64,000 bases of DNA from Alphaproteobacteria bacterium. Its GTDB lineage: Bacteria > Pseudomonadota > Alphaproteobacteria > GCA-2731375. Made by a program: the position numbers and the translations under genes. The stretch lies in NCBI GenBank assembly GCA_965225945.1, contig CBDDBZ010000025.1, forward strand, positions 32,001 through 96,000, in the 5' to 3' direction. Numbering within the stretch: the first letter of the stretch is position 1; the number at the start of each line of letters is the position of its first letter. Below, piece after piece: positions 1 through 64,000 of this stretch. The notes under the pieces were generated by a model. It worked only from the letters and a program-made list of their open reading frames with translations, was not told the DNA's origin and made no database searches.

Positions 1-264
1 ATCACGCGCGCCCAGGATCCGACAAAAGCACGAGAATTCGAACTCTGGCTCGAGAGTGTCATCGAGAGCTACGGCGTCTTGGACATGGACACGACCGTCT
101 TCCGGGAGTGGGCAAGGCTCCAGTACGGGAAATCCGCTACGCTCATGTTGGACGCCATGATCGCGGCGACCGCCATCGTCCACGGTCTGACGGTGGCGAC
201 CCGCAACATTCGAGATTTTCAGGTTTTCCAGGTCGCTCTCGTCGATCCCTTTCAGGCGAGCTGA
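1..264 (+). CDS. vapC: PIN-domain (VapC-type) toxin, 5' truncated by the window edge
   Basis: Frame 1 is open from base 1; the C-terminus DAMIAATAIVHGLTVATRNIRDF...VDPF is the typical PIN/VapC signature. Confidence 0.85.
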   Translation: MTRAQDPTKAREFELWLESVIESYGVLDMDTTVFREWARLQYGKSATLMLDAMIAATAIVHGLTVATRNIRDFQVFQVALVDPFQAS

Positions 265-284
265 GCGACGCGGTCAATCACCCG

Positions 285-337
285 CGGGCGGCGGATCGCC
301 CAACGTCTCGATCCCGCTCGTCATCGACCTCTCCCAG
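285..337. repeat. 53-bp direct repeat, copy 1
   Basis: cgggcggcggatcgcccaacgtctcgatcccgctcgtcatcgacctctcccag is identical to 1487-1539. Confidence 0.95.
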
Positions 338-360
338 GAAGAAAAGGGGTCATTCTACTT

Positions 361-1391
361 CCTGATTACGCACTTTACTCAGCCGGATTGATGTGGTACA
401 AATCGTGAACAAATGGCGGTTTTTCTGGAGGTTCACAATGCCACGCAACAAGGTTCAGTTCCAGAAGGGGCTCAGCGAGCCGCGTTTTCGTGAGTTGTAC
501 GGTACCGAGGAGCAGTGTCGCGAGGCCCTTTTCCGCTGGCGCTGGCCGGAGGGGTTCGCCTGCCCCCGATGTGGCGCCACGCGCCATTGCGAGATCGCCG
601 GGCGAAAACTCTACCAATGCGCCGCCTGCCGTCATCAAGTCTCGCTGACCGCCGGCACGCTCTTCCACGCGACCAAGCTGGCGCTGACCCTGTGGTTCTC
701 GGCGATCTATCACATGACCCAATCGAAGAAAGGGATCTCCTCCCTCGAACTCGGCCGCCGGCTCGGCGTCACCCAGACCACGGCCTGGAAGATCAAGCAG
801 AAACTGATGCAGTCCATGCTCGAGCGCGATGCCAAATTGCCGCTCACCGGGCGGGTGGAGATGGACGATGCCTACCTCGGCGGCCGGCTTTCCGGGGCCA
901 AGCGCGGCCGAGGCGCGCCGGGCAAGACGCCGTTCGTCGCCGCCGTCCAGACCACGGCGGAGGGCCAGCCCGTGCGCATCAAGCTCCGCCGCGTCAAGGG
1001 CTTCCGCAAGAGCGAGATCGCCAAGATGGCCAAGCGCGACCTGAGCCCTGGGGCGACCGTTTTCAGCGACGGGCTCAACTGCTTCACCGCCGTCACCACG
1101 CGGGGCTGTGCGCATCATCCGATATCCACCGGCTCCGGACCCGGGGCCGTCGCCGGGCCCGCCTTCAAATGGGTCAACACGACCCTCGGCAACCTCAAAA
1201 ACACCCTGCGCGGTACCTACCATGCGATCCGACCCAAGCATGTGCCGCGCTACCTGGCGGCGTTCCAGTACCGATACAACCGCCGCTACCGGCTCGCCGA
1301 CATGATCCGAAGCCCTCGGCCGCGATGCCCTGCATACGCCGCCCATGCCATATCGGCTCCTGAAGTTGGCTGAGGTTAGTGCGTAATCAGG
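361..1391 (+). mobile_element. IS1595-family insertion sequence (ISSod11-like)
   Basis: TIRs cctgattacgcact (361-374) and agtgcgtaatcagg (1378-1391); 8-bp TSD ttctactt at 353-360 and 1392-1399. Confidence 0.93.
438..1386 (+). CDS. IS1595-family transposase with an apparent frameshift near 1313
   Basis: Zn ribbon CPRC...CAAC, EMDDAYLGG, FSDG and RYLAAFQYRYNRR motifs. The family-like tail TPPMPYRLLKLAEVSA* lies in another frame ending at 1386. Confidence 0.88.
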
Positions 1392-1486
1392 TTCTACTTT
1401 ATCGGTCGCTGCGGTGGGCCTCTTCGTGGCTCGTGTCGCCAGCGCCAGCGGTGGCGAAAAGTAGAATGACCCCTTTTTCCCCTTTT

Positions 1487-1539
1487 CGGGCGGCGGATCG
1501 CCCAACGTCTCGATCCCGCTCGTCATCGACCTCTCCCAG
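1487..1539. repeat. 53-bp direct repeat, copy 2
   Basis: Identical to 285-337. Confidence 0.95.
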
Positions 1540-1563
1540 AACCCCTCGCCAACACGACATGGC

Positions 1564-2118
1564 TCAAAAGAACACCGTCAGGTTCTTCGCCAGCAGGACA
1601 TTCTGGTCCAGATAGACCTCCCGCGCGGCGATCCGGAAGCCGCCATCCTCGGCCCGGCGCAACAGGTCGCTCCGTTTGCCGACGAAGAAGTCGGTCTCGG
1701 TCTCGGTCCGGTTGCGATAGACGATGAAGCGGCAGCGCGACCGCACCATGGCCCCGTCGGTGTCCCAGACCTGCAGGTTGGAGAACATGTGGGCCGTGCG
1801 CGAGATCGGCTCCTCCGCCCAGTGCAGCCCGGTCATGATCTGCTTGACCCGTTGTTCGAGCTCGAACTTGCCCTCGTCGAACCAGTTGAGGTCCTTGCCC
1901 TCCTCGGTCCATTCGCCCGCCCACTCGCCGAACGGGCGATTGCGGGCGAGCGGCATCCAATAGCGGATGTCGTCGGCCAGCAGCTCGAGCCAGGCCTCGA
2001 ATTGACGGCTGTCGAGCAGCTCGTTCTCGGCGTTGAAGAACCGTTCCACCTCATGGTGGAGGAGGAGGTCGTCGAGCCGGGCCTCGCGTCCGCCCGGCCC
2101 CGTCCGGCCGGCCCTCAT
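1564..2118 (-). CDS. Aromatic ring-hydroxylating dioxygenase beta subunit
   Basis: ELLDSRQFEAWLELLADDIRYWMP...WAEEPISRTAH...LDQNVLLAKNLTVFF; ATGA overlap with the alpha-subunit stop. Confidence 0.92.
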   Translation of the reverse strand: MRAGRTGPGGREARLDDLLLHHEVERFFNAENELLDSRQFEAWLELLADDIRYWMPLARNRPFGEWAGEWTEEGKDLNWFDEGKFELEQRVKQIMTGLHWAEEPISRTAHMFSNLQVWDTDGAMVRSRCRFIVYRNRTETETDFFVGKRSDLLRRAEDGGFRIAAREVYLDQNVLLAKNLTVFF

Positions 2119-3470
2119 TCCGCCGCCCGGCGGACCCCGGGGCCGCGCGCATCGTCCATCGCCCGGGCCCAGCGGGCATAGAAGCCGCGCTGGTTCTGCT
2201 CCGAGACGTCCTCGCTCGCCTGGATCTCGCCGCCGAGCCAGGCGACCGGCCAGCCCTTGCGCTCGTGCCCCATGCCCATCGCGTAGTGGAAGTCGTGGCG
2301 GCGCGCGATGGTGCCGCGCGCGCCCTCGTGCGCATAGCCCCAGTTTTCCATGTCGTCCTGCTCGGTCAGGCCCGAGGGGCCTTGATAGCGGATGACGTAG
2401 TGCCTGAGCACGTCCTTGACCTCGTCGGGCGCGGCGGCCGGCACCAGGAAGATGCGCCAGGTCTCGGTCTCGTGCGGGCCGTTCGGATGCCAGGTCCCCA
2501 TCGATTGGACGCCGTTCGCGTAGGAGACGTTGGGGAAGATGGTGCCGCCGTGGCCGAACCAGCGGGCCTTCTCGCCCAGCCTCTCCTGGCGCTGGCGGTA
2601 GCACTCGCGGAAATAGTCCTCGACCACCGCCCTCTCCTGGTAGGTCGGAAGATAGTCGTAATCGTCCTTGAACAGCTCGCCCCGGGCGGCGTGACCCTCG
2701 GGGTGGATGGAGATGTTGAGCTTGTGGACCTCGCGGGCCCGCGACACCGTGTCGTAGGTATGGCGGCCCTTCACGCCCGCGGGCGAGAGCACGACCTGAT
2801 CGACCGAGGCATGACTGGATGCGTGGTAATAGTCGCCGGCGAAATTCTCGGCGGCGAATTTCCAATTGTTGGGCATGCGCCATTTGAAGATGCCGCCGAA
2901 CGCCTCCCAGGGCCCGTGGGTGCCGTCGGGCAGCTCGCAATAGTCGTCGAAGTAGAACCTGAGGTCGCCCAGATAGCTCTCGAATTCCGCTGTCTCCTGG
3001 TCCCAACAGGCGAAGACGTAGCCGTGGTAGCTCGCCACCCGGGCCTCGATCAGGCCCAATTTCTCGACCTCGAGCTCGCCGTGGTAGCCGGACTCGAGCT
3101 TGGGCACGCCGATCAGCGCGCCTTGGTCGGAATAGACCCAGGCGTGATAGGGGCAAGAGAACCGGCGCGCGTTGCCTTCGTCGTAGCGACAGACCCGCAT
3201 GCCCCGGTGCCGGCAGGTGTTGAGGAAGACGTGCAACGTGCCGTGCCGGTCGCGGTTGAGGATCACCGACTCCTCGCCCATGCGGGCGAGCACGAAGTCG
3301 CCGCTCGCCGCGATCTGGCTTTCGTGGCCGACGAAGAGCCACGAGCGCGCGAAGATCCGCTCCAGTTCTTCCTCGTAGATCGCCTGGCTGGTGAAGATGT
3401 CGCGGCTGATCAGGCCGCGCTCCAGATCCACATGGCCGCCCTGATAGGCGCCCCGCTCGCCTGTCCGCAT
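2115..3470 (-). CDS. Rieske aromatic ring-hydroxylating dioxygenase alpha subunit (HcaE/BphA-like)
   Basis: Rieske motifs CRHRG and CPYHAW; Fe(II) site ENFAGDYYHASSH and QDDMENW. Confidence 0.93.
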   Translation of the reverse strand: MRTGERGAYQGGHVDLERGLISRDIFTSQAIYEEELERIFARSWLFVGHESQIAASGDFVLARMGEESVILNRDRHGTLHVFLNTCRHRGMRVCRYDEGNARRFSCPYHAWVYSDQGALIGVPKLESGYHGELEVEKLGLIEARVASYHGYVFACWDQETAEFESYLGDLRFYFDDYCELPDGTHGPWEAFGGIFKWRMPNNWKFAAENFAGDYYHASSHASVDQVVLSPAGVKGRHTYDTVSRAREVHKLNISIHPEGHAARGELFKDDYDYLPTYQERAVVEDYFRECYRQRQERLGEKARWFGHGGTIFPNVSYANGVQSMGTWHPNGPHETETWRIFLVPAAAPDEVKDVLRHYVIRYQGPSGLTEQDDMENWGYAHEGARGTIARRHDFHYAMGMGHERKGWPVAWLGGEIQASEDVSEQNQRGFYARWARAMDDARGPGVRRAAE

Positions 3471-3580
3471 CGCGCTGGCCTCCGCCTCGTTGCAACCCGC
3501 CCCGAACTATAGCGAGCCGGCGATCGGAGCGACAACACGGGACGGCGTCGAGGCTCGAGCCACGCGCCGCGCCGCCCCGC

Positions 3581-4267
3581 TCAGCCGGTGAGCCTGAGGT
3601 TCTGCGGGAACATGTAGCGCCGTGCCTCCTCGTCCGTCTCGGTCTTGAAGGCGTGGCTGGCGGCCAGCGCCACCGCCCGCTCCGCGGCGGGCCGGGCGTC
3701 GATCTCAGCCACCAGGCGAGCCACATTGGCCTGTTTGGCCGCGCCCTCCTCGCCCAGAACCCGTGGCATCAGCCGGGCCCAGCCCCAGACCGCCATGTCG
3801 ACGATGGTGTAGCGCTCGCCCAGCATGTAGGGGCGCTCGGCGAGGCGCGCGTCGAGGATGGCGAAGTGGCGCTCGGCCTCGTAGTCGTAACGGTTGACGG
3901 CATAGGGCATCGGCTCGGGCGCAAACACCTTGAAGTGCACCGCCTGGCCGGAATAGGGACCGACGCCCGAGGCGACGAACATCAGCCACGACAGGAGCTG
4001 GCCGCGCATGGCGGGCGTATCCTCCGGCAGGAAGCGGTCCGTCTTCTCCGCCAGGTAGAGCAGGATGGCGTTGCTGTCGAAGATGGGCTGGCCATCCTCG
4101 ACGATCGCCGGCGCCTTGGCGTTGGGATTGATGGCCAAGAATTCGGGCGCGAACTGCTCGCCCTTGCGGGTATCGAGCGGCACCGCCTCGTAGGCCAGCC
4201 CGGATTCCTCCAGGAACAGCGCCACCTTCATCGGGTTGGGCGCGGCGTTGTAGTAAAAGGTCAACAT
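3581..4267 (-). CDS. Glutathione S-transferase family protein (YfcG-like)
   Basis: PNPMKVALFLEE, INPNAKAPAI and FDSNAILLYLAEK motifs. Confidence 0.92.
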   Translation of the reverse strand: MLTFYYNAAPNPMKVALFLEESGLAYEAVPLDTRKGEQFAPEFLAINPNAKAPAIVEDGQPIFDSNAILLYLAEKTDRFLPEDTPAMRGQLLSWLMFVASGVGPYSGQAVHFKVFAPEPMPYAVNRYDYEAERHFAILDARLAERPYMLGERYTIVDMAVWGWARLMPRVLGEEGAAKQANVARLVAEIDARPAAERAVALAASHAFKTETDEEARRYMFPQNLRLTG

Positions 4268-4479
4268 CTCGGGCCTCTCTCTCTTTCGTTCCGATATCGT
4301 CGAGGCGCAGCCTAGCCGACTTTCACGGGCTTGTACCGGCGGCGAGGGGAGATTCGCTCGATGCGCCAGAGGGCCGGCGGCCAGTCAACGGCGAATATGA
4401 CATGACCGGCGCCAGCCCCCTATCATGGCTCGGCGCCTTGCCGCGCCGCGCGGCCGTCGAGGGACTCAGCGAGCGAACC

Positions 4480-5427
4480 ATGAGCGCCTATCTCATACGT
4501 CGTCTGGTTTCCTTCTGCCTGACGCTCTGGGGCGCCTCGGTGGTGATCTTCCTGATGCTGGAGATCCTGCCCGGCGATCCGGCGCTGACCATGCTGGGAA
4601 TCGACGCGCCGGAAAGCGCGATCATCGCACTGCGCCACGAACTCGGCCTCGATCGCACCGCGCCCACCCGCTATCTCGACTGGATCGCCGGCCTCGCGCG
4701 GGGCGAGATGGGGCTCTCCTTCACCTACCAGGTGCCGGTGGCGGAGCTTTTCGCCGAGCGGCTGGAGCTGACCCTGCCGCTGGCGCTCGGCGCCATGGCG
4801 GTGGCGACGATATTGGCCCTCGGCCTCGGTCTCTATGCCGCCAGCCGGCACAACCGGGCCGGCGACTGGGGGGTGATGGCGGCGAGCCAGCTCGGCCTCG
4901 CGATCCCCAACTTCTGGCTCGCCATCCTGCTGATCATCCTGTTCGCGCTGATCCTGCAATGGACCACCTCGGGCGGCTTCCCCGGCTGGGCGGATGGGGT
5001 GGGCCCGGCGCTCGCCGCGCTGATCCTTCCCGTCACCGCGCTCGGCGTCACCCTGGCGGCGATCCTGGTCCGCATCACCCGGTCCTCGGTGCTGGAGGTG
5101 CTGGGAGAGGATTTCGTCCGCACCGCGCGGGCCAAGGGCCTGGGGCGCGGCGCGACGCTCAGGCGCCACGTGCTCAGGAACGCGATGATCCCGGTGGTGA
5201 CGATGATGGGCTTGCTGTTCGCCGATGCGCTCGCCGGCACCATCGTCATCGAGAACGTGTTCTCGCTGCCCGGCATGGGCAAGCTCATCTTCGGCGCCAT
5301 CTCCAATCGCGATCTGATGGTGGTGAAGAACGCGGTGCTGCTGCTGGCGGCGCTGGTGGTGGTGGTCAATTTCGCGGTCGATCTGCTCTACGCCCTGATC
5401 GACCCCCGCGTCCGGATCCGGGATTAG
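4480..5427 (+). CDS. Peptide/nickel ABC transporter permease (DppB/OppB family)
   Basis: LPGDPA N-terminus, [11 protein letters not shown] loop and C-terminal DPR. Confidence 0.92.
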   Translation: MSAYLIRRLVSFCLTLWGASVVIFLMLEILPGDPALTMLGIDAPESAIIALRHELGLDRTAPTRYLDWIAGLARGEMGLSFTYQVPVAELFAERLELTLPLALGAMAVATILALGLGLYAASRHNRAGDWGVMAASQLGLAIPNFWLAILLIILFALILQWTTSGGFPGWADGVGPALAALILPVTALGVTLAAILVRITRSSVLEVLGEDFVRTARAKGLGRGATLRRHVLRNAMIPVVTMMGLLFADALAGTIVIENVFSLPGMGKLIFGAISNRDLMVVKNAVLLLAALVVVVNFAVDLLYALIDPRVRIRD

Positions 5428-5455
5428 TGGATAGAATCCACCAGGGGCGAGCCCG

Positions 5456-6301
5456 ATGAGGGGTGCGAGCGCCATATTGGCCCGCATGGCCCGGCACCGC
5501 GCCTTCCTCTTCGGCGCCGGGCTCACCGGCCTGATGGCCGGCGCCGCCGTGGTCTCGCTCTTCTGGACCCCGCATTCAGCCACCCTCATCGTCGTTCGCG
5601 CCCGATTGCGGCCGCCCAGTTGGGAGCATTGGCTCGGCACCGACCAGTTCGGCCGCGACATCCTCTCGATGATCATGGCCGGGGCCCAGACCTCGATCCT
5701 GGTCGGTCTGATCGCGGTCTCGATGGGCCTGGTTCTGGGCGTCTCGCTCGGCCTGCTGGCGGCGGCCCGGCGCGGCCTCGTCGAGGAAGCGGTGATGCGG
5801 CTGAACGACCTCGCCTTCGCCTTCCCCGTGGTGCTGCTGGCGATCCTGATCACCGCCGGTTGGGGCCCGGGCATCCTCAACGCCATCCTGGCGCTCGCCG
5901 TGATCAACGTGCCGATCTTCGCCCGCCTGGTCCGGGGCGCGGCGCTCGTCGTGTGGGCGCGGGAGTTCGTGCTCGCGGCGCGCGCCGCCGGCAAGGGCGA
6001 CCTCAGGATCACGCTCGAACACGTGCTGCCCAACGTCACCAGCGTGATCGTGGTGCAGGCGACGATCAGCTTCGCCATCGCCATCCTGGCGGAGGCGGCC
6101 CTGAGCTACCTCGGCGTCGGCTCCCAGCCGCCCGACCCGAGTTGGGGGCGGATGCTGGCCGAGAGCCAGAACTTCCTCTTCATGGCGCCGACCTTGGCGG
6201 TTTGGCCGGGGCTCGCCATCGTGCTCTCGGTGCTGGGGCTGAACCTGATGGGCGACGGGCTCCGCGACCTCCTCGATCCGCGCCTCGCCCGGCGGCGGTA
6301 G
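5456..6301 (+). CDS. Peptide/nickel ABC transporter permease (DppC/OppC family)
   Basis: HWLGTDQFGRD, EAALSYLG and GDGLRDLLDPR motifs. Confidence 0.92.
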   Translation: MRGASAILARMARHRAFLFGAGLTGLMAGAAVVSLFWTPHSATLIVVRARLRPPSWEHWLGTDQFGRDILSMIMAGAQTSILVGLIAVSMGLVLGVSLGLLAAARRGLVEEAVMRLNDLAFAFPVVLLAILITAGWGPGILNAILALAVINVPIFARLVRGAALVVWAREFVLAARAAGKGDLRITLEHVLPNVTSVIVVQATISFAIAILAEAALSYLGVGSQPPDPSWGRMLAESQNFLFMAPTLAVWPGLAIVLSVLGLNLMGDGLRDLLDPRLARRR

Positions 6302-6307
6302 CGGCCC

Positions 6308-7306
6308 ATGGCCCTCCTCGAGGTCAGCGATCTGGTGGTCGAGCTGGAAACGCCACGCGGCCGGGCCCGGGCGCTCCGGGGCGTCGAATTTGTGCTGGAG
6401 GCCGGCCGGACCCTCGGCATTGTCGGTGAATCCGGCTCCGGCAAGTCGATCACCGCGCTCGCGCTGATGGGCCTGGCGCCGGAGGGCGCGCGCCTCGAGG
6501 GCCGGGTGAGGCTGGCGGGCCAAGAGCTGCTGGGCCTCCCCGAGTCTGAGATGCAGCAGGTGCGCGGCCGCCGGATGGCGATGATCTTTCAGGAGCCGAT
6601 GACCTCCCTCAACCCCGTGCACCGGGTCGGCCGGCAGATCGGCGAGGCGCTGGCGCTGCATCGCGCGCTTCGTGGGCCCGAGGCGCGGGCGGAGGCGACG
6701 CGGCTCTTGGCCCGCGTCGGCCTGCCCCGCCCGGAGCGCCTGGTCGACGCCTATCCGCACGAGCTCTCGGGCGGACAGCGCCAGCGGGTGATGATCGCCA
6801 TGGCCTTGAGTTGCGGGCCCGACGTGCTGATCGCCGACGAGCCGACGACGGCCCTCGACGTCACCATCCAGGAGAGGATCCTCGGCCTGATCAACCACCT
6901 GGTGGACGCCGACGGCATGGCGCTGATCATGATCAGCCACGATTTCGGCGTCATCGCCCGGACCTGCGAGGAGGTCCTGATCATGTACGCCGGCTTGGTG
7001 GTCGAGCGGGGCGCGACGCGCCGCATCCTGGAGGCCCCGGCGCATCCCTACAGCCGGGGCTTGATCGCGGCGGTGCCGCGCCTCGGCCAGGGGCGGGAGC
7101 GGGGTCGGGAGGCGCGGCTCAGGACCATTCCCGGCGTGATGGCGGAACTCGACGACCTGCCCGCCGGCTGCCCCTTCGCCGATCGCTGCGACCTCGCCGA
7201 CCAGGGTTGCGTCGAGCGGACGCCTGGGATGCGGGCGGTGGCGGTGGACGGAACCCAGGCCGCCGCCTGCCACAAGCTCGATTCCGTAGAGGCGGCGGCG
7301 CCATGA
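6308..7306 (+). CDS. ABC transporter ATP-binding protein (DppD family)
   Basis: GESGSGKS, LSGGQRQR, ADEPTTALD and a Cys-rich C-terminus. Confidence 0.93.
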   Translation: MALLEVSDLVVELETPRGRARALRGVEFVLEAGRTLGIVGESGSGKSITALALMGLAPEGARLEGRVRLAGQELLGLPESEMQQVRGRRMAMIFQEPMTSLNPVHRVGRQIGEALALHRALRGPEARAEATRLLARVGLPRPERLVDAYPHELSGGQRQRVMIAMALSCGPDVLIADEPTTALDVTIQERILGLINHLVDADGMALIMISHDFGVIARTCEEVLIMYAGLVVERGATRRILEAPAHPYSRGLIAAVPRLGQGRERGREARLRTIPGVMAELDDLPAGCPFADRCDLADQGCVERTPGMRAVAVDGTQAAACHKLDSVEAAAP

Positions 7307-8268
7307 ACGACGCCCCCCTCGTCGCCGCCGAGAATCTGGCCAAGCGCTATCCCCTGCCGCGCGCGAGCCTGTTTCGCGCCGCCGGCGTGGTCGACGCCGT
7401 GGACGGCGTCGACTTCACCGTGACGCGCGGCCGCAGTCTCGGCATCGTCGGCGAATCCGGCTCCGGCAAGAGCACGCTCGCGCGGCTGGTGATGGCGCTC
7501 GAGGCGCCGAGCGGCGGGCGGCTCCGCCTCTTCGGCCAGGACCCGAGCGCGCTTCCGCCCCGAGACCTGAGACGGCTCAGACGCCATCTTCAGATGGTGT
7601 TCCAGGATCCCTTCGGCGCCCTCGACCCGCGCCACAAGGCCGCCCGCATCGTCGCCGAGCCGCTGCAGGTGCTGAGGCCCGAGCTCTCCCGCGCCGAGCG
7701 CCGCGCGGAGGCGCTCGCGGTCATGGCCGCGGTCGGCCTTCACCCGGGCGACGGCGACAAGTACCCGCATGAATTCTCCGGCGGCCAGCGCCAGCGGATC
7801 GCCATCGCCCGGGCGCTGGTGACGCGGCCGGACCTGATCGTCGCCGACGAGCCGGTCTCCGCCCTCGACGTCTCGGTGCAGGCCCAGGTCTTGAACTTGA
7901 TGCGCGACCTGGAGGCGAGCCACGGCCTCACCTACCTGTTGATCAGCCACGACCTGGTGGTGGTGGAATACGTCTGCGTCGAGATCATGGTGATGTATCG
8001 GGGCCGGATCGTGGAGCGGGCGCCGACAGCCACGCTCCTCGCCGCCCCCGCCCATCCCTATACCCGCCTGCTGCTCGACTCGGTCCCCCGGCTGGAGGCG
8101 GGACGCGGCGCCGCGGCGCCGGCGGTCGTCGAGGCGGCGGAGGCCGAGATCGGCGCCGGCTGCCCCTTCGCGCCGCGCTGCCCCCTGGCCGAGACGCGCT
8201 GTCGGGTAGAGGCGCCGGCGCCGCGGCAGCTCGACGCGACGCACGAGGTCGCCTGCCATTTGGCGTAG
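7303..8268 (+). CDS. ABC transporter ATP-binding protein (DppF family)
   Basis: ATG at 7303 overlaps the upstream stop; GESGSGKS, FSGGQRQR, ADEPVSALD and VACHL motifs. Confidence 0.93.
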   Translation: MNDAPLVAAENLAKRYPLPRASLFRAAGVVDAVDGVDFTVTRGRSLGIVGESGSGKSTLARLVMALEAPSGGRLRLFGQDPSALPPRDLRRLRRHLQMVFQDPFGALDPRHKAARIVAEPLQVLRPELSRAERRAEALAVMAAVGLHPGDGDKYPHEFSGGQRQRIAIARALVTRPDLIVADEPVSALDVSVQAQVLNLMRDLEASHGLTYLLISHDLVVVEYVCVEIMVMYRGRIVERAPTATLLAAPAHPYTRLLLDSVPRLEAGRGAAAPAVVEAAEAEIGAGCPFAPRCPLAETRCRVEAPAPRQLDATHEVACHLA

Positions 8269-8328
8269 GGGAGCGAGGATGCGACATTCCGCGCGTGCGC
8301 CCGTCACCGTTCACTTCGGAGAACCCGA

Positions 8329-10296
8329 ATGACCGTCAAACGCCTGGAGATCATCCGACGAATCCCCTACCTCGACGGCCATGTTTTCGAGGGCGGCGGC
8401 GCTTACGAACGAATCGACGCGATCGCCCACTACGCCGTCGATCCCTCCCACCCGGCCAATCAAGGAATCGTCGATCTCGATCTCGCCGAGCGGTCCGACG
8501 GGCTGGTGCGCTTCGACGGCGACGTGACGCTGCTCGTGCCGCTCGGCGGCGGCAACCGGGCCCTGCTGTTCGAATTACCCAACCGAGGCAATAGACTTCT
8601 CTCGCGTTCGTTCAACCAGGGCTCGACCGTGCTCACGACGAGCGACGCGATCGATCCGGGCGACGGCTTCCTCATGCGCCACGGCTGGACCCTCGCCTGG
8701 TGCGGCTGGCAATGGGACGTGCCGGAGCCAAGCCCCCGGATGGGGCTGCGGGCACCCATCGTACCCCCCTTGGCCTTGTCGCTCGACGCACCCCTACAGC
8801 TCCGCCTCCAGCCGAACGCGGCCACCGTGCATTTCGCGCTGACCGACCATCATACCGGCCCGCCCGGCAACCATCGGCCGATCGCCACGCGCGACGTGGA
8901 CGACCCCGAGGCGCGGTTGCTGGCGCGCGAACACATGTACGCCGAAGCCGAGGAAATCCCGCGCGAGCGCTGGCGTTTCGCCCGCGACGCGGGCGGCCGA
9001 CCCCTCGCCGATCCGGAGCACGTCTGGCTCGAGGGCGGCTTCGAGGCGGGACGGATCTACGACATCGTCTACCATCCCAGCGATTGCCCCCTCGCCGGTG
9101 CCGGGCTCTTGGCGGCGCGCGATCTCGGCGCCTTCCTGTGCCGGGGCGCGGCGTCCCCGATCGCCGGGCGCGTCGAGCACGTGATCGGCCAGGGCGTCTC
9201 GCAATGCGGCCGATATCTGAGGACCTTCCTGGGCCTCGGCCTCAACGCCGACGAGGCGGGGAATCGGGTCTTCGACGGCCTGCTGTTACACGTCGCCGGC
9301 GGGCGACGCGGCGAATTTAATCAGCGCCGGGGCCAGCCCTCGGTGCAGCCGACGCCGGGCTTCGGCCACCTCTTCCCCTTCGCGGACGCGACCCAACACG
9401 ATTCCCGCACCGGCCGCGAGGCGGGCCTGCTCGACCGGCAGCGCGCGGCGGGATGCCTCCCCAAGATCTTCCAAACGGACAGCTCGTGCGAATATTGGCG
9501 CGGCGATGCCTCCCTCGCGCACAGCTCCGTGGCCGACGGCTCGGACGTCGAGCCGCCGCCGGAGGTGCGGCGCTATCTCTTCGCCTCCACCCAGCACGGC
9601 CCGGGGGTCCTGCCGTTCGTGGACACCAATCCCAACGGCGCGCGCGGCGCCAACGACTTCAACCTGGTCGACTACCGCCCCCTCTACCGCTCAGCGCTGG
9701 CCAATCTTCTCGACTGGATCAGAGACGATGTGGCGCCGCCCCCGAGCGTCTTCCCGCGACGCGACGACGGTACGGCCGCGCGCCGCGAGGCGGTGGGATC
9801 GATGCTCGCGACCCTGCCGGGCCTGACCTGCCCGGACCCCGAGCGCCTGCCGCGACTTTATCCGCTGGAACTCGGCGCCGGCGCGGACCGCGGTATCGGC
9901 GCCTTTCCCGCGACCGCGGCCGGTGACGCCTACGCCTGCGTCGTCTCGGCCGTCGACGCGGACGGCAACGAGACCGGCGGCGTACGCATGCCGGACGTGG
10001 CGGTGCCGGTGGCGACCCACGCCGGCTTCAACGTCCGCCACCCCGCGAGCGGGGGAAGCGGCCAAATCCTCGAATACATCGGGCTCACGCTGCCCTTCGC
10101 CAAGGACGAAGCCGCGCGCGGGCAGCGCGGTGACCCGCGCCCGTCGATCGAGGCCCGCTATGGCGGGCGCGACGACTATCTGGAGCGCGTGGGCGCCGCC
10201 GCCCGGGCGCTGGTCGAGGCGCGTCTGCTGCTGGCGGAAGATATCGAGGTCTGTGTGGGAATCGCGGCCGAGCGCTACGACGCCTGCGCCGGATGA
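8329..10296 (+). CDS. Large alpha/beta-hydrolase-domain protein (655 aa)
   Basis: FELPNRG, GWQWDV, GVSQCGRYLRTFL nucleophile elbow, EYWRGDASL and VDADGNETGG motifs. Confidence 0.8.
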   Translation: MTVKRLEIIRRIPYLDGHVFEGGGAYERIDAIAHYAVDPSHPANQGIVDLDLAERSDGLVRFDGDVTLLVPLGGGNRALLFELPNRGNRLLSRSFNQGSTVLTTSDAIDPGDGFLMRHGWTLAWCGWQWDVPEPSPRMGLRAPIVPPLALSLDAPLQLRLQPNAATVHFALTDHHTGPPGNHRPIATRDVDDPEARLLAREHMYAEAEEIPRERWRFARDAGGRPLADPEHVWLEGGFEAGRIYDIVYHPSDCPLAGAGLLAARDLGAFLCRGAASPIAGRVEHVIGQGVSQCGRYLRTFLGLGLNADEAGNRVFDGLLLHVAGGRRGEFNQRRGQPSVQPTPGFGHLFPFADATQHDSRTGREAGLLDRQRAAGCLPKIFQTDSSCEYWRGDASLAHSSVADGSDVEPPPEVRRYLFASTQHGPGVLPFVDTNPNGARGANDFNLVDYRPLYRSALANLLDWIRDDVAPPPSVFPRRDDGTAARREAVGSMLATLPGLTCPDPERLPRLYPLELGAGADRGIGAFPATAAGDAYACVVSAVDADGNETGGVRMPDVAVPVATHAGFNVRHPASGGSGQILEYIGLTLPFAKDEAARGQRGDPRPSIEARYGGRDDYLERVGAAARALVEARLLLAEDIEVCVGIAAERYDACAG

Positions 10297-10411
10297 GGAT
10301 CGCCACGCGGTCCGGGCTGGATGGCACTTCACGGGCCATGCTAGCCTGACCCCTGATAGCGACATCGCGGTTCGCGAGGCCGCCGACGGCGCCAATTCGG
10401 GAGGATGCTCG

Positions 10412-11890
10412 GTGAAGAAATGGCTCGCCATCACGGCTCTGCCGCTGCTGCTGCTGCCCGCCGCCGCCGAGGCCGGCAAATCGTCGATCACGCTGGCCAT
10501 GGCGCTGGAGCCGCCGGGGCTCGACCCGACCACCGGCGCCGCCGCCGCGATCGCCCAGATCACCCTCTACAACGTCTACGAGGGGCTGACCCGGATCAAC
10601 CAGGACGCCACCGTGAGCCCGATGCTGGCGGAAAGCTGGACCATCTCCGACGACGGCAAGACCTACACCTTCAAGCTGGTGAAGGGAGTGAAGTTCCACG
10701 ACGGCACGGATTTCGATTCGGGTGACGTCAAGTTCACCTACGAGCGCAACGCCGCCGAGGACTCCAAGAACAAGCGCAAGAAATACTTCACCAACATGGC
10801 CGGAATCGAGACGCCCGACGCCCACACGGTGGTGGTGCGGCTGAAGGAGGCCAGGCCGACTTTCGTCTTCAACATGGGCGAGAGCACCGCCGTCATCGTC
10901 AATTCCGAAGCCGCGGCGAGCAACGCCACCTCGCCCGTCGGCACCGGCCCGTTCAAATTCGTCAAGTGGACCAAGGGCGATTCGGTCGAGCTGGCCAAGG
11001 ATCCGGGCTGGCGCGACGCCGCCTCGATTGCCATCGAGAAGGTCAAGTTCCGCTTCATCAACGATCAGGCGGCGCAGTTGGCGGCGGTGATGGCCGGCGA
11101 CGTCGATCTGATCCCCTTCTCGCGGGCGGCCGAGTCGATCGACGCGGTGAAGGCCAACGATCGCCTCGCCGTCACCATCGGCACCACCGAGGGCGAGACC
11201 GTGCTCTCGACCAACAACAAGCATCCCGCGCTCTCCAAGCTGAAGGTTCGCCAGGCGATCGCCCACGCCATCGACCGGTCCGAGGTCATCGAGGGCGCGA
11301 TGTTCGGCGCCGGCACGCCGATCGGCAGCCATTTCGCGCCGCACAACCCGGACTATGTGGACCTCACGGCACGCTATCCCCACGACCTCGCCAAGGCCAA
11401 GGCGCTGCTCGCCGAGGCGGGCTACGGCGGGGGGCTGGAGCTGAGCCTGAAGCTGCCACCCACGGGCTATGCCCGCGACGGCGGCCAGATCGTCGCGCAA
11501 CAGCTCGAGCGCGCCGGCTTCAGAATCAAAATCGTCAACGTCGAATGGCCGGTCTGGCTGAAGGAGGTCTACAAGCAGAAGAACTACGACCTCTCGATCG
11601 TCAGCCACGTGGAGCCGATGGACATCGGCATCTACGCCCGCAAGAACTACTACTTCCAATACGACAACGCCGACTTCAACGCCATCATGGCCAAGGCCGA
11701 CGGCACCACCGATCCGGCGCTGCGCTCCAAGTATCTGAAACAGGCGCAGCGCAAACTGGCCGACGACGCGGTCAACGGCTATCTCTTCCAGCTCGCCAAG
11801 ATCACGATTCTAGATAAGGCGCTCGTCGGGGTCTGGCGCAATTCGCCGATGTTCGTCAACGACCTGCGCTCGGTCTCCTGGAAGGAGTGA
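10412..11890 (+). CDS. ABC transporter substrate-binding protein (family 5)
   Basis: GTG start after GGAGG; signal peptide; PMLAESWTISDDGKTYTFKL..GVKFHDG and PVGTGPF motifs. Confidence 0.92.
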   Translation: MKKWLAITALPLLLLPAAAEAGKSSITLAMALEPPGLDPTTGAAAAIAQITLYNVYEGLTRINQDATVSPMLAESWTISDDGKTYTFKLVKGVKFHDGTDFDSGDVKFTYERNAAEDSKNKRKKYFTNMAGIETPDAHTVVVRLKEARPTFVFNMGESTAVIVNSEAAASNATSPVGTGPFKFVKWTKGDSVELAKDPGWRDAASIAIEKVKFRFINDQAAQLAAVMAGDVDLIPFSRAAESIDAVKANDRLAVTIGTTEGETVLSTNNKHPALSKLKVRQAIAHAIDRSEVIEGAMFGAGTPIGSHFAPHNPDYVDLTARYPHDLAKAKALLAEAGYGGGLELSLKLPPTGYARDGGQIVAQQLERAGFRIKIVNVEWPVWLKEVYKQKNYDLSIVSHVEPMDIGIYARKNYYFQYDNADFNAIMAKADGTTDPALRSKYLKQAQRKLADDAVNGYLFQLAKITILDKALVGVWRNSPMFVNDLRSVSWKE

Positions 11891-11929
11891 GCGGGCGCGG
11901 GCGGCGGCTCGCTTCAATCCCGGTGCGCG

Positions 11930-12331
11930 CTACTCCTCGGCTTCCTCCGCGCGCAGCTCGGCGAAGGTTTCCTTGGCGGTGATGAGCCCCTCGCGGACGG
12001 AGGGGACGCCGATGTAGCCGGCGAGATGCAGCAAGACCTCGCTCAACTCGTCCTCGCTCCAGCCCTGGCGCCACGCCATGCGGAGGTGGAGCTTCAATTC
12101 CGGCCAGCGCCCCGTCGCGGTGTCGGAGACGACGCAGATCAGCGTCCGGGTCTTGAGGTCGAGGCCGGGCCGGGACCACAGCAGGCCGAAGATCGCCTCG
12201 CCGGTATAGGCCGCGAACTTCTCCATGATCGGATCGTCGTAGACGGTCCTCGACATCTCCTCGATCTTCTTGTCGCCGATCAGTCGGCGGCGGATCTCCC
12301 GGCCCTTCCTGTAGGTTTCGCTCTCGGCCAT
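11930..12331 (-). CDS. Carboxymuconolactone decarboxylase family protein
   Basis: FGLLWSRPGLDLKTRTL...ELKLH...LAGYIGVP. Confidence 0.85.
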   Translation of the reverse strand: MAESETYRKGREIRRRLIGDKKIEEMSRTVYDDPIMEKFAAYTGEAIFGLLWSRPGLDLKTRTLICVVSDTATGRWPELKLHLRMAWRQGWSEDELSEVLLHLAGYIGVPSVREGLITAKETFAELRAEEAEE

Positions 12332-12444
12332 CGCTCTCTTCCTCCTAGCGTGATGCGCCATCGGGGCGCACTGTAACCGAAATCCGTACGTTCGGAGGCA
12401 TGGCCGCCACCGCCACAACGCCCGACATCTGGACAAATTCGACC

Positions 12445-13914
12445 ATGACCATCCGCTGGACCGACGCCGCCTCGACGCCGATCAACCCGCCCGGCACCGC
12501 CGAACGGCCGCTCGCCGACGCCGCCGCGCGCCTCGCGGCACTCGCCGAGGAGGTCCACGGCGATCTCCACACCTTGCGCCATCCCGAGACCGACTGGATG
12601 CCGCAGCGCCTCGGCCCGGACGGCGCGCCGATGCTCGACGTGCTGATCGCCGGCGCCGGCCAGGGCGGGCTCGCGCTTGCCGGCCAACTGATCCGCGAGC
12701 GGGTGACCAACATCCAGGTCATCGACAAGACACCCGAGGGCAAGGAAGGGGTGTGGAACGATTTCGGGCGGATGCCGGTGATCCGCTCGCCCAAGCAATA
12801 TCCGGGACCCGATCAGGGGGTCGCCAGCCTGACCTACGAGGCCTGGCATCGGGCCAAGTTCGGCGACGCGGACTGGGAGGCGGTGGTCCTGGTGCCGATC
12901 CCGGGCTGGACCGACTATCTCGCCTGGGTGCGCCAGACCCTGGCGCTGCCGGTCCTGAACGAGACCGAGCTGACCCGCATCGAGCCGGCGGAGGACTGCC
13001 TGCGGGTGACGCTGTCGACGAAGACGGGCGAGCAACGCCGCTATGTCCGCCGCCTGGTGCTGGCCACCGGCCACGACGGCACCGGCAAGTGGGATCTGCC
13101 CGACGTTATCGCCGAGCTGCCGGAAGGGTTGCGCGCCCGGGCGAGCGACCCCATCGATTTCGCCCGGCTCCGGGGCAAGCGGGTCGCGGTGCTGGGGGTC
13201 GGCGCCTCGGCCGGCGACAATGCGATCTGCGCCCTGGAGGCGGGCGTCCGCGAACTCCACATGTTCTGCCGCCGTCCCAGCCATCGCCGCCAGCAGGTTT
13301 ACCGCTGGTGCATCTTCGCCGGCTTCCTGCGTCATTTCAACGATTTGGACGACGCCTGGCGCTGGCGCTTCATGCATTACATCTTGAATATCCGCATGGG
13401 GCTGCCGCCCGAGACCTGGAACCGGATGAACGAGTTCGCCGCCTTCAGCCTCCATGCCGGCACCGAGTGGCGGGGCGTCGGCGCGCGCGGGCCCGTGGTC
13501 GAGATCGAGACCAACCGGGGCGCCTTCGAGGTCGACTTCGTGATCGCCGGCACCGGCCACGACCAGGACCTCCACGCCCGCCCGGAACTCCGCGCCTTCG
13601 CGGCCGAGATCGCGCTCTGGGCCGATCGCTACCAGCCGCCGCCGGAGCTGGCCGACGCGCGGCTCGCCCGCTATCCCTATATCGGGCCCAACTTCGAATT
13701 TTTGGAGAAAGTGCCGGGTACCGCGCCTTTCCTCTCCCGCATCCACGACTTCACCTTCGGGCCGACCCTGAGCTTCGGGCCGAGCGGATGTTCGATCAGC
13801 ACGCTCAGGCTCACCGTGGCGATGCTGGTCGCCGGCGTTACCCGGGGCCTCTTCACCGAGGACGTCGAGACCCATTGGCAAGCCGTCCTCGACTACCCCC
13901 ACATGATCCCGTGA
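12445..13914 (+). CDS. FAD/NAD(P)H-dependent monooxygenase, HpyO (urate hydroxylase)-like
   Basis: Two dinucleotide-binding motifs (GAGQGG, GVGASAGD), RMPVIRSPK and LVLATG. The start could instead be 12400. Confidence 0.8.
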   Translation: MTIRWTDAASTPINPPGTAERPLADAAARLAALAEEVHGDLHTLRHPETDWMPQRLGPDGAPMLDVLIAGAGQGGLALAGQLIRERVTNIQVIDKTPEGKEGVWNDFGRMPVIRSPKQYPGPDQGVASLTYEAWHRAKFGDADWEAVVLVPIPGWTDYLAWVRQTLALPVLNETELTRIEPAEDCLRVTLSTKTGEQRRYVRRLVLATGHDGTGKWDLPDVIAELPEGLRARASDPIDFARLRGKRVAVLGVGASAGDNAICALEAGVRELHMFCRRPSHRRQQVYRWCIFAGFLRHFNDLDDAWRWRFMHYILNIRMGLPPETWNRMNEFAAFSLHAGTEWRGVGARGPVVEIETNRGAFEVDFVIAGTGHDQDLHARPELRAFAAEIALWADRYQPPPELADARLARYPYIGPNFEFLEKVPGTAPFLSRIHDFTFGPTLSFGPSGCSISTLRLTVAMLVAGVTRGLFTEDVETHWQAVLDYPHMIP

Positions 13915-14025
13915 GCGGGCCGGCGGTGCGCGCCATGCCGCCCGTCGGCTTCCCCTGGAAGCGCGGCGTCGTATGATGGCGGGCGCCGTTTCGGCGCCGG
14001 CGGCGAGATGAGGGAAGGGCGCGCC

Positions 14026-14982
14026 ATGGCACGAGTGTTGATCGTGGGGGCCGCGCAGCTCGGGCCCATCCAGCGCGCCGACGACCGCGCCGCCGTGGTC
14101 CGCCGGCTGATTGCCTTGCTGCGCCAGGCGCACGCACGGGGCGCCCGCCTCGTGGTCTTTCCGGAGCTGGCGCTGACCACCTTCTTCCCCCGCTGGTGGA
14201 TGGAGGACAGCAGCGAGATCGACGCCTATTTCGAGACCGAGATGCCGGGCGCCCTGACCCGGCCGCTGTTCGAGGCGGCGGGCGAGCTCGGCCTCGGCTT
14301 CTACCTCGGCTATGCGGAACTGGCGCGCGAGGGCGGGGCCACGCACCGCTACAACACCGCTATCCTGGTCGACGCGGCCGGCGCCATCGTCGGCAAGTAT
14401 CGCAAGGTCCATCTGCCGGGCAGCCTCGAATTCCGCCCCGGCCTCGCCTTCCAGCAGTTGGAGAAGCGCTATTTCGAATACGGCGACCTCGGCTTCCCGG
14501 TCTTCCGCGCCTTCGGCGGGATCATGGGGATGGCGATCTGCAACGACCGGCGCTGGCCGGAGACCTTCCGCATGCTCGGGCTCCAGGGGGCGGAGCTGGT
14601 GATGATCGGCTACAACTCCGCCGCCCACGATCCCAATGGCGGCGCGGACAACTACGAGCGGCGGATCTTCCATTCCAACCTGGCGGTCCAGGCCGGCGCC
14701 TATCAGAACTCGACCTGGGTCGCGAGCGTCGCCAAGGCCGGCGTGGAGGACGGCGCCGGCCTGATCGGCTCCAGCGTCATCTGCAACCCCTCGGGCGAGA
14801 TCGTCGCCAGGGCCGAGACCCTGGAGGACGAGTTGCTGGTGGCGGAGTGCGATCTCGACGCCTGCGCGCCGGGCCGCGAGCTGATGTTCAACTTCGCCGA
14901 ACACCGCCGGATCGAGCACTATGGCCTGATCACCAGCCAGATCGGCGTCGTCGTGCCCGAGCTCGAGACGAGTGGCGAATAG
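14026..14982 (+). CDS. N-carbamoyl-D-amino-acid amidohydrolase (nitrilase superfamily)
   Basis: Catalytic E-K-C motifs FPELALTTFFPRW, YRKVHLPG and ICNDRRWPE. Confidence 0.9.
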   Translation: MARVLIVGAAQLGPIQRADDRAAVVRRLIALLRQAHARGARLVVFPELALTTFFPRWWMEDSSEIDAYFETEMPGALTRPLFEAAGELGLGFYLGYAELAREGGATHRYNTAILVDAAGAIVGKYRKVHLPGSLEFRPGLAFQQLEKRYFEYGDLGFPVFRAFGGIMGMAICNDRRWPETFRMLGLQGAELVMIGYNSAAHDPNGGADNYERRIFHSNLAVQAGAYQNSTWVASVAKAGVEDGAGLIGSSVICNPSGEIVARAETLEDELLVAECDLDACAPGRELMFNFAEHRRIEHYGLITSQIGVVVPELETSGE

Positions 14983-15010
14983 CATGATCCACGGCTTCTG
15001 CTCGATGTTG

Positions 15011-15069
15011 GATAAGGGGACACAATACTTATCTTCACGCAGCGAAGATAAGTATTGTGTCCCCTTATC
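15011..15069. repeat. Intergenic palindrome with 26-bp perfect arms and a 7-nt loop (REP/MITE-like)
   Basis: gataaggggacacaatacttatcttc-acgcagc-gaagataagtattgtgtccccttatc. Confidence 0.9.
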
Positions 15070-15149
15070 TATGCGCGGGCATCGCCGCGCGGCCGAGGCC
15101 CGCGCGGTTCCCGCGCTCCGCCGGGCGCTGGCCTGAGGCCCGCGGGCGA

Positions 15150-16766
15150 ATGGCGGAGGGGGCCGAGGAGTACGACTTCATCGTCGTCGGGGCCGGCTCG
15201 GCAGGCTGCGCCGTGGCCGCGCGGCTGAGCGAATCCGGGCGCCACACCGTGCTGCTGCTGGAGGCCGGGCCGCGCGACCGCAACCCCTGGATCCACGTCC
15301 CCCTCGGCTACACCAAGATCTTCACCGACGCTTCCGTCAATTGGAAGTTCGAGAGCGAGCCGGTGGCGGCGCTCGGAGGGCGCACCCTCTACCAGCCGCG
15401 CGGGCGCGTGCTGGGCGGCACCAGCTCGATCAACGGCGCGGTCTACATGCGCGGCCATCCGGCCGACTACGACGGCTGGCGCCAGCGCGATTGCGAGGGC
15501 TGGGACTGGGACTCGGTGCTGCCCTATTTCAAGCGCGCCGAGGACCAGGAGCGTGGGCCGGATGGCTGGCACGGCGTCGGCGGGCCGCTTCGCGTCTCCG
15601 ACGTGGGCCACCCGACGGCGCTCGCCGAGGCGATGATCCGGGCCGCGATGCAGGCCGGATTCCCCGCCAACCCTGATTTCAACGGCCCCACCCAGGACGG
15701 CGTCGGCTATTACCAGTTCACCGCCACGCGGAGCCGGCGCTGGAGCAGTGCCAGGGCCTATCTGCACCCCGCCCGCAGCCGCGCCAACCTGGCCGTCGTC
15801 ACCTCGGCCCTGGCCGCCCGCGTGGTGCTTGAGCAGGGCCGCGCGGCGGCGATCGAATACCGCCTCGGGCGCAACACGCGGACGGCCAGGGCGCGGCGCG
15901 AGATCGTGCTCTCGGGCGGGACTTACGGCTCGGCCCATCTGCTGCAGCTCTCCGGCATCGGCCCGGCAGACGTGCTGCGGCCGGCCGGCGTCGCGGTTCT
16001 GCACGATCTCGCCGGCGTCGGCGCCAATCTGCAGGACCACTTCAACAGCTATGTGATCTTTCGCGCCGCGCGGCCGGTGACGCTCAACGATCTGGCCAAC
16101 AGCCTCCCCCGGCGGCTGCTGGCCGGCGCCCGCTACGCCCTCTTTGGCACCGGGCCGCTCGCCGGCACCGGGATTCCGGCCGGCCTCTTCGCCCGCAGCG
16201 ATCCGAGCCTGGAGCGCCCCGATTTGCAGATCAACCTCCTGGCCTGGAGCACGGCGAAACGCCACCGCGACGGCCTGGTGGTGCATCCGTTCTCGGGTTT
16301 CATGCTGAGCCCGGTGCATTTGCGCCCCGAGGGCCGGGGCACGGTCGGCTTGCGAAGCGCGGAGCCCAGCGAGGCGCCGGCGATCCGTTTCGAATTTCTC
16401 GCGAGCGAGTATGACCGCCGGGCGATTCTGCACGGCCTGCGCCTGGCCCGCGAGATCGCCCGCCAGCCGGCGCTCGTCCCCTTCATCGCCGAGGAGATCG
16501 CGCCGGGCGCCGGCGCGGTGAGCGACGCGGATTTGCTGGCCGACGTCCGCGCCCGGGGCATCGCCAACTACCACCCCGTGGGCACCTGCCGGATGGGGCG
16601 CGGCGCCGACGCGGTGGTGGACGCTCGGTTGCGCGTGCATGGGGTGGGCGGCTTGCGGGTGGCGGACGCCTCGATCATGCCGGCGATTGTCGCCGGCAAC
16701 ACCAACGCGCCGGCGATCATGATCGCCGAGTTGGCGGCGGCCATGATCCTGGAGGACGCGGGGTAG
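15150..16766 (+). CDS. GMC family oxidoreductase (choline dehydrogenase-like)
   Basis: [36 protein letters not shown] and GNTNAP motifs. Confidence 0.93.
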
Positions 16767-16820
16767 GGGGTGGTGGTGTGTCGTGGTTCGCTTCGACGCC
16801 GAGGTGGGGTGAAAACGGAA

Positions 16821-17845
16821 GGCTCAATTCGTGAATTGTATGCGTCACCTTGTTACGGCGGCGGCGAGGCAGGCTCGGTCATTGGCGCCGGGGGCGAGGC
16901 CGACGAGGTGGAACCAGCTCAGGTAGTTGTCCAGATAGCGGGTGGCGATGCCGCGGCGGGGACGCAGGAAGTCCTTCAACCGGCTGTGGCGGCTGTTCAC
17001 CGTCTGCACATGCAGATCGCCCCGAACCCGTTCCCCCATCGAGCGGTTGAGTGCTTCGTGGCTCACCCCGAGCGCGGCGGCGCACGGTGGGTAGCTCGCG
17101 CCGCCGTCGGAGACCAGCAGGGCGTCCTTCGCGACCACCGGGTCGAGGGCAGCCGTGAGCGCCGCCGCATCGACCCTGGGCAGCACCGCGCTGACCGTCG
17201 TTCCGCTCCGGTCCGCCGCCATGAGAACCGGTACCTGCTCGCGCGAGAGGCCGCGCTTCTTCGCCTTGCCGCCCCGCCGCCGTGCCTTGCGCCCCAGCCC
17301 GCGCGCGCCCTTCCGGCTCTCCAGGACGTAGGTCTCGTCCGCTTCCACGATCCCCTTGAGCACCTCCGAATCGCTCCGCGCCGCCGCCAGAAACCGGTGA
17401 CGCCAGCGGAACGCCGTGCTCACCGCCACGTCGCAGCGCGCCGCCGAGGCCTTCACCGTCTCCCCCTTCGCCAGCGACGCCCCGAACGACAGCCAGCGTT
17501 CCTTGTGGTGCAAGCCCGACAGCGGCGTACCGCTCAGCGCGTTGAAGGTCCTGCCGCAGCCCTTGCACTGGTAGCGCCGCAGACCCCGCGCCATACCGCG
17601 CGAAACCGCCCCTTCGCTCGCGCAGTGCGGACAGCGCCGGGCCTCGTCCACACCAAGCTCGATCGCGGCCTTCGATGCCTCGCCCTCGCTCCGGCCCGAC
17701 AGCACCGCGAGCGCCTCGCGCCGCTGCGCGCGCGTCAGCCCGCGCGCCGCCGAAAGCCACACCTGGAAACCCTTGCCGTCCATAACCCAACCTCCTGACG
17801 TTCCAGGCACTCTATCACTAATGCATACAATTCACGAATTGAGCC
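16821..17845 (-). mobile_element. IS1595-family insertion sequence, apparently intact
   Basis: 23-bp perfect TIRs ggctcaattcgtgaattgtatgc (16821-16843 and 17823-17845); 8-bp TSD aaacggaa (16813-16820 and 17846-17853). Confidence 0.95.
16845..17783 (-). CDS. IS1595-family transposase
   Basis: CPHC...[28 protein letters not shown] and [14 protein letters not shown] motifs. Confidence 0.92.
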
Positions 17846-17883
17846 AAACGGAAATCCCTCCCCCTTCGCCGACGGAGCCCCCC

Positions 17884-18075
17884 ATGACCGACCGCTACAC
17901 CAAAACCGTGCTGACCGTGATCGCCGCCGCGCTGGTGTGGCTCGCCGTCGACCTCCCCGCCGCCGGCGCCGCCGGCGCGCAAGACGTCAAGGTCACCGCG
18001 ATCAGCTATACCGCCGCCGACAACCTTGCGCGGCGCATCGCCCGCGAGATCACGAACGCCTGCCGCTGCCGCTAG
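17884..18075 (+). CDS. Small putative exported protein (63 aa)
   Basis: GGAG RBS; MTDRYTKTVLTVIAAALVWLA hydrophobic N-terminus; GC-rich third codon positions. Confidence 0.6.
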   Translation: MTDRYTKTVLTVIAAALVWLAVDLPAAGAAGAQDVKVTAISYTAADNLARRIAREITNACRCR

Positions 18076-18648
18076 CGACCCCGCCCGGCCTCGCGGCCCC
18101 GCCCGCGCGCGGCCGGCGCGCGGGTCGGGCACATCGCGCCCGCTCTCGACGTCACCGCGATCAGCCATGCCGCTCCGCTCGGTGCTTCCCGTGTTCATAT
18201 TTTGAACATGGGAATTGCGCGCGCGCGCCGTGGTGGGGATCGTGGACGAGACGCTCGGGGGGGAGACCGAGCCCGGCACCCGAGCTTCGCGACCCGCTCC
18301 CGAGCGAGACGCCCGAGCCCGCGTCCAAACGCCACGGCCACGCCGATCCGCGCCGCGCGGCGAGAAACACGCCGCGGGGGAAGTGATTTTGTAACGGCTC
18401 GATCAAAAGCCTTCATTTTCGCGCGATTTTGAGCGATTTCGAGGCCAAAATGAGGCAACATGAGTACGCTTTTCGACCCCGGAGGGCCCCGAGCCGGACG
18501 GCCGGCGTCCGGCGAGCGCCGGCTCGGCGCCGTATTCGGCGACAAGCTCTTCCGACGAGCCCTCCCGGAGCACGGTTTCGCCGGGCTCGGGCTGCTCGCC
18601 ACCCCAAACGCGGTTCACCACCTTCGGCCCTCCTCGCCTCCCGACCCC

Positions 18649-19851
18649 CTACGCCACCACCCCGGCCGCCTTCAGCGCCTCGATCTCGCCCGCCTCCAAG
18701 GCCAGCCAGTCCGCCAATACCTCGCCCGTGTGCTCGCCCAAGCCCGGCTCGAGCCGGACCTCGGGCGCCGGCGCGCCGTGAAAGCGGAGCGGGCTCGCCG
18801 GCAGCACCACCGGGCCCAGGACGGGATGGTCGACATCGTGCAGCATGGCGCGCGCCCGCATGTGGGCGTCGCCCGCCACCTCCGCCAGATCGCGCACCGG
18901 TGCGGCCGGCACCCGGCGCGCCTTCAACACGGCCGCGATTTCGTCGCGCGGCCGGGCCCGGAACCAGGGCGCGATCAGGGCGTCGACCGCGTCCTCGTGC
19001 TCGGCGCGCAAGGCTTGGGTGGAGAATCGCGGGTCCTCGCCCGCCTCCGGCCGGCCCACCACCGCCAACAGCGCCCGCCAGTGGACCTCCTTGACGCAGA
19101 GCAGCGCGACATGGCCGTCGGCGCAAGGGTAGACGTCGTAGGGCGCCGAGCCCCGCGTCGGGTGGCGGTTGCCGCGCCGCTCCGCCCGCCCGCCCCGGCG
19201 CTGCATGGAGGTCAAGTTGCTGGCGAGCGCGGGGTAGAGCGCTTCCTGCATCGCCACCTCGACGCGGCGGCCCCGCCCGGTCACCGCGCGCTCCACGAGC
19301 GCGGTGACGATGCCGGCGTAGAGGTGGATGCCGCCGAGAAAATCGCAAATCGCGAGCCCGGTCTTCAGCGGCGGGCCGTCGGGCGGGCCGTTGATGCTCA
19401 TGACCCCGCCCCATGCCTGCACCGTCAGGTCCATCGCCAAATTGTCGCGGTCGGGCCCGGAGAGGCCGTAGCCGGTGCCCGAGGCGCAGACCAGCGCTGG
19501 GTTGGCGGCCATCAGGAGCTCGGCGCCGAGGCCGAGCCGCTCGAGCGCGCCGGGGGCGAAATTCTCCACCATCACGTCGGCCCGGGCGGCCAGAGCCAGC
19601 AGCAATTCCTTGCCCCGCGCGGTCTTCAGGTCGACGACGATGCCGCGCTTGTTGGAGTTCAGCATGGCGAAGGAGAGCGGCATCGAGCCGCCGCCGCGGG
19701 CGCGCAACGGTTCGCCCTCCGGCGGCTCCAGCTTGACCACGTCGGCGCCGGCATGGGCCAGGAGGAAGCTGGCATAGGCGCCGTTATAAATCTGCCCGAG
19801 GTCCAGGACCTTGATCTCGGCCAAGGGCCAGCGCGGCGGCGCCGCGCTCAT
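18649..19851 (-). CDS. CoA transferase family III (CaiB/BaiF)
   Basis: KVLDLGQ, GADVVKLEPPEGE, NSNKRGIVVDLK and VENFAPG motifs; start overlaps the ACAD stop. Confidence 0.92.
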   Translation of the reverse strand: MSAAPPRWPLAEIKVLDLGQIYNGAYASFLLAHAGADVVKLEPPEGEPLRARGGGSMPLSFAMLNSNKRGIVVDLKTARGKELLLALAARADVMVENFAPGALERLGLGAELLMAANPALVCASGTGYGLSGPDRDNLAMDLTVQAWGGVMSINGPPDGPPLKTGLAICDFLGGIHLYAGIVTALVERAVTGRGRRVEVAMQEALYPALASNLTSMQRRGGRAERRGNRHPTRGSAPYDVYPCADGHVALLCVKEVHWRALLAVVGRPEAGEDPRFSTQALRAEHEDAVDALIAPWFRARPRDEIAAVLKARRVPAAPVRDLAEVAGDAHMRARAMLHDVDHPVLGPVVLPASPLRFHGAPAPEVRLEPGLGEHTGEVLADWLALEAGEIEALKAAGVVA

Positions 19852-21011
19852 CGGAGGCCCTGGCCCAGGATGTCGCGGGCGATGACGTGCTTCTGCACCT
19901 CGCTCGGCCCCTCGCCGATGCGGCGGATGCGGATCTCCCGGTACCAGCGCTCCAGCGGCAGGTCCTTGGCGACGCCGAGGCCGCCGTGGATCTGCATCGA
20001 GCGGTCGACCACCCGGCCGCTCGCCTCCGCCGCCACCAGCTTGGCGATCGCGCTTTCGGTGCGGAACGGCTCGCCCCGGTCCGCCTTGGCCGCCGCGTCC
20101 AGCACCAGCAGGCGGGAGGTGCGGATGTCGATCTCGCTCTCCACCAGCATCCACTGGATGCCCTGGCGCGAGGCCAGGGGCGCGCCGAAGGTCTCGCGCA
20201 GCTTGGAATATTCGATCGCCATCTCGTGCGCCTTGACCGCGACGCCGATGCATTCGGCCGCATAGGGCACGCGCTGGCGCGACAGCCGGTCGTTGGCGAT
20301 GGCGAAGCCGCCGCCCTCCTCGCCCAGGATGTTCTCGTCGGGCACGCGCAAGTCGTCCAACTGGATCTCGGTCGCGTATTTGGCGCTCCGGAGCGTGTGG
20401 ACGATGCGCCGCACCTTGAAACCGGGCCAATTCGTCTCGACGATGAAGCAGGTGATGCCGCCGCGCCCGGGCCCGCCGGTGCGGGCGAAGACCAGGCCAT
20501 AGTCGGCCCTATCGGCGCCGCTGATCCACAGCTTGGTGCCGTTCAGCACCCATTCCTCACCCTCGCGCACGGCCCGGGTCTGGATCGCGCGGGCCGGGTC
20601 GCTTCCGCCGGAGGGCTCCGAGAGGGCGAAGAAGGCCCGCTTCTCGCCGGCCAGCATGGGATAGAGGTATTTTTCCTTCTGCGGCTCGGTCGCCTCGAAC
20701 AGTTGCGCCTGGCGGGCCCCGCCGAAGGCGTTGTAGCAGGGCGCGTAGAGCCCGGCGCGATGCTGGCTGCACTCGATGGCGATCAGCGAGCGGGTGACCA
20801 GGTCGATCTCGGGGCCGCCGTATTCGGGCGGCGTATCGAGGCCGTAGAGCCCCATCGCCTTGGTCTTCTCCACCAGCGGCGCGAGTTGTTCCGGCGCCAG
20901 TTCGTCGGCGTCGGGATCGAGATCGCCCTCGAGCGGCACGATCTCCTGGGCGACGAAGCGCCGCACCATGTCGACGATCAATCGCTGTTCATCGCTCAAG
21001 GCGAGGTCCAT
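19848..21011 (-). CDS. Acyl-CoA dehydrogenase
   Basis: FALSEPSGGSD, LNGTKLWIS, QIHGGLG and RIGEGPSEV motifs. Confidence 0.94.
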   Translation of the reverse strand: MDLALSDEQRLIVDMVRRFVAQEIVPLEGDLDPDADELAPEQLAPLVEKTKAMGLYGLDTPPEYGGPEIDLVTRSLIAIECSQHRAGLYAPCYNAFGGARQAQLFEATEPQKEKYLYPMLAGEKRAFFALSEPSGGSDPARAIQTRAVREGEEWVLNGTKLWISGADRADYGLVFARTGGPGRGGITCFIVETNWPGFKVRRIVHTLRSAKYATEIQLDDLRVPDENILGEEGGGFAIANDRLSRQRVPYAAECIGVAVKAHEMAIEYSKLRETFGAPLASRQGIQWMLVESEIDIRTSRLLVLDAAAKADRGEPFRTESAIAKLVAAEASGRVVDRSMQIHGGLGVAKDLPLERWYREIRIRRIGEGPSEVQKHVIARDILGQGLR

Positions 21012-21234
21012 CGCCCTCTCCTTTCGTCGTCTTCGCGGGGCGCGGCCGCGCCGGGGCGGGAAGTGCCGGGGAGTATGTTTGATCGCGCCCGGCGACGGAA
21101 GGGCGGGGGCGTGGTCCGGCCGGGTCGGGCGAGCCCGGCGATTCCGCGTGAGCGGATCATACTATTCCCCGCGCTTGACTGGGCGGCGCGTCCAGGGCTC
21201 TGATGACCGCCGGAGCGAGGCGAGAGCGCATGCC

Positions 21235-21810
21235 ATGAACACCACCACGACCACCGCGCGGCAGCTGAGCCGCGACGAGTTGGAAGCCGGCCTCGCGGCG
21301 GCCGGAGCCTCGCCCCGGGACCGGGGTCGGCTGGACGCGATCGTCATTCGCCCGCAACACGACTCGCGGCAAAGCTTGCGAAGCTCCGAGATCAGCCTGG
21401 CGCGGGGCGTCCACGGCGACCATTGGGAACAGGGCTGCTGGATGTCGACGGACGACGGCGCGCCGCACCCCGACGTGCAGATCTGCATCATGAATTCCCG
21501 GGTGGCCCAGCTCGTGGCTCGGGACCGGGCGCACTGGCCGCTCGCCGGCGACAACCTCTTCGTCGATCTCGACCTGGGGCCGGAGAACCTGCCGCCGGGC
21601 CAGCGCTTGGGCGTCGGGAGCGCGGTGCTCGAGATCAGCCCGGTGCCACACCTCGGCTGCCAAAAGTTCGCCGCGCGCTTCGGTCGCGACGCCGTGCGCT
21701 TCGTCAACTCCGCCGAGGGCAAGGCGCGGCACCTGCGCGGCATTTACGCGCGCGTGGTCCGCGACGGCACCATCGCGGTCGGCGACGTGGTGAGCAAGAT
21801 CGGTGACTAG
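21235..21810 (+). CDS. MOSC domain-containing protein
   Basis: GVHGDHW, AGDNLFVDLDL, PHLGCQKF and RGIYARVVRDG motifs. Confidence 0.85.
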   Translation: MNTTTTTARQLSRDELEAGLAAAGASPRDRGRLDAIVIRPQHDSRQSLRSSEISLARGVHGDHWEQGCWMSTDDGAPHPDVQICIMNSRVAQLVARDRAHWPLAGDNLFVDLDLGPENLPPGQRLGVGSAVLEISPVPHLGCQKFAARFGRDAVRFVNSAEGKARHLRGIYARVVRDGTIAVGDVVSKIGD

Positions 21811-21897
21811 AGCCGAATCAATCCGGGAAAAAGCACACCGGGGCGAGGCCGAGGGAGCTATTTCTCGATCAACGATGTAGGTCGCCGGCGCCACCAT

Positions 21898-22121
21898 TCA
21901 GATCGAGAAGCCGCCGGTCCTGGTCTCGAGATATTCGAAGATGCCCTCGCGGCTGAACTCGCGGCCGAGACCGCTGTCCTCCATCCCGCCGCGCGAATCG
22001 CCGCCCGCGCCTCCGCCCGGCCACCGTCGGCGACACACCTGATCACCGCGCCGCTCGCGGGGTTGATCACCTCGAAGCCGGCGTCGGCGGGCGCCGTGGC
22101 CCACTTGCCGTCGATGTACAT
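21898..22121 (-). pseudogene. Aldehyde dehydrogenase (GabD-like) remnant with a large internal deletion
   Basis: The ALDH N-terminus MYIDGKW...FEVINPASG is joined out of frame to the ALDH C-terminus GGMEDSGLGRE...EYLETRTGGFSI*. Confidence 0.8.
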
Positions 22122-22154
22122 TCTCGCGTTCGCTCTCGCTGTCGCCCCGCCCGT

Positions 22155-23921
22155 CTATTCCGGCAAGCCGGCGCGGCGCATCGCGTCGAGCAGGCGCGTG
22201 CGCGTCTCCGAGTGCATGCTCGCCATCACATTGTCGAAAAAAGCCACCGATATCTCGGGGTCGAGGCGGACCAGGCGCTCCCGCGCCTCCCCGGCCTCCT
22301 CCAGTCGTCCGAGCATCGCGGCACTGGCGGCGTAGAGGGCGTGAGATGCGAGATATCGGGGGTTGCTCGTGAATGCCCGCGCGCCCCAAGTCATGGCATC
22401 CTCGTAACGGGCGGCGGCGAAATGGGCAAGGCAGAGCCCGGACTGCTGTAGGTAGCCGAAGGGATCGTTCGGGCTGAGGCGCATCGCCCGCTCGATGCAC
22501 GCGACCCCCTCGTCCGCCTCGCCCCGCCAGACGTGGACGCGGCCCCGGAATTGCCAGGCGAAGGCGAGATTGGGGTTCGTCTCCAGGGCACGTGTCATCA
22601 GCGAAAGGCACTCGTCCAGCCTGTTCTCGACCAACATCATCCATGTCGCCAGGATCACCTGCCCGAAGGGATCGGCGTTGTCGAGCGCGACCGCCGCCTC
22701 GCTCAGCGCCAACCCCTTGCCCGAGAGTTCTTTCGAGGCTGCCCTGGGGTCGGTGACGTATTCGAGGAGATAGGACCAAGCGGCGGCGGCGTGGGCGGCG
22801 GCGAACCTCGGGTCCAGACGCGTGGCCTGTTCGAGCAGGGCGCGCCCTCGCGCGAAGCCCTCCGGGGTCAAGCCGTGAATGTGCGAAAGGCCTTGGTAAT
22901 AGCAGTCATGGGCGGGCAGGCTGTCGGTGGGCCTGCGCTCGCCCCGGCGGGCTTCGGAGCGGCGAATCTCCGGCTCGATCCGCCCGACGATCGCCTCGGT
23001 GATTTCGTCCTGCAGATCGAACAGGTCGTCGATGCGGCGATCGTAGCGCTCCGCCCACAGGTGCCCGCCGCTCTCGGCCTCGATGAGCTGGGCGTTGATG
23101 CGGATGCGATCCCGGGACTTCCGGACGCTGCCCTCGAGCACGTATCGAACGCCCAGTTCGCGGCCCACTTGTTTGATGTCGACGTTCCGTCCCCGGAAGA
23201 CGAAGGATGAATTGCGGGCGATGACGAAGAGTTGGTGAAAGCACGAGAGGCTGGTGATGATGTCCTCCGCCGTGCCGTCGGCGAAGTATTCCTGTTCCGC
23301 ATCGTCCGACATGTTGGCGAAGGGCAGCACGGCGATCGAGGGTTTCTCCGGCAACGACAGTGATTCGGAATCCGCCGGTGGTGCCGCCGCCGCTTCCGGG
23401 TCCCAGCGCCAGACCCTGATCGGGGTCACGATGTTCTTCAACTCGCGCGGGCCGGTGTCGGTGAAGACGAGATCGACCCTGCCGCCGAGATGCAGGTGCG
23501 CCGCGTCGGAGACCGCGATCCCGCCGACGGGCGCGATCTCTTGCAGGCGGGCCGCGATGTTGACGCCGTCGCCGAGGAGATCGCGTCCCTCGACCACCAC
23601 GTCGCCGAGATTGACGCCGATCCGGATTCGAATGCGCCGGTCCTCCGGCAGGTCGGCGAAGCGGGCCGGAAGCGCGCGCTGAATCTCGGCGGCCGCGGTG
23701 ACCGCGTCGACCACGCTTTCGAACTCGGCCAGCAGCCCGTCGCCCATCAGCTTGACGACGCGGCCCCGATGACGCTTCAGGGCCGGCTCGACCAGTTCCT
23801 TTCGCAGCGCTCGCAAGGCCGATAGCGTTCCGGCCTCGTCGAGGCCGACGAGGCGCGAATAGCCGACGACGTCGGCGGCCAGGATCGCCGCGAGCCTGCG
23901 CCTCGTCGTCCCCTCCGCCAT
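22155..23921 (-). CDS. Class III adenylate/guanylate cyclase with TolB-like and TPR domains
   Basis: AAILAADVVGYSRL, MGDG, GDGVNIAARLQ, KPSIAVLPFANMS and TPR-like helical repeats. Confidence 0.92.
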   Translation of the reverse strand: MAEGTTRRRLAAILAADVVGYSRLVGLDEAGTLSALRALRKELVEPALKRHRGRVVKLMGDGLLAEFESVVDAVTAAAEIQRALPARFADLPEDRRIRIRIGVNLGDVVVEGRDLLGDGVNIAARLQEIAPVGGIAVSDAAHLHLGGRVDLVFTDTGPRELKNIVTPIRVWRWDPEAAAAPPADSESLSLPEKPSIAVLPFANMSDDAEQEYFADGTAEDIITSLSCFHQLFVIARNSSFVFRGRNVDIKQVGRELGVRYVLEGSVRKSRDRIRINAQLIEAESGGHLWAERYDRRIDDLFDLQDEITEAIVGRIEPEIRRSEARRGERRPTDSLPAHDCYYQGLSHIHGLTPEGFARGRALLEQATRLDPRFAAAHAAAAWSYLLEYVTDPRAASKELSGKGLALSEAAVALDNADPFGQVILATWMMLVENRLDECLSLMTRALETNPNLAFAWQFRGRVHVWRGEADEGVACIERAMRLSPNDPFGYLQQSGLCLAHFAAARYEDAMTWGARAFTSNPRYLASHALYAASAAMLGRLEEAGEARERLVRLDPEISVAFFDNVMASMHSETRTRLLDAMRRAGLPE

Positions 23922-25147
23922 GCGCGCCCGTCTCCCGAGGTTTCGCCCGAGGCAAGTTAGCGCACGGAGCATACTGACTCCACCGACCCCGCGTGAAATG
24001 GGTTCGGTTGACCGCACCATCGCGGAACGGAAAAATGCCTTGCCCCGTACAGGAGAGGGACCAACCCGCCCATGACGTCACGCAGCCTTCGCGGCCAGGT
24101 GGCGATCGCCGGCATCGGCGAGACGACCTATTACAAGCACGGCCGCTCGCCCGACCCGGAGTTCAAGCTGGCCCTCATGGCGATCCTGAGGGCGGCCGAG
24201 GACGCCGGGATCGATGCGCGCGAGATCGACGGCTTCGCCTCTTATAGCAACGACCGGAACGAGCCCTCGCGGATCGCCGCGGCGCTGGGCATCAAGGAGC
24301 TGCGCTTCGCCAACATGCAGTGGGGCGGCGGCGGTGGCGGCGGAGCGGCCGCCGTCGGCAACGCGGCCGCCGCCGTGGCGACGGGGCTGGCAAACTGCGT
24401 CGTGGTCTTCCGCGCGCTGGCCCAAGGCCAGTTCGCCCGCTTCGGCCAGGGCTCGCAAAGCCCCACCATCTCCGGCGACAAGGCATACGAAGCGCCCCAT
24501 GGCATGATGTCGCCGGGCCAGCGCTACGCCATGAAGGTGATGCGGTTTTTCGAGGAGCACGCCATTGCGCCCTCGGCGCTGCGCGGCATCGCGCTCGCCT
24601 CCTACCACCACGCGCAATCGAATCCCCGCGCGGTGATGCACGGCCGGCCGCTGGACGAGGCGAGCTACGATGCCTCGCGCTGGATCGTCGAACCGTTCCG
24701 CCTCTACGACTGCTGCCAGGAAAACGACGGCGCCGCCGCGCTGATCGTGGTGCCGGCGGAGCGCGCCCGCGACCTGGCCCACCCGCCCTGTTATTTGCTA
24801 AGCGTCGCCGCCGGCTCCGAGCATCGCTGCGCCGCGCCGAGCCACAACGCGCCCAGCTACGCCAGCGCCAGCTTTACCACCGTGGCCCCGCACCTATACG
24901 CGATGGCGGGCCTCGGAGCGAATGTCGGTGGCGATGAAAAACCGCGCTTAGATGGTGATTTCAGCGACATCGGGCATCGTGGCGCTGTAGCTGCGTGGTT
25001 TGCAGGCGGGAGTTGGCTCGGCGCAGCGGTGGGTAAGTAGCCCGCCGCAGCGACCGCCAAGAGTCTGGCGGCGGCGGGCTGCTTATCCACCGCGGGCGGG
25101 CGTCTCGATTCCTGTTTTGGCTGGCTGGCGGCGGCGGTTCCGCGGAC

Positions 25148-25175
25148 CTGACAAGGGGAGCCGCGGGAGTACACT
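25148..25175 (+). promoter_or_regulatory. Putative sigma70-type promoter of the transposon operon
   Basis: CTGACA-N16-TACACT directly ahead of a structured leader; motif match only. Confidence 0.4.
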
Positions 25176-25323
25176 CGGGCCGCTGAGAACGATGCGGCGC
25201 CGGCCCCGTTTGCTTGCTGGCAACGACCGGCACCGCACCCCCCGAGCCATGCAAGGCACGACCCATATGCGCAGTATCGTGCGGGTTTGGGCGTGGGTCC
25301 ACCCCGTTCTCATCGGCTGCGCG

Positions 25324-25764
25324 ATGAAGAACACCGCCCGCCTGTTCAACTGCGCCTCGTGCCATCAACAGGTGGTTCTCTGCCGGCACTGCGACCACGG
25401 CAACATCTACTGTTCACGGAGCTGCAGCGATCGGGTGCGCCGGCGATCGCAGCGCCATGCCGGGCAGCGCTACCAGAACAGCCGGCGGGGCCGTCACAAG
25501 CATGCTGAGCGCCAGCGGCGCTATCGCGAACGCCGGCGGCGCCGGACGCCGGTGAATCGGCGCCGCGGGCAGGAAGTGACGCATCACCCTTTGACCGCCG
25601 CGCGGCGGCGTCCTGTTGTGGTGCGGACGCCGGCAGGGCGTCCCGGAACACGGCCCTTCGGGCACGAGCGGCCCGCCAGGGTCTTCCGCTGCGATCGCTG
25701 CGGCCGGTTCTGCGGGCAGGCGGTCTATCCGGGGCTGCGCCCGACGGGAAAGGGGGTGAGATGA
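25324..25764 (+). CDS. Cys-rich, Arg-rich putative Zn-finger protein upstream of istA
   Basis: CASC, CRHC, YCSRSC and a C-terminal CDRC; its stop overlaps the istA ATG (ATGA). Confidence 0.75.
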
Positions 25765-27264
25765 CCATCGACAAGGAGACCCGCGCGGAGATCCTGCGCC
25801 TGTATCACGTCGAGAAGTGGACGGTCGGCACGATCACACGCCAGCTCGGCGTGCATCGCTACACCGTCGAGCGCCTCCTCACCGCGGCCGGCGAGCCCCG
25901 GGACGCGAGGTCGCCCAGGCCGTCGATGATCGATCCATACGTGCCGTTCATCGCCGAGACGCTGGCATCCTGGCCGACGCTGCCCGCCAGCCGGCTCTAC
26001 CAGATGGTGCGCGAACGCGGCTATCCGGGCGGCGGCGACCACTTCCGTCATCTGCTCAGCCACTTCAGGCCCAGGCCCGTGGCCGAGGCCTATCTGCGCC
26101 TCAAGACCCTTCCCGGCGAGCAGGCCCAGGTCGACTGGGGACACTTCGGCAAGGTGACGATCGGCCGCGCGGAGCGCCGCCTGATGGGCTTCGTGATGGT
26201 TCTCAGCTACTCGCGGCGGATCTTCCTGCGCTTCTACCTCGACGCCGGGATGAGCAACTTCCTGCGCGGCCATGTCGAAGCCTCGAGGCGTGGCAGGGCG
26301 TGCCCCGCGAGCTCTGGTACGACAACCTGAAGAGCGTCGTGCTGGAGCGCCGCGGCGCCGCCATCCGGTTCAATCCCCGGATCCTCGACCTCGCCGGCCA
26401 CTACCACTTCCTGCCCAAGCCCGTCGCGGTCGCGCGCGGCAACGAGAAGGGGCGCGTGGAGCGGGCGATTCGCTATGTCCGGACCAGCTTCTTCGCCGCC
26501 CGCCGGTGGCGCGATATCGACGATCTCAACGCCCAGGCCCTGGCCTGGTGCCACGGCATCGCCGCCGACCGCCCCTGGCCCGAAGACCGCTCGATCACCG
26601 TGCGCGAGGCCTTCGAGCGGGAACGCGGCTCTCTCATCGCGCTGCCCGGCGATCCCTTCCCCGACCACGACCGGGTCGAGGTCGCCATCGGCAAGACCCC
26701 CTACGCCCGCTTCGATCTCAACGATTACAGCGTGCCGCACACCCATGTGCGGCGCACCCTCGTCGTGGTCGCGACGCTCGACGAGGTGCGCATCCTCGAC
26801 GGTGTGGACGTCATCGCCAGCCATCCGCGCAGCTTCGACAAGGCGGCCCGCATCGAGAACCCCGAGCACATCGCCGAGCTGGTCAGGCGCAAGAGCCATG
26901 CCCGCCGCCTTCGCGGCCAGGACCGCTGGTCCAGGCCGCGCCCAACAGCGAGCGCCTGCTCGCCGAGGCCGCCCAGCGCGGCGGCTATATAGGCGCCACC
27001 GTCGCCGCCCTGTTGCGCCTCCTCGACGCCTACGGCGCCGCCGAGCTCGAGGCGGCCATCGACGAGGCCCTGAAGCGGGACGTTCCCCATCCCAACGCCG
27101 TGCGCCTGAGCCTGACCCGGCGGCGCGAGCTGCGGCACCAACCCCCGCCCATCCCCGTCGAACTGCCCGGCGATCCGAGAGTGCGCGACATCACTGTCCG
27201 CGATCACGACCTCGTCGGATACGACGGGCTGGCCGGCGAACCCGAGGAGGACAGCGAGCAATGA
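25761..27264 (+). CDS. istA: IS21-family transposase IstA with two apparent single-base frameshifts (near 26282 and 26928)
   Basis: DDE motifs [15 protein letters not shown] and EKGRVER plus [10 protein letters not shown], spread over three consecutive frames. Confidence 0.88.
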
Positions 27265-28049
27265 ACGATACCCTCATGGGCCGTGCCCGGGCGCTCGGCC
27301 TGCACGGCCTCGCCGCCCACTGGGGCGAGGTCGCCGGGCATGACTGGCCCGCTGCGCTGGTCGCCTGGGAAGAGGAGGAACGGCGAAGCCGCAGCCTCAA
27401 GCGCCGCCTCGCCGACGCCCGCCTCGGACAGTTCAAGCCGCTCGCCGACTTCGACTGGGCATGGCCGCGCCGCTGCGACCGCATGGCCGTCGAGGATCTC
27501 ATGAGCCTCGAGTTCCTCAACGAGGCCGCCAACGTCGTCCTGGTCGGCCCAAACGGCGTCGGCAAGTCGACCATCGCCGCCAATATCGCCCACCGCGCCG
27601 TCCTCGAGGGCCACACCGTGCGCTTCGCCACCGCGGCCAGCATGCTCGGCGAGCTCGCCGCCCTCGACAGCGACACCCTGCTTCAGCGCAGGCTGCGCTT
27701 CTACGCCCGCCAGCACCTGCTGGTGATCGACGAGGTCGGATACCTGTCCTACAGCAACCGCCATGCCGATCTGCTGTTCAACATCGTCTCCAGCCGCAGC
27801 CAGCAGAACTCCACCATAATCACCACCAACCGGCCCTTCGCCGAGTGGGGTGAGGCCTTCCCCAACGCCGCCTGCCTCGTCGCCCTGGTCGACCGCCTCG
27901 TCCACAACGCCGAGATCATCGCCATCGACGCCGAGTCCTGGCGCCGCAAGGAGGCCGAGGAACGCCAGAAGCAGCGCAGCGCCGAGCGCCGCCGGCGGCG
28001 AGCCGGCAAGGCCGGCGCGCAGGACCGCGGGGAACCGCCGCCGGCGTAG
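27261..28049 (+). CDS. istB: IS21-family AAA+ ATPase IstB
   Basis: Walker A GPNGVGKS, Walker B LLVIDEVG, TTNRPFAEW and DRLVHNA motifs. Confidence 0.93.
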   Translation: MNDTLMGRARALGLHGLAAHWGEVAGHDWPAALVAWEEEERRSRSLKRRLADARLGQFKPLADFDWAWPRRCDRMAVEDLMSLEFLNEAANVVLVGPNGVGKSTIAANIAHRAVLEGHTVRFATAASMLGELAALDSDTLLQRRLRFYARQHLLVIDEVGYLSYSNRHADLLFNIVSSRSQQNSTIITTNRPFAEWGEAFPNAACLVALVDRLVHNAEIIAIDAESWRRKEAEERQKQRSAERRRRRAGKAGAQDRGEPPPA

Positions 28050-28051
28050 CC

Positions 28052-28942
28052 ATGGATGGTCCCCGCCTCTGGGACCGGCGGGTGCGGGCCGAGGCCCTGC
28101 GAGGCTATCCCCTCGAAGACGTCGTCCGCCGCCTCGGCTACCGCCGCGATCCCACCGATGCCGCGCGCTGGAGGCGTCCCGGATCCGTCGTCAGCATCAA
28201 CGGCTTTATGTTCTACGAACATCTGCGCGGCGGGGGCGGAGCGATCGACCTGGTAATCCATGCCTGCCGGTGCACCGTGCCCGAGGCCCTCGGCTTCTTC
28301 TCGGAACTGCCGTGCCGTGACCGGTTCCCGGCCGATCGCCACCCGAAGCCGCCGTGCCCGGACCGCCACTGGCCCGCCATCCAGAGCTACCTCGTCGAGC
28401 AGCGCGGCCTCGCGGATGTGCTCGTCGCCCTGTGCCGCGACCTCGGCTTGCTCTACGCCGACCGCCACGGCAACGCCGTGTTCGTCCGCCGAAACGCGGC
28501 CGGCGAGGCTCTCGGCGCCGAGATCGTCCCTGCCGCGGCGCCACGCCGCCTCGCGCCGACCGGCGCCGCCGCGCGCGGCGGCTTCTGGATGTCGTGGGAA
28601 CCCGACTGGCCGAACTCCGTCATCCTCGCCAAGAACGCAATCGACGCCCTGTCGGTCCTCTCCCTCCACCTCGTCCCGGCCGGGCGCAAGGGATGCGCCG
28701 TGGTCTCAACCGGCGGCGCCACCGCAAGCCTCCCCGAATGGATCGAGGCCTGGAACCCCGGCCGGATCTTCTGCGCCTACGACGCCACCCGCCAGGGCGA
28801 TGACGCCGCGGCACGGCTCATCCGAAACGACAGCAGGGTCGTCCGCCTGCGCCCTGCCCTCGACGGCCTGGACTGGAACGACATGCTCATGCGCGACCGC
28901 GCCGGCGAACCGCTCCAGATCGATGACCGGCCCCTCGACTGA
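28052..28942 (+). CDS. Primase-like protein with DUF3991/TOPRIM-type architecture and a degenerate active site
   Basis: GGGAIDLV, YLVEQRGL, LYADRHGNAVF, AIDALS, STGG, CAYDA..GD and DWND motifs. Confidence 0.75.
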   Translation: MDGPRLWDRRVRAEALRGYPLEDVVRRLGYRRDPTDAARWRRPGSVVSINGFMFYEHLRGGGGAIDLVIHACRCTVPEALGFFSELPCRDRFPADRHPKPPCPDRHWPAIQSYLVEQRGLADVLVALCRDLGLLYADRHGNAVFVRRNAAGEALGAEIVPAAAPRRLAPTGAAARGGFWMSWEPDWPNSVILAKNAIDALSVLSLHLVPAGRKGCAVVSTGGATASLPEWIEAWNPGRIFCAYDATRQGDDAAARLIRNDSRVVRLRPALDGLDWNDMLMRDRAGEPLQIDDRPLD

Positions 28943-29388
28943 ATAGCCACAGCGCGAAACAAAATCAGCCAAGCCCAAAAGCATCCCGTCAGCCAACCGC
29001 CACCGACCGCTCAAAAAGAGCACCATATAAGCGCACCCTGGAACCACCGCTAACAAGCGAAAGACGTCGATGTGGTGCAGTCTTACGAGAACTTCACCGG
29101 CGGCGTGCTGGTGAGCCTGGTCGAGCACGGCTTTTTCGCGCCAGAGGAAGCCGCCGAGTTCCTGACCAAGGAGAACCTGATCGCGCCGTCGGGCCGCCTG
29201 CCGCTCAACACCAGCGGCGGCAATCTGGCCGAATGCTACATGCACGGGCTGGAGCTACAGTTGGAGGCGATCCGTCAGGTCCGGGGCTCCTCCACCGCGC
29301 AGGTGCCCGACGCCGAGGTCTCCATGGTCTGTTCCGGCCCCCTGGTGAGCCCGGTCAGCAGCCTGATCCTGGGCGCGGAGGCGACGCT

Positions 29389-29841
29389 GTGAGACCTGCG
29401 CCGAAGCGCTATCTCCCGGCCGGCCTGCCGATCCCGGTGGCCGAGGCCGACGGCCTCTCGGCGCCTTATTGGCAGGGCCTGCGCGAGGAAGTGATCCGGG
29501 TGCAGAAGTGCGGCGGCTGCGGCGTGTTGCAATGGGGCCCGGAATGGATCTGCCATCGTTGCCATTGCTTCGATCTCGGTTGGACCGAGGTCCAGGGGCG
29601 GGGGCGGATCTACAGCTGGGAGCGCTCGTGGCATCCGGTGCACCCCGCGCTGAAGGACCACGGACCCTATATCGTCGTGCTGGTGGAACTGACGGGGACG
29701 GGAGGGCTTCGCATGATCGGCAACCTGCTGGGCGATCCCAGGCAAAATGTGCGCGTCGGCTCGCAAGTCGAGGCCGCCTTCGAGCACCATGGCGACGCCG
29801 AGCCACCCCATAGCCTGCTGCAATGGCGCCATGCCGAGTGA
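29389..29841 (+). CDS. Zn-ribbon/OB-fold (DUF35) protein, partner of the thiolase-like protein
   Basis: QKCGGC, ICHRC, GRGRIYSW and PYIVVLVEL motifs; GTG overlaps the thiolase stop. Confidence 0.88.
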   Translation: MRPAPKRYLPAGLPIPVAEADGLSAPYWQGLREEVIRVQKCGGCGVLQWGPEWICHRCHCFDLGWTEVQGRGRIYSWERSWHPVHPALKDHGPYIVVLVELTGTGGLRMIGNLLGDPRQNVRVGSQVEAAFEHHGDAEPPHSLLQWRHAE

Positions 29842-29857
29842 TAGCCGGGAGGACGAA

Positions 29858-31057
29858 ATGAGCGAACGGACGATCAACGAGCCGAATCTCTGGCGGCTGG
29901 AGACGCCGGGCGCGGCCGGCTGGGAATGGTCGGCGCGGCCGGACGCGGCGCGGAAATATTTCATGGTCTCGAGCGACTGCCACGCCAACGAGCCGGCCGA
30001 TCTCTGGGCGCTACGGATCGAGCCGGCCTATCGCGACCGCATTCCCCGGGTCGAGGTCGACGAGAACGGCGTCCGGTGGCGGGTGAGCGAAGGCCATCGC
30101 CCCGACCGCATCCGCGATCAGAGCTTCGAGGGCGAAGACAAGCTCCGGGCCGCCGCCGGCGCCCTCATCCCCGAGCGGGCGGGGGACCTGAAGCGGGACG
30201 GTATCGACGTCGAGATCATCTTTCCCAACAAGGGCCTCGCCATGTGGGCGACGCCGGATGCGGTGTTCGCCAACGCCCAGTGCCGAGTCTGGAACGACTG
30301 GGCCGCCGAGACCTATGGCAAGCACGATTCGATGGTCCCCGTCGCGGCGATCGCCACCGGCGACCTCGAGGGCGCGATGGGTGAGATCGAGCGCACGGCG
30401 GCGATGGGCTTTTCCATCCTGACGCTTCCCTGCAAGCCGGTCTGGGGCGGCCACGACGTCGAGCACGTCAACTACAACCTGCCACATTTCGATTCCCTCT
30501 GGGCGCTGGTCGAGGAGGTCGACATGACGCTGACCTTCCACGTCTCGACCGGGCGCGATCCGCGCGCCGCGCGCGGCAACGGGGGTGCCGTGATCAACTA
30601 CGTGACCCACTCGCTCGCGCCGACGATCGAGCCGGTGGCGAACCTCTGCGCCTCCGGCGTGCTGGAGCGGTTTCGCAAGCTCCGCTTCGCCACCGTCGAG
30701 GCCGGGATCGGCTGGGTGCCGTGGCTGCTGGACGCCATGGACGAGGCCTACCGCAAGCACCACATGTGGGCGCGGCCCAAACTTCAAGGCCTGCCGAGCG
30801 ACTATTACCGGGCGCACGGCGGCTCGACCTTCCAGGAGGATCCGGCCGGGCTGGGGCTCGCGGTGGCCCACGACCTGGTCGACAATTTCATGTGGGCCAA
30901 CGACTACCCGCACCACGAAAGCACCTGGCCTCATTCGGCCGAGGCGATCGAGCGGACCATGGGGCATCTCGACGACGGCCAGCGGGCCAAGCTCCTGGGC
31001 CTGAACGCGGCCCGTCTGTTCGGCCTCGAGGTGCCGGAGGGCCAGCGCTTGGTTTGA
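29858..31057 (+). CDS. Amidohydrolase family 2 protein
   Basis: SSDCHANEP, TFHVSTG, VEAGIGWVP and WANDYPHHE motifs. Confidence 0.9.
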   Translation: MSERTINEPNLWRLETPGAAGWEWSARPDAARKYFMVSSDCHANEPADLWALRIEPAYRDRIPRVEVDENGVRWRVSEGHRPDRIRDQSFEGEDKLRAAAGALIPERAGDLKRDGIDVEIIFPNKGLAMWATPDAVFANAQCRVWNDWAAETYGKHDSMVPVAAIATGDLEGAMGEIERTAAMGFSILTLPCKPVWGGHDVEHVNYNLPHFDSLWALVEEVDMTLTFHVSTGRDPRAARGNGGAVINYVTHSLAPTIEPVANLCASGVLERFRKLRFATVEAGIGWVPWLLDAMDEAYRKHHMWARPKLQGLPSDYYRAHGGSTFQEDPAGLGLAVAHDLVDNFMWANDYPHHESTWPHSAEAIERTMGHLDDGQRAKLLGLNAARLFGLEVPEGQRLV

Positions 31058-31094
31058 CACGGTTCCGCGCCACCCGCCGTCGCGAGCGCGACGA

Positions 31095-31152
31095 AAGATT
31101 CGGGGACACAATACTTAACTTCATGAAGTTAAGTATTGTGTCCCCGAATCTT
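31095..31152. repeat. 58-bp perfect palindrome between convergent genes, same family as 15011-15069
   Basis: aagattcggggacacaatacttaacttca|tgaagttaagtattgtgtccccgaatctt, followed by a gaatcttg duplication. Confidence 0.92.
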
Positions 31153-31169
31153 GGAATCTTGGCAGGCGT

Positions 31170-31964
31170 TCAGCGTCCCTCGAGCGAGCCGAGAAACTCG
31201 CCGACCAGGCGGTTGACCGCGTCGGGATATTCCCAGGCAGGGAAGCCGCCCGCGCCGGGGATCACCGCGCGTCGCGCCGCCGGGAGCATGGTTTCCAGCG
31301 AAGCGGCGGCGGCGTGGAAGTCGGCGACATCGTGTTCGCCGTTATAGAACAGAATCGCCAAGTCCGCCTCGGCGAGCCGATCCTCGACCGGTGCCACGGG
31401 CCACGCCGGCCTTTCCTCGAGCCAGTTGGCGCCGGCGAAATCCTCGATCATGGCGCGGTGCGCCGCGGCCCGGCAGGCAAGTGGATCGGCGCGCATCACG
31501 GCGAACCATTCCGGCTCATCGAACCACGCCTTGCGGGCCGCCGCCATCCCGTCCCGCTTGGCGATCTCGCGCACCAGGGCCAGCTCCCCGTCGACGCTCG
31601 CCATCGCGCGGCCGGGTGGCACCGGGCCCTCCAGGATCAGCGAGCGGAAATGCTCCGGCGCGTTGGCCGCCAGCAGCATGGCTGGCGCGGTGCCGGTATG
31701 GGTCCCCCAATAGTGGCAGGGCACGGCGCCGGCCGCCGTGATCGCCGCGCCCACATGGCTTGCCATTTCCAGGCGACCGTACGGCCCGGCGATTTCGGCC
31801 GAGAGCCCGTGGCCCGGCAGGTCGATCAGCAGCAGACGGTAACGCGCGGCGAAGGCCGCCTCCTGGGCCGAGAAGTAGCGCTGGTCCTGCGACATGCCGT
31901 GGACCATGACGAGCCAGGGCGCCCCCGCCCCCGCCGCCTCGACGATGCGCGAGCCCGCGGTCAT
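31170..31964 (-). CDS. Alpha/beta-fold hydrolase with non-canonical catalytic motifs
   Basis: VMVHG, IDLPGHGLS, elbow WGTHTG, NGEHD and IPGAGGF..EYP motifs. Confidence 0.82.
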   Translation of the reverse strand: MTAGSRIVEAAGAGAPWLVMVHGMSQDQRYFSAQEAAFAARYRLLLIDLPGHGLSAEIAGPYGRLEMASHVGAAITAAGAVPCHYWGTHTGTAPAMLLAANAPEHFRSLILEGPVPPGRAMASVDGELALVREIAKRDGMAAARKAWFDEPEWFAVMRADPLACRAAAHRAMIEDFAGANWLEERPAWPVAPVEDRLAEADLAILFYNGEHDVADFHAAAASLETMLPAARRAVIPGAGGFPAWEYPDAVNRLVGEFLGSLEGR

Positions 31965-33010
31965 GCCCGCCCGGCCCCCGAGCGGACCATCAGGCAGAGG
32001 ATCTCGAACAGCATCTGCCCGCCGACCTGGGCGGTGTTGGTGGTGGCGTCGTATTGCGGCGCCACCTCGACGACGTCGCCGCCGACGATGTCGAGGCCGT
32101 CCAAGCCCTGAAACAGGATCTGCACCTCGCGCGGGCTGAGACCGCCCACCTCCGGCGTGCCGGTGCCGGGCGCGAAGGCGGGATCGATGCCGTCGACGTC
32201 GAGCGAGATGTAGCAGGGCCCCTCGCCGATCACGCGGCGCGCCTCGGCGATCACGGAATCGACGCCCATGCGGTGAAAGCTCTCGGCGTGGATCACCGTC
32301 ATGCCGGCCTGGTAGGAAAACTCCCAGAGGTATTCGGCCGAGCCCCGAATGCCGATCTGGATCGCCCGCTCCGGGTCCAGGGCACCGGCGAGGACGGCGT
32401 GGCGGAAGGGGCCGCCGTGGTGGAACTTGGTGTCCTCGAACTGGCCGCCGGTATCGCAATGGGCGTCGATATGGACCATGCCGACGGGCCGTTTCCGGCC
32501 GAGCGATTTCAGGATCGGATAGCTGATCGAATGGTCGCCGCCGACCGAAAGCGGGCGTATGCCCGCCGCCACCAGGCGATCGTAGAAGGCCTCGATGTCC
32601 TCCAGCGAGCTATCCAGGCTATAGCGGCTGCGGAACGGGACATCGCCGATGTCGGCGATGCGGGCCTGCAGGCGGGGCGCGATCCGGTGGACATGGTGGA
32701 AGGGGCCGATCCGTTCCATCGCGCGGATCGAGCGCGGCCCGAAGCGGGCGCCGGGCCGGTTGGTGACGCCCAGGTCCATCGGCACGCCGATGAGCGCGAT
32801 ATCGATCTCGCCGAAGTCCGTGCCGTCGGCCGGCGCCGGCAGATAGGGCGCGTCCAGCAGCGTCGGCACGCCGCTATAGGGGAAGCTGCGCTTGCCGGTG
32901 GCGTCGAACACGCCTTCGGCGACGCGGCGGAGTTCCGGATCATCGATCTGGTCGGCGCCGGCCTCGCCGTACTTCTCGCGCAGTCGCGCCAGTTTTTCCT
33001 CGGACGTCAT
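31961..33010 (-). CDS. speB: Agmatinase/ureohydrolase
   Basis: GGDHS, HIDAHCDT, HGGPF and SLDVDGIDPAFAPGTGTPE motifs; exact substrate uncertain. Confidence 0.88.
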   Translation of the reverse strand: MTSEEKLARLREKYGEAGADQIDDPELRRVAEGVFDATGKRSFPYSGVPTLLDAPYLPAPADGTDFGEIDIALIGVPMDLGVTNRPGARFGPRSIRAMERIGPFHHVHRIAPRLQARIADIGDVPFRSRYSLDSSLEDIEAFYDRLVAAGIRPLSVGGDHSISYPILKSLGRKRPVGMVHIDAHCDTGGQFEDTKFHHGGPFRHAVLAGALDPERAIQIGIRGSAEYLWEFSYQAGMTVIHAESFHRMGVDSVIAEARRVIGEGPCYISLDVDGIDPAFAPGTGTPEVGGLSPREVQILFQGLDGLDIVGGDVVEVAPQYDATTNTAQVGGQMLFEILCLMVRSGAGRA

Positions 33011-33119
33011 GGCGTGCTTCGCTCCTTGGAATCTCGATCGGCGATTGTAACGCCTCGCCGAACTTCCGCCAGACGCTATGATGGCTATCGATGCACCAGA
33101 CCTGGGCGGAGAAAAGACC

Positions 33120-34022
33120 ATGGCCGAAGCGATCAGCTTCCATAGCGAAGGCTTCAAACTGATGGGTGACGTCTATCTGCCGGACGGCCTGGAGCCGGGG
33201 GAACGCCGCGCCGCCATCGTGCTCTGCCACGGCTATACCGGCGTCAAGGACCTCTACCTGCCTGATAACGCCCGGGTCCTGAAGCAGGCCGGCTACGTGG
33301 TCCTGGCCTTCGACTACAAGGGTTGGGGCGAGAGCGAGGGGCCGCGAACCCGGCTCAGCCCGCACGGCCGCGTCGCCGACGTGCAGGCGGCGCTGACCTA
33401 CCTCGCGCACCGGGGGGAGGTCGATGCCGACCGCCTGGGCCTCTACGGCACGAGCTACGGCGGCGCCACGGTGGTCTGGGTCGGCGCCCTCGACCCCAGG
33501 GCCAAATGCATCGTCAGCGTCGTCGGCATCGGCGACGGGCGGCGCTGGATGCGGAGCGTGCGCCGGCGCGACGAATGGGTCGACCTGCTGGAGCGCTCGG
33601 CCGGCGATCGGGAGCGGCGGATGCGGACGGGGGAATCGGAGTCCGTCGAGCGTTCGGAGGTGCTGCTGGCGGACCGCCAGTCGGCCGAGCTGGCGGCGGC
33701 GGCCCGCAGAGATGTGCCCACGGCGCTCAACACCCTACCGCTCGAATTTATCGACGACACGCTCGGCTTCCACCCCGAATGGGTGGTCGACAAAATCGCC
33801 CCCCGGCCGATCCTCTTCATCACCACCGACGACGACCGCCTGGTGCCGCCGGAGGAATCGATCGCGCTCCACGCCAAGGCCGGCGAGCCGAAGAAGCTGG
33901 TCATCCTGAAGGGTTACGGCCACTACGAGGTCTATGTAGAGCCAGCCTTCGGCGAGGTGATGGCGGAGACGCTGGCCTGGTACGAGACCCATCTGCCGGC
34001 GCGCTCTCAGCCTCGGGGATAG
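33120..34022 (+). CDS. Alpha/beta hydrolase (serine peptidase/esterase-like)
   Basis: LCHGY, FDYKGWGESEG, GTSYGG, DRLVP and GHYEVY motifs. Confidence 0.88.
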   Translation: MAEAISFHSEGFKLMGDVYLPDGLEPGERRAAIVLCHGYTGVKDLYLPDNARVLKQAGYVVLAFDYKGWGESEGPRTRLSPHGRVADVQAALTYLAHRGEVDADRLGLYGTSYGGATVVWVGALDPRAKCIVSVVGIGDGRRWMRSVRRRDEWVDLLERSAGDRERRMRTGESESVERSEVLLADRQSAELAAAARRDVPTALNTLPLEFIDDTLGFHPEWVVDKIAPRPILFITTDDDRLVPPEESIALHAKAGEPKKLVILKGYGHYEVYVEPAFGEVMAETLAWYETHLPARSQPRG

Positions 34023-35290
34023 GCCTCCGGACAGCTCTCGGGCCCGGGGGCGAAAATCTCCTTCGGCTCGCGCACGCCGCGCAGCGCATGGAATCCGAGC
34101 GAGACGAGCCCTTCATGGCCATGCGCCTCGGCGAATGCGGCGGAGGCGAGGAGCGGCCGGTCGAGCACCTTGCAGAGCGCTTCCATCCGTGACGCCTCGT
34201 TTACCGCCGGGCCGATCACGGTGAAGTCCAACCGCTCGCGGGCGCCGATATTGCCGTAGCGCACCTCGCCGGCGTGGAGGCCGATGCCGCAGCGGATCTC
34301 GGGCTGGCCCTCGCCGGTCCGCTCAACGTTCTCGGAGGCGAGCCGTTTCAACGCGCGCCTGGCGGCCGAGAGCGCCCTGGTGCTGTCCTCGGCCAGGCTC
34401 GAGCCCTCGGCGAAGATCGCCAAGACCCCGTCGCCCATGAACTTGAGGATCTCGCCGCCGGCGCTTTCCACCGCCTCGACCTGGATCTCGAAGAAATCGC
34501 CGAGCAGTGCGATGATCGCCGGCGCCGGCATGCGGTCCGAGAGGCGGGTGAAGCCCCGGATATCGCTGATCCAGATCACCGCGCGGAGGCTTTCGACCTG
34601 GGCCCGGCGCACGGTGCCGGCGAGCACGCGCCGCGTCGGCTCCCGCCCGAGATAGGTGTTGAGCAGGGTGCGGGTCTCTTCGTGCGCCGTCTCCACCTCG
34701 ACCCGGAGCGCGATCAACGGTAGCAGATCGTAAAGCAGGGTCAGTTGCGCGGTGGTGAAGCCGCCGGGCGACAGGGTCGCTCAGGAAATGAAGTTGATCT
34801 CTCCCGTCGAATGCACGATCGGCATGATCACATAATCGGTGCAGCCCATTTCCACCAGATCGTGCAGCACCGGAAAATCCAGCGTCGGCGACGGCCCCTC
34901 CAGACGGCGCCGGATCGCCCCGGCGCCCTCGTGAATGAGCCGTGCCGGCGAATCGAGATAGGGCGACGCCGAGCGGGTGCCGTAGCTCATGTCGTGGAAG
35001 GGAATACCGGCCTCGCCATGGCGCCAGGCGGCGGTGCGGGCCACGACCTCGGGATGGCGCGAGCTGACCGAGAGGTTGACCCGGCGGAGCGGGATGCCCT
35101 GGTCCACCAGTTTCAGACAGAGCCGCTCCAGCAGTTGGGCGAGATCGATCCGTGTCCCGCGATGCTCGACCAGCCAGTCGGCTACCGGATTGGAGGACCA
35201 ACTGGGGTGGATATGGACCAGCGTCGAGTCCGAATCGGCCGCCTCGGCGTCGCCCTCGCCCACCTCCTCGATCCGTCGACCCGTCGTCAT
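34007..35290 (-). pseudogene. Class III adenylate/guanylate cyclase with an in-frame TGA at 34781-34783
   Basis: The N- and C-terminal ORFs are in the same frame across one stop (INFIS*ATLSPGGF); SDIRGFT, KFMGDG and DFTVIGPAVNEASR motifs. Confidence 0.85.
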
Positions 35291-36638
35291 CGTCTCGGCC
35301 AGCAGCCCTGATTTCGTAAGTTTACATTTTCGTAACTGCCCAGGTACATGGTGGCCTTTTAGGCGGCGTGGAGACGCTCGATCAGGGTTTCGGGATTTTC
35401 CATGAGCGCCTGGATGATGTTCCAGCCCTGTTTTCTGGCGGTCGAGATGAAGCCGCGGACGGTGGCAAAGTCTTCGGCGCCTTTCTGGCTGCGGAAGCCG
35501 CCGGAGATTTTCTGCTTGACCTTCATCATGCGCCCGTCCTGCTCGGCCTGATTGTTGGTGAACGGCACGGCGAAATTGATGAGGAAGCGCAGCGCGTCTT
35601 CCTTGTGTGTCTGAAGGCGCCGGAGAAGGTTGTGCCCGGTGCGGCGCGGCTTGCTTCCCCGGCGCTTGGCCTTGCTCGATCTGGGCGCAAGAGGAGGTTG
35701 TGCCTCGTGAAAGGCGATGCCCTCGGCCGTGATCGCGTCGTAACACCCTCGGAAGCGCTCGACGAGGCCTGGTTTCAGCGCCACGCCCCGCTCCCGGGCG
35801 AGATTTACCGCGTGGCAGGCGCGGCGCAATAGTCTCTGCATCTTGCGTGCCCAGCCCTCCTTCTCGATCTCGATCAGGGCTTGCAACTCGCGCAGGTGAT
35901 GGGCGTTGCACAGCGCGTGCCGTACGCCCTCCATCGTAAAGTACGGCTTCCAGTGGTCATGGACGACGATGCCGCCGACTCCGCCGAGCAGGCTGCCGCG
36001 TCGCTCCGAGACCCGATAGAAGGTCAACCGCGCGGTCGAGGCGACGTGCAACCATTGGGTCCGCCCGGCGATCCGCAAGCCGGTCTCGTCCATGTGCTTG
36101 ACCGGCGCCGATTTCACCAGTTCGCGGATCACATCGACGACGCCTTGGACGGACTCGGCGCTGTTCCCGCCCATCCGCGCGAGGCTCGCCGGAGACAGTT
36201 CCGCCCCGAACAGATCCTTCATCAATTCAGCCAGGCGGTCCTCGGGCAGGAGTTGGTAGTGCGACAGGTAGACCACCATGGCTCCGATCCGAGCGCCGTA
36301 TTGAACCGGGCCGGTGATGGCGACGGGAAAAGAAGCCCGAGTGTACGTGCCGCAATGCCCGCAACGGCAGCGATGCGCCCGATGCTCCGTGACCACCAGG
36401 GGCCGGGGCTCGGGTAGATCGAAAACCTGGCGGGCCCCATGGCCGGTAGCCATATCCGGCGTCAATCCCGAACCACACCACTGGTACGTCTCGGGATAAT
36501 GGTCGACGGTGGCGTCGGGATCGGCGACTTGGCGCAGGGTCTCGCCCTTGTGGCCCTTTTGCCCGCCCGGCTTGCGGGCCGATTTCTTACGGAGGCTCCT
36601 GGTGCGCTTCTTTTTACCCGCCGGTGGCTTGTTCAATC

Positions 36639-37393
36639 CATGCCTATCCGGTTATCACCCACACCCACTATATGTAGTGTGTCTCCTTGGACTGCAGGCA
36701 AGGGCCGGCGCAGGCGCATTGAGGAGGCGATCCGGCTAATTCTTGATTGTTCTGAAAACCGAACCGGAGTTTAATTCACGTCACGTACTTAACATCGGGG
36801 GACGGAACGGTGGCGACCAAGGGAAAAACGAAGAAACCCACGGCCAGACGGGAAGCTGCTGATGAAACGACATCGTCTGAGCGATTGACGGCACTAGTCG
36901 AAGAAAGCGACGCGCTGGCACGAATCGTTGCGAAGAACCCGTCCGCGCCTGTTAGTCTCCTGCGCGTTTTGAGTCGCAGCGAAGACGAAGCGACACGCAA
37001 GAACGTGATCCTCAATCCGTTTACTTCATATGACGTATTGAGCGAACTTGAAAACCAGTTCACAGAGCTATTTGTGAATAATCCGGCACTCGAATCCTAC
37101 AATTCAATGAAGCTCTGATTTCCTGGAATATTCCATCGGTGTCGTTCACCTCCGATTTCAGATAAATTTCAATGAAGTGACGGTCCTTTATGCAACGTGG
37201 CGTTTTGCCAAATCCGACTCAATGATTAGGATTTCCACCACGCTAAAGTGTCGCCTAAAAGGCGCTACAATGCCGTCCGAGTCCCTGCTCGGCATCGCCG
37301 GAGATATCTCCGCTTCGACCTGCACCGAGCTTTACTCAGGAAAATGGGTGCACACTACATATAGTGGGTGTGGGTGATAACCGGATAGGCAAG
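36639..37393. mobile_element. Non-autonomous cargo cassette (MITE/MIC-like) with 41-43-bp TIRs
   Basis: tgcctatccggttatcacccacacccactatatgtagtgtg (36641-36681) is perfectly inverted at 37351-37391; TSD gttcaatc (36631-36638 and 37394-37401); no transposase inside. Confidence 0.9.
36810..37118 (+). CDS. Passenger ORF resembling leucine-rich-repeat-variant (LRV)/HEAT-like repeats, possibly a gene fragment
   Basis: Repeating A.NP.[TA]P...L..L pattern (VAKNPSAPVSLLRVLS, VILNPFTSYDVLSEL, VNNPAL); more AT-rich than the host DNA. Confidence 0.6.
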   Translation: MATKGKTKKPTARREAADETTSSERLTALVEESDALARIVAKNPSAPVSLLRVLSRSEDEATRKNVILNPFTSYDVLSELENQFTELFVNNPALESYNSMKL

Positions 37394-37892
37394 GTTCAAT
37401 CCATCGCTCGACGGTGGCTTGCCGCTGTTCGTGCTGTTCAGGCCAAGCCGGCGCTCGAGTTCACCAAGCCGGAGTTCGAACTCGGCGAGCCGCGACCCTT
37501 GGGCCAGCACCACATCGATCAGCTCGTCTTTCGACAAAAAGGCAAGAACATCCCTATCCATCGAATCCTTAGAATCGACCAACCACCCTATGTCAAACGA
37601 AATCTAGGCCGTCAGCGCCCCAAACCCACAAAATCTGCCCCCAGAGACCCAATCCGCAGCCTCATCGAAATCAGCTACCTGGGCAGTTACACATTTTCTT
37701 TAATATTTTGTGCTGCGCGGTCCCACGCATAGTGATATAGGGCGCGCGGGGAGGACGGCGGCCGCTCTTCAGATGGGTGCGCCGTCGAGGCGACACAAGG
37801 GTTGGGCAGGCCGTCCATCGGGCGGCGCCGTCGCCGGTCGGTGAAGCGAATATCGGAGGGGCCGCCTGGCGGCGTTGGCGTCGAGTTTTCCA

Positions 37893-38861
37893 ATGAACAG
37901 GCTTTCAGTGTGCGCCGGGGCGGTGATCGCCCTGGGCCTCGCCATGATCACCGTCGCGGCGCGGTCCGGAGAAGCCGTCCGCTCCGGCGACGAGGCCGAG
38001 CTGCGTCGGATCGCGACCGGTGAGAATTACGCGGGCAAGCGGCGGGCGGGGACGAAGCCCCGGGTTGTCGGCCGGCTGGACGCGCGGCGGCTGCAGGCCC
38101 GATTTCGCGCTCTCGGCTACGATCTGGAGAAGGTGCGGGCGCGGACACGCCCGGTACCCCAAATCTTCCTCGCGGCATTACCGGAGGATCTGGGGCGGCT
38201 CCGCTTGGTGAGCCAACGCAAGCGGCTGTTCATAGGGGCCGTGCTGCCGCTGGTGCTGCGCGCCAACGCGGAGGTCGGCCGCGAGCGGCGCTTCCTGCTC
38301 GAGCTGCGGACGCGGCTCCATGCCGGGGATGAGCTCGCGGTGGCGGAGCGTCGGCGCCTCGAGGATCTGGCGCTCGGCTACGAGGTCGAATCGGGCGATC
38401 TCGACGCGCTGTTGCGCCGCGTCGACGTGGTGCCGCCTTCGCTCGCGCTGGCGCAGGCGGTGGAGGAATCGGGTTGGGGAACCTCCCGCTTCGCGCGCCG
38501 TGGCAATGCCGTCTTCGGCCAGCGCACCTGGCGGAGCGGCGGCGGGATGGTGCCGCTGCGGCGCGAGAACGGCAAGCGCCACGAAGTGGCGGCCTTCGGC
38601 GCGCTCTACGCGTCGGTCCATGCCTATCTCCGCAACCTGAACAGCCATCCGGCCTATCGCGACTTCCGCCGCCTCAGGGCACGAGCCCGGGCGCGCGGCG
38701 GGACTGCTACCGCCGCTGCCCTCATCCGCACAATGACCCGCTATTCCGAGCGGGGGCCGGCATATATCCGGGCCATTCTCGCCATTATCCGCGTCAACCG
38801 GCTGGGTGCTTACGACAAGGCGCGCCTGGCGCCGGATACGAGCGTCGGGATCATGCTCTAA
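37893..38861 (+). CDS. Bax-like glucosaminidase-domain protein
   Basis: VPPSLALAQAVEESGWGTSRF, NAVFGQ, NLNSHPAY and YSERG motifs. Confidence 0.85.
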   Translation: MNRLSVCAGAVIALGLAMITVAARSGEAVRSGDEAELRRIATGENYAGKRRAGTKPRVVGRLDARRLQARFRALGYDLEKVRARTRPVPQIFLAALPEDLGRLRLVSQRKRLFIGAVLPLVLRANAEVGRERRFLLELRTRLHAGDELAVAERRRLEDLALGYEVESGDLDALLRRVDVVPPSLALAQAVEESGWGTSRFARRGNAVFGQRTWRSGGGMVPLRRENGKRHEVAAFGALYASVHAYLRNLNSHPAYRDFRRLRARARARGGTATAAALIRTMTRYSERGPAYIRAILAIIRVNRLGAYDKARLAPDTSVGIML

Positions 38862-39919
38862 GGCGAGATCACGAACTGCAGGCCGAACCAGCGCCAGCGG
38901 TCGTCGCCGGCGGGCATGGTGCAGTTGATCCGCCCGCGCGGCGGGCGGAACGGCGCCGAGAGGCCTATCTCCACTTCCCGGTGCCCGACCCTGCGGATCG
39001 GCGCGGCGCCCTTGGCGTTGGAGGCATAACAGCGCAACGAATCGATCGCGCCGGACCTGGGCGCCACCCGGAAGCCGATCGTCGGTGGATTGCTCGCCTC
39101 GTCGAGCACCGTCTCGAGTGGCCTCAGGCCTTCCAGGTAGAGCGGCAGGGCGTTGGCGGCGAGGCAAAACCGGCCCGTCTGACCGAAGGCCAGGTTCATC
39201 GCGAAGCGGGGCAAGCCGAAAAGATCGGCCTCTGCGTGGGCGACGCCGGAATGCTGTCCGAAGGCGGCCTGGAAGCCGGCCTCCCGCGCCAGGCGCCTTT
39301 CCCTGAGGCCGTATTCCCCGAAGGGATAGGCCAGCAGCGTCGGCGCGAAACCCAGTTCCTCGCGGATGCGGTGGATCGAGCGGGCGAGCTCGTCGCGCGC
39401 GTCCTCCTCGCCGAGCCGCGTCAGGTGCGGATGGCCGGCGGTCTGACTGCCAATACCGACGCCGCCGGCCGCCATCTCGCGGATCTGGTTCCAGGTCATG
39501 TAGTCCGGGCGGCGCTGATCGATCGCGTCGGTGGCGACGAAGAGGGTCGCCGGAATGCCGGCCTTGCGCAGCCGGGGCCAAGCGTTGCGGTAGGCGCTGG
39601 CGAAGGCGTCGTCGATGGTAAAGGCGATCGCGCGCTCCGGCAGCGTATCGCGGCGCCGCAGCGCCTGCACGATCCGCTCCAGCGGCAGCGCGACGAGGCC
39701 CGAGCGCTCGACCTCCCCGAGATGGGCGTCGAACTGGGTGAGCGTGGTGTTGGTGCTCGGATGCCGGTCGGCGCCGAAGCGGTGGTAGGTAAAGACGACG
39801 GCGGAGTCGGCGCCGAGCACCGGCGCGGCCAGCAGCGAGGCGGCCATCGCGGCGGCCACGGCCCCCCACCGGGGCCGCGACCGGGCCGCTCGCCGCGCCT
39901 TCAGCCCGTCGCGCCGCAC
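38858..39919 (-). CDS. Polysaccharide deacetylase family protein (start uncertain)
   Basis: YHRF, FTIDDAF, LAYPFGE and AAFGQHSG motifs. Confidence 0.85.
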   Translation of the reverse strand: MRRDGLKARRAARSRPRWGAVAAAMAASLLAAPVLGADSAVVFTYHRFGADRHPSTNTTLTQFDAHLGEVERSGLVALPLERIVQALRRRDTLPERAIAFTIDDAFASAYRNAWPRLRKAGIPATLFVATDAIDQRRPDYMTWNQIREMAAGGVGIGSQTAGHPHLTRLGEEDARDELARSIHRIREELGFAPTLLAYPFGEYGLRERRLAREAGFQAAFGQHSGVAHAEADLFGLPRFAMNLAFGQTGRFCLAANALPLYLEGLRPLETVLDEASNPPTIGFRVAPRSGAIDSLRCYASNAKGAAPIRRVGHREVEIGLSAPFRPPRGRINCTMPAGDDRWRWFGLQFVISP

Positions 39920-40069
39920 GCGCGTCCTCCCCACCCCTCGCTCCGGCCGGCTGGGAGTATATCGCGCGCCTTGCCGCCCGGGCCCACGGAAAGTAAATAG
40001 ACTGGGAATCGACCAATCATGGGTCCGAACCGCTTGGTTCGGCGATATTCGAGGAGGCGCCGCGGCCCG

Positions 40070-40654
40070 ATGCTCAACGACGCCGGCATGGACCTGATTT
40101 TCCGCAACGCGCGCACGCATTCGTTCTGGCTCGACAAGCCGGTCTCGGACGTCACGCTCGAGGCCTTGCACGAATTGCTGCGCCATGGCCCGACCAGCGC
40201 CAACTGCTCGCCGGCGCGTTTTCTCTTCATCCGCACGCCCGAGGGCAAGGCGCGCCTCTCGCCCCATCTGAGCGAGGGCAACCATGACAAGACGATGGCC
40301 GCGCCGGTCACCGCCATCGTGGCCTACGACCAACGTTTCTACGAGCTCCTGGACAAGCTCTTCCCGCACAATCTCGAGGCGCGGAGCTGGTTCGAGGGCA
40401 AAGACGAGGTCGTCTTTACGACGGCGTTCCGCAACGGCACGCTCCAGGGTGGCTATCTGATCGTCGCCGCCCGGGCGCTGGGTCTCGATATCGGCGCGAT
40501 GAGCGGCTTCGACAACGCCGGCGTCGATGCCGAGTTCTTCGCCGACGGCCGGTTCAAGTCGAACTTCCTGTGCAACATCGGCTACGGCGATCATAGCCAA
40601 ATGCCGCCCAAGAACCCCCGGCCCGACTTCGACGAGGTCTGTCAACTGCTCTGA
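40070..40654 (+). CDS. Nitroreductase-family malonic semialdehyde reductase (RutE-like)
   Basis: ARTHS, GPTSANCSPARF, RNGTLQGGY and MSGFDNAGVD motifs. Confidence 0.88.
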   Translation: MLNDAGMDLIFRNARTHSFWLDKPVSDVTLEALHELLRHGPTSANCSPARFLFIRTPEGKARLSPHLSEGNHDKTMAAPVTAIVAYDQRFYELLDKLFPHNLEARSWFEGKDEVVFTTAFRNGTLQGGYLIVAARALGLDIGAMSGFDNAGVDAEFFADGRFKSNFLCNIGYGDHSQMPPKNPRPDFDEVCQLL

Positions 40655-40675
40655 GGTCGGCCCTCGCGCCGCGCC

Positions 40676-41323
40676 ATGCGCATCCTAGCCCTCGATACCG
40701 CGCTCGATGCCTGTTCGGCCGCCGTGCTCGCCGCGGGCCGTCCGCTCGCGCGACGCTTCGAGAACCGCCCGCGTGGCCATGGCGAGCGAATCGCCGCGAT
40801 GGTCGTCGAGGTGCTGGAGGAAGCCGAGGTCCGCGCGGGAGAGCTGGATCGGATCTGCGTCACGATTGGACCCGGCAGCTTCACCGGCGTGCGGATCGGT
40901 CTCGCCACCGCCCGGGGCTACGGCCTGGCGCTCGGGCTACCGGTGGTCGGCATCACGACGCTGGCGGCGGTCGCGGCGCCGCATTGGTCGGAGGGTGCCG
41001 TCTTGGCCGCGCACGATGCCCGCCGCCGCCAAGTCTACGTTCAGGTCTTCGCCGCCGGTGGGGCACCGCTCGCCCGCCCGGCGGCGATGGCGCCGGCAAC
41101 GGCGGCGAAAACGCTGGCGGGTGGCGCGGCGACGATCGTCGGCTCCGGCGCGCATCTGGTGGCGGAATACCTGGCAGACGTCGGTGACGATCGGCTGGTC
41201 GAGGCGCGCCCGGAGGCGGCGATCTTCGGCCGGTTGGCGGCGGCACTGCCGGCGCCGGCGGGGCCGCCCGAACCGCTTTATCTTCGCACGCCCGATGCGA
41301 TGCCGCGCGACGGCAGGGCGTGA
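40676..41323 (+). CDS. tsaB: tRNA threonylcarbamoyladenosine biosynthesis protein TsaB
   Basis: LALDTA, GPGSFTGVRIG and PLYLR motifs. Confidence 0.92.
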   Translation: MRILALDTALDACSAAVLAAGRPLARRFENRPRGHGERIAAMVVEVLEEAEVRAGELDRICVTIGPGSFTGVRIGLATARGYGLALGLPVVGITTLAAVAAPHWSEGAVLAAHDARRRQVYVQVFAAGGAPLARPAAMAPATAAKTLAGGAATIVGSGAHLVAEYLADVGDDRLVEARPEAAIFGRLAAALPAPAGPPEPLYLRTPDAMPRDGRA

Positions 41324-41768
41324 TCCACCCCGTCGGCATCGCCGCCTCGGCCCGCTTGGCGAGGCTCCACGCCCGTTGCTTCGAGGTCGGCTGGACACGG
41401 CGGGAATTCGCCGCTGTGTTGCGGGGGCGAGGCGTCCGCGCGCTGCTCGCCGGCCGGCCCGAGCGGCCGGCCGAGGATCGTGGCCTCGCGCTCTTGCGCG
41501 CGATCGAGGACGAGGCGGAAATCCTCACCATCGCCGTGGTGCCAGGGTCGCGCCGTGGGGGGACCGGACGGCTGCTGCTGGCCGCCGTCGAGGAGCTCTG
41601 TCGCGACCACGGCCCGCGGCGCCTCTTCCTCGAAGTGGCAGTCGATAACGTGGCGGCCAGGCGTCTCTACGAGGACGCCGGCTTTGCCGTGCGCTCGCGC
41701 CGCGACGGTTACTACGAGAGCCCGGACGGGGGCAGGTCGACGGCCTGGTCATGAGCAAGGATCTATAA
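41320..41768 (+). CDS. rimI: RimI-like GNAT acetyltransferase with an apparent 1-bp deletion near 41745
   Basis: EAEILTIAV, LFLEVAVDN..ARRLY and RRDGYY motifs; the expected tail ALVMSKDL* lies in the adjacent frame. Confidence 0.8.
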
Positions 41769-41777
41769 CCGAACAAC

Positions 41778-42026
41778 TTAGTTTTTTCTTACCCTTAATA
41801 GATGCACACCATCGGCGTCTTCCGCTTCCGGCTCCAGATAAAGGATCTGGTGGCCGTGCTCGCGGAGCGAGCGCGGGACGTTGCGCAGCGGCTCACCCGC
41901 GTTCAACCGCACCTCGGCGACGGCGCCGAGGGGAATGCGCTCGATTAGCAATTTGGTGCGAACAAAGGTCATCGGACAGACCAAATTGGTAATATCTAGA
42001 AAATGTTCCGGTTCGTCGGCGAGCAT
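41778..42026 (-). CDS. TusA-family sulfurtransferase
   Basis: LDITNLVCPMTFVRTKL and GEPLRNVP motifs. Confidence 0.85.
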   Translation of the reverse strand: MLADEPEHFLDITNLVCPMTFVRTKLLIERIPLGAVAEVRLNAGEPLRNVPRSLREHGHQILYLEPEAEDADGVHLLRVRKN

Positions 42027-42147
42027 TTCTGAACTCCTTCAACAAATGGCTGAATCAATTCTTCCGGCCAACATTGATGATTCGATGCCTTGGTCCTATA
42101 TTCGCCTCAATAACAGACGGCCAATGCCGTGGGGAGGAACCAATACC

Positions 42148-42570
42148 ATGAGCGAACGGCAAGAACGGTCGCTGGAAGTCCTGCAGTTGACCGCCGACAT
42201 CGTCGCCAGCCATGTCGCCAACAACTCTGTGCCCATCGCCGAGATGCCGCAACTGATCCAGCAGGTCTACGACAGCCTGGCGGGGCTAGGCGGCGGCGAG
42301 GTTCGCGAGGAGAGCGACCGTCCCGAGCCGGCCGTGTCGATCCGCAAGTCGATCACACCCGAATATATAATCTGCCTCGAGGATGGCAAGAAGCTGAAGA
42401 TGCTGAAGCGCCACCTCAAGACCGCCTACAACATGACGCCGGAGCAGTATCGCGAGCGTTGGGGGCTGCCGGTCGACTATCCCATGGTCGCGCCCAACTA
42501 CGCGGCCCAGCGGCGCGAGTTGGCGAAGAAGATCGGCCTCGGAACCACGCGGCCCCAGAACGACGCCTAG
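42148..42570 (+). CDS. mucR: Ros/MucR family transcriptional regulator
   Basis: PAVSIRKSI, ICLEDGKKLKMLKRHL and YRERWGLPVDYPMVAPNY motifs. Confidence 0.95.
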   Translation: MSERQERSLEVLQLTADIVASHVANNSVPIAEMPQLIQQVYDSLAGLGGGEVREESDRPEPAVSIRKSITPEYIICLEDGKKLKMLKRHLKTAYNMTPEQYRERWGLPVDYPMVAPNYAAQRRELAKKIGLGTTRPQNDA

Positions 42571-42603
42571 CGCGCCGGCCCGAGCCCGCACCGGATCGTG
42601 GTG

Positions 42604-43050
42604 ATGCGAGGCAGCTTCGAGCGGCTCTGCGCCGAGAAGGGCATTCGACTGACCGGGAAGCGGCGTCTGGTGGGACGGATTCTGGAAGCGGCGGACGATC
42701 ACCCCAACATCGAGGAGCTGCATCGCCGCGCGAGCGCGAGCGATCCGCGGATTTCACTCGCCACCATCTATCGCGCGGTTCGCCTGTTCGAGACCGCCGG
42801 GCTGCTGGCGCGACACGACTTCGGCGACGGCCGGGCCCGCTACGAGCTGGAGCCGCGCCAGCATCACGACCACCTGATCGACACCACCACCGGCGAAGTC
42901 ATGGAATTTCAGAGCGCGCAGATCGAGCGGCTGCAGGTCGAAATCGCGCACGAGATGGGCTATCGCCTCGTCGGGCATCGGTTGGAGCTGTTCGGCGTGC
43001 CGCTGGCGGAAGACGCCGGGCGGCGTCGCGGCGGCCGTTCGACGTCGTAG
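42604..43050 (+). CDS. fur: Fur family transcriptional regulator
   Basis: DHP, ISLATIYR, ARYE and HHDHLID motifs. Confidence 0.92.
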   Translation: MRGSFERLCAEKGIRLTGKRRLVGRILEAADDHPNIEELHRRASASDPRISLATIYRAVRLFETAGLLARHDFGDGRARYELEPRQHHDHLIDTTTGEVMEFQSAQIERLQVEIAHEMGYRLVGHRLELFGVPLAEDAGRRRGGRSTS

Positions 43051-43130
43051 TCGACGGCGGGTCGCGGAGAGGTCGGGACGGTCGCGACGAGGCATGATCG
43101 CCTGCGAAGCTGCCCTACCTTTTTGAAGAA

Positions 43131-43192
43131 TAGGGCAATTTTATCCAAACGGATGGAATCGTACCGGTTCCATCCGTTCGGATATTGCTCTA
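43131..43192. repeat. Imperfect intergenic palindrome (RIME/REP-like)
   Basis: tagggcaat...atccaaacggatggaa-tcgtaccgg-ttccatccgttcggat-attgctcta. Confidence 0.6.
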
Positions 43193-43318
43193 GCTTGATC
43201 GGCGCGACGGCTTCGTGTAAACGGCGGCTCTTTCGCGGAACGGGCTCGGTGGGGCCCCGGCGAACGCGGCGATACGAAAGCACCGGGCGAAATCGCGAAC
43301 CACGTTGACAGGTCGGCC

Positions 43319-44704
43319 TTGGCCAAATCGCTCTTCATCCGAACATACGGCTGCCAGATGAACGTCTACGACTCCGCGCGGATGGCGGATGTCCTGGCGC
43401 CGCTGGGCTACGCTCTGGTAGACGCGCCGGACGATGCCGACATGGTCATCGTCAACACCTGCCACATTCGCGAGAAGGCGGCGGAGAAGACCTATTCCGA
43501 ACTCGGCCGCCTGCGCCGCCTGCAGGAGCGCAAGGCGACGGCCGGCGGGCGCATGGTGCTCGCCGTGGCCGGCTGCGTCGCCCAGGCGGAGGGCGAGGAG
43601 ATCCTGCGCCGCGCGCCCAACGTCGACATCGTGCTGGGCCCCCAGACTTATCACCGCCTGCCGGAGATGCTGGCCCGCGCGCGGCGCGCCGCCGACCAAC
43701 GTGATGGCCGGGCGAGGCTCGGCGTGCTCGACACCGAGTTTCCGATCGAGGCGAAATTCGATCATTTGCCGAAATCCGAGAGACCGGCGGCCCCGAGCGC
43801 CTTCCTCACCGTGCAAGAGGGCTGCGACAAGTTCTGCACCTTCTGTGTCGTGCCCTACACCCGGGGAGCCGAATATTCCCGGCCGGTCGCGCGGATCCTG
43901 GCCGAGGCGCGCGATCTGGTGGCCCGGGGCGCGCGGGAGATCACCCTTCTCGGCCAGAACGTCAACGCCTACGCGGGCGAGGCGCCGGCGGGCGATAGCT
44001 GGGATCTCGCCCGGCTCTGCCTGGCGCTGGCCGAGATCGACGATCTCGCGCGCATCCGCTACACCACCTCGCACCCCCGTGACATGAACGAGGCCCTGAT
44101 CGCGGCGCATCACGATTGTCCGAAGCTGATGCCCTATCTGCATTTGCCGATCCAGTCCGGCTCCGACCGCGTCCTCGCGGCGATGAATCGGTCGCATCGG
44201 GTCGAGGATTATTTGGCGACGGTCGCCCGGCTGCGCGCGGCCCGGCCCGATCTGGCGCTCTCGGGCGATTTCATCGTCGGCTTCCCGGGCGAGGGCGAGG
44301 CGGATTTCCGCGCCACTCTCGATCTGGTGGCGGAGGTCGGCTACGCCCAGGCGTTTTCCTTCAAGTACAGCCCCCGGCCCGGCACCCCGGCGGTGGCGAT
44401 GGAGGGACAGGTGCCCGAGGCGGAAAAGGCCGAGCGGCTGGCCCGCCTCCAGGCGCTGCTGGCGCGCCAGCAACGGGACTTCAACCAGGCCATGCTCGGC
44501 CGCGAGCTGGAGCTTCTGCTGGAGCGCCCGGGGCGCCATCCGGACCAGCTCGTCGGCCGCAGTCCTTACCTCCAGGCGGTGCATCTAGACGCCGACGGCG
44601 CCCGGGTCGGCGATCTGGTTCGCGCCCGTATCGTCGAGGCCGGCCAAAACAGTCTCGCCGGCCGACGGCTCGGCGCCGAGGCCTTGGAGGCGCCCCTCCC
44701 GTGA
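43319..44704 (+). CDS. miaB: tRNA-2-methylthio-N6-dimethylallyladenosine synthase MiaB
   Basis: TYGCQMN, radical-SAM motif CDKFCTFC and a C-terminal TRAM-like region. Confidence 0.96.
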
Positions 44705-45693
44705 GTTCGGATTCGCGCCAGCCGCATCTCGTCGTCGAGTTTCAGGACAACCGGCTCCTGCCGGCGCTCTATGGCGAGCACGACCAAAACCTCGCGCGGA
44801 TCGAGCAGAAGCTCGGCGTCCGGGTGGTGCCGCGCGGCAATCGCGTCTCGATCCAGGGGGAGGAGAGCGCGGCGGCCGCCGCCAGCGCGGCATTGAACGA
44901 GCTCTATCGGCGCCTGCAACGCGGTCAGGCGCCGGGCCTGGGCGACGTCGACGGCGCCGTTCGCATGGCGAGCGCGGAGGATACCACGGCCGAGGGCCGA
45001 GGCGCGGGCGAGGACGAGGCGATTCGCACGCAGAAGCGCGTGATCTGGGCCCGTTCGCCGGTCCAAGCCGACTACGTTCGCGCGCTCCGGAGCGATCCCC
45101 TGGTCGTCGCCCTCGGCCCCGCCGGCACCGGCAAGACCTATCTCGCCGTCGCCGTCGCGGTGTCGATGATGCGCGAGGGGCGCGTCGATCGGATGATCCT
45201 CACCCGCCCGGCGGTCGAGGCCGGCGAGCGGCTGGGCTTCCTTCCCGGCACCTTGGAGGAGAAGGTCGACCCCTATATGCGTCCAATGCTCGACGCGCTG
45301 TTCGATATGATGCCGGGCGAAATCGTGGTAAAAAGGCGGGAGGAAGGCGTCATCGAGGTGGCACCGCTCGCTTACATGCGGGGACGCACGCTCGCCAACG
45401 CCTTCATCATTCTAGACGAGGCACAGAACACGACGCCAATTCAGATGAAGATGATTTTGACGCGCATGGGTGAGAACGCCCGCATGGTGGTCACCGGCGA
45501 TCCGAGCCAGGTAGACCTGCCGCTCGGCATCAAGTCGGGTTTGGTCGACGCGATAGAAATTATCGGCGGCATCGAGGATGTGGGCATCATCGAGTTCACC
45601 CACGCCGACGTCGTGCGCCATCCCTTGGTGACGCGGATTGTCAAGGCCTACGACGCCCGCGACTGCGGCCTGTTGGGCGAGGCGGACTCGTGA
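44701..45693 (+). CDS. phoH: PhoH-family ATPase
   Basis: [23 protein letters not shown] and LDEAQN motifs. Confidence 0.95.
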
Positions 45694-48029
45694 GCGACGC
45701 CAACCTCCAGCCTCGCGACGACCTGCTGCGCGCGCGCGAGGAACTTCGCCAGCGTGCCGAGCGGGCACTCGGGCAGGGCCGCTGGCGGCGGTGGCGGCCG
45801 GCCCTCGATCTCACCTTGCTGGCGGCCTTTGTGGTGCTGTTGACCGCGCTGTTGGCGCCGCCCGTGCCCGGCGTGCTGCCGATACCGGCGCTCGACAGCG
45901 TCGCGCAAACGACGATCCGGGCCGAGCGCGACGTGCTGGTCGAGGATCGCAAGGCCACGGCGCTGCGCCGGCAGGAATCGGCGGCCGGCGTGCTGCCGGT
46001 CCACGACTACGATTCGGAGCTCTACTTCACCCTCGGCGATCGGGTCTCGGCGGCCGTCGGCAAGATGGTGCGTCGCCGCGACCAGTCCGAGGCCACCGAG
46101 GTGGCGCGCCGGACGGCCTTCGAGAGCGACATCGGAGTGCCGATCAAGCCGGGTGTCTTTCCGCTGGTCGAGAAGCTGGAAGACCCGCTCGACATCGCCA
46201 TCGCGGTCAATTTCTTCCTCAATATGGGCCTCGACCGGATGATCATCGCCAACCGCGCGGAGCTGCCGCAGTCGGGCGGCATCGAATCGGTCGATCTCGC
46301 GACCAATCGCTCGATCCGGCTGTTCTATCTGGGCGGCATTCTCGACCTCCGACAGTTTCGCCGCTTGATCCAGGCCCGTTCGGGCGACGCGCCGTACGGC
46401 ACGGCGCGTATCGTCCGCTCCTGGATCTTCGAGACGGCGATGTTGCTGGTCGGGGCGAACCTGCGCGCCAACGAGGCGGCGACCCGCAAGCTGCGCGAGG
46501 ACGCGGCGGCGGAGATCGAGCCCGTCTTCGTGCAAATCAAGGCGGGAGAGGTTCTGGTGCGCCGGGGCGACCGGGTGACGCGATCGGTGCAGGAGCGAAT
46601 GCGCTGGTTGAACGAGAGCGCGGGCGGCCGCCAGCGCTGGGGCGAGACGGCGGCGATGGCGCTGCTGCTGAGCGGCGTCATCCTGCTGGCGGGCATCTTC
46701 TTCCGCCGGGGCCGCGTCGCCCACGATCTCGATCGCAAGCAGATCCTGGTGACGCTCACCATCGTGCTGATCGCGGCGGCCTTCGCGATTGCCATGTACT
46801 ACGCCGGCCGGGGTCTTGCCGAGGGCCTGGCGATTCCGCCGGAGACCGCGACCCTGCTGATACCGCTGGCGCTCGCCACCGTGCTGGTCTCGTTGCTGGT
46901 CGACGCGCGCACCAGCTTGCTGGTCGGGATCGGCATGACGATCCTGGTGGCCTACCGGGTCGACGGCGACATCGGCCTGGTGACCTATTACGTGGTCGGC
47001 GTGCTGGTCGCCGGCATCGCCGCCCGGGGTTGCCGGCGGCGGACCGACCTGTTGCGCGCGGGACTGATGGTGGCTCTGGCGCAGATGGCGGTGCTGCCGC
47101 TCACCACGCTCCTGGCGGGCGAGAGCTTCGGTCCCTCGAAGCTGCCGGAACTCGGTGCCGCCGCCGCCTCCGGCCTGATCGTCGCGGTGTTGGCGCTCGG
47201 CCTGCTGCCGGCCTTGGAGCACCTGTTCGACCAGCCGACGGACATGCGCCTCCTGGAACTCGCCTCGAGCGACCATCCCTTGCTGAAGCGCCTGGCTCTG
47301 GTGGCGCCGGGCAGCTACTACGCCTCGGTGCTGGTCGGCAATCTCTCGGAGGCGGCGGCCGACGCGATCGGCGCCAATGGGCTCCGCGCCCGAGTGATGG
47401 CGCTCTATCACGATATCGGCAAGATCGTGCGTCCGGGCTACTTCGCCGAAAACCAGCGCGATCACAACGAACACGATCGCCTGGCGCCGGAGGTCTCGGC
47501 CCGGATCATCCTCGGTCATGTCCAGGACGGCATCGAAATCGCCCAGCGCGAGCGGCTGGGGCCGGTGGTGCTGGAGGCGATCACCCAGCACCAGGGAACG
47601 ACGCTGTTGAAGTGGTTCTACGCCAAGGCGTTGGAACGGGCGGAGGCGGCGAAGGGCGAGATCGCGGAGGAGGACTTCCGCTATCCGGGGCCCAAACCGC
47701 AGAGCCGCGAGGCCGGCATCCTGCTCTTGGCCGACTCGGTCGAGGCGGCGACCCGCGCGCTCGGCAACCCGGCGCCCGCCGAGGTCCGCGCCCGGGTCTC
47801 GGACGTGATCGCCGAAAAGGTCGCCGACGGGCAGCTCGACGAATGCGAGCTCACCTTCCGCGATTTGACCGTGGTGGAGGAGGCGTTCGCCCGCACGCTC
47901 ACCCTCGGCGTTTACCACAACAGAATTGAATACCCGGCCCTGCCGGCCAGGCCCAAGCAACATGGCGAGAGCGAGAATGAGGATCGAGGTTCGGATCGAG
48001 TGTCCAACCTGGGCGACCGATCGGCCTGA
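45690..48029 (+). CDS. 7TM-HD (HDIG) membrane protein with PgpH/YqfF-like architecture
   Basis: N-terminal TM, extracytoplasmic domain (IKAGEVLVRRG), about 7 TM segments, then YHDIGK..PGYFAENQ, FRYPGPKPQSRE and LADSVEAA motifs. Confidence 0.9.
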   Translation: MSDANLQPRDDLLRAREELRQRAERALGQGRWRRWRPALDLTLLAAFVVLLTALLAPPVPGVLPIPALDSVAQTTIRAERDVLVEDRKATALRRQESAAGVLPVHDYDSELYFTLGDRVSAAVGKMVRRRDQSEATEVARRTAFESDIGVPIKPGVFPLVEKLEDPLDIAIAVNFFLNMGLDRMIIANRAELPQSGGIESVDLATNRSIRLFYLGGILDLRQFRRLIQARSGDAPYGTARIVRSWIFETAMLLVGANLRANEAATRKLREDAAAEIEPVFVQIKAGEVLVRRGDRVTRSVQERMRWLNESAGGRQRWGETAAMALLLSGVILLAGIFFRRGRVAHDLDRKQILVTLTIVLIAAAFAIAMYYAGRGLAEGLAIPPETATLLIPLALATVLVSLLVDARTSLLVGIGMTILVAYRVDGDIGLVTYYVVGVLVAGIAARGCRRRTDLLRAGLMVALAQMAVLPLTTLLAGESFGPSKLPELGAAAASGLIVAVLALGLLPALEHLFDQPTDMRLLELASSDHPLLKRLALVAPGSYYASVLVGNLSEAAADAIGANGLRARVMALYHDIGKIVRPGYFAENQRDHNEHDRLAPEVSARIILGHVQDGIEIAQRERLGPVVLEAITQHQGTTLLKWFYAKALERAEAAKGEIAEEDFRYPGPKPQSREAGILLLADSVEAATRALGNPAPAEVRARVSDVIAEKVADGQLDECELTFRDLTVVEEAFARTLTLGVYHNRIEYPALPARPKQHGESENEDRGSDRVSNLGDRSA

Positions 48030-48489
48030 CCCGACGGGCCTGGTCGAGGTCGCGCTCGCCGAAGCCGGCGAGGTGATCGACGACACAGGCCTGCGAGGCC
48101 GCGAGGTCTGCGTGGTGTTGGGCGACGACGCGTTCTCGCGCCGGCTGAACGATACCTGGCGCGGCCGCGACGGTACGACCAACGTGCTGGCCTTTCCGAC
48201 CATGGCCCCCGGGGCTTGGCGGGAAATTCCGGCAGAGGTCGAGGAGAGCCTGGGCGATATCGTGCTGGCGCGCGATGTCGTGGTCGAGGAGGCGCGGGTC
48301 CAGGGCAAGCCGCTGGCCTGGCATTTCACCCATCTCGTACTACATGGATATTTGCATCTTCTGGGCTACGATCACGGCGACGATGGCTCGGCGCGGGAGA
48401 TGGAGGACATGGAGCGTCGGATATTGGCGCGACTTGGAATTCCGGACCCCTATGAGATCGAAGCGGACCGGGCGTCGGCAATCCTATGA
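47977..48489 (+). CDS. ybeY: rRNA maturation endoribonuclease YbeY
   Basis: TNVLAFP, LGDIV and HGYLHLLGYDH motifs. Confidence 0.93.
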   Translation: MRIEVRIECPTWATDRPDPTGLVEVALAEAGEVIDDTGLRGREVCVVLGDDAFSRRLNDTWRGRDGTTNVLAFPTMAPGAWREIPAEVEESLGDIVLARDVVVEEARVQGKPLAWHFTHLVLHGYLHLLGYDHGDDGSAREMEDMERRILARLGIPDPYEIEADRASAIL

Positions 48490-48498
48490 GCCAAGGTG

Positions 48499-49422
48499 AT
48501 GAACGACGACTCCTCTAAAAGTAGATCGCCCCGGCAACCCGGGGCCAACTCCGACAATTCGACGACGTCACTGGGCGAGATACTGAAATCCTGGCTCCGC
48601 GGCATATTTGGCGGCGGCGAGGGCGATCTCCGGGAGAGCCTCGAGGACGTGATCGAGGAGCACGGCGAGAACGGCGGCTTGCTCGATCCCGAGCAGCGGA
48701 CCATGCTCTCGAACATCCTGGGCTTCGGCGAACTGCAGGCCGACGACATCATGGTGCCGAGGGCCGACATTGTCGCGATCGACGTCGCCAATGGCCTCGC
48801 GGAGGTGATGGGGACCTTCCGCGAGGGGCGCCATTCGCGCCTGCCGGTCTATGGCGAGAACCTGGACCAGGTGATCGGCTTCATCCACATCAAAGACATC
48901 CTCGACTTCTGGAGCGACGGCGAGGGGTTCTCGGTCGCCAAGATCGTCCGCGAGCCGTTGGTGGTGCCGCCTTCGATGCCGGCGCTCGACCTCTTGGAAC
49001 GGATGCGGGCGACCCGGATCCACATGGCGTTGGTGGTCGACGAGTACGGCGGCGTGGACGGCCTGATCACCATCGAGGACGTTGTCGAGGAGATCGTCGG
49101 CGAGATCGAGGACGAGCACGACGAGGAGAGCGACAACGTCATCACCGCGCTCTCGGAGGATTGCTTCGAGGCCGACGCGCGGGTCGAGATCGAGGTCTTC
49201 GAGAGCCGCTTCGGCGTCGATCTTCTGCCCGACGAGCACGACGAGGACATCGAGACCCTGGGCGGCGCCGTCGTCGCTCTGCTGGGCCGCTTGCCGCGCA
49301 CCGGCGAGCGGGTCCGCCATACCGCCGGCTTCGAGTTCGAGGTCGTGGATGCCGATCCGCGCCGCATAAAGAAACTCCGCATTCACCGCGCCGCCGAGGC
49401 GCGCGCCGCCTCGGCCGACTAG
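48499..49422 (+). CDS. corC: CBS/CorC-HlyC domain protein
   Basis: DIMVPRADI, HSRLPVY and VDEYGGVDGLITIED motifs. Confidence 0.9.
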   Translation: MNDDSSKSRSPRQPGANSDNSTTSLGEILKSWLRGIFGGGEGDLRESLEDVIEEHGENGGLLDPEQRTMLSNILGFGELQADDIMVPRADIVAIDVANGLAEVMGTFREGRHSRLPVYGENLDQVIGFIHIKDILDFWSDGEGFSVAKIVREPLVVPPSMPALDLLERMRATRIHMALVVDEYGGVDGLITIEDVVEEIVGEIEDEHDEESDNVITALSEDCFEADARVEIEVFESRFGVDLLPDEHDEDIETLGGAVVALLGRLPRTGERVRHTAGFEFEVVDADPRRIKKLRIHRAAEARAASAD

Positions 49423-49426
49423 GGCG

Positions 49427-51016
49427 TTGTCTGCTCGCGCGGAATTGCCTACTCCGGCCGGATCGGACAACCTATCGCCAACCCGCCTCGCCGCCGCCGT
49501 TCAGGGCCCGCGGGGCTGGCGCCGCGCGGCTCTCGCCACCGGGCTCGGGGCGCTCGCGGCCTTGGCCTTGCCCCCATTTCATCTGGTGGTGCTGCTGATC
49601 CCGGCCTTCGTCGGCCTGCTCTGGCTGATCGACGGTTGCCGAGGGATCAAGGCGGCGGCGGCGATCGGCTGGCTCTTCGGTTTCGGCTATTTCCTCGTGA
49701 GCCTGCATTGGCTCGGTAACGCCTTCCTGGTCGACGCCGATCGGCACGCCCTGGTGATGGCGCCGGCGGTGTTGGGGCTGGCCGCCGGTATGGCAATCTT
49801 TCCGGCCCTGGCGAGCGCGCTCGCCCGTTTCGCGCCGGGGACCGGCTGGCGACGCCTGCTCGCACTCGCCGCAGCGTGGATCCTCGTGGAGTGGTTTCGG
49901 GGCTGGTTCCTGACCGGCTTGCCCTGGAGCCTGGTCGGCCATGCCTGGGCGGTTTCGGACGAGATGCTGCAGGCCACCGCCGTGGTCGGGGTTCCCGGTC
50001 TCGGTGCGATGACGCTGGTCGCGGCGCTGTCCCCGGCCCGTGTCCGGGGGCGCCGGGATCTGCTTGTCGTGGCGGCTCTCTTCGCGATGTTGGCCATGCT
50101 CTGGGTCGGCGGTCGCGCACGCCTCGCCGCGCCCGGCCCCGACGATTCGACCGACCATCGCGTGCGCGTGGTCCAGCCCAACATTCCCCAACGGTTGAAA
50201 TGGCGGCGGGATATGCGCCAGGCCAACTTCGCGCGACACCTGGCGCTCGCCTATTCGAGGCCGCTCGCACCCGGCACCCTGGTGATTTGGCCCGAGACCG
50301 CGACGCCCTTCTTCTTGGAGGAGCGGTCTCCGGCGTTACGACGGATCGCGGAGGGCTTGCCGCAGCACGGCCTCGCTCTCGTGGGCTCGCCCCGGCGGGC
50401 CCCGGGCGGCGAGCGGCGGCTCTGGAACAGCCTTCTTGTGGTGGCGCCGCCGGGCCGCGTGGTCCTGCGCTACGACAAGCAGCATCTGGTACCATTTGGC
50501 GAATATTTACCTTTTCGTGCTCTCTTGAGGCGACTCGGCCTCGCCAAAGTCGCGGCGGGATCGATCGACTATTCCGCCGGACCCGGCCCTCGGGTTCTGC
50601 GCCACCCAGACCTACCGGAGCTCCAGCCGCTAATATGTTTCGAAGCGATTTTTCCCGCCGAGCGGCCGCCGGAGCGGCCGCGTTGGCTGCTCAACATCAC
50701 CAACGATGCCTGGTTCGGCGATTTCGCCGGACCACGCCAACACTTCGAGATTTCGCGCCTTCGCGCGATCGAACGGGGAATTCCGTTGGTTCGCGCCGCC
50801 AATACCGGCATTTCGGCGGTGATCGATGCCCATGGCCGCGTTCGCGCCGCCTTGCCATTGGGGGAGGCGGGTGTCCTGGACGAGGCCCTGCCCTCGCCCC
50901 TGCCCGCGCCGCCGCCTTACGGCCGCTTCGGCGATCTCACCTGGATGCCGGTTGTGGTCTTGATCTTGATACTCACGATCGCGGGTCGGCGGCGCGAGCA
51001 TGCCAACGCATCCTAG
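49427..51016 (+). CDS. lnt: Apolipoprotein N-acyltransferase
   Basis: VQPNI, WPET, YDKQHLVPFGEY, ICFEAIF and NDAWFG motifs. Confidence 0.94.
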   Translation: MSARAELPTPAGSDNLSPTRLAAAVQGPRGWRRAALATGLGALAALALPPFHLVVLLIPAFVGLLWLIDGCRGIKAAAAIGWLFGFGYFLVSLHWLGNAFLVDADRHALVMAPAVLGLAAGMAIFPALASALARFAPGTGWRRLLALAAAWILVEWFRGWFLTGLPWSLVGHAWAVSDEMLQATAVVGVPGLGAMTLVAALSPARVRGRRDLLVVAALFAMLAMLWVGGRARLAAPGPDDSTDHRVRVVQPNIPQRLKWRRDMRQANFARHLALAYSRPLAPGTLVIWPETATPFFLEERSPALRRIAEGLPQHGLALVGSPRRAPGGERRLWNSLLVVAPPGRVVLRYDKQHLVPFGEYLPFRALLRRLGLAKVAAGSIDYSAGPGPRVLRHPDLPELQPLICFEAIFPAERPPERPRWLLNITNDAWFGDFAGPRQHFEISRLRAIERGIPLVRAANTGISAVIDAHGRVRAALPLGEAGVLDEALPSPLPAPPPYGRFGDLTWMPVVVLILILTIAGRRREHANAS

Positions 51017-51107
51017 AAACGTCGTTATCCTCTTGCGCCCTCAAGTGGCATACGCCAGTATGCAGCATGTCGCCACGCATCCTCGGCGCGGCTTTAGCAG
51101 GTGTGGC

Positions 51108-51530
51108 ATGAAAAGACGTAGCTCGGAGCATCCGGACCCCGTCGATATTCATGTAGGGGGACGGGTTCGGCTTCGCCGCACGCTGCTGGGCATGAGTCAG
51201 GAAAAACTCGGTGGCGCCTTGGGTCTGACCTTCCAGCAGGTCCAGAAATACGAGCGCGGGGCCAATCGGATCGGCTCGAGTCGGCTCTATCACTTGAGCC
51301 ACATCCTCGACGTGCCAGTCTCTTTCTTCTTCGACGACATGCCGGTCGAGGCCGCCGGCGGTGGCTTCGCTGAGGGCGGCCAGCAGGTCTACGATCAGGA
51401 GAAGCTCTCCCGACGCGAAACCCTGGAGCTGGTGCGCGCCTACTACCAGATCGAGGACCCGGAGGTCCGCAAGCGGATGTTCGAGCTCGTCAAGGCGATC
51501 GCGGGCGAGCGCTACGTGCCCAGGATCTGA
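51108..51530 (+). CDS. XRE-family HTH regulator, in its usual alphaproteobacterial position between lnt and metK
   Basis: PVDIHVGGRVRLRR...LTFQQVQKYERGANRI. Confidence 0.92.
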   Translation: MKRRSSEHPDPVDIHVGGRVRLRRTLLGMSQEKLGGALGLTFQQVQKYERGANRIGSSRLYHLSHILDVPVSFFFDDMPVEAAGGGFAEGGQQVYDQEKLSRRETLELVRAYYQIEDPEVRKRMFELVKAIAGERYVPRI

Positions 51531-51632
51531 ACCGTTGCCGCGCTTGACCCGCCACGAGCGAACCCCTTAAAGAGGTCCGCGCGGTGTCGGATTGCCGACG
51601 CCATCCTTGCCATGTGTGAGAAGGAAGCGAGC

Positions 51633-52811
51633 GTGGCGCGAGAAAGCTATCTCTTCACCAGCGAATCCGTATCCGAGGGCCACCCGGACAAGGTTTGCGA
51701 TCAGATCTCCGACCGCATCGTCGACATGTTCATGGCGGCGGACCCGGAGCATGCGCGCGTCGCCTGCGAGACTCTCTGCACCACCAATTTGGTGGTGATG
51801 GCGGGCGAGGTCCGCGGCCCGAGCGACGTCATCAACGACGTCGAGGGCATGGAGGCCCGGGCGCGCGAATGCATCCGCGACATCGGCTACGAGCAGGACG
51901 GCTTTCACTGGGAGACCGCGCGGGTCGAGGTTCTTCTGCATCCCCAGTCGGTGGATATCAGCCAGGGGGTCGACGCCAGCGGCAACAAGGAGATGGGCGC
52001 GGGCGATCAGGGCATCATGTTCGGCTACGCCTGCAGCGAGACCGAGGAGTTGATGCCGGCGCCGATCTCCTATTCGCATCGCATCCTGGAGCGCATGGCC
52101 GAGGATCGCCACGCCGGCCGAGCGCCCGGCTTCCGCCCGGATTCCAAGAGCCAGGTGACGCTGCGTTACGAGAAGGGGCGGCCGGTGGGCGCAACCTCGG
52201 TCGTGGTCTCGACCCAGCATGACCCGGCGCTCGACCAGGCCGATGTTCGCGAACTGGTTCGCCCCTACGTGCTGGAGGTGCTTCCCGAGGGCTGGATGTG
52301 CCCGGAGGACGAGTTTTACGTCAACCCGACCGGCCGCTTCGTGATCGGCGGGCCCGACGGCGATGCCGGCCTCACCGGTCGCAAAATCATCGTCGACACC
52401 TATGGCGGCGCGGCGCCGCATGGCGGCGGTGCCTTTTCCGGCAAGGATCCCTCCAAGGTCGATCGCTCGGCCGCCTATGCCGCCCGCTATTTGGCCAAGA
52501 ATATCGTCGCCGCGAACCTTGCCGATCGCTGCGCGATCCAGCTCGCCTACGCCATCGGCGTGGCCAAGCCGCTGGCGCTCCAGGTCGACACCTACGGCAC
52601 CGGACGCGCCGACGAGGCTCGGCTGGAAGTGGCCCTGGGCGAGATGGTGAATCTCAGCCCCGGCGGCATTCGCCGCCACCTAAATCTCACCCGGCCGATC
52701 TACGGCCGCACCGCCGCCTACGGCCATTTCGGTCGGCCGACCAGCGAAGATGGCGGCTTCTCCTGGGAGCGCACGGACCTGGTCGAGGAGCTGTCCGCGT
52801 TGTTCGGTTGA
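51633..52811 (+). CDS. metK: S-adenosylmethionine synthetase
   Basis: [19 protein letters not shown] and GGGAFSGKD motifs. Confidence 0.97.
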
Positions 52812-52830
52812 GGACACGCAGCTGGAGGCC

Positions 52831-53550
52831 ATGACGGGGAAAGGCGACGAGGGCTCGCCGAGGGCGCGGCGCATGCTGCATGGCCGTCGGCGCGGCAAGC
52901 CGATGCGGGCCGGACGGCGCGCTGCCTTCGAACGTCGACTGCCGGAGCTTCGAATCGAGCTGGATGGCGTGGCGCCGGGCGCGCTCGATCCCTCGAAGCT
53001 GTTCGCCGTGCTCCCGGCCGAGGTTTGGCTCGAGATCGGCGCCGGCAACGGCGAGCACCTGGCCTGGCAGGCGGCGGCCCATCCCGAGCACGGCCTGATC
53101 GCGGCCGAACCCTATCTCGCCGGCGTCGGCCGCGCCATCGGACACATCGATGCGGGCGGGCTCGCCAACGTCCGCTTCTTCGTCGACGACGCGCGCCTGC
53201 TGCTAGACGCCCTGGCCGAGGGCAGCATCGGCCGGCTCTTCATTCTGTTCCCGGACCCCTGGCCGAAGACGCGACACCACAAGAGGCGGATCGTCGCGCC
53301 GTCGACGCTACCCGCCATCGCGCGGGTGCTGGCCGACGGCGCCGAGCTGCGCCTCGCCACGGACGACATGAATTATTGTCGCTGGATGCTGGCGCTTCTG
53401 TGCCGCGCGCCGGCGTTCGAATGGCTCGCGCGGGGGCCAGCGGACTGGCGGCGACGCCGGGCGGACTGGCCGGCGACGCGTTACGAGGAGAAGGCGATCG
53501 CGCAGGGCCGAGAGCCGGCCTACCTCCGCTTTCGCCGCCGCCGGCGCTGA
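52831..53550 (+). CDS. trmB: tRNA (guanine-N7)-methyltransferase
   Basis: LEIGAG, FPDPWPKTRHHKRR, ATD and TRYEEKA motifs. Confidence 0.94.
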   Translation: MTGKGDEGSPRARRMLHGRRRGKPMRAGRRAAFERRLPELRIELDGVAPGALDPSKLFAVLPAEVWLEIGAGNGEHLAWQAAAHPEHGLIAAEPYLAGVGRAIGHIDAGGLANVRFFVDDARLLLDALAEGSIGRLFILFPDPWPKTRHHKRRIVAPSTLPAIARVLADGAELRLATDDMNYCRWMLALLCRAPAFEWLARGPADWRRRRADWPATRYEEKAIAQGREPAYLRFRRRRR

Positions 53551-53650
53551 GCCGGAATCGGCCGGAAAGCGCTTGCGGCGCGGGATCGCATGACTATTAT
53601 GGCGCCAAATTCGTCTCGCCCTTTCGATCCGAGACGAGGGCTTGCGAAGC

Positions 53651-53673
53651 GGTGGGCCGGCGCCCACCTTTTT
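53651..53673 (+). promoter_or_regulatory. rimP-leader hairpin with U-tract (attenuator-like)
   Basis: ggtgggc-cggc-gcccacc-ttttt immediately upstream of rimP, the usual position of this leader. Confidence 0.6.
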
Positions 53674-53685
53674 AGTATTCGGAAC

Positions 53686-54210
53686 ATGGATAGATCGCGG
53701 AGACAGGATCGGCTCGCCCGTGTCGAGGAATTGATCGCGCCGTCGGTTCGGGCGCTGGGGTACGCCCTCGTGCGCTTGAAGATGATGGGCGGCAAGGCCC
53801 GGCCGACGTTGCAGATCATGGCCGAGCGGGACGACGGCGTGGAGATGACGGTGGACGACTGCGCCGAGTTGAGCCGCGCGATCTCCGCCCTGCTCGACGT
53901 CGAGGATCCGATCCCGAGTGCTTACGAGCTCGAGGTGAGCTCACCCGGGATCGACCGGCCGTTGGTCCGGCTCGAGGACTTCGAACGCTTTGCCGGCCAT
54001 GTCGCCAAGGTGGAGCTGGCGCGGCCGATCGACGGTCGCAAACGCTATCGCGGTCGCCTGCTGGGCCGCGAGGGCGAGATCGTTCGCATCGCCCTCGAGG
54101 ACGGCGACAGCCCGGTGGCGGAATTACCCTTCGCCGAGGTGTCCGAGGCGAAATTGGTCCTGACGGACGAGCTGATCAGGGCTGCACTGAAGGAAAGTGA
54201 GCGACGATAA
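53686..54210 (+). CDS. rimP: Ribosome maturation factor RimP
   Basis: LQIMAER and LEVSSPGIDRPL motifs. Confidence 0.95.
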   Translation: MDRSRRQDRLARVEELIAPSVRALGYALVRLKMMGGKARPTLQIMAERDDGVEMTVDDCAELSRAISALLDVEDPIPSAYELEVSSPGIDRPLVRLEDFERFAGHVAKVELARPIDGRKRYRGRLLGREGEIVRIALEDGDSPVAELPFAEVSEAKLVLTDELIRAALKESERR

Positions 54211-55802
54211 TGCAGGAAACGGTGGTCGGCGCGAATCGGCTGGAACTGCTGCAGATCGCGGACGCGGTCGCGCGCGAGAAGGTGATCGACCCGGAAATTG
54301 TCATCGAGGCGATGGAGGAGGCGATCCAGCGGGCGGCACGCTCGAAATACGGCATGGAGAACGAGATCCGGGCCGAAATCGATCGCAAGAGCGGAGACAT
54401 AAAGCTCCAGCGTTTGCTGGAGGTGGTGGAGGCAGTGGAGAACGATGCCGCCCAGATCTCGCTCCCCGCCGCCCAGCGACGCAATCCCGACGCCCGCGTC
54501 GGCGATCTTCTGTCCGACCAACTTCCGCCGATCGACTTCGGCCGCATCGCGGCGCAGACGGCGAAACAGGTGATCTTTCAGAAGGTCCGTGACGCCGAAC
54601 GCGCGCGCCAGTACGAGGAGTACAAGGACCGCGTCGGCGAAATCGTCAACGGGATCGTCAAGCGGGTCGAATACGGCAACGTCATGGTCGATCTCGGCCG
54701 GGCCGAGGCGATCGTCAGGCGCGACGAGTTGCTGCCCAGGGAGAGCTTCCACAACGGCGACCGCCTCCGCGCCTATATCTATGACGTGCGCCAGGAAACC
54801 CGGGGCCCGCAGATCTTCCTCTCGCGCACCCATCCGCAGTTCATGGCGATGCTGTTCGCCCAGGAAGTGCCGGAAATCTACGACAGCATCATCGAGATCA
54901 AGGCGGTGGCGCGCGACCCCGGAAGCCGGGCCAAGATCGCCGTGGTCAGCCGCGATTCCAGCATCGATCCGGTGGGGGCCTGCGTCGGCATGCGTGGCAG
55001 CCGGGTCCAGGCCGTGGTCAGCGAACTGCAGGGCGAGAAGATAGACATCATTCCCTGGTCGCCGGATTCCGCCGCCTTCCTGGTGAACGGCCTGGCGCCG
55101 GCGGAGGTTACCAAGGTGGTGATGGACGAGGTGGTCCACAAGTTCGAGGTCGTGGTGCCGGACGAGCAGTTGAGCCTGGCAATCGGGCGCCGTGGCCAGA
55201 ACGTCCGCTTGGCCTCGCAGCTCACCGGCTGGGATATCGATATCCTGACCGAATCCGACGAGAGCGAGCGCCGCCAGGAGGAGCTGCGCCAACGCAGCTC
55301 GATGTTCATGGATTGCCTCGACATCGACGAGATGATGGCGCAATTGTTGGCGACCGAGGGCTTCGCCGTGGTCGAGGACGTGGCCTATGTGTCGCTGGAG
55401 GAACTGGCCGGGCTCGAGGGCTTCGACGAGGATTTGGCCGAGGCGCTGCAACGGCGCGCCCACGATTATCTCGATCGACGTGACCAGGAGTTGGATCTGG
55501 AGCGGCGTGAAATGGGGGTCGGTGATGATCTCGCCGCGATCGAGGGCTTGACGCCGGGGATGTTGGTCCGTTTCGGCGAGGCCGATATCAAGACGTTGGA
55601 CGATTTGGGCGACCTCGCTTCCGACGAGTTGACGGATCCGGTCGAGGGCGTTCTCGCCGACTTCGCCCTCACCGAGGAGGAGGCCAACGCCATCATCATG
55701 GCGGCCCGGGCGCACTGGTTCGACGACGAGGCGCCGGCCGAGCCGACACCGGAGAGCGAGGATGACGCGCCGTCGAGTGGCGCCCAGGGCGAAGCGACCT
55801 GA
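54210..55802 (+). CDS. nusA: Transcription elongation factor NusA
   Basis: FGRIAAQTAKQVI, ARDPGSRAK and AIGRRGQNVRLA motifs. Confidence 0.97.
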   Translation: MQETVVGANRLELLQIADAVAREKVIDPEIVIEAMEEAIQRAARSKYGMENEIRAEIDRKSGDIKLQRLLEVVEAVENDAAQISLPAAQRRNPDARVGDLLSDQLPPIDFGRIAAQTAKQVIFQKVRDAERARQYEEYKDRVGEIVNGIVKRVEYGNVMVDLGRAEAIVRRDELLPRESFHNGDRLRAYIYDVRQETRGPQIFLSRTHPQFMAMLFAQEVPEIYDSIIEIKAVARDPGSRAKIAVVSRDSSIDPVGACVGMRGSRVQAVVSELQGEKIDIIPWSPDSAAFLVNGLAPAEVTKVVMDEVVHKFEVVVPDEQLSLAIGRRGQNVRLASQLTGWDIDILTESDESERRQEELRQRSSMFMDCLDIDEMMAQLLATEGFAVVEDVAYVSLEELAGLEGFDEDLAEALQRRAHDYLDRRDQELDLERREMGVGDDLAAIEGLTPGMLVRFGEADIKTLDDLGDLASDELTDPVEGVLADFALTEEEANAIIMAARAHWFDDEAPAEPTPESEDDAPSSGAQGEAT

Positions 55803-56421
55803 GGCCGATCCGGCGCGGGAATCGGGCCTCAGGCGCTGCATCGTCTCCGGCGAGAGCCGCGAGCGCGCGGCATTGGTGCGTTTCGTCGTCGGGCCGGACG
55901 GCGAGATCGTGCCCGATCTGGCCAATCGATTGCCGGGACGGGGCCTCTGGGTCGCCGCCGATCGCGTTAGCATCGCCCAGGCGGTCGAGCGTCGGCGCTT
56001 CCAATACGCTGCGCGGCGCTCACTCTCCGTGGCGCCGGATCTAGTGGATCGGGTCGAGGCCCTGCTGGCGCGGCGCGCGCTCGAGTTCCTCGGTCTGGCG
56101 CGCCGGGCGGGCGAAGTGGTGGTCGGTTACGAGAAGACCCGCGCCTGGCTCGAGGCCGGACGTTGCGCCGTCCTGCTCGCGGCGCGGGACGGCGCCGCCG
56201 GGGGCCGCGACAAGCTCGCCCGCCTGGCCGGCGACGCGGTTATCGTTTCGCTGTTCGACTCGGGGGAATTGAGTTTGGCATTGGGTCGGCAAAATGTGGT
56301 ACATGCTGCCCTTTGCCACGGTGGGCTCGCCGGTCGATTCTGCGTGGAAATGTTACGATTGGGCGGGTTTCGTGAACTCGGCGCGGTTTCGGCGGCGCCG
56401 GCGAAAGAGGACGTCACGTGA
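55762..56421 (+). CDS. ylxR: YlxR (DUF448)-L7Ae-like RNA-binding protein
   Basis: RRCIVSG, LVRFV and LPGRGLWV motifs; lies between nusA and infB. Confidence 0.88.
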
Positions 56422-59141
56422 GCGAGACGGGTGAGAACTTGAGCGAGACGGGTGAGAACTTGAGCGAGACGGGTGAGAACTTGAGCGAGACGGGTGAGAA
56501 CTTGAGCGAGACGGGTGAGAACTTGAGCGAGACGGGTGAGAACTTGAGCGAGACGGGTGAGAAGAAGACGCTGAGCCTGACCAAGGAGCCCAGGCGAATG
56601 GAGCTCCGTGGTAGCGGTGACACGGCTCAGGTCAAGCAGAGCTTCAGCCACGGCCGCAGCAAGACCGTCCAGGTCGAGGTCCGCCGCAACCGCGCGGCCG
56701 CCCGCGCGCCGGCGCTTCAGCCCGTGCCCGTGCCCGAACCCGCCGCGCCGCCGGTCGAGGCGCTGCCGATCGTCGAACAGGCGCCGGGCGACGAAGGGCG
56801 CATTCGCCACGTCCTGCCAACACTCAGCGAGGCGGAGAAGGCGACGCGTGCCCGCGCGCTCGACGTTGCCCGCCGCGCCGACCAGCAAGCCCGCGAGAAC
56901 ATAGAGGAACAGGCCCGCCTCAGGACGCTCGAGGAGAAACGGCTGCAGGCCGAGAATGAAGCGGCGGAGATACGGCGCAAGTCGGAGGAAGATCGCAGAC
57001 GCACCGAAGTGGAGTCGCGCCAGCGGGCCGAGGAGGGGGCGGAACGCAAGCTCCGCGAGCAGGAGGCGCGAAGTCGCGAGGACGACGAAGGGGTCGTGGG
57101 TGCGGCGCCGGGCGGGCTTAAGCTGCCAGGCGGCTTGAGCGGACGCCAGGCGATCGACGCCGAGGAGGAGAGCGCGCGTGGCCGCCGGACGCCACCGGGT
57201 CGGCGCACGCCCGCCCCGAAGCGCAACGAGCCGCGCCGCCGCTCCGGTCGCATGACCATCAATCAGGCGCTCGACGTCGACGACAGCGACGCCAGGGTGC
57301 GTTCTCTCGCCTCCGTCCGCCGCGAGCGGGAGCGACTGCGTCAGGCCCGCGCCGACCGCGTGGCGAGCGGTGCCGCGCCGCAGAAGATCTATCGCGAGGT
57401 CGTGATCCCCGAGAGCATCACGGTCCAGGAACTCTCCAACCGAATGGCGGAGCGGGCGACCGACCTCATTCGCGCGCTGATGAAGCTCGACGTGATGGCG
57501 ACGATCAATCAATCGATCGATTCCGACACCGCCGAACTTCTCGTGAACGAATTCGGCCACACACCCAAGCTGGTCAGCGCCGCCGACGTCGAAATCGGCC
57601 TTGTCGGAGCCGACGATATGGAGGGCGATTTGCAGCCCAGACCACCCGTCGTCACGGTGATGGGCCACGTCGATCACGGCAAGACATCGTTGTTGGACGC
57701 GCTTCGCGAAACCAACGTGGTCGCCGGCGAGGCGGGCGGCATCACGCAGCACATCGGTGCCTATCAGGTCGAGGGCGAGAGCGGGAAGATCACCTTCATC
57801 GACACGCCCGGCCACGAGGCATTCACCCAGATGCGGGCCCGCGGCGCCGGAGTGACGGACATCGTCGTGCTCGTCGTCGCCGCCGACGACGGCGTGATGC
57901 CGCAGACGGTGGAGGCGATCAACCACGCCAAGGCGGCGGAGGTACCGATCATCGTCGCGGTCAACAAGATCGATCGCAAGGGCGCCGACCCAGAGCGCGT
58001 GACGCGCGAGCTGTTGCAGCACGAGGTGGTGAGCGAGAAGTTGGGCGGCGACGTGCAGGTGATCGAGGTTTCGGCGACCGAGCGGATCAATCTCGACAAG
58101 CTGGAGGAGGCGATCACGCTGCAGGCCGAGATCCTGGAGCTCGGCGCGAATCCGAACCGCGAGGCCGAGGGCGTGATCGTCGAGGCCAAGCTCGATCGTG
58201 GTCGCGGACCGGTGGCCACGGTGCTGATCCAGCGCGGCACGCTCCGCGTCGGCGATATCTTCGTCGCCGGCTTCGAATGGGGTCGGGTGCGCGCCCTGAT
58301 CGACGGCCACGGCCGCAATATCGAGGAGGCCGGCCCCTCCATGCCGGTCGAGGTCCTGGGACTGAACGGCACGCCGCTCGCGGGCGACCACTTCACCGCG
58401 CTCGACAGCGAGGCGCGAGCCCGCGAGGTCACCGCGTATCGCCAGGCGACGGAGCGTGATCGCCGCGCCTCCCAAGGCGCGCGCAGTTCGGTGCAACAGA
58501 TGTTCGCTGAGATCACGGCCGGCGAGCGCCAGGAGTTGCCGATCGTCATCAAGGGCGACGTGCAGGGCTCGGTCGAGGCGATCGTCGGCGCGCTGGAGCG
58601 ACTGGGCACCGACGAGGTGGCGGTGCGCGTGCTGCACAGCGGCGTCGGCGGCGTCACCGAATCCGACGTGACGCTGGCCGCCGCTTCCGCGGCACCGATC
58701 CTGGGATTCAACGTTCGCGCCAATGCGCAGACCCAGGCGCACGCGAAGCGGGACGGCGTCGAGCTTCGCTACTATTCTGTCATCTACGAGCTGGTCGACG
58801 ACATCAAGGCGGCGTTGAGCGGCATGCTGGCGCCGGAGCGGCGGGAAGAAATGCTCGGTACGCTGGACGTGCTGGAGGTCTTCTCGATCACCAAGGTCGG
58901 TCGTATAGCCGGTTGCCGCGTCTCCGGCGGCGTGGTGCGTCCGGGTGCCCGGGCGCGGTTGCTGCGCGACAGCATTGTGGTGCATGACGGCAATCTGAAG
59001 TCCCTCAGGCGCTTCAAGGACGACGTGCGCGAGGTCCGCGAGGGCAACGAGTGTGGCGTCGCGCTGGAGAACTACCAGGATCTGCAGCCCGGCGACGTCC
59101 TGGAAGTCTATGAAGTCGAGGAGATCGAGCGGGTGCTCTGA
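56418..59141 (+). CDS. infB: Translation initiation factor IF-2
   Basis: [27 protein letters not shown] and NKID motifs. Confidence 0.97.
56419..56563 (+). repeat. Perfect 21-bp tandem repeat (6 full units plus 19 bp) encoding (SETGENL)n
   Basis: The unit tgagcgagacgggtgagaact starts at 56419, 56440, 56461, 56482, 56503 and 56524, with a partial unit at 56545. Confidence 0.97.
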
Positions 59142-59302
59142 TCGGCACCCACGCCCTGAATTTTGGCCGATGGGCATTTAGAGCCCGTTATTGTTGTCCG
59201 ACCCGACCGAGGCTCCCGTTCACGCGATCGCTGGGTGTGCTCGGGGTCGGTGGGCGAGGCGTATCGCGGCCGCGAATCATGCTATGGGGCGGTTGGAACA
59301 TC

Positions 59303-59737
59303 ATGGCCAGGGAACGCAATGAAGCACGCGTGGAAGGCCCAAGTGCGCGTAGTCAACGTCAGCTTCGCGTCGGCGAATTGATCCGCCAGGCCCTTTCGGA
59401 GGTGTTGGCGCGCGAAGACGCGCGCGATCCGTCCCTCGCCGGCGTGTCAATCACCGTCAGCGAAGTGAGGCCCACGCCCGACCTGCGAGACGCGACCTGC
59501 TTCGTCATGCCGCTCGGCGGCGAAGGGCGCGAGGACGTGATGGTGGGCCTGGCCCGCACCGCGCCGTGGCTCTCCGGCCAAGTGGCCAGGCGGGTGCGGC
59601 TCAAATACGCGCCCAGGCTACGCTTCGAGCTGGATCGGAGTTTCGACGCCGCCAATCGGGTCGACAGGCTGTTGCGCCGGGCGGACGTGGCCCGCGACCT
59701 CGGGCCCGGCGAGGCGGGGGAGACGGATGGCGCGTAG
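59303..59737 (+). CDS. rbfA: Ribosome-binding factor A
   Basis: SQRQLRVGELIR, TPDLR and LKYAPRLRFELD motifs. Confidence 0.94.
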   Translation: MARERNEARVEGPSARSQRQLRVGELIRQALSEVLAREDARDPSLAGVSITVSEVRPTPDLRDATCFVMPLGGEGREDVMVGLARTAPWLSGQVARRVRLKYAPRLRFELDRSFDAANRVDRLLRRADVARDLGPGEAGETDGA

Positions 59738-60629
59738 ACGGCGGGGTCGGGCCGTCAGTGGCTGGGTCGTGCTCGACAAGCCGGAGGGAATGACCTCGAC
59801 CCGGGCGGTCGGCGCCGTTCGCCGGCTGTTCGACGCGGCCAAGGCGGGCCACGCCGGCACTCTCGACCCGCTGGCCAGCGGGCTGCTGCCGATCGCCCTC
59901 GGCGAGGCGACCAAGCTTGCCGGCCGGCTCATGGACTCGCCCAAATGCTATGCCTTCACCGTGCGTTGGGGCGAGGCGCGCGATACCGACGACGCCGAGG
60001 GCGAGATCGTGGCAACCAGCGATCGGCGGCCGAAGAGGGCGGATATTCGCGCGCTGTTGCCGGATTTCCTGGGTGACATCGAGCAACGTCCGCCGGTCTA
60101 TTCCGCGATCAAGGTCCAGGGCGAGCGGGCCTACGATCTCGCCCGCTCGGGCCGGCCGGTCGAGTTGCGGCCGCGTCGCGTGCGCATCGACCGCTTCGAA
60201 TTGCTGGAGCACGACGGCGGCGATTGCGATCATGCCAGCTTCGAGGTCGATTGCGGCAAGGGCGCCTATATCCGCGGTCTCGCCCGTGACCTCGGCGCGC
60301 GGCTAGGCTGCTTCGGCCATGTCGTCAAGCTTCGTCGCGCGCGGGTCGGACCTTTCGATCAGAGCGATGCGATTTTTCTGGATAAACTCGAAGACTTGCG
60401 TCATAAGGGGGCGCTCGATGAGACTCTGTTCCCGATCGAGGCGGCGCTGGACGACATCCCGGCGCTGGTCGTGACGGAAACGGAGGCCGCCCGACTCAGA
60501 AATGGGCAGGCGGTTCGGGTCCCCAGCACCAAGGCAGGTACCGTGTGCGTTATGGCCGATGGACGGCCGGTGGCGCTCGCCGAAGTGGAAGGTGGGGAGG
60601 TACGGCCGGTGCGGGTGTTCAACCTTTGA
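59727..60629 (+). CDS. truB: tRNA pseudouridine(55) synthase
   Basis: LDKPEG, GHAGTLDPLASG, PPVYSAIK and GAYIRGLARD motifs. Confidence 0.96.
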   Translation: MARRRRGRAVSGWVVLDKPEGMTSTRAVGAVRRLFDAAKAGHAGTLDPLASGLLPIALGEATKLAGRLMDSPKCYAFTVRWGEARDTDDAEGEIVATSDRRPKRADIRALLPDFLGDIEQRPPVYSAIKVQGERAYDLARSGRPVELRPRRVRIDRFELLEHDGGDCDHASFEVDCGKGAYIRGLARDLGARLGCFGHVVKLRRARVGPFDQSDAIFLDKLEDLRHKGALDETLFPIEAALDDIPALVVTETEAARLRNGQAVRVPSTKAGTVCVMADGRPVALAEVEGGEVRPVRVFNL

Positions 60630-60660
60630 AGGCCTGGCGTCGAAGACCTGGGAGTAAATG

Positions 60661-60930
60661 ATGTCGATCACCGCCGAGCGGAAATTGGAGTTGGTAAAGG
60701 AATATCGTCGCGGCGACGACGACACCGGGTCCCCGGAAGTGCAGGTCGCGATCCTGACGGAACGCATCGTCAACCTGACCGGACATTTCAAGACGCATCA
60801 CAAGGACAACCACTCGCGTCGCGGGCTCCTGAAAATGGTGAGCCAGCGTCGCCGTTTGCTTGATTACCTGATTAGCAAGGACCAGGAGCGCTATCAATCG
60901 CTCATCCAGAGCCTGGGACTCCGGCGATAG
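60661..60930 (+). CDS. rpsO: 30S ribosomal protein S15
   Basis: [13 protein letters not shown] and [11 protein letters not shown] motifs. Confidence 0.97.
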
Positions 60931-61109
60931 CCGGGCCAGGGCGCATCACCGTGACCGTGTCGGACACGGTCTCATATCCGATAACACGACGAGCTCGCGC
61001 GCGGATCACGCGCGCGCCTCGACGGCTGTCGCGCGCATGGGGCGCGGCGACGGCGTCGAGCCGGGCGGCGGCGCCATGGGGGCGCCGCGCGCCATGAAGG
61101 AAGGAAGAT

Positions 61110-63245
<2,136 letters not shown>

Positions 63246-63272
63246 GCCGAAGTCCAACCAGGGGCGGGCGTC

Positions 63273-63950
63273 ATGCGCCGGATCGTCGATTTGTCCATCG
63301 ACCATGAGGCTCATTTCCGCTGGGGGGTTGAGCGCAGCGTGAGGCGGGAGACGCTGCCCGACGGCGGGGTCTTCACCATCACCAGCATCTCGACCACGGT
63401 GCATGCCTTCACCCATATGGATGCGCCCCGCCACGTGGTCGAGGACGGGCCGACCACGGACGACATCTCGCTCGACCGGGTGGTGGGCGAGACGGCGGTG
63501 GTCGACCTGCTCGACATCGCCGACGGCGAGGCGATCACCGAGGCGCGGCTGGCCGAGCGGGCGGACCACGTGACGCCGGGCGACATGGTGATCGTGAAGA
63601 CCGCCTGGGACACCCGGCGCGATATCGCCACGCCCGCCTATTGGCGCGACGCCCCCTACATGACGCGGGAGGCGAGCGAATGGCTCCGCGCCAAGGACAT
63701 TCGCGCGATCGGCTTCGATTTTCCCCAGGACTATCCCATCCGCCTGATGCTCGACGGCGAGCGGCGCGCCATGGTCGAGATGGTGACGCACGACGTGCTG
63801 CTCAGGAACGGCGTCATCATGTTCGAGTATCTCGGCAATACCGCCGCGCTCAGCGAGGCACGCAGCTTCGTCTGCGCCCTGCCGATGAAGCTGCCCGGGT
63901 CCGACGGCGCGCCCGCCCGCATCATCGCCATCGAGGGTCTGCTGGGCTGA
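63273..63950 (+). CDS. Cyclase-family (kynurenine formamidase-like) metallohydrolase
   Basis: HAFTHMDAPRH and ALPMKLPGSDGAPAR motifs. Confidence 0.85.
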   Translation: MRRIVDLSIDHEAHFRWGVERSVRRETLPDGGVFTITSISTTVHAFTHMDAPRHVVEDGPTTDDISLDRVVGETAVVDLLDIADGEAITEARLAERADHVTPGDMVIVKTAWDTRRDIATPAYWRDAPYMTREASEWLRAKDIRAIGFDFPQDYPIRLMLDGERRAMVEMVTHDVLLRNGVIMFEYLGNTAALSEARSFVCALPMKLPGSDGAPARIIAIEGLLG

Positions 63951-64000
63951 GCGCCGCCGTGCTATCCTGCCCGTGTCGAGGCCAAGGAGGGACGGCATGC

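Follow-up and report, generated by a model that had tools for sequence, protein, structure and literature searches.

A four-gene IS21-family insertion sequence with a predicted structured leader RNA, a zinc-finger gene and a degenerate TOPRIM gene

The window, by which we mean the whole 64,000-nucleotide stretch of alphaproteobacterial DNA analysed, carries a 4,133-bp element at positions 24923-29055 that opens with TG at 24923 and closes with CA at 29055. Its left terminal inverted repeat (24923..24957, plus strand; TGTCGGTGGCG...GCGCTTAGATGGTG) and right terminal inverted repeat (29021..29055, minus strand) have TGT, CGGTGG and GCGCTTAnATGGTG in common; towards the right end the terminal motif occurs once more, at about 28995-29008, and a search allowing up to three mismatches found no additional occurrence at the left end. 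The element is flanked by copies of the target-site duplication AGCGAA (no strand assigned) at 24917..24922 and 29056..29061, and it separates the 5' piece of a thiolase-like ORF (24072..24922, plus strand) from its 3' piece (29062..29392, plus strand), which matches Thiolase_C_1 at 1.2e-17. Deleting the element with one copy of AGCGAA restores a single ORF of 393 aa. This agrees with a first-pass annotation of the DNA, which had described a 4,133-bp unit with TG...CA ends and a 6-bp duplication that splits a thiolase-like gene. The empty site was recovered on a contig from a public sponge-metagenome DNA run, which joins 24916 to 29056 at a depth of 8, compared with about 133 for the element. 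An OB_ChsH2_C gene lies downstream of the 3' piece.

Four genes are packed on the plus strand of the element: a zinc-finger ORF (ZnF; 25324..25764, 146 aa), istA (25761..27264), istB (27261..28049, 262 aa) and ORF4 (28052..28942, 296 aa). The spacing reported earlier stood, with the ZnF stop overlapping the istA start at an ATGA at 25761, istB following istA directly through a second ATGA at 27261 and a 2-bp gap at 28050-28051, but istA of the window copy is not a single ORF. This IS21-type DDE transposase gene is instead spread over three frames (25761-26330, 25817-26992 and 26272-27264) by the loss of a single base after 26282 (TT to T) and of another after 26924 (GG to G). Among the 19 copies in the genome both deletions are confined to this one, and they may be real mutations or assembly consensus errors. 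Intact IstA from other copies has 501 aa, scored 249.1 bits against the NF033546 equivalog (cutoff 160) and matched the IS5376 IstA in the PDB at 8.5e-41. IstB, the AAA+ helper ATPase, was assigned by its own matches (PF01695, 1e-53; NF038214, 204.3 against a cutoff of 200; IS5376 IstB in the PDB, 4.6e-34), and side matches in NCBIfam point to a relation with the helicase loader DnaC.

The ZnF protein has an N-terminal CxxC-x6-CxxC-x6-C-x3-C finger, an arginine-rich helix and a C-terminal CxxCx3C, and matched no Pfam or NCBIfam family. A weak match to zf-MYND (PF01753) was found in 8 of 28 ZnF members (best E 0.051), the window protein being without one; by eye, the spacing of the first six cysteines and the YC..C motif look MYND-like. 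Neither ZnF nor IstA matched any PADLOC defence-model family.

Upstream of these genes, a region of about 400 bp contains several features. Between the left end and a promoter-like site lies a long hairpin (25026..25093, plus strand; 26-nt arms, 88% complementary), which some four-gene elements keep, others having a different hairpin in its place. The promoter-like site itself (25148..25175, plus strand) is a sigma-70-like CTGACA and TACACT separated by 16 nt, identified by consensus match only in a search that found one such site where 0.3 were expected, and its TGACA and TAnAnT are conserved across leader alignments. It is followed by a predicted structured leader RNA of about 150 nt (25180..25323, plus strand), supported by covariation and by a covariance model, R1, which scored 118.7 bits against window positions 25147-25329. 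Its stems are a closing helix, P0, and three hairpins: P1 (13 bp), P2 and P3. In a further hairpin, P5, which forms as an alternative, CAUCGG pairs with the region around the ZnF start codon. The minimum free energy (MFE) of the leader in the window is -67.8 kcal/mol, with a z of only -2.13. In the alignment, 78.5% of cells were paired, compared with 30-48% in slid controls, and 236 cells were changed on both sides, compared with 67-100, though the structure was drawn from MFE folds of the same sequences and is thereby favoured in this control. The covariation score of 0.286 (0.07-0.11 in the controls) was equalled in none of 500 shuffles, with compensatory change in 12 of the 13 P1 pairs, and P5 scored alike. 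Rfam held no relevant match in the element at E up to 1, nor in six further elements at E up to 0.1. R1 matched 22 places in the genome, all within copies of the element, as well as two plasmid elements outside its seed. As modelled, the leader can sequester the ZnF start codon.

The genome contains 19 full-length copies at 99.1-100% identity, together with fragments, and at least 22 copies were found in another MAG. Copies measure 4,133-4,141 bp, of which the leader region takes up 400 bp, and have four conserved ORFs; all 19 begin with TGTCGG, 18 end with CTAACA, and 15 are flanked by direct duplications of 5-7 bp, two with identical flanks, leaving 14 distinct sites. The locus is one copy of a recently active insertion sequence of 4.13-4.14 kb belonging to the IS21 family. 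The view that its four genes move as one unit was supported: in this element and in two relatives that have diverged from it, one of 4,049 bp and one of about 4.28 kb, the inverted repeats enclose all of them, so that the TOPRIM gene lies within the repeats in three diverged elements. No joint between right and left inverted repeats was seen among the contigs of four runs, contigs being prone to drop rare forms; contigs from RNA libraries span the element, with DNA carry-over a possible source. Among 30 duplications read, 21 were of 5 bp, five of 6 bp and four of 7 bp, with no target consensus, and insertion orientation showed no bias relative to local GC skew (9 vs 10, a weak test). These results lend nothing to the suggestion that the element is steered to replication forks.

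We found that the same arrangement recurs in other hosts, a point that the first-pass annotation had proposed to check. Across 37 loci with a TOPRIM protein at least 55% identical, from 15 other MAGs, the order ZnF-IstA-IstB-TOPRIM was present in 33; three of the others were cut within IstA by a contig end and one was a rearranged remnant. In 12 of 12 distinct elements the four ORFs were all intact and lay no more than 13 bp apart, and ORF4 was intact in each of the 10 that held the whole gene, the other two being cut by a contig end. Many relatives sit on contigs of 4-6 kb that are almost nothing but the element, which makes the phylum labels of those MAG bins unreliable. The TOPRIM tree follows the IstA tree, as had been proposed as a check: both contain the supported clades (L011,L013,L036), (L039,L049) and (L012,L014), and a fourth uniting the latter two with L010 and L015. 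The IstA tree groups the 13 four-gene rows into a single clade, set against 43 other rows (SH-aLRT 99). Median NG86 dN/dS over 65 pairs was 0.27 for IstB, 0.35 for IstA, 0.40 for ZnF and 0.57 for TOPRIM, making TOPRIM the fastest-evolving of the four; in a test of four pairs, values ranged over 0.32-0.44 for ZnF and 0.48-0.62 for ORF4, with bootstrap upper bounds of 0.55-0.71 and 0.66-0.85, respectively. By these ratios, ZnF and ORF4 are both under purifying selection. ORF4 entered the clade in a single acquisition, its divergence has run parallel to that of IstA, and purifying selection has maintained it. Our searches turned up no description of such a four-gene element, and this and the single IstA clade favour the earlier proposal of an undescribed IS21 sub-family, though not the primase and fork-steering roles attached to it.

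Sequence comparison further shows that the window element represents a derived lineage within a large subgroup of IS21, in which a promoter-like site and leader RNA are followed by ZnF, istA, istB and a fourth gene directly after istB. Plasmids of Burkholderia and Cupriavidus show the same layout; RefSeq plasmid records mostly leave the ZnF ORF unannotated and call the small ORF a 'hypothetical protein'. The ZnF gene is much older and more general than previously supposed: of 80 metagenome loci, 72 have it directly before IstA, and at an E-value of 1e-3 or better its profile matched 3,768 cluster representatives. TOPRIM, by comparison, was present in only one of 40 wider-subgroup loci with a complete IstB. 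Most IstA/IstB relatives in the subgroup thus lack the gene, and TOPRIM is therefore not needed for transposition as such; its retention in a diverged clade nevertheless distinguishes it from the one-off capture that relatives without TOPRIM had been expected to indicate.

Most members of the subgroup have as their fourth gene one for a protein of about 70 aa (62-83 aa), whose acidic tail finishes with ..PPF or ..DDIPF. This small ORF was homologous across 29 loci; of 27 sequences aligned, 24 have a terminal Phe preceded by an acidic stretch and three end in DDIPF. No PADLOC family matched it. According to PMC5872125 and PMC3632105, the C-terminal tip of SSB is DDDIPF and is bound by DnaG, and the end of the small protein resembles this tip in sequence. 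TOPRIM fills the slot that is held in sister elements by this other small conserved gene. Alignment with hhalign gave no homology between the two (probability 0.1), so a common function for the two is suggested by their shared position alone.

ORF4 combines a DUF3991 domain (PF13154; 36.5 bits against a cutoff of 24.5) with a degenerate TOPRIM domain (Toprim_2; 22.9 against 22.1). DUF3991 was matched by 27 of 28 family members, Toprim_2 by 22 and Toprim_3 by 25, and 35 columns are invariant across the 28 sequences, down to 45% identity. Residues 1-110 matched no Pfam family at E up to 1 in the 28 members and showed no conserved Cys or His cluster in the alignment; Pfam revealed no Zn-binding primase domain in ORF4, and a PDB profile search gave no match. 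A 6-bp in-frame indel at 28228 divides the genome copies 12 vs 7, and the only fused IstB-TOPRIM gene call, which has a single member, is probably a frameshift. The Toprim signature, which Aravind et al. are said to have defined in 1998, reportedly consists of a conserved Glu and a DxD motif as metal-binding residues. At the positions that we take, from this signature and our alignment, to be catalytic, ORF4 has K194 in place of the Glu and D244-A-T246 in place of DxD. Among 88 proteins at least 55% identical, the Glu site is E in one, K in 39, G in 19, A in 18, D in five, N in four, T in one and R in one, and the second Asp is D in none, T in 85, S in two and P in one; all 25 proteins below 55% identity retain both the Glu and DxD. 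Loss of the Glu and of the second Asp across the clade makes a working primase unlikely, and ORF4 is probably a helper or adaptor and not an enzyme.

We suggest that the element represents an IS21 branch with an RNA gate, a ZnF protein and a non-catalytic ORF4 adaptor, and we place the probability of this explanation as a whole at roughly 0.6. The leader would act as a translational gate in which P0 and P5 compete for the same CAUCGG, such that formation of P5 hides the ZnF AUG, and the gate may control the whole operon because the four genes adjoin one another head to tail. The ZnF protein could be a regulator, or a partner that binds nucleic acid, with the leader itself as a possible target. 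ORF4 would make no primers and would serve as an adaptor attached to the IstA/IstB machinery, most likely connecting the product of strand transfer with host proteins of replication or repair, a task that the protein with an SSB-like tail may also perform in sister elements.

ORF4 may instead be a passenger, the decayed remnant of a plasmid or ICE DUF3991-TOPRIM gene that was captured once downstream of istB and persists through co-transcription at low cost or through an unrelated benefit to the element or host. We consider this unlikely. It would account for the absence of ORF4 from nearly all sister elements, its lost catalytic residues and its dN/dS, the highest of the four genes, but the upper bounds of that ratio are below 1, the gene is intact in all the distinct elements that contain its full length, and its invariant columns speak for constraint. 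Distant relatives on plasmids or fused to MobV relaxases are in keeping with such an origin, as is a passage of PMC4073490 that places DUF3991/TOPRIM-like genes among common ICE genes; the nearest relatives, however, belong to another transposase-plus-ATPase element and not to plasmids. Nor does a passenger fit easily with a slot that is also filled by a conserved gene in sister elements, and ORF4 matched no PADLOC defence-model family.

Still less probable, in our view, is that ORF4 is a brake, an inactive look-alike that titrates IstB or a host factor such as a replicative helicase or primase partner and so limits copy number or makes transposition dependent on cell state. Catalytic loss with the fold retained is typical of decoys, tight coupling after istB would fix stoichiometry and the elaborate putative gate suggests selection for restraint, but the copy numbers in this genome and in the other MAG do not look restrained. 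The earlier proposal of a working primase-type enzyme that steers insertion to forks or primed DNA is very improbable, since thresholds reached or just exceeded by DUF3991 and Toprim_2, weak PHROG DNA primase matches and the kinship of IstB with DnaC are outweighed by the missing acidic residues, a Toprim_2 alignment that begins at model position 6, past the Glu motif, the lack of a Zn-binding primase domain, the absence of a target consensus in the 30 duplications and the 9 vs 10 split of orientations against local GC skew.

A bolder version of the gated adaptor explanation, which we offer as a speculative and rather unlikely joint reading, is an RNA-gated, replication-coupled IS21 branch. 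The leader would then truly sense a ligand, be it a metabolite, a host factor or the element's own arginine-rich ZnF protein, and on binding it would turn the whole transposition operon on; the fourth-slot proteins would be docking modules that pass the IstA/IstB strand-transfer complex to replication-restart or gap-repair machinery: a mimic of the SSB C-terminal tip in most elements, and a catalytically dead DnaG-like TOPRIM here. TOPRIM relatives, in this reading still active, might have a related role in a second, TniA/TniB-like transposon type. If true, this would point to a general, unrecognised link between DDE-plus-AAA+ transposition and priming proteins.

Canonical IS21 elements have two ORFs in about 1.75-2.6 kb (ISfinder), with duplications of 4-8 bp and several repeated transposase-binding motifs inside each end, and transpose through a tandem or abutted-end junction as the reactive intermediate. 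A passage of PMC12486865 states that canonical IS21 'encodes two key proteins'. The window element shares with IS21 and IS5376 homologous IstA and IstB, TG..CA ends, 5-7 bp duplications and an istB overlapping the end of istA, but differs in its 4.13-kb length, its promoter and leader of about 400 bp, ZnF before istA and TOPRIM after istB; dozens of places in the same genome match an ordinary two-gene IS21 (IstA 31%, IstB 35% identity) without these extras. The elements of the wider subgroup, on plasmids of Burkholderia thailandensis and Cupriavidus and in many metagenomes, have the same leader RNA (R1, 64-163 bits), ZnF gene and IstA/IstB lineage, but carry the small gene with an SSB-tip-like end in place of TOPRIM and measure about 3.4-3.6 kb.

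The TOPRIM proteins nearest to ORF4 (42-51% identical) are terminal genes of another kind of multi-copy element, of about 4.1 kb with TG..CA ends, that likewise pairs a DDE transposase with an AAA+ partner: L044 and L045 encode rve, AAA_22, AAA_25 and TOPRIM, L050 encodes rve+Mu-transpos_C, AAA_22 and TOPRIM, and L052 has rve+Mu-transpos_C followed directly by a 548-aa frame with DUF3991 and no AAA family at E 1e-5 or better. The L050 genome holds at least six full copies of a TG..CA unit of about 4.12-4.15 kb at 98-100% identity. Unlike the window element, these have a TniA/TniB-, Tn552- or Mu-like pair by domain content, in some cases with an added AAA_25, lack ZnF and the leader RNA, and keep their TOPRIM catalytic residues intact. 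The DUF3991-TOPRIM proteins of plasmids and ICEs, in many cases fusions with MobV relaxases, have the same two Pfam domains but are only 27-35% identical and occur in mobilisation contexts, not insertion sequences. In Tn7 and Mu, transposition is coupled to targets or to replication by the accessories TnsD, TnsE and TniQ and, at Mu ends, by host restart proteins; the window element would follow the same general logic in combining a DDE transposase and AAA+ matchmaker with further proteins, but neither ORF4 nor ZnF is related in sequence to those accessories, and no target preference was detected. For the leader, the analogy is with IS10 and IS50, where fold-back inhibition occludes transposase start sites: an RNA hairpin, predicted here as P5, would hide the start codon of the first gene, but P5 competes with a long-range helix closing a conserved multi-stem domain of about 150 nt, and the layout of P0 and P5 resembles that of a riboswitch expression platform.

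The element is an IS21-type transposing unit with three conserved additions to IstA and IstB, namely a folded leader RNA, a Zn-finger protein (ZnF) and a fourth-slot protein. It begins with TG at window position 24923, ends with CA at 29055, is 4,133 bp long and is flanked on both sides by AGCGAA. In-silico excision together with one AGCGAA copy restored a single 393-aa ORF, the 3′ part of which matched Thiolase_C_1. The ends, both AGCGAA copies and the rejoined ORF thus bear out the first-pass annotation, which had described a TG...CA unit with a 6-bp duplication splitting a thiolase-like gene. The empty site occurs in nature: in a public run of sponge-metagenome DNA, one contig passes from 24916 straight to 29056. 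Upstream, on the minus strand, lies a gene for a Guanylate_cyc and TPR protein (22155–24020); downstream, on the plus strand, are genes for OB_ChsH2_C and Amidohydro_2 proteins (29233–31057), with the OB_ChsH2_C gene next after the thiolase-like 3′ part. The insertion has probably disabled a thiolase-like/ChsH2-type lipid or steroid side-chain operon.

The tight coupling proposed for the four genes, ZnF, istA, istB and ORF4, was present as described, with ATGA overlaps at 25761 and 27261 and a 2-bp gap before 28052. IstA and IstB are unambiguous IS21-family proteins, ORF4 matched DUF3991 and, marginally, Toprim_2 in Pfam, and no Pfam or NCBIfam family matched ZnF. In this copy istA is spread over three frames owing to two one-base losses, TT to T after 26282 and GG to G after 26924; both are private to this copy among 19 full-length copies, and the other full-length copies encode a 501-aa IstA. 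Public-run contigs contain both of the bases that this istA lacks, though as multi-copy consensus sequences they do not settle whether the frameshifts are real. The ordinary IstB (27261–28049) was also matched, at 3.5e-40, by a PADLOC model named DrmD (PDLC02630), which could yield false defence calls on IS21 elements.

The 6.27-Mb assembly of the same genome contains 19 full-length copies at 99.1–100% identity (modal length 4,141 bp) as well as fragments, and the element is a live, multi-copy insertion sequence. Direct duplications of 5–7 bp bound 15 of the 19, two of which have identical flanks; recombination between copies may account for the four with no duplication. A 6-bp in-frame indel (GGCGAG) at 28228 in ORF4 divides the copies 12 versus 7, SNPs at 25049 and 25622 each split them almost evenly (10 versus 9), and the indel with a few common SNPs defines two sub-lineages co-existing in one genome. 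Two further copies are interrupted inside ORF4, at C39:307800-308063 (264 bp) and C27:62270-62601 (332 bp), by repeats that are themselves multi-copy (53 and 167 blastn hits in the genome, respectively) and look MITE-like. An ordinary two-gene IS21-family element also occurs at dozens of places in this genome (e.g., contig C38:9132-11352); its IstA and IstB are 31% and 35% identical to those of the window's element, it lacks both extra genes, ZnF and TOPRIM, as well as the leader RNA, and two IS21 lineages have expanded here side by side. In addition, we observed two TOPRIM paralogues truncated at the N-terminus (63% identity to ORF4) at C30:9340-10134 and C38:350-1144; neither adjoins IstA or IstB, and both may be left over from another four-gene element.

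When a TOPRIM alignment was used to scan species genomes, 47 loci were found, 37 of them with a TOPRIM at least 55% identical to ORF4. Recurrence of the ZnF-IstA-IstB-TOPRIM order in other hosts, a check proposed in the first-pass annotation, held at 33 of these 37, four of the 33 carrying later insertions; three of the rest begin within IstA at a contig end, and one is a rearranged remnant. These loci come from 15 metagenome-assembled genomes (MAGs), with 22 of the 37 in one closed alphaproteobacterial MAG, where the element is 4,049 bp long and duplications bound 15 of the 22 copies. Another MAG holds an element of ~4.28 kb with 7- and 6-bp duplications. The TOPRIM gene lies inside the repeats in both of these elements too, in keeping with the earlier proposal that all four genes move together. 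In each of 12 distinct elements the four ORFs are intact, with at most 13 bp between them (ORF4 is cut by a contig end in two), and with identities to the window's proteins of 75–81% for IstA, 80–90% for IstB, 62–81% for ZnF and 55–68% for TOPRIM. Every well-supported clade was common to the TOPRIM and IstA trees, an agreement that the first-pass annotation had proposed to test. Median NG86 dN/dS values over 65 pairs were 0.27 for IstB, 0.35 for IstA, 0.40 for ZnF and 0.57 for TOPRIM, and bootstrap upper bounds fell below 1 in four separate pairs. Many of the loci are 4–6 kb contigs containing almost nothing but the element, so labels such as Dehalococcoidia, Gemmatimonadota or Pseudomonadales may stem from faulty binning; those hosts whose placement is secure are alphaproteobacterial. 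Among species genomes the element is rare: its TOPRIM profile found one fragment among 400 genomes of the class and matched none of three genomes of the family. Public runs containing the element include sponge metagenomes.

ZnF extends well beyond these four-gene elements. We detected 218 word-index homologues, and its profile matched 3,768 cluster representatives with an E-value of 1e-3 or lower, 2,462 of them at 1e-10 or lower; where homologues bear a name, it is "hypothetical protein". From a metagenome scan returning 541 relatives we kept 80 loci, of which 72 have ZnF immediately 5′ of IstA; four of the remaining eight are cut off by a contig end right after ZnF. TOPRIM was present at one of the 80 (locus L057). 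A complete IstB was found at 40 loci, 14 of which have no TOPRIM and at least 900 bp downstream. On an IstA tree (quick search, LG+G4, rooted on the ordinary IS21 of the window's own genome), 13 four-gene elements form one clade (SH-aLRT 99) among 43 others, a topology that fits a single acquisition of TOPRIM. Sister elements are ~3.4–3.6 kb long at the loci where both ends could be located (L126, L079 and L065); few of the 22 loci tried yielded ends, the other matches being doubtful or a deletion derivative.

These sister elements are not three-gene units, as a small fourth ORF follows istB in the slot that ORF4 occupies in the window's clade. It encodes 62–83 aa, begins at or overlaps the istB stop and is homologous across 29 loci, and it was also found on Burkholderia thailandensis and Cupriavidus plasmids. 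Examples lie at 3057–3281 in locus L080, 7190–7405 in L142 and 7191–7397 in L143; RefSeq names the ORF "hypothetical protein". No Pfam family matched the small ORF, and homology to ORF4 was rejected (hhalign probability 0.1). Aligned for 27 of the 29 loci, the small ORF has the motif P.xW[ST]PEQALAVxELLDDLRxRIW and then an acidic tail that ends in Phe in 24 of the 27, with DDIPF in three, DDDIDF in one and ..PPF ends also occurring. This acidic ..DDIPF/..PPF tail resembles the C-terminal tip of SSB, whose conserved C-terminal hexapeptide is DDDIPF, in a region bound by DnaG primase (PMC5872125, PMC3632105).

The ~165 nt upstream of the ZnF start codon are conserved above the level of coding DNA among four-gene elements. 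We aligned 71 leaders with plain MAFFT, leaving out 10 of the 81 distinct leaders that looked different, and the resulting covariance model (R1) finds none of those ten. RNAalifold on the raw alignment recovered only 5 pairs of hairpin P1, and the fuller structure was built from per-sequence MFE folds, with pairs then counted on the same unfitted alignment. It comprises a closing helix P0 (GCCGUUGAGA with UCUCAUCGGC), the 13-bp hairpin P1, a two-part P2 and a weak P3. Cells were paired in 78.5% of cases versus 30–48% with slid partners, and 236 versus 67–100 were changed on both sides. The covariation score was 0.286 versus 0.07–0.11, and none of 500 shuffles reached it. A structure derived from MFE folds of the sequences being counted flatters the slid control. 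Compensatory change was seen in 12 of the 13 P1 pairs, one of which is G-C in 35 leaders and A-U in 30, and G-U pairs fit the sense strand. A further hairpin, P5, pairs the same CAUCGGC used by P0 with the GCCGAUG that contains the ZnF AUG; its support is similar to that of P0 (76% paired), and the two are mutually exclusive.

A promoter-like site at 25148–25175, a consensus match only yet conserved in the alignments, would place the transcript start at the 5′ strand of P0. Contigs from RNA libraries do cover the element, though such contigs cannot show transcription, strand or ends. R1 matched 22 places in the window's own genome, each of them within a copy of the element, and gave no match in copies of the ordinary IS21; it recovers 75 of 91 related loci, 71 of the 75 being seed members, and also matches two plasmid elements outside the seed. 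Strictly filtered and with 17 scored candidates in each genome, an R1 scan of 150 genomes from the phylum gave no match, which is not proof of absence. Rfam returned no match for the leader. The window's leader on its own has a folding z of −2.13. Between the left repeat and the promoter-like site we also observed a hairpin with 26-nt arms (25026–25093), for which Rfam gave only a sub-threshold mir-B6 match; it is kept in some four-gene elements, and a different hairpin is substituted in others.

The first-pass annotation had proposed that ORF4, as a primase-fold protein, may be a transposition accessory, for example one steering insertion to replication forks or primed DNA. Such steering found no support: 30 duplications yielded no target consensus, and orientation relative to the GC skew of the 30-kb flanks was 9 to 10, a weak test in a 39-contig assembly with no mapped origin. 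Alignment also spoke against a working primase. Aravind and colleagues are said to have described, in 1998, a Toprim signature of a Glu followed by DxD. Distant TOPRIM relatives fit it with ..VESAIDA.. and ..YDADxxGD.., and the window's clade has ..AKNAIDA.. and ..YDATxxGD.. at the same sites. In a census of 120 listed homologues, excluding 7 rows gapped at these sites, proteins at least 55% identical to ORF4 have E at the Glu site in 1 of 88 and D at the second Asp in 0 of 88, and both residues are present in all 25 proteins below 55% identity, the catalytic positions being assigned from alignment alone. The Toprim_2 match of ORF4 begins at model position 6, that of the more distant proteins at position 1. 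Pfam revealed no zinc-binding primase domain in the family, and a PDB profile search with the TOPRIM alignment gave no hits at E up to 1. With its catalytic residues gone by alignment and no such domain found, ORF4 is unlikely to be a working primase. A clade-specific C-terminal tail (..GEPLxTDDRP[LI]..) is missing from shorter members of the distant group. Natural IstB-TOPRIM fusions are limited to one single-member gene call. A separate gene call, P0004, shares 99% identity with ORF4 along 85% of its length and is fused to a reverse-transcriptase domain (PF00078), which suggests that, in a copy somewhere else, a retroelement landed within or next to ORF4.

Catalytic-type relatives belong to a second transposon type. 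Among eight loci with a TOPRIM 42–51% identical to ORF4, five have transposition or helicase-type genes upstream: L044 and L045 carry rve, AAA_22, AAA_25 and TOPRIM; L047, cut by its contig, AAA_25 and TOPRIM; L050 (element at 2897–7033 of the locus; genome G401) rve with Mu-transpos_C, AAA_22 and TOPRIM; and L052 rve with Mu-transpos_C, then a 548-aa frame with DUF3991 and no AAA family at E 1e-5 or better. One of the remaining three has just 420 bp upstream, and two have other neighbours. The L050-type unit is ~4.12–4.15 kb long with ends TGTTGG..CCAACA, is present in G401 as at least six full copies (98–100% identity) and has a 5- or 4-bp duplication at two of three copies read; by alignment, its DUF3991-TOPRIM protein keeps its catalytic residues. 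R1 found no leader in the TniA/TniB-like TOPRIM elements (L044, L045, L050 and L052), and we found no description of an rve/Mu-transpos_C, AAA_22 and DUF3991-TOPRIM element. With relatives in rve/AAA_22 units and ORF4 in an IS21 unit, the TOPRIM family is tied to two transposase-plus-AAA+ systems. Plasmid DUF3991-TOPRIM relatives differ, being just 27–35% identical and often fused to MobV relaxases. Judged from these alignments, active-site loss in one clade against active relatives in a second transposon type would make a clean natural experiment on what the protein contributes.

We suggest that the leader gates ZnF translation and that the whole operon would follow through head-to-tail gene packing. 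ORF4 may act as a non-catalytic adaptor on the IstA/IstB machinery and could possibly contact host replication or repair proteins, as hinted by the SSB-tip-like tail of the sister protein, and ZnF may be a regulator or nucleic-acid binder, perhaps of the leader. Since annotation pipelines do not call the Zn-finger ORF and label the small one "hypothetical", the boundaries of these elements are likely misdrawn in genomes. With likely instances numbering in the thousands, the leader is a candidate for a new class of structured regulatory RNA.

According to PMC12486865, IS21 encodes two proteins. The papers found to mention DUF3991 treat it as an uncharacterised plasmid or ICE gene. Our literature search found no IS21 elements with TOPRIM, DUF3991 or Zn-finger genes; it did not cover ISfinder, where a named entry may exist. 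This large natural IS21 subgroup, in which the leader RNA, the Zn-finger protein and a fourth-slot protein are always present, offers testable candidates for how such elements control their own expression. IS21 is the structural model for activation of a DDE transposase by an AAA+ ATPase. For phage Mu it is understood how the strand-transfer product is handed over to the replication or repair machinery of the host; to our knowledge the same step is not understood for IS21, and the subgroup supplies testable candidates for it as well.

Follow-up and report, generated by a model that had tools for sequence, protein, structure and literature searches.

The 755-bp element at positions 36639-37393 of the window (the whole stretch of DNA that was analysed, 64 kb in length) belongs to the mobile insertion cassettes (MICs), an established class of element. 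The joint reading proposed here, a non-autonomous MIC of the IS1595 family that is likely helped by a resident ISAcr1-like insertion sequence (IS), carries an LRV gene under selection and represents a derived 755-bp form, is given a probability of roughly 0.8. The MIC assignment is founded on IS-type inverted repeats of 43 bp with a target duplication, perfect at 8 bp in 50 of 66 end-bounded copies genome-wide, and on an interior without a transposase gene, which holds only the LRV_2 gene and a transposase remnant that covers at most residues 279-338. The LRV_2 ORF supplies a gene putatively unrelated to transposition. As the original prediction held, the element is transposase-less, bounded by terminal inverted repeats (TIRs) and gene-carrying and must move in trans, neither ORF having a transposase domain. 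The element and its surroundings comprise the following features:

35332..36638, minus strand: IS66-family host IS (~1.6 kb), 3' portion; boundaries from multi-copy alignment.
35359-36636, minus strand: C-terminal 425 codons of the IS66 transposase; Pfam DDE_Tnp_IS66 E 7e-43, zf-IS66; NCBIfam transpos_IS66.
36631..36638, no strand: left 8-bp target-site duplication GTTCAATC; once only in 24 uninterrupted IS66 copies, fits the target preference.
36639..36681, plus strand: left terminal inverted repeat, 43 bp; 30 of 32 positions equal to the left end of the resident 1105-bp IS.
36682..36809, plus strand: 5' leader of the LRV gene; conserved purine-rich GGGGGACGG block directly before the start codon (43 distinct elements).
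36810..37118, plus strand: LRV_2 gene, 102 aa, GTG start; Pfam PF25591, 234 homologues, frame-specific dN/dS.
37119..37350, plus strand: segment particular to the 755-bp variant, an AT-rich stretch and the decayed 3' end of an IS1595-family transposase gene; in 3 of 44 end-bounded metagenome elements.
37351..37393, minus strand: right terminal inverted repeat, 43 bp; the transposase-remnant frame ends within it.
37394..37401, no strand: right 8-bp target-site duplication GTTCAATC; same basis as the left copy.
37394..37690, minus strand: the same IS66-family host IS, 5' portion; Pfam DUF6444 E 9.8e-9, boundaries from multi-copy alignment.

The inverted arms, 36641-36681 and 37351-37391, are complementary at 41 of 41 positions and none of 100 shuffles gave a match, so that the long perfect TIRs first noticed in this region are genuine. 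The family consensus lengthens the ends to 43 bp, CTTGCC...GGCAAG, and over this length the present copy has one mismatch. The 8-bp duplication GTTCAATC lies directly outside the ends. The length of 8 bp originally put forward agrees with the perfect duplications of the other copies, which yield a clear target logo, whereas the alternative of 10-11 bp reflects a chance extension. The target preference is G-W-T-Y-R-A-W-C, AT-rich and roughly palindromic, and GTTCAATC fits it. The interior is AT-richer than its surroundings, as had also been observed, its GC content being 41-58%, compared with 61-67% for flanking DNA and 66.3% across the genome. No match was obtained from Rfam at a permissive threshold over 36500-37500.

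The insertion into an IS66 copy is real. The host element carries the DDE_Tnp_IS66 and zf-IS66 domains and scores 288.9 bits against transpos_IS66 (cut-off 180). When the insertion is discounted a single IS66 transposase ORF of ~500 aa is restored, and neither tnpA nor tnpB was seen within the ~1.6-kb unit. The reading frame of this transposase begins at 37582 with the N-terminal DUF6444 and now continues into cassette sequence. A search for uninterrupted copies, as was initially recommended, found 24 in the genome, in which both flanks are contiguous and the 8 bp are present once. The empty-site joint 36630->37394, skipping 763 bp, was likewise present in contigs of four out of four public runs; these contigs break where the repeat ends. 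Pfam domains and uninterrupted copies together place the cassette in an IS66-family transposase gene.

The cassette has recently burst to ~70 copies in this genome. BLASTN against the 6.27-Mb genome gave 74 matches longer than 600 bp, most of them 99.5-100% identical, and 61 pairs of cassette ends were spaced 738-787 bp apart, 46 of these at exactly 755 bp. Altogether the cassette amounts to ~1% of the 6.3-Mb genome. The interior is the same in all genome copies with these ends and none of them encloses a transposase. The original expectations of a cargo-shuffling family and of an autonomous partner with the same ends were thus not borne out.

The family to which the ends belong was initially sought elsewhere. 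In that interpretation, the element is an IS4/IS231-type MIC capturing and shuffling foreign genes, and its second open frame is a truncated captured gene. According to Table 1 in the available part of PMC2266710, the IS231 group has CAT ends and 10-12-bp direct repeats, and the left end of this copy, CATGCCTATC, does begin with CAT; MIC231 cassettes are also the classic example of the MIC kind in the available parts of PMC2266710 and PMC3129680. However, the CATGCC left end is a private variant, mismatched at position 2 to the family end CTTGCC and otherwise found only in the copy G000:C36:113424-114178; CTTGCC stands at ~148 of 150 family ends and CAT at 2. The duplication of the cassette is 8 bp and not the 10-12 bp of the IS231 group, every copy has the same interior, and homology ties the second frame to an IS1595-family transposase gene and the right end to an IS end of that family. 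Furthermore, the IS231 group is reported as almost restricted to the Bacillus cereus group in the available part of PMC2266710, and the host here is an alphaproteobacterium. An IS4/IS231 affinity is accordingly dismissed as very improbable.

The evidence for IS1595 comes from a resident IS of 1105 bp, which encodes a 339-aa protein with a Zn-ribbon and a DDE domain (Zn_ribbon_IS1595 E 6.9e-14, DDE_Tnp_IS1595 E 3.7e-37; NCBIfam transpos_IS1595 192.6 bits). This transposase is 81.7% identical to one annotated 'IS1595-like element ISAcr1 family'. Cassette and resident IS have the terminal 16 bp in common and agree at 30 of 32 bp at the left end, and the right end of the cassette has 84% identity, in an alignment of 68 bp, with the ISAcr1 end found on Acidiphilium plasmids. 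The inner halves of the ends diverge, with 8 of 43 positions differing between cassette and resident IS at the right end. The ends of the cassette are thus homologous to those of an IS whose transposase has both IS1595 domains. The ISAcr1 copy itself (Acidiphilium cryptum JF-5 plasmid pACRY02, NC_009468.1 49895-50974) is 1080 bp long with CTTGCC ends and an 8-bp duplication, and it shares the outer ends CTTGCCTATCCGGTT with the resident IS and the cassette. The resident IS likewise makes 8-bp duplications, so that all three are alike in the length that ISfinder gives for the IS1595 family. In both ISAcr1 and the resident IS, as in the cassette, the transposase frame terminates within the right end; the two IS encode a transposase of 338 and 339 aa, respectively, and nothing else, whereas the cassette has the LRV gene and a dead transposase tail. 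At one locus, G000:C26:1261-3128, cassette and IS adjoin and the same 8-bp target, GTTCGATC, occurs three times. In the ISfinder family table, the ISSod11 subgroup of IS1595 would have the end motif nnnGcnTATC and autonomous IS of 1000-1100 bp. The cassette end CTTGCCTATC agrees with this putative motif, and the resident IS measures 1105 bp.

The distribution of the two elements points in the same direction. Among 61 related genomes, the IS is at least 98% identical in four (G000, G002, G017 and G037) and the 755-bp cassette is at least 89% identical in exactly the same four, the other 57 having neither. A genome from another family, G221, has six cassettes at 98.8-99.6% identity and at least 20 full-length IS copies, and an ISAcr1-like IS at 98-100% identity is thereby present in all five cassette-bearing genomes. 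The co-occurrence in four out of four could be co-transfer on one vehicle, since only a few genomes are involved and these are either related or linked by DNA that was recently transferred. The dispersed copies, the shared ends and the co-occurrence suggest that the resident 1105-bp ISAcr1-like IS is the likely helper. The Zn-ribbon/DDE transposase of this IS would move the cassette, which has no transposase, in trans by recognising ends with the same outer 16 bp. One cassette copy inserted into the IS66-family transposase gene and thereby inactivated it. In this genome the cassette outnumbers the candidate helper ~7 to 1.

The second open frame, 37177-37377, has 66 aa from a GTG. It does run into the right TIR, as first described, but the suggestion of a captured and truncated foreign gene is replaced by that of an IS1595 transposase remnant. 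BLASTN of 37268-37393 against the resident IS gave 77% identity over 126 bp including the last transposase codons, and in tblastn the remnant aligned to transposase residues 279-338 (39% over 79 aa). Pfam returned nothing for the 66-aa frame. Judged by this homology, the second frame is the decayed 3' tail of an IS1595-family transposase gene. The original prediction had named an interior aligning to a transposase as evidence against itself, and since the second frame is such a remnant, a part of the interior does so align.

The remnant bears on the identity of the helper, which could instead be a different IS1595-family transposase, belonging either to an element of ~17 copies with the ends CGTCCCTATCCGGTTAAGG or to a vanished parent IS. 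The remnant resembles the resident IS at only ~39% (protein) and 77% (DNA, last 126 bp), so that the right end of the cassette derives from a different IS. Several further transposases of the IS1595 family, at 35-48% identity, are present in the genome, including the one at ~17 copies, and among 1.84 billion representatives no full-length transposase was closer to the 66-aa remnant than 69%. However, the outer end of the ~17-copy element differs from that of the cassette at two of the first six bases (CGTCCC versus CTTGCC) and its inner part is unrelated, whereas the ISAcr1-like IS has the outer 16 bp and the near-identical left end of the cassette, uses the same type of target and accompanies the 755-bp cassette in all five genomes. 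Another helper is therefore regarded as unlikely, and the ISAcr1-like IS is retained as the candidate.

The ORF at 36810-37118 matches Pfam LRV_2 (PF25591; E 2.6e-8, 34.1 bits, cut-off 27), corroborating the LRV/HEAT-like ORF originally seen in the interior, and none of the other matches to the cassette ORFs had a transposase domain. The protein is predicted to begin with a basic, disordered stretch and to continue in seven short helices (AlphaFold2 mean pLDDT 79.3). Foldseek of this model against the PDB gave no match at E <= 0.001; the one sensible match among the weak ones was 1lrv (probability 0.82, TMq 0.48), besides generic HEAT, ARM and TOG repeats. No family was found for the protein in PHROGs, PADLOC or NCBIfam, and Foldseek, PHROGs and PADLOC gave no functional homologue. 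A predicted complex of the ISAcr1-like transposase and the LRV protein had a median score of 0.16 against a mark of 0.32 and weighs neither way. A simple promoter scan, uninformative for an alphaproteobacterium, detected nothing sigma-70-like ahead of the LRV gene and a single weak site at 37205-37232. In RNA-library contigs, the depth of the cassette relative to the IS66 flanks was ~10x, equal to the ratio in the DNA run, and so gives no sign of transcription.

The 234 homologues of the LRV protein are nearly all 102 aa long at 74-99% identity, and this length is retained down to ~70% identity. Across distinct metagenome elements the median dN/dS was 0.256 (5-95%: 0.17-0.43), and variability at the three codon positions was 0.123/0.065/0.181. 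A frame control gave dN/dS of 0.26-0.27 in the frame of the ORF, while the remaining two forward frames had 0.88 and 1.41. The dN of 0.14 is on a par with how far the ends have diverged (0.17), and the mean JC distance of the leader (0.42) is near the dS of the ORF (0.56). The frame was intact in 40 of 43 distinct elements, a fraction that is biased upward since the set was gathered with the LRV protein as bait and ORF-less derivatives would be missed, while dN/dS itself is unaffected by this. By these substitution patterns, the LRV gene is shown to be under purifying selection. It does not conform to the arbitrary foreign cargo initially supposed, but forms the core that is conserved throughout a widespread family of cassettes. 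A longer LRV-repeat gene, L131, has 58% identity, and the ORF probably derives from the 5' portion of such a gene.

These data also weigh on the notion that the element is a decaying, MITE-like deletion derivative of an IS1595-family IS, in which the 102-aa frame is accidental or dying and without function. Such decay would be in keeping with the dead transposase tail kept in the cassette and with the broken ORFs, which number 10 of 71 full-length copies in this genome and 3 of the 43 distinct elements. It is opposed by the length held to ~70% identity, by a dN/dS that is both low and frame-specific, by the match to a curated Pfam domain above its cut-off and by the middle ~590 bp, which has no similarity to the presumed source IS; this explanation is considered improbable. 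An autonomous element, with the LRV protein acting alone or with a host factor as the recombinase, is hardly credible. The LRV gene is indeed the only conserved gene of a widespread mobile unit, and none of 63 metagenome loci had an adjacent IS1595 transposase. Yet no catalytic domain is present in the predicted structure, a short alpha-solenoid to which a disordered tail is attached. The only matches of the protein are weak ones to LRV, HEAT or ARM repeats, and both the ends and the 8-bp duplication belong to a DDE IS family. Non-autonomous movement of an IS1595-type cassette thus remains the favoured interpretation.

In metagenomes the family is widespread in a form of ~545 bp that consists of the ends and the LRV gene. 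The 755-bp form has ~210 bp in addition, including the dead transposase tail, and most of this is absent from the ~545-bp form; only the 3 of 44 end-bounded metagenome elements noted above have the extra segment. Comparison of the elements indicates that the 755-bp form is a derived variant of the ~545-bp family. The 755-bp form was also considered as the ancestral one and rejected, its clade nesting inside the ~545-bp elements with support of 95/93 and 96/90 in an ORF tree that was rooted with L131, a long branch, and is to be read with caution. A search of 185,579 species genomes for the exact 32-bp end pattern yielded five loci, in three alphaproteobacterial MAGs, and none of these loci encloses a transposase. 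The longer homologues of the LRV protein were 12 singletons of varied lengths, apparently fusions produced by read-through where the cassette had inserted. A transposase-bearing parent with the LRV gene was found neither among these longer homologues, nor at the metagenome loci, nor in the 1.84 billion representatives. A phage collection gave no match to the cassette, and a plasmid collection matched only its last 68-124 bp, to IS1595-family IS ends.

MIC231 cassettes were reportedly described from IS231 by De Palmenaer et al. in 2004, and transporter IS (tIS) are said to be treated in an IS1595-family paper by Siguier, Gagnevin and Chandler from 2009. In the available part of PMC3129680, MICs are elements with IS-type ends and a non-transposase gene whose activation by a cognate transposase elsewhere is presumed, and MIC231, derived from IS231 of the Bacillus cereus group, is the classic example. 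The cassette and MIC231 are alike in having inverted IS ends around one non-transposase gene and no transposase, but MIC231 belongs to IS4 with a duplication of 10-12 bp and the cassette to IS1595 with one of 8 bp. Unlike MIC231, the cassette is present in ~70 copies and has one small gene conserved family-wide instead of variable cargo. In the IS1595 family, tIS are IS with passenger genes as far as set out in the available parts of PMC3129680 and PMC7986276. Both tIS and the cassette are IS1595-type elements with a gene unrelated to transposition, but tIS retain the transposase and the cassette has none. With MITEs the cassette shares non-autonomy, high copy number, near-identical copies, IS-derived ends and target duplications. 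MITEs are small and usually defined as non-coding; the cassette differs in that, at 545-755 bp, most of it is a selected protein-coding gene of 102 aa. A literature search gave no description of an LRV-carrying IS1595 cassette, although most subscription journals lay outside it and an earlier description is possible.

In this genome and its relatives, the cassette accounts for ~70 'hypothetical LRV proteins' as well as for numerous genes that are broken. Cassette and candidate helper, which show 99-100% identity between two bacterial families, mark a very recent horizontal spread. MICs and MITEs are commonly seen as mere passengers, whether as leftovers of a dead IS or as ends bracketing a useful host gene. 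Here, the LRV protein is conserved as tightly as the transposase-binding ends, and one may speculate that it aids the persistence or spread of the cassette as a protein- or nucleic-acid-binding accessory factor and is not inert cargo. More specifically, and tentatively, it might be a hijacking factor that, by binding either the cassette ends or the transposase of the IS1595 family, diverts a foreign transposase onto the cassette; this possibility, which we hold to be doubtful, would explain both a gene as constrained as the ends and the ~7 to 1 excess over the helper. The cassette offers a clean and small system in which to examine whether bacterial transposons that are non-autonomous can carry genes for factors favouring their own mobilisation. 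If the hijacking role were true, the cassette would be a 'satellite transposon' whose gene product serves specificity or recruitment and not catalysis.

The cassette at 36639-37393, for which two features are listed by position below, has truly been inserted and has duplicated 8 bp of target sequence.

36631-36638 and 37394-37401: 8-bp direct repeat GTTCAATC flanking the cassette arms
36810-37118: 102-aa ORF, Pfam LRV_2 (34.1 bits against a cut-off of 27)

This is established by the empty-site form, present both in other IS66 copies and in contigs of public runs. Both flanks were searched separately against the genome of the window (G000; 6.27 Mb, 39 contigs, here C1, C26 and so on), and 24 copies of the approximately 1.6-kb IS66 element were located with contiguous flanks and the 8 bp present once; these are the uninterrupted copies that the original prediction had proposed to look for. 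The same joint, skipping 763 bp (755 + 8), is also found in contigs of 4/4 public runs. The predicted inverted repeats, 8-bp repeat and AT-richer interior are all present: the arms 36641-36681 and 37351-37391 are complementary at 41/41 positions (0 matches in 100 shuffles), and the interior has a GC content of 41-58%, below that of the flanks (61-67%) and of the whole genome (66.3%). The predicted landing in an IS66 transposase is borne out by the minus-strand ORFs on either side, which are two halves of such a protein (Pfam DDE_Tnp_IS66, E 7e-43, with zf-IS66 and DUF6444; NCBIfam transpos_IS66, 288.9 bits).

G000 carries a heavy IS load: the ~1.6-kb IS66-family element has at least 26 copies and a second IS66-type element (66% identity) about 17, and to these come about 70 cassettes and several lineages of the IS1595 family. 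In a 91%-diverged IS66 paralogue (C35:217498-219865), the homologous site is occupied by a cassette of 100% identity, again flanked by duplicated GTTCAATC; this implies either that a hot spot received two insertions or that gene conversion took place. Two more IS66 copies harbour cassettes at other positions (C30:145497-146251 and C37:175191-175977).

BLASTN of G000 with the cassette gave 74 hits of more than 600 bp, mostly 99.5-100% identical, and an end-motif scan yielded about 150 ends of cassette type, forming 61 inward-facing pairs 738-787 bp apart, 46 of them exactly 755 bp. Copies in register define the true family ends as CTTGCCTATCCG...CGGATAGGCAAG, a perfect 43-bp inverted repeat. 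At end position 2 the window copy departs from this, with CATGCC, a variant otherwise seen only in C36:113424-114178. The target of that copy is another one, GTTTGAAG, so the variant belongs to the element and has been through one transposition or more. Perfect 8-bp duplications surround 50 of the 66 end-bounded copies, and the reconstructed targets reveal a palindromic, AT-rich preference, W-n-[G-W-T-Y-R-A-W-C]-n-W, within a 66% GC genome. As the dispersed copies are identical and their duplications fresh, the cassette has been mobile very recently. The other copies also settle the suggestion of cargo shuffling in the negative, since all G000 copies with these ends have one and the same interior, and none of them encloses a transposase. 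Diverged or resized relatives of 448 bp (C36:314243-314690, 73% identity) and 830-867 bp (C24:106414-107275, C28:77653-78519 and C29:77311-78160, 80-84% identity) look like older subfamilies beside the recent burst.

The cassette was originally likened to the IS231 group of the IS4 family, for which Table 1 of PMC2266710 gives CAT ends and 10-12-bp direct repeats. Both tested features fail, the family ends being CTT and the duplication 8 bp, and IS4/IS231 membership was rejected. Weaker hits of the last 126 bp of the cassette led instead to a second repeat in G000, an IS whose ends read CTTGCCTATCCGGTT..., which makes 8-bp duplications and of which 8 copies measure exactly 1105 bp, others varying in length. 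Its 339-aa product carries Zn_ribbon_IS1595 (E 6.9e-14) and DDE_Tnp_IS1595 (E 3.7e-37), matches NCBIfam transpos_IS1595 (192.6 bits) and is 81.7% identical to the 'IS1595-like element ISAcr1 family' transposase of Acidiphilium cryptum plasmid pACRY02, where ISAcr1 measures 1080 bp and has CTTGCC ends and ATATATTG on both flanks. Compared with the 1105-bp IS, the cassette agrees at 30/32 bp of the left end and is 77% identical over 126 bp at the right end, a stretch that takes in the final codons of the transposase gene; in this IS family these codons extend into the right inverted repeat. Judged by its ends, the cassette is an IS1595-family derivative; the sequence CTTGCCTATC would fit the ISSod11-subgroup end motif of the ISfinder table. 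The second open frame (37177-37377), previously read as a captured gene, is evidently a dead transposase tail, because in addition to the right-end similarity its ...SLLGIAGDISASTCTELYSGKWVHTTYSGCG aligns with ...SLLGIAGDTSAPTYAELYSGEWRHPTCSGHGR of the transposase tail and tblastn aligns it to transposase residues 279-338. The 339-aa transposase also aligned by tblastn to window 435-1313 (+) (G000:C25:32435-33313; 26% over 328 aa, E 3e-25), which is a further, distant IS1595-family transposase gene.

The 1105-bp IS itself occurs in variant forms. Composite units join a complete 1105-bp (or 1132-bp) ISAcr1-like IS to a partial copy, 513 bp of its right end in inverted orientation, and are thereby bounded by two right ends:

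C1:44070-45700, C14:57696-59326 and C15:7573-9203: 1631-bp composite units
C33:95821-97478 and C38:177697-179354: 1658-bp composite units

A separate target duplication of 7-8 bp surrounds every unit, which suggests that the composite moves as one piece. Two 1121-bp variants (C19:59701-60821 and C34:188810-189930) have right-end sequence at both ends, a transposase alignment beginning at residue 15 and a perfect 8-bp duplication around each.

The LRV gene had been regarded as incidental foreign cargo, a view at odds with its presence throughout the family and with its mode of evolution. Among 5.8 billion protein clusters, 234 relatives were found at E <= 0.001, nearly all exactly 102 aa and 74-99% identical, in an alignment free of indels; most lie on 0.5-1.5 kb contigs, as expected of a collapsed repeat. 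A metagenome scan with the protein alignment gave 63 loci, 44 with both ends placed. The common form, 41 of these 44, measures 516-560 bp and consists of left end, leader, 102-aa gene, about 20 bp and right end, many with intact 8-bp duplications; only three (L071-L073) are of the 755-bp form. The frame is open in 40/43 distinct elements, a fraction biased by the LRV bait, which misses ORF-less derivatives and leaves dN/dS unaffected; 34 are exactly 306 nt and 6 have in-frame deletions, and the broken frames are those of L077, L127 and L128. The median Nei-Gojobori dN/dS was 0.256 (5-95%: 0.17-0.43) over 538 pairs with dS > 0.1, codon-position variability was 0.123, 0.065 and 0.181, and in the frame control the ORF frame gave 0.27 versus 0.88 and 1.41 for the other forward frames. 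Amino-acid-changing divergence (0.14) resembles that of the inverted repeat (0.17), and the leader (0.42) is close to silent sites (0.56). These comparisons argue that the LRV gene is the core of the cassette and under frame-specific selection. A plausible kind of donor is the gene on metagenome contig L131 (2417-2957): its product is a chromosomal LRV-repeat protein of greater length, 58% identical to the cassette protein in the N-terminal region, and no IS1595-type ends were found near it. Twelve long proteins containing the query, singletons of assorted lengths, look like read-through fusions at insertion sites.

Element positions 502-712 (window about 37140-37350), an AT-rich stretch plus the transposase tail, are missing from the common form. 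Because the 755-bp clade is nested among ~545-bp elements in the ORF tree (supports 95/93 and 96/90), a nesting to be taken with caution given the long branch of the L131 root, we regard the 755-bp form as the derived one, arising when a ~545-bp cassette gained the right end of an IS1595-family IS. At only 77% identity, the donor of that end would not be the resident 1105-bp IS; no closer full-length transposase was present among 1.84 billion representatives, the best reaching <=69% identity over the last 32 residues.

The cassette has no transposase of its own by Pfam domain search, and we infer that the ISAcr1-like 1105-bp IS is the helper moving it in trans, on the grounds of shared ends, equal duplication length, similar targets, abutting copies and co-occurrence. 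The outermost 16 bp of the ends are identical. At C26:1261-3128 and C32:60181-62048 the two elements adjoin, separated by exactly 8 bp; in the C26 pair these 8 bp are GTTCGATC, an 8-mer also found left of the cassette and right of the IS, so that one target was used twice. In a set of 61 related genomes, only G000, G002 (partial), G017 and G037 contain the IS at >=98% identity, and exactly these have the 755-bp cassette at >=89%; the remaining 57 lack both. The number of such genomes is small and they are not independent of one another; joint transfer on a single vehicle would produce this pattern too. G221, from a different family, holds six cassettes (98.8-99.6% identity) with 8-bp duplications; full-length IS copies number at least 20 there and at least 40 in G037. 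It is possible that another IS1595-family transposase of G000 is the helper; a third such element has different ends, CGTCCCTATCCGGTTAAGGCAGG, and about 17 copies, and its transposase shares about 35% identity with that of the ISAcr1-like IS. Example copies are:

C25:16733-17647, third IS1595-family element
C35:214262-215339, third IS1595-family element
C37:187169-188127, third IS1595-family element

One copy of this element interrupts an IS66 copy, and two are found with truncated cassettes (C4:70811-71927 and C32:287082-288088). That the 1105-bp IS and the cassette are both near-identical in two families of the same class speaks for their recent horizontal transfer. Sponge metagenomes and metatranscriptomes are among the public runs in which the sequence is present.

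The cassette works like a mobile insertion cassette (MIC), as this is defined in PMC3129680, and displays the MIC features tested; passenger genes in IS1595-family members are mentioned there and in PMC7986276. An earlier description of an LRV-carrying IS1595 cassette family was not found in the literature searched, which was of limited coverage. The MIC kind itself is known; what we found without description are the family with an LRV gene, its metagenome breadth, the selection on the gene and the ~70-copy burst.

In the AlphaFold2 model (28-row alignment, mean pLDDT 79.3), residues 1-20 form a disordered N-terminus rich in lysine and arginine, and seven short helices come after it. Foldseek gave no match at E <= 0.001, the LRV prototype 1lrv being the only specific weak match, and PHROGs, PADLOC and NCBIfam returned no family. 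In the ESM Atlas the protein falls in a 317-member LRV_2 cluster, and small LRV proteins occur in clusters with phages as commonest taxon. The predicted fold suggests a binding scaffold and nothing more specific, and direct recruitment of the transposase by the LRV protein seems unlikely. Since nothing in the family is conserved apart from this gene and the ends, our best guess is that it serves the persistence or spread of the cassette.
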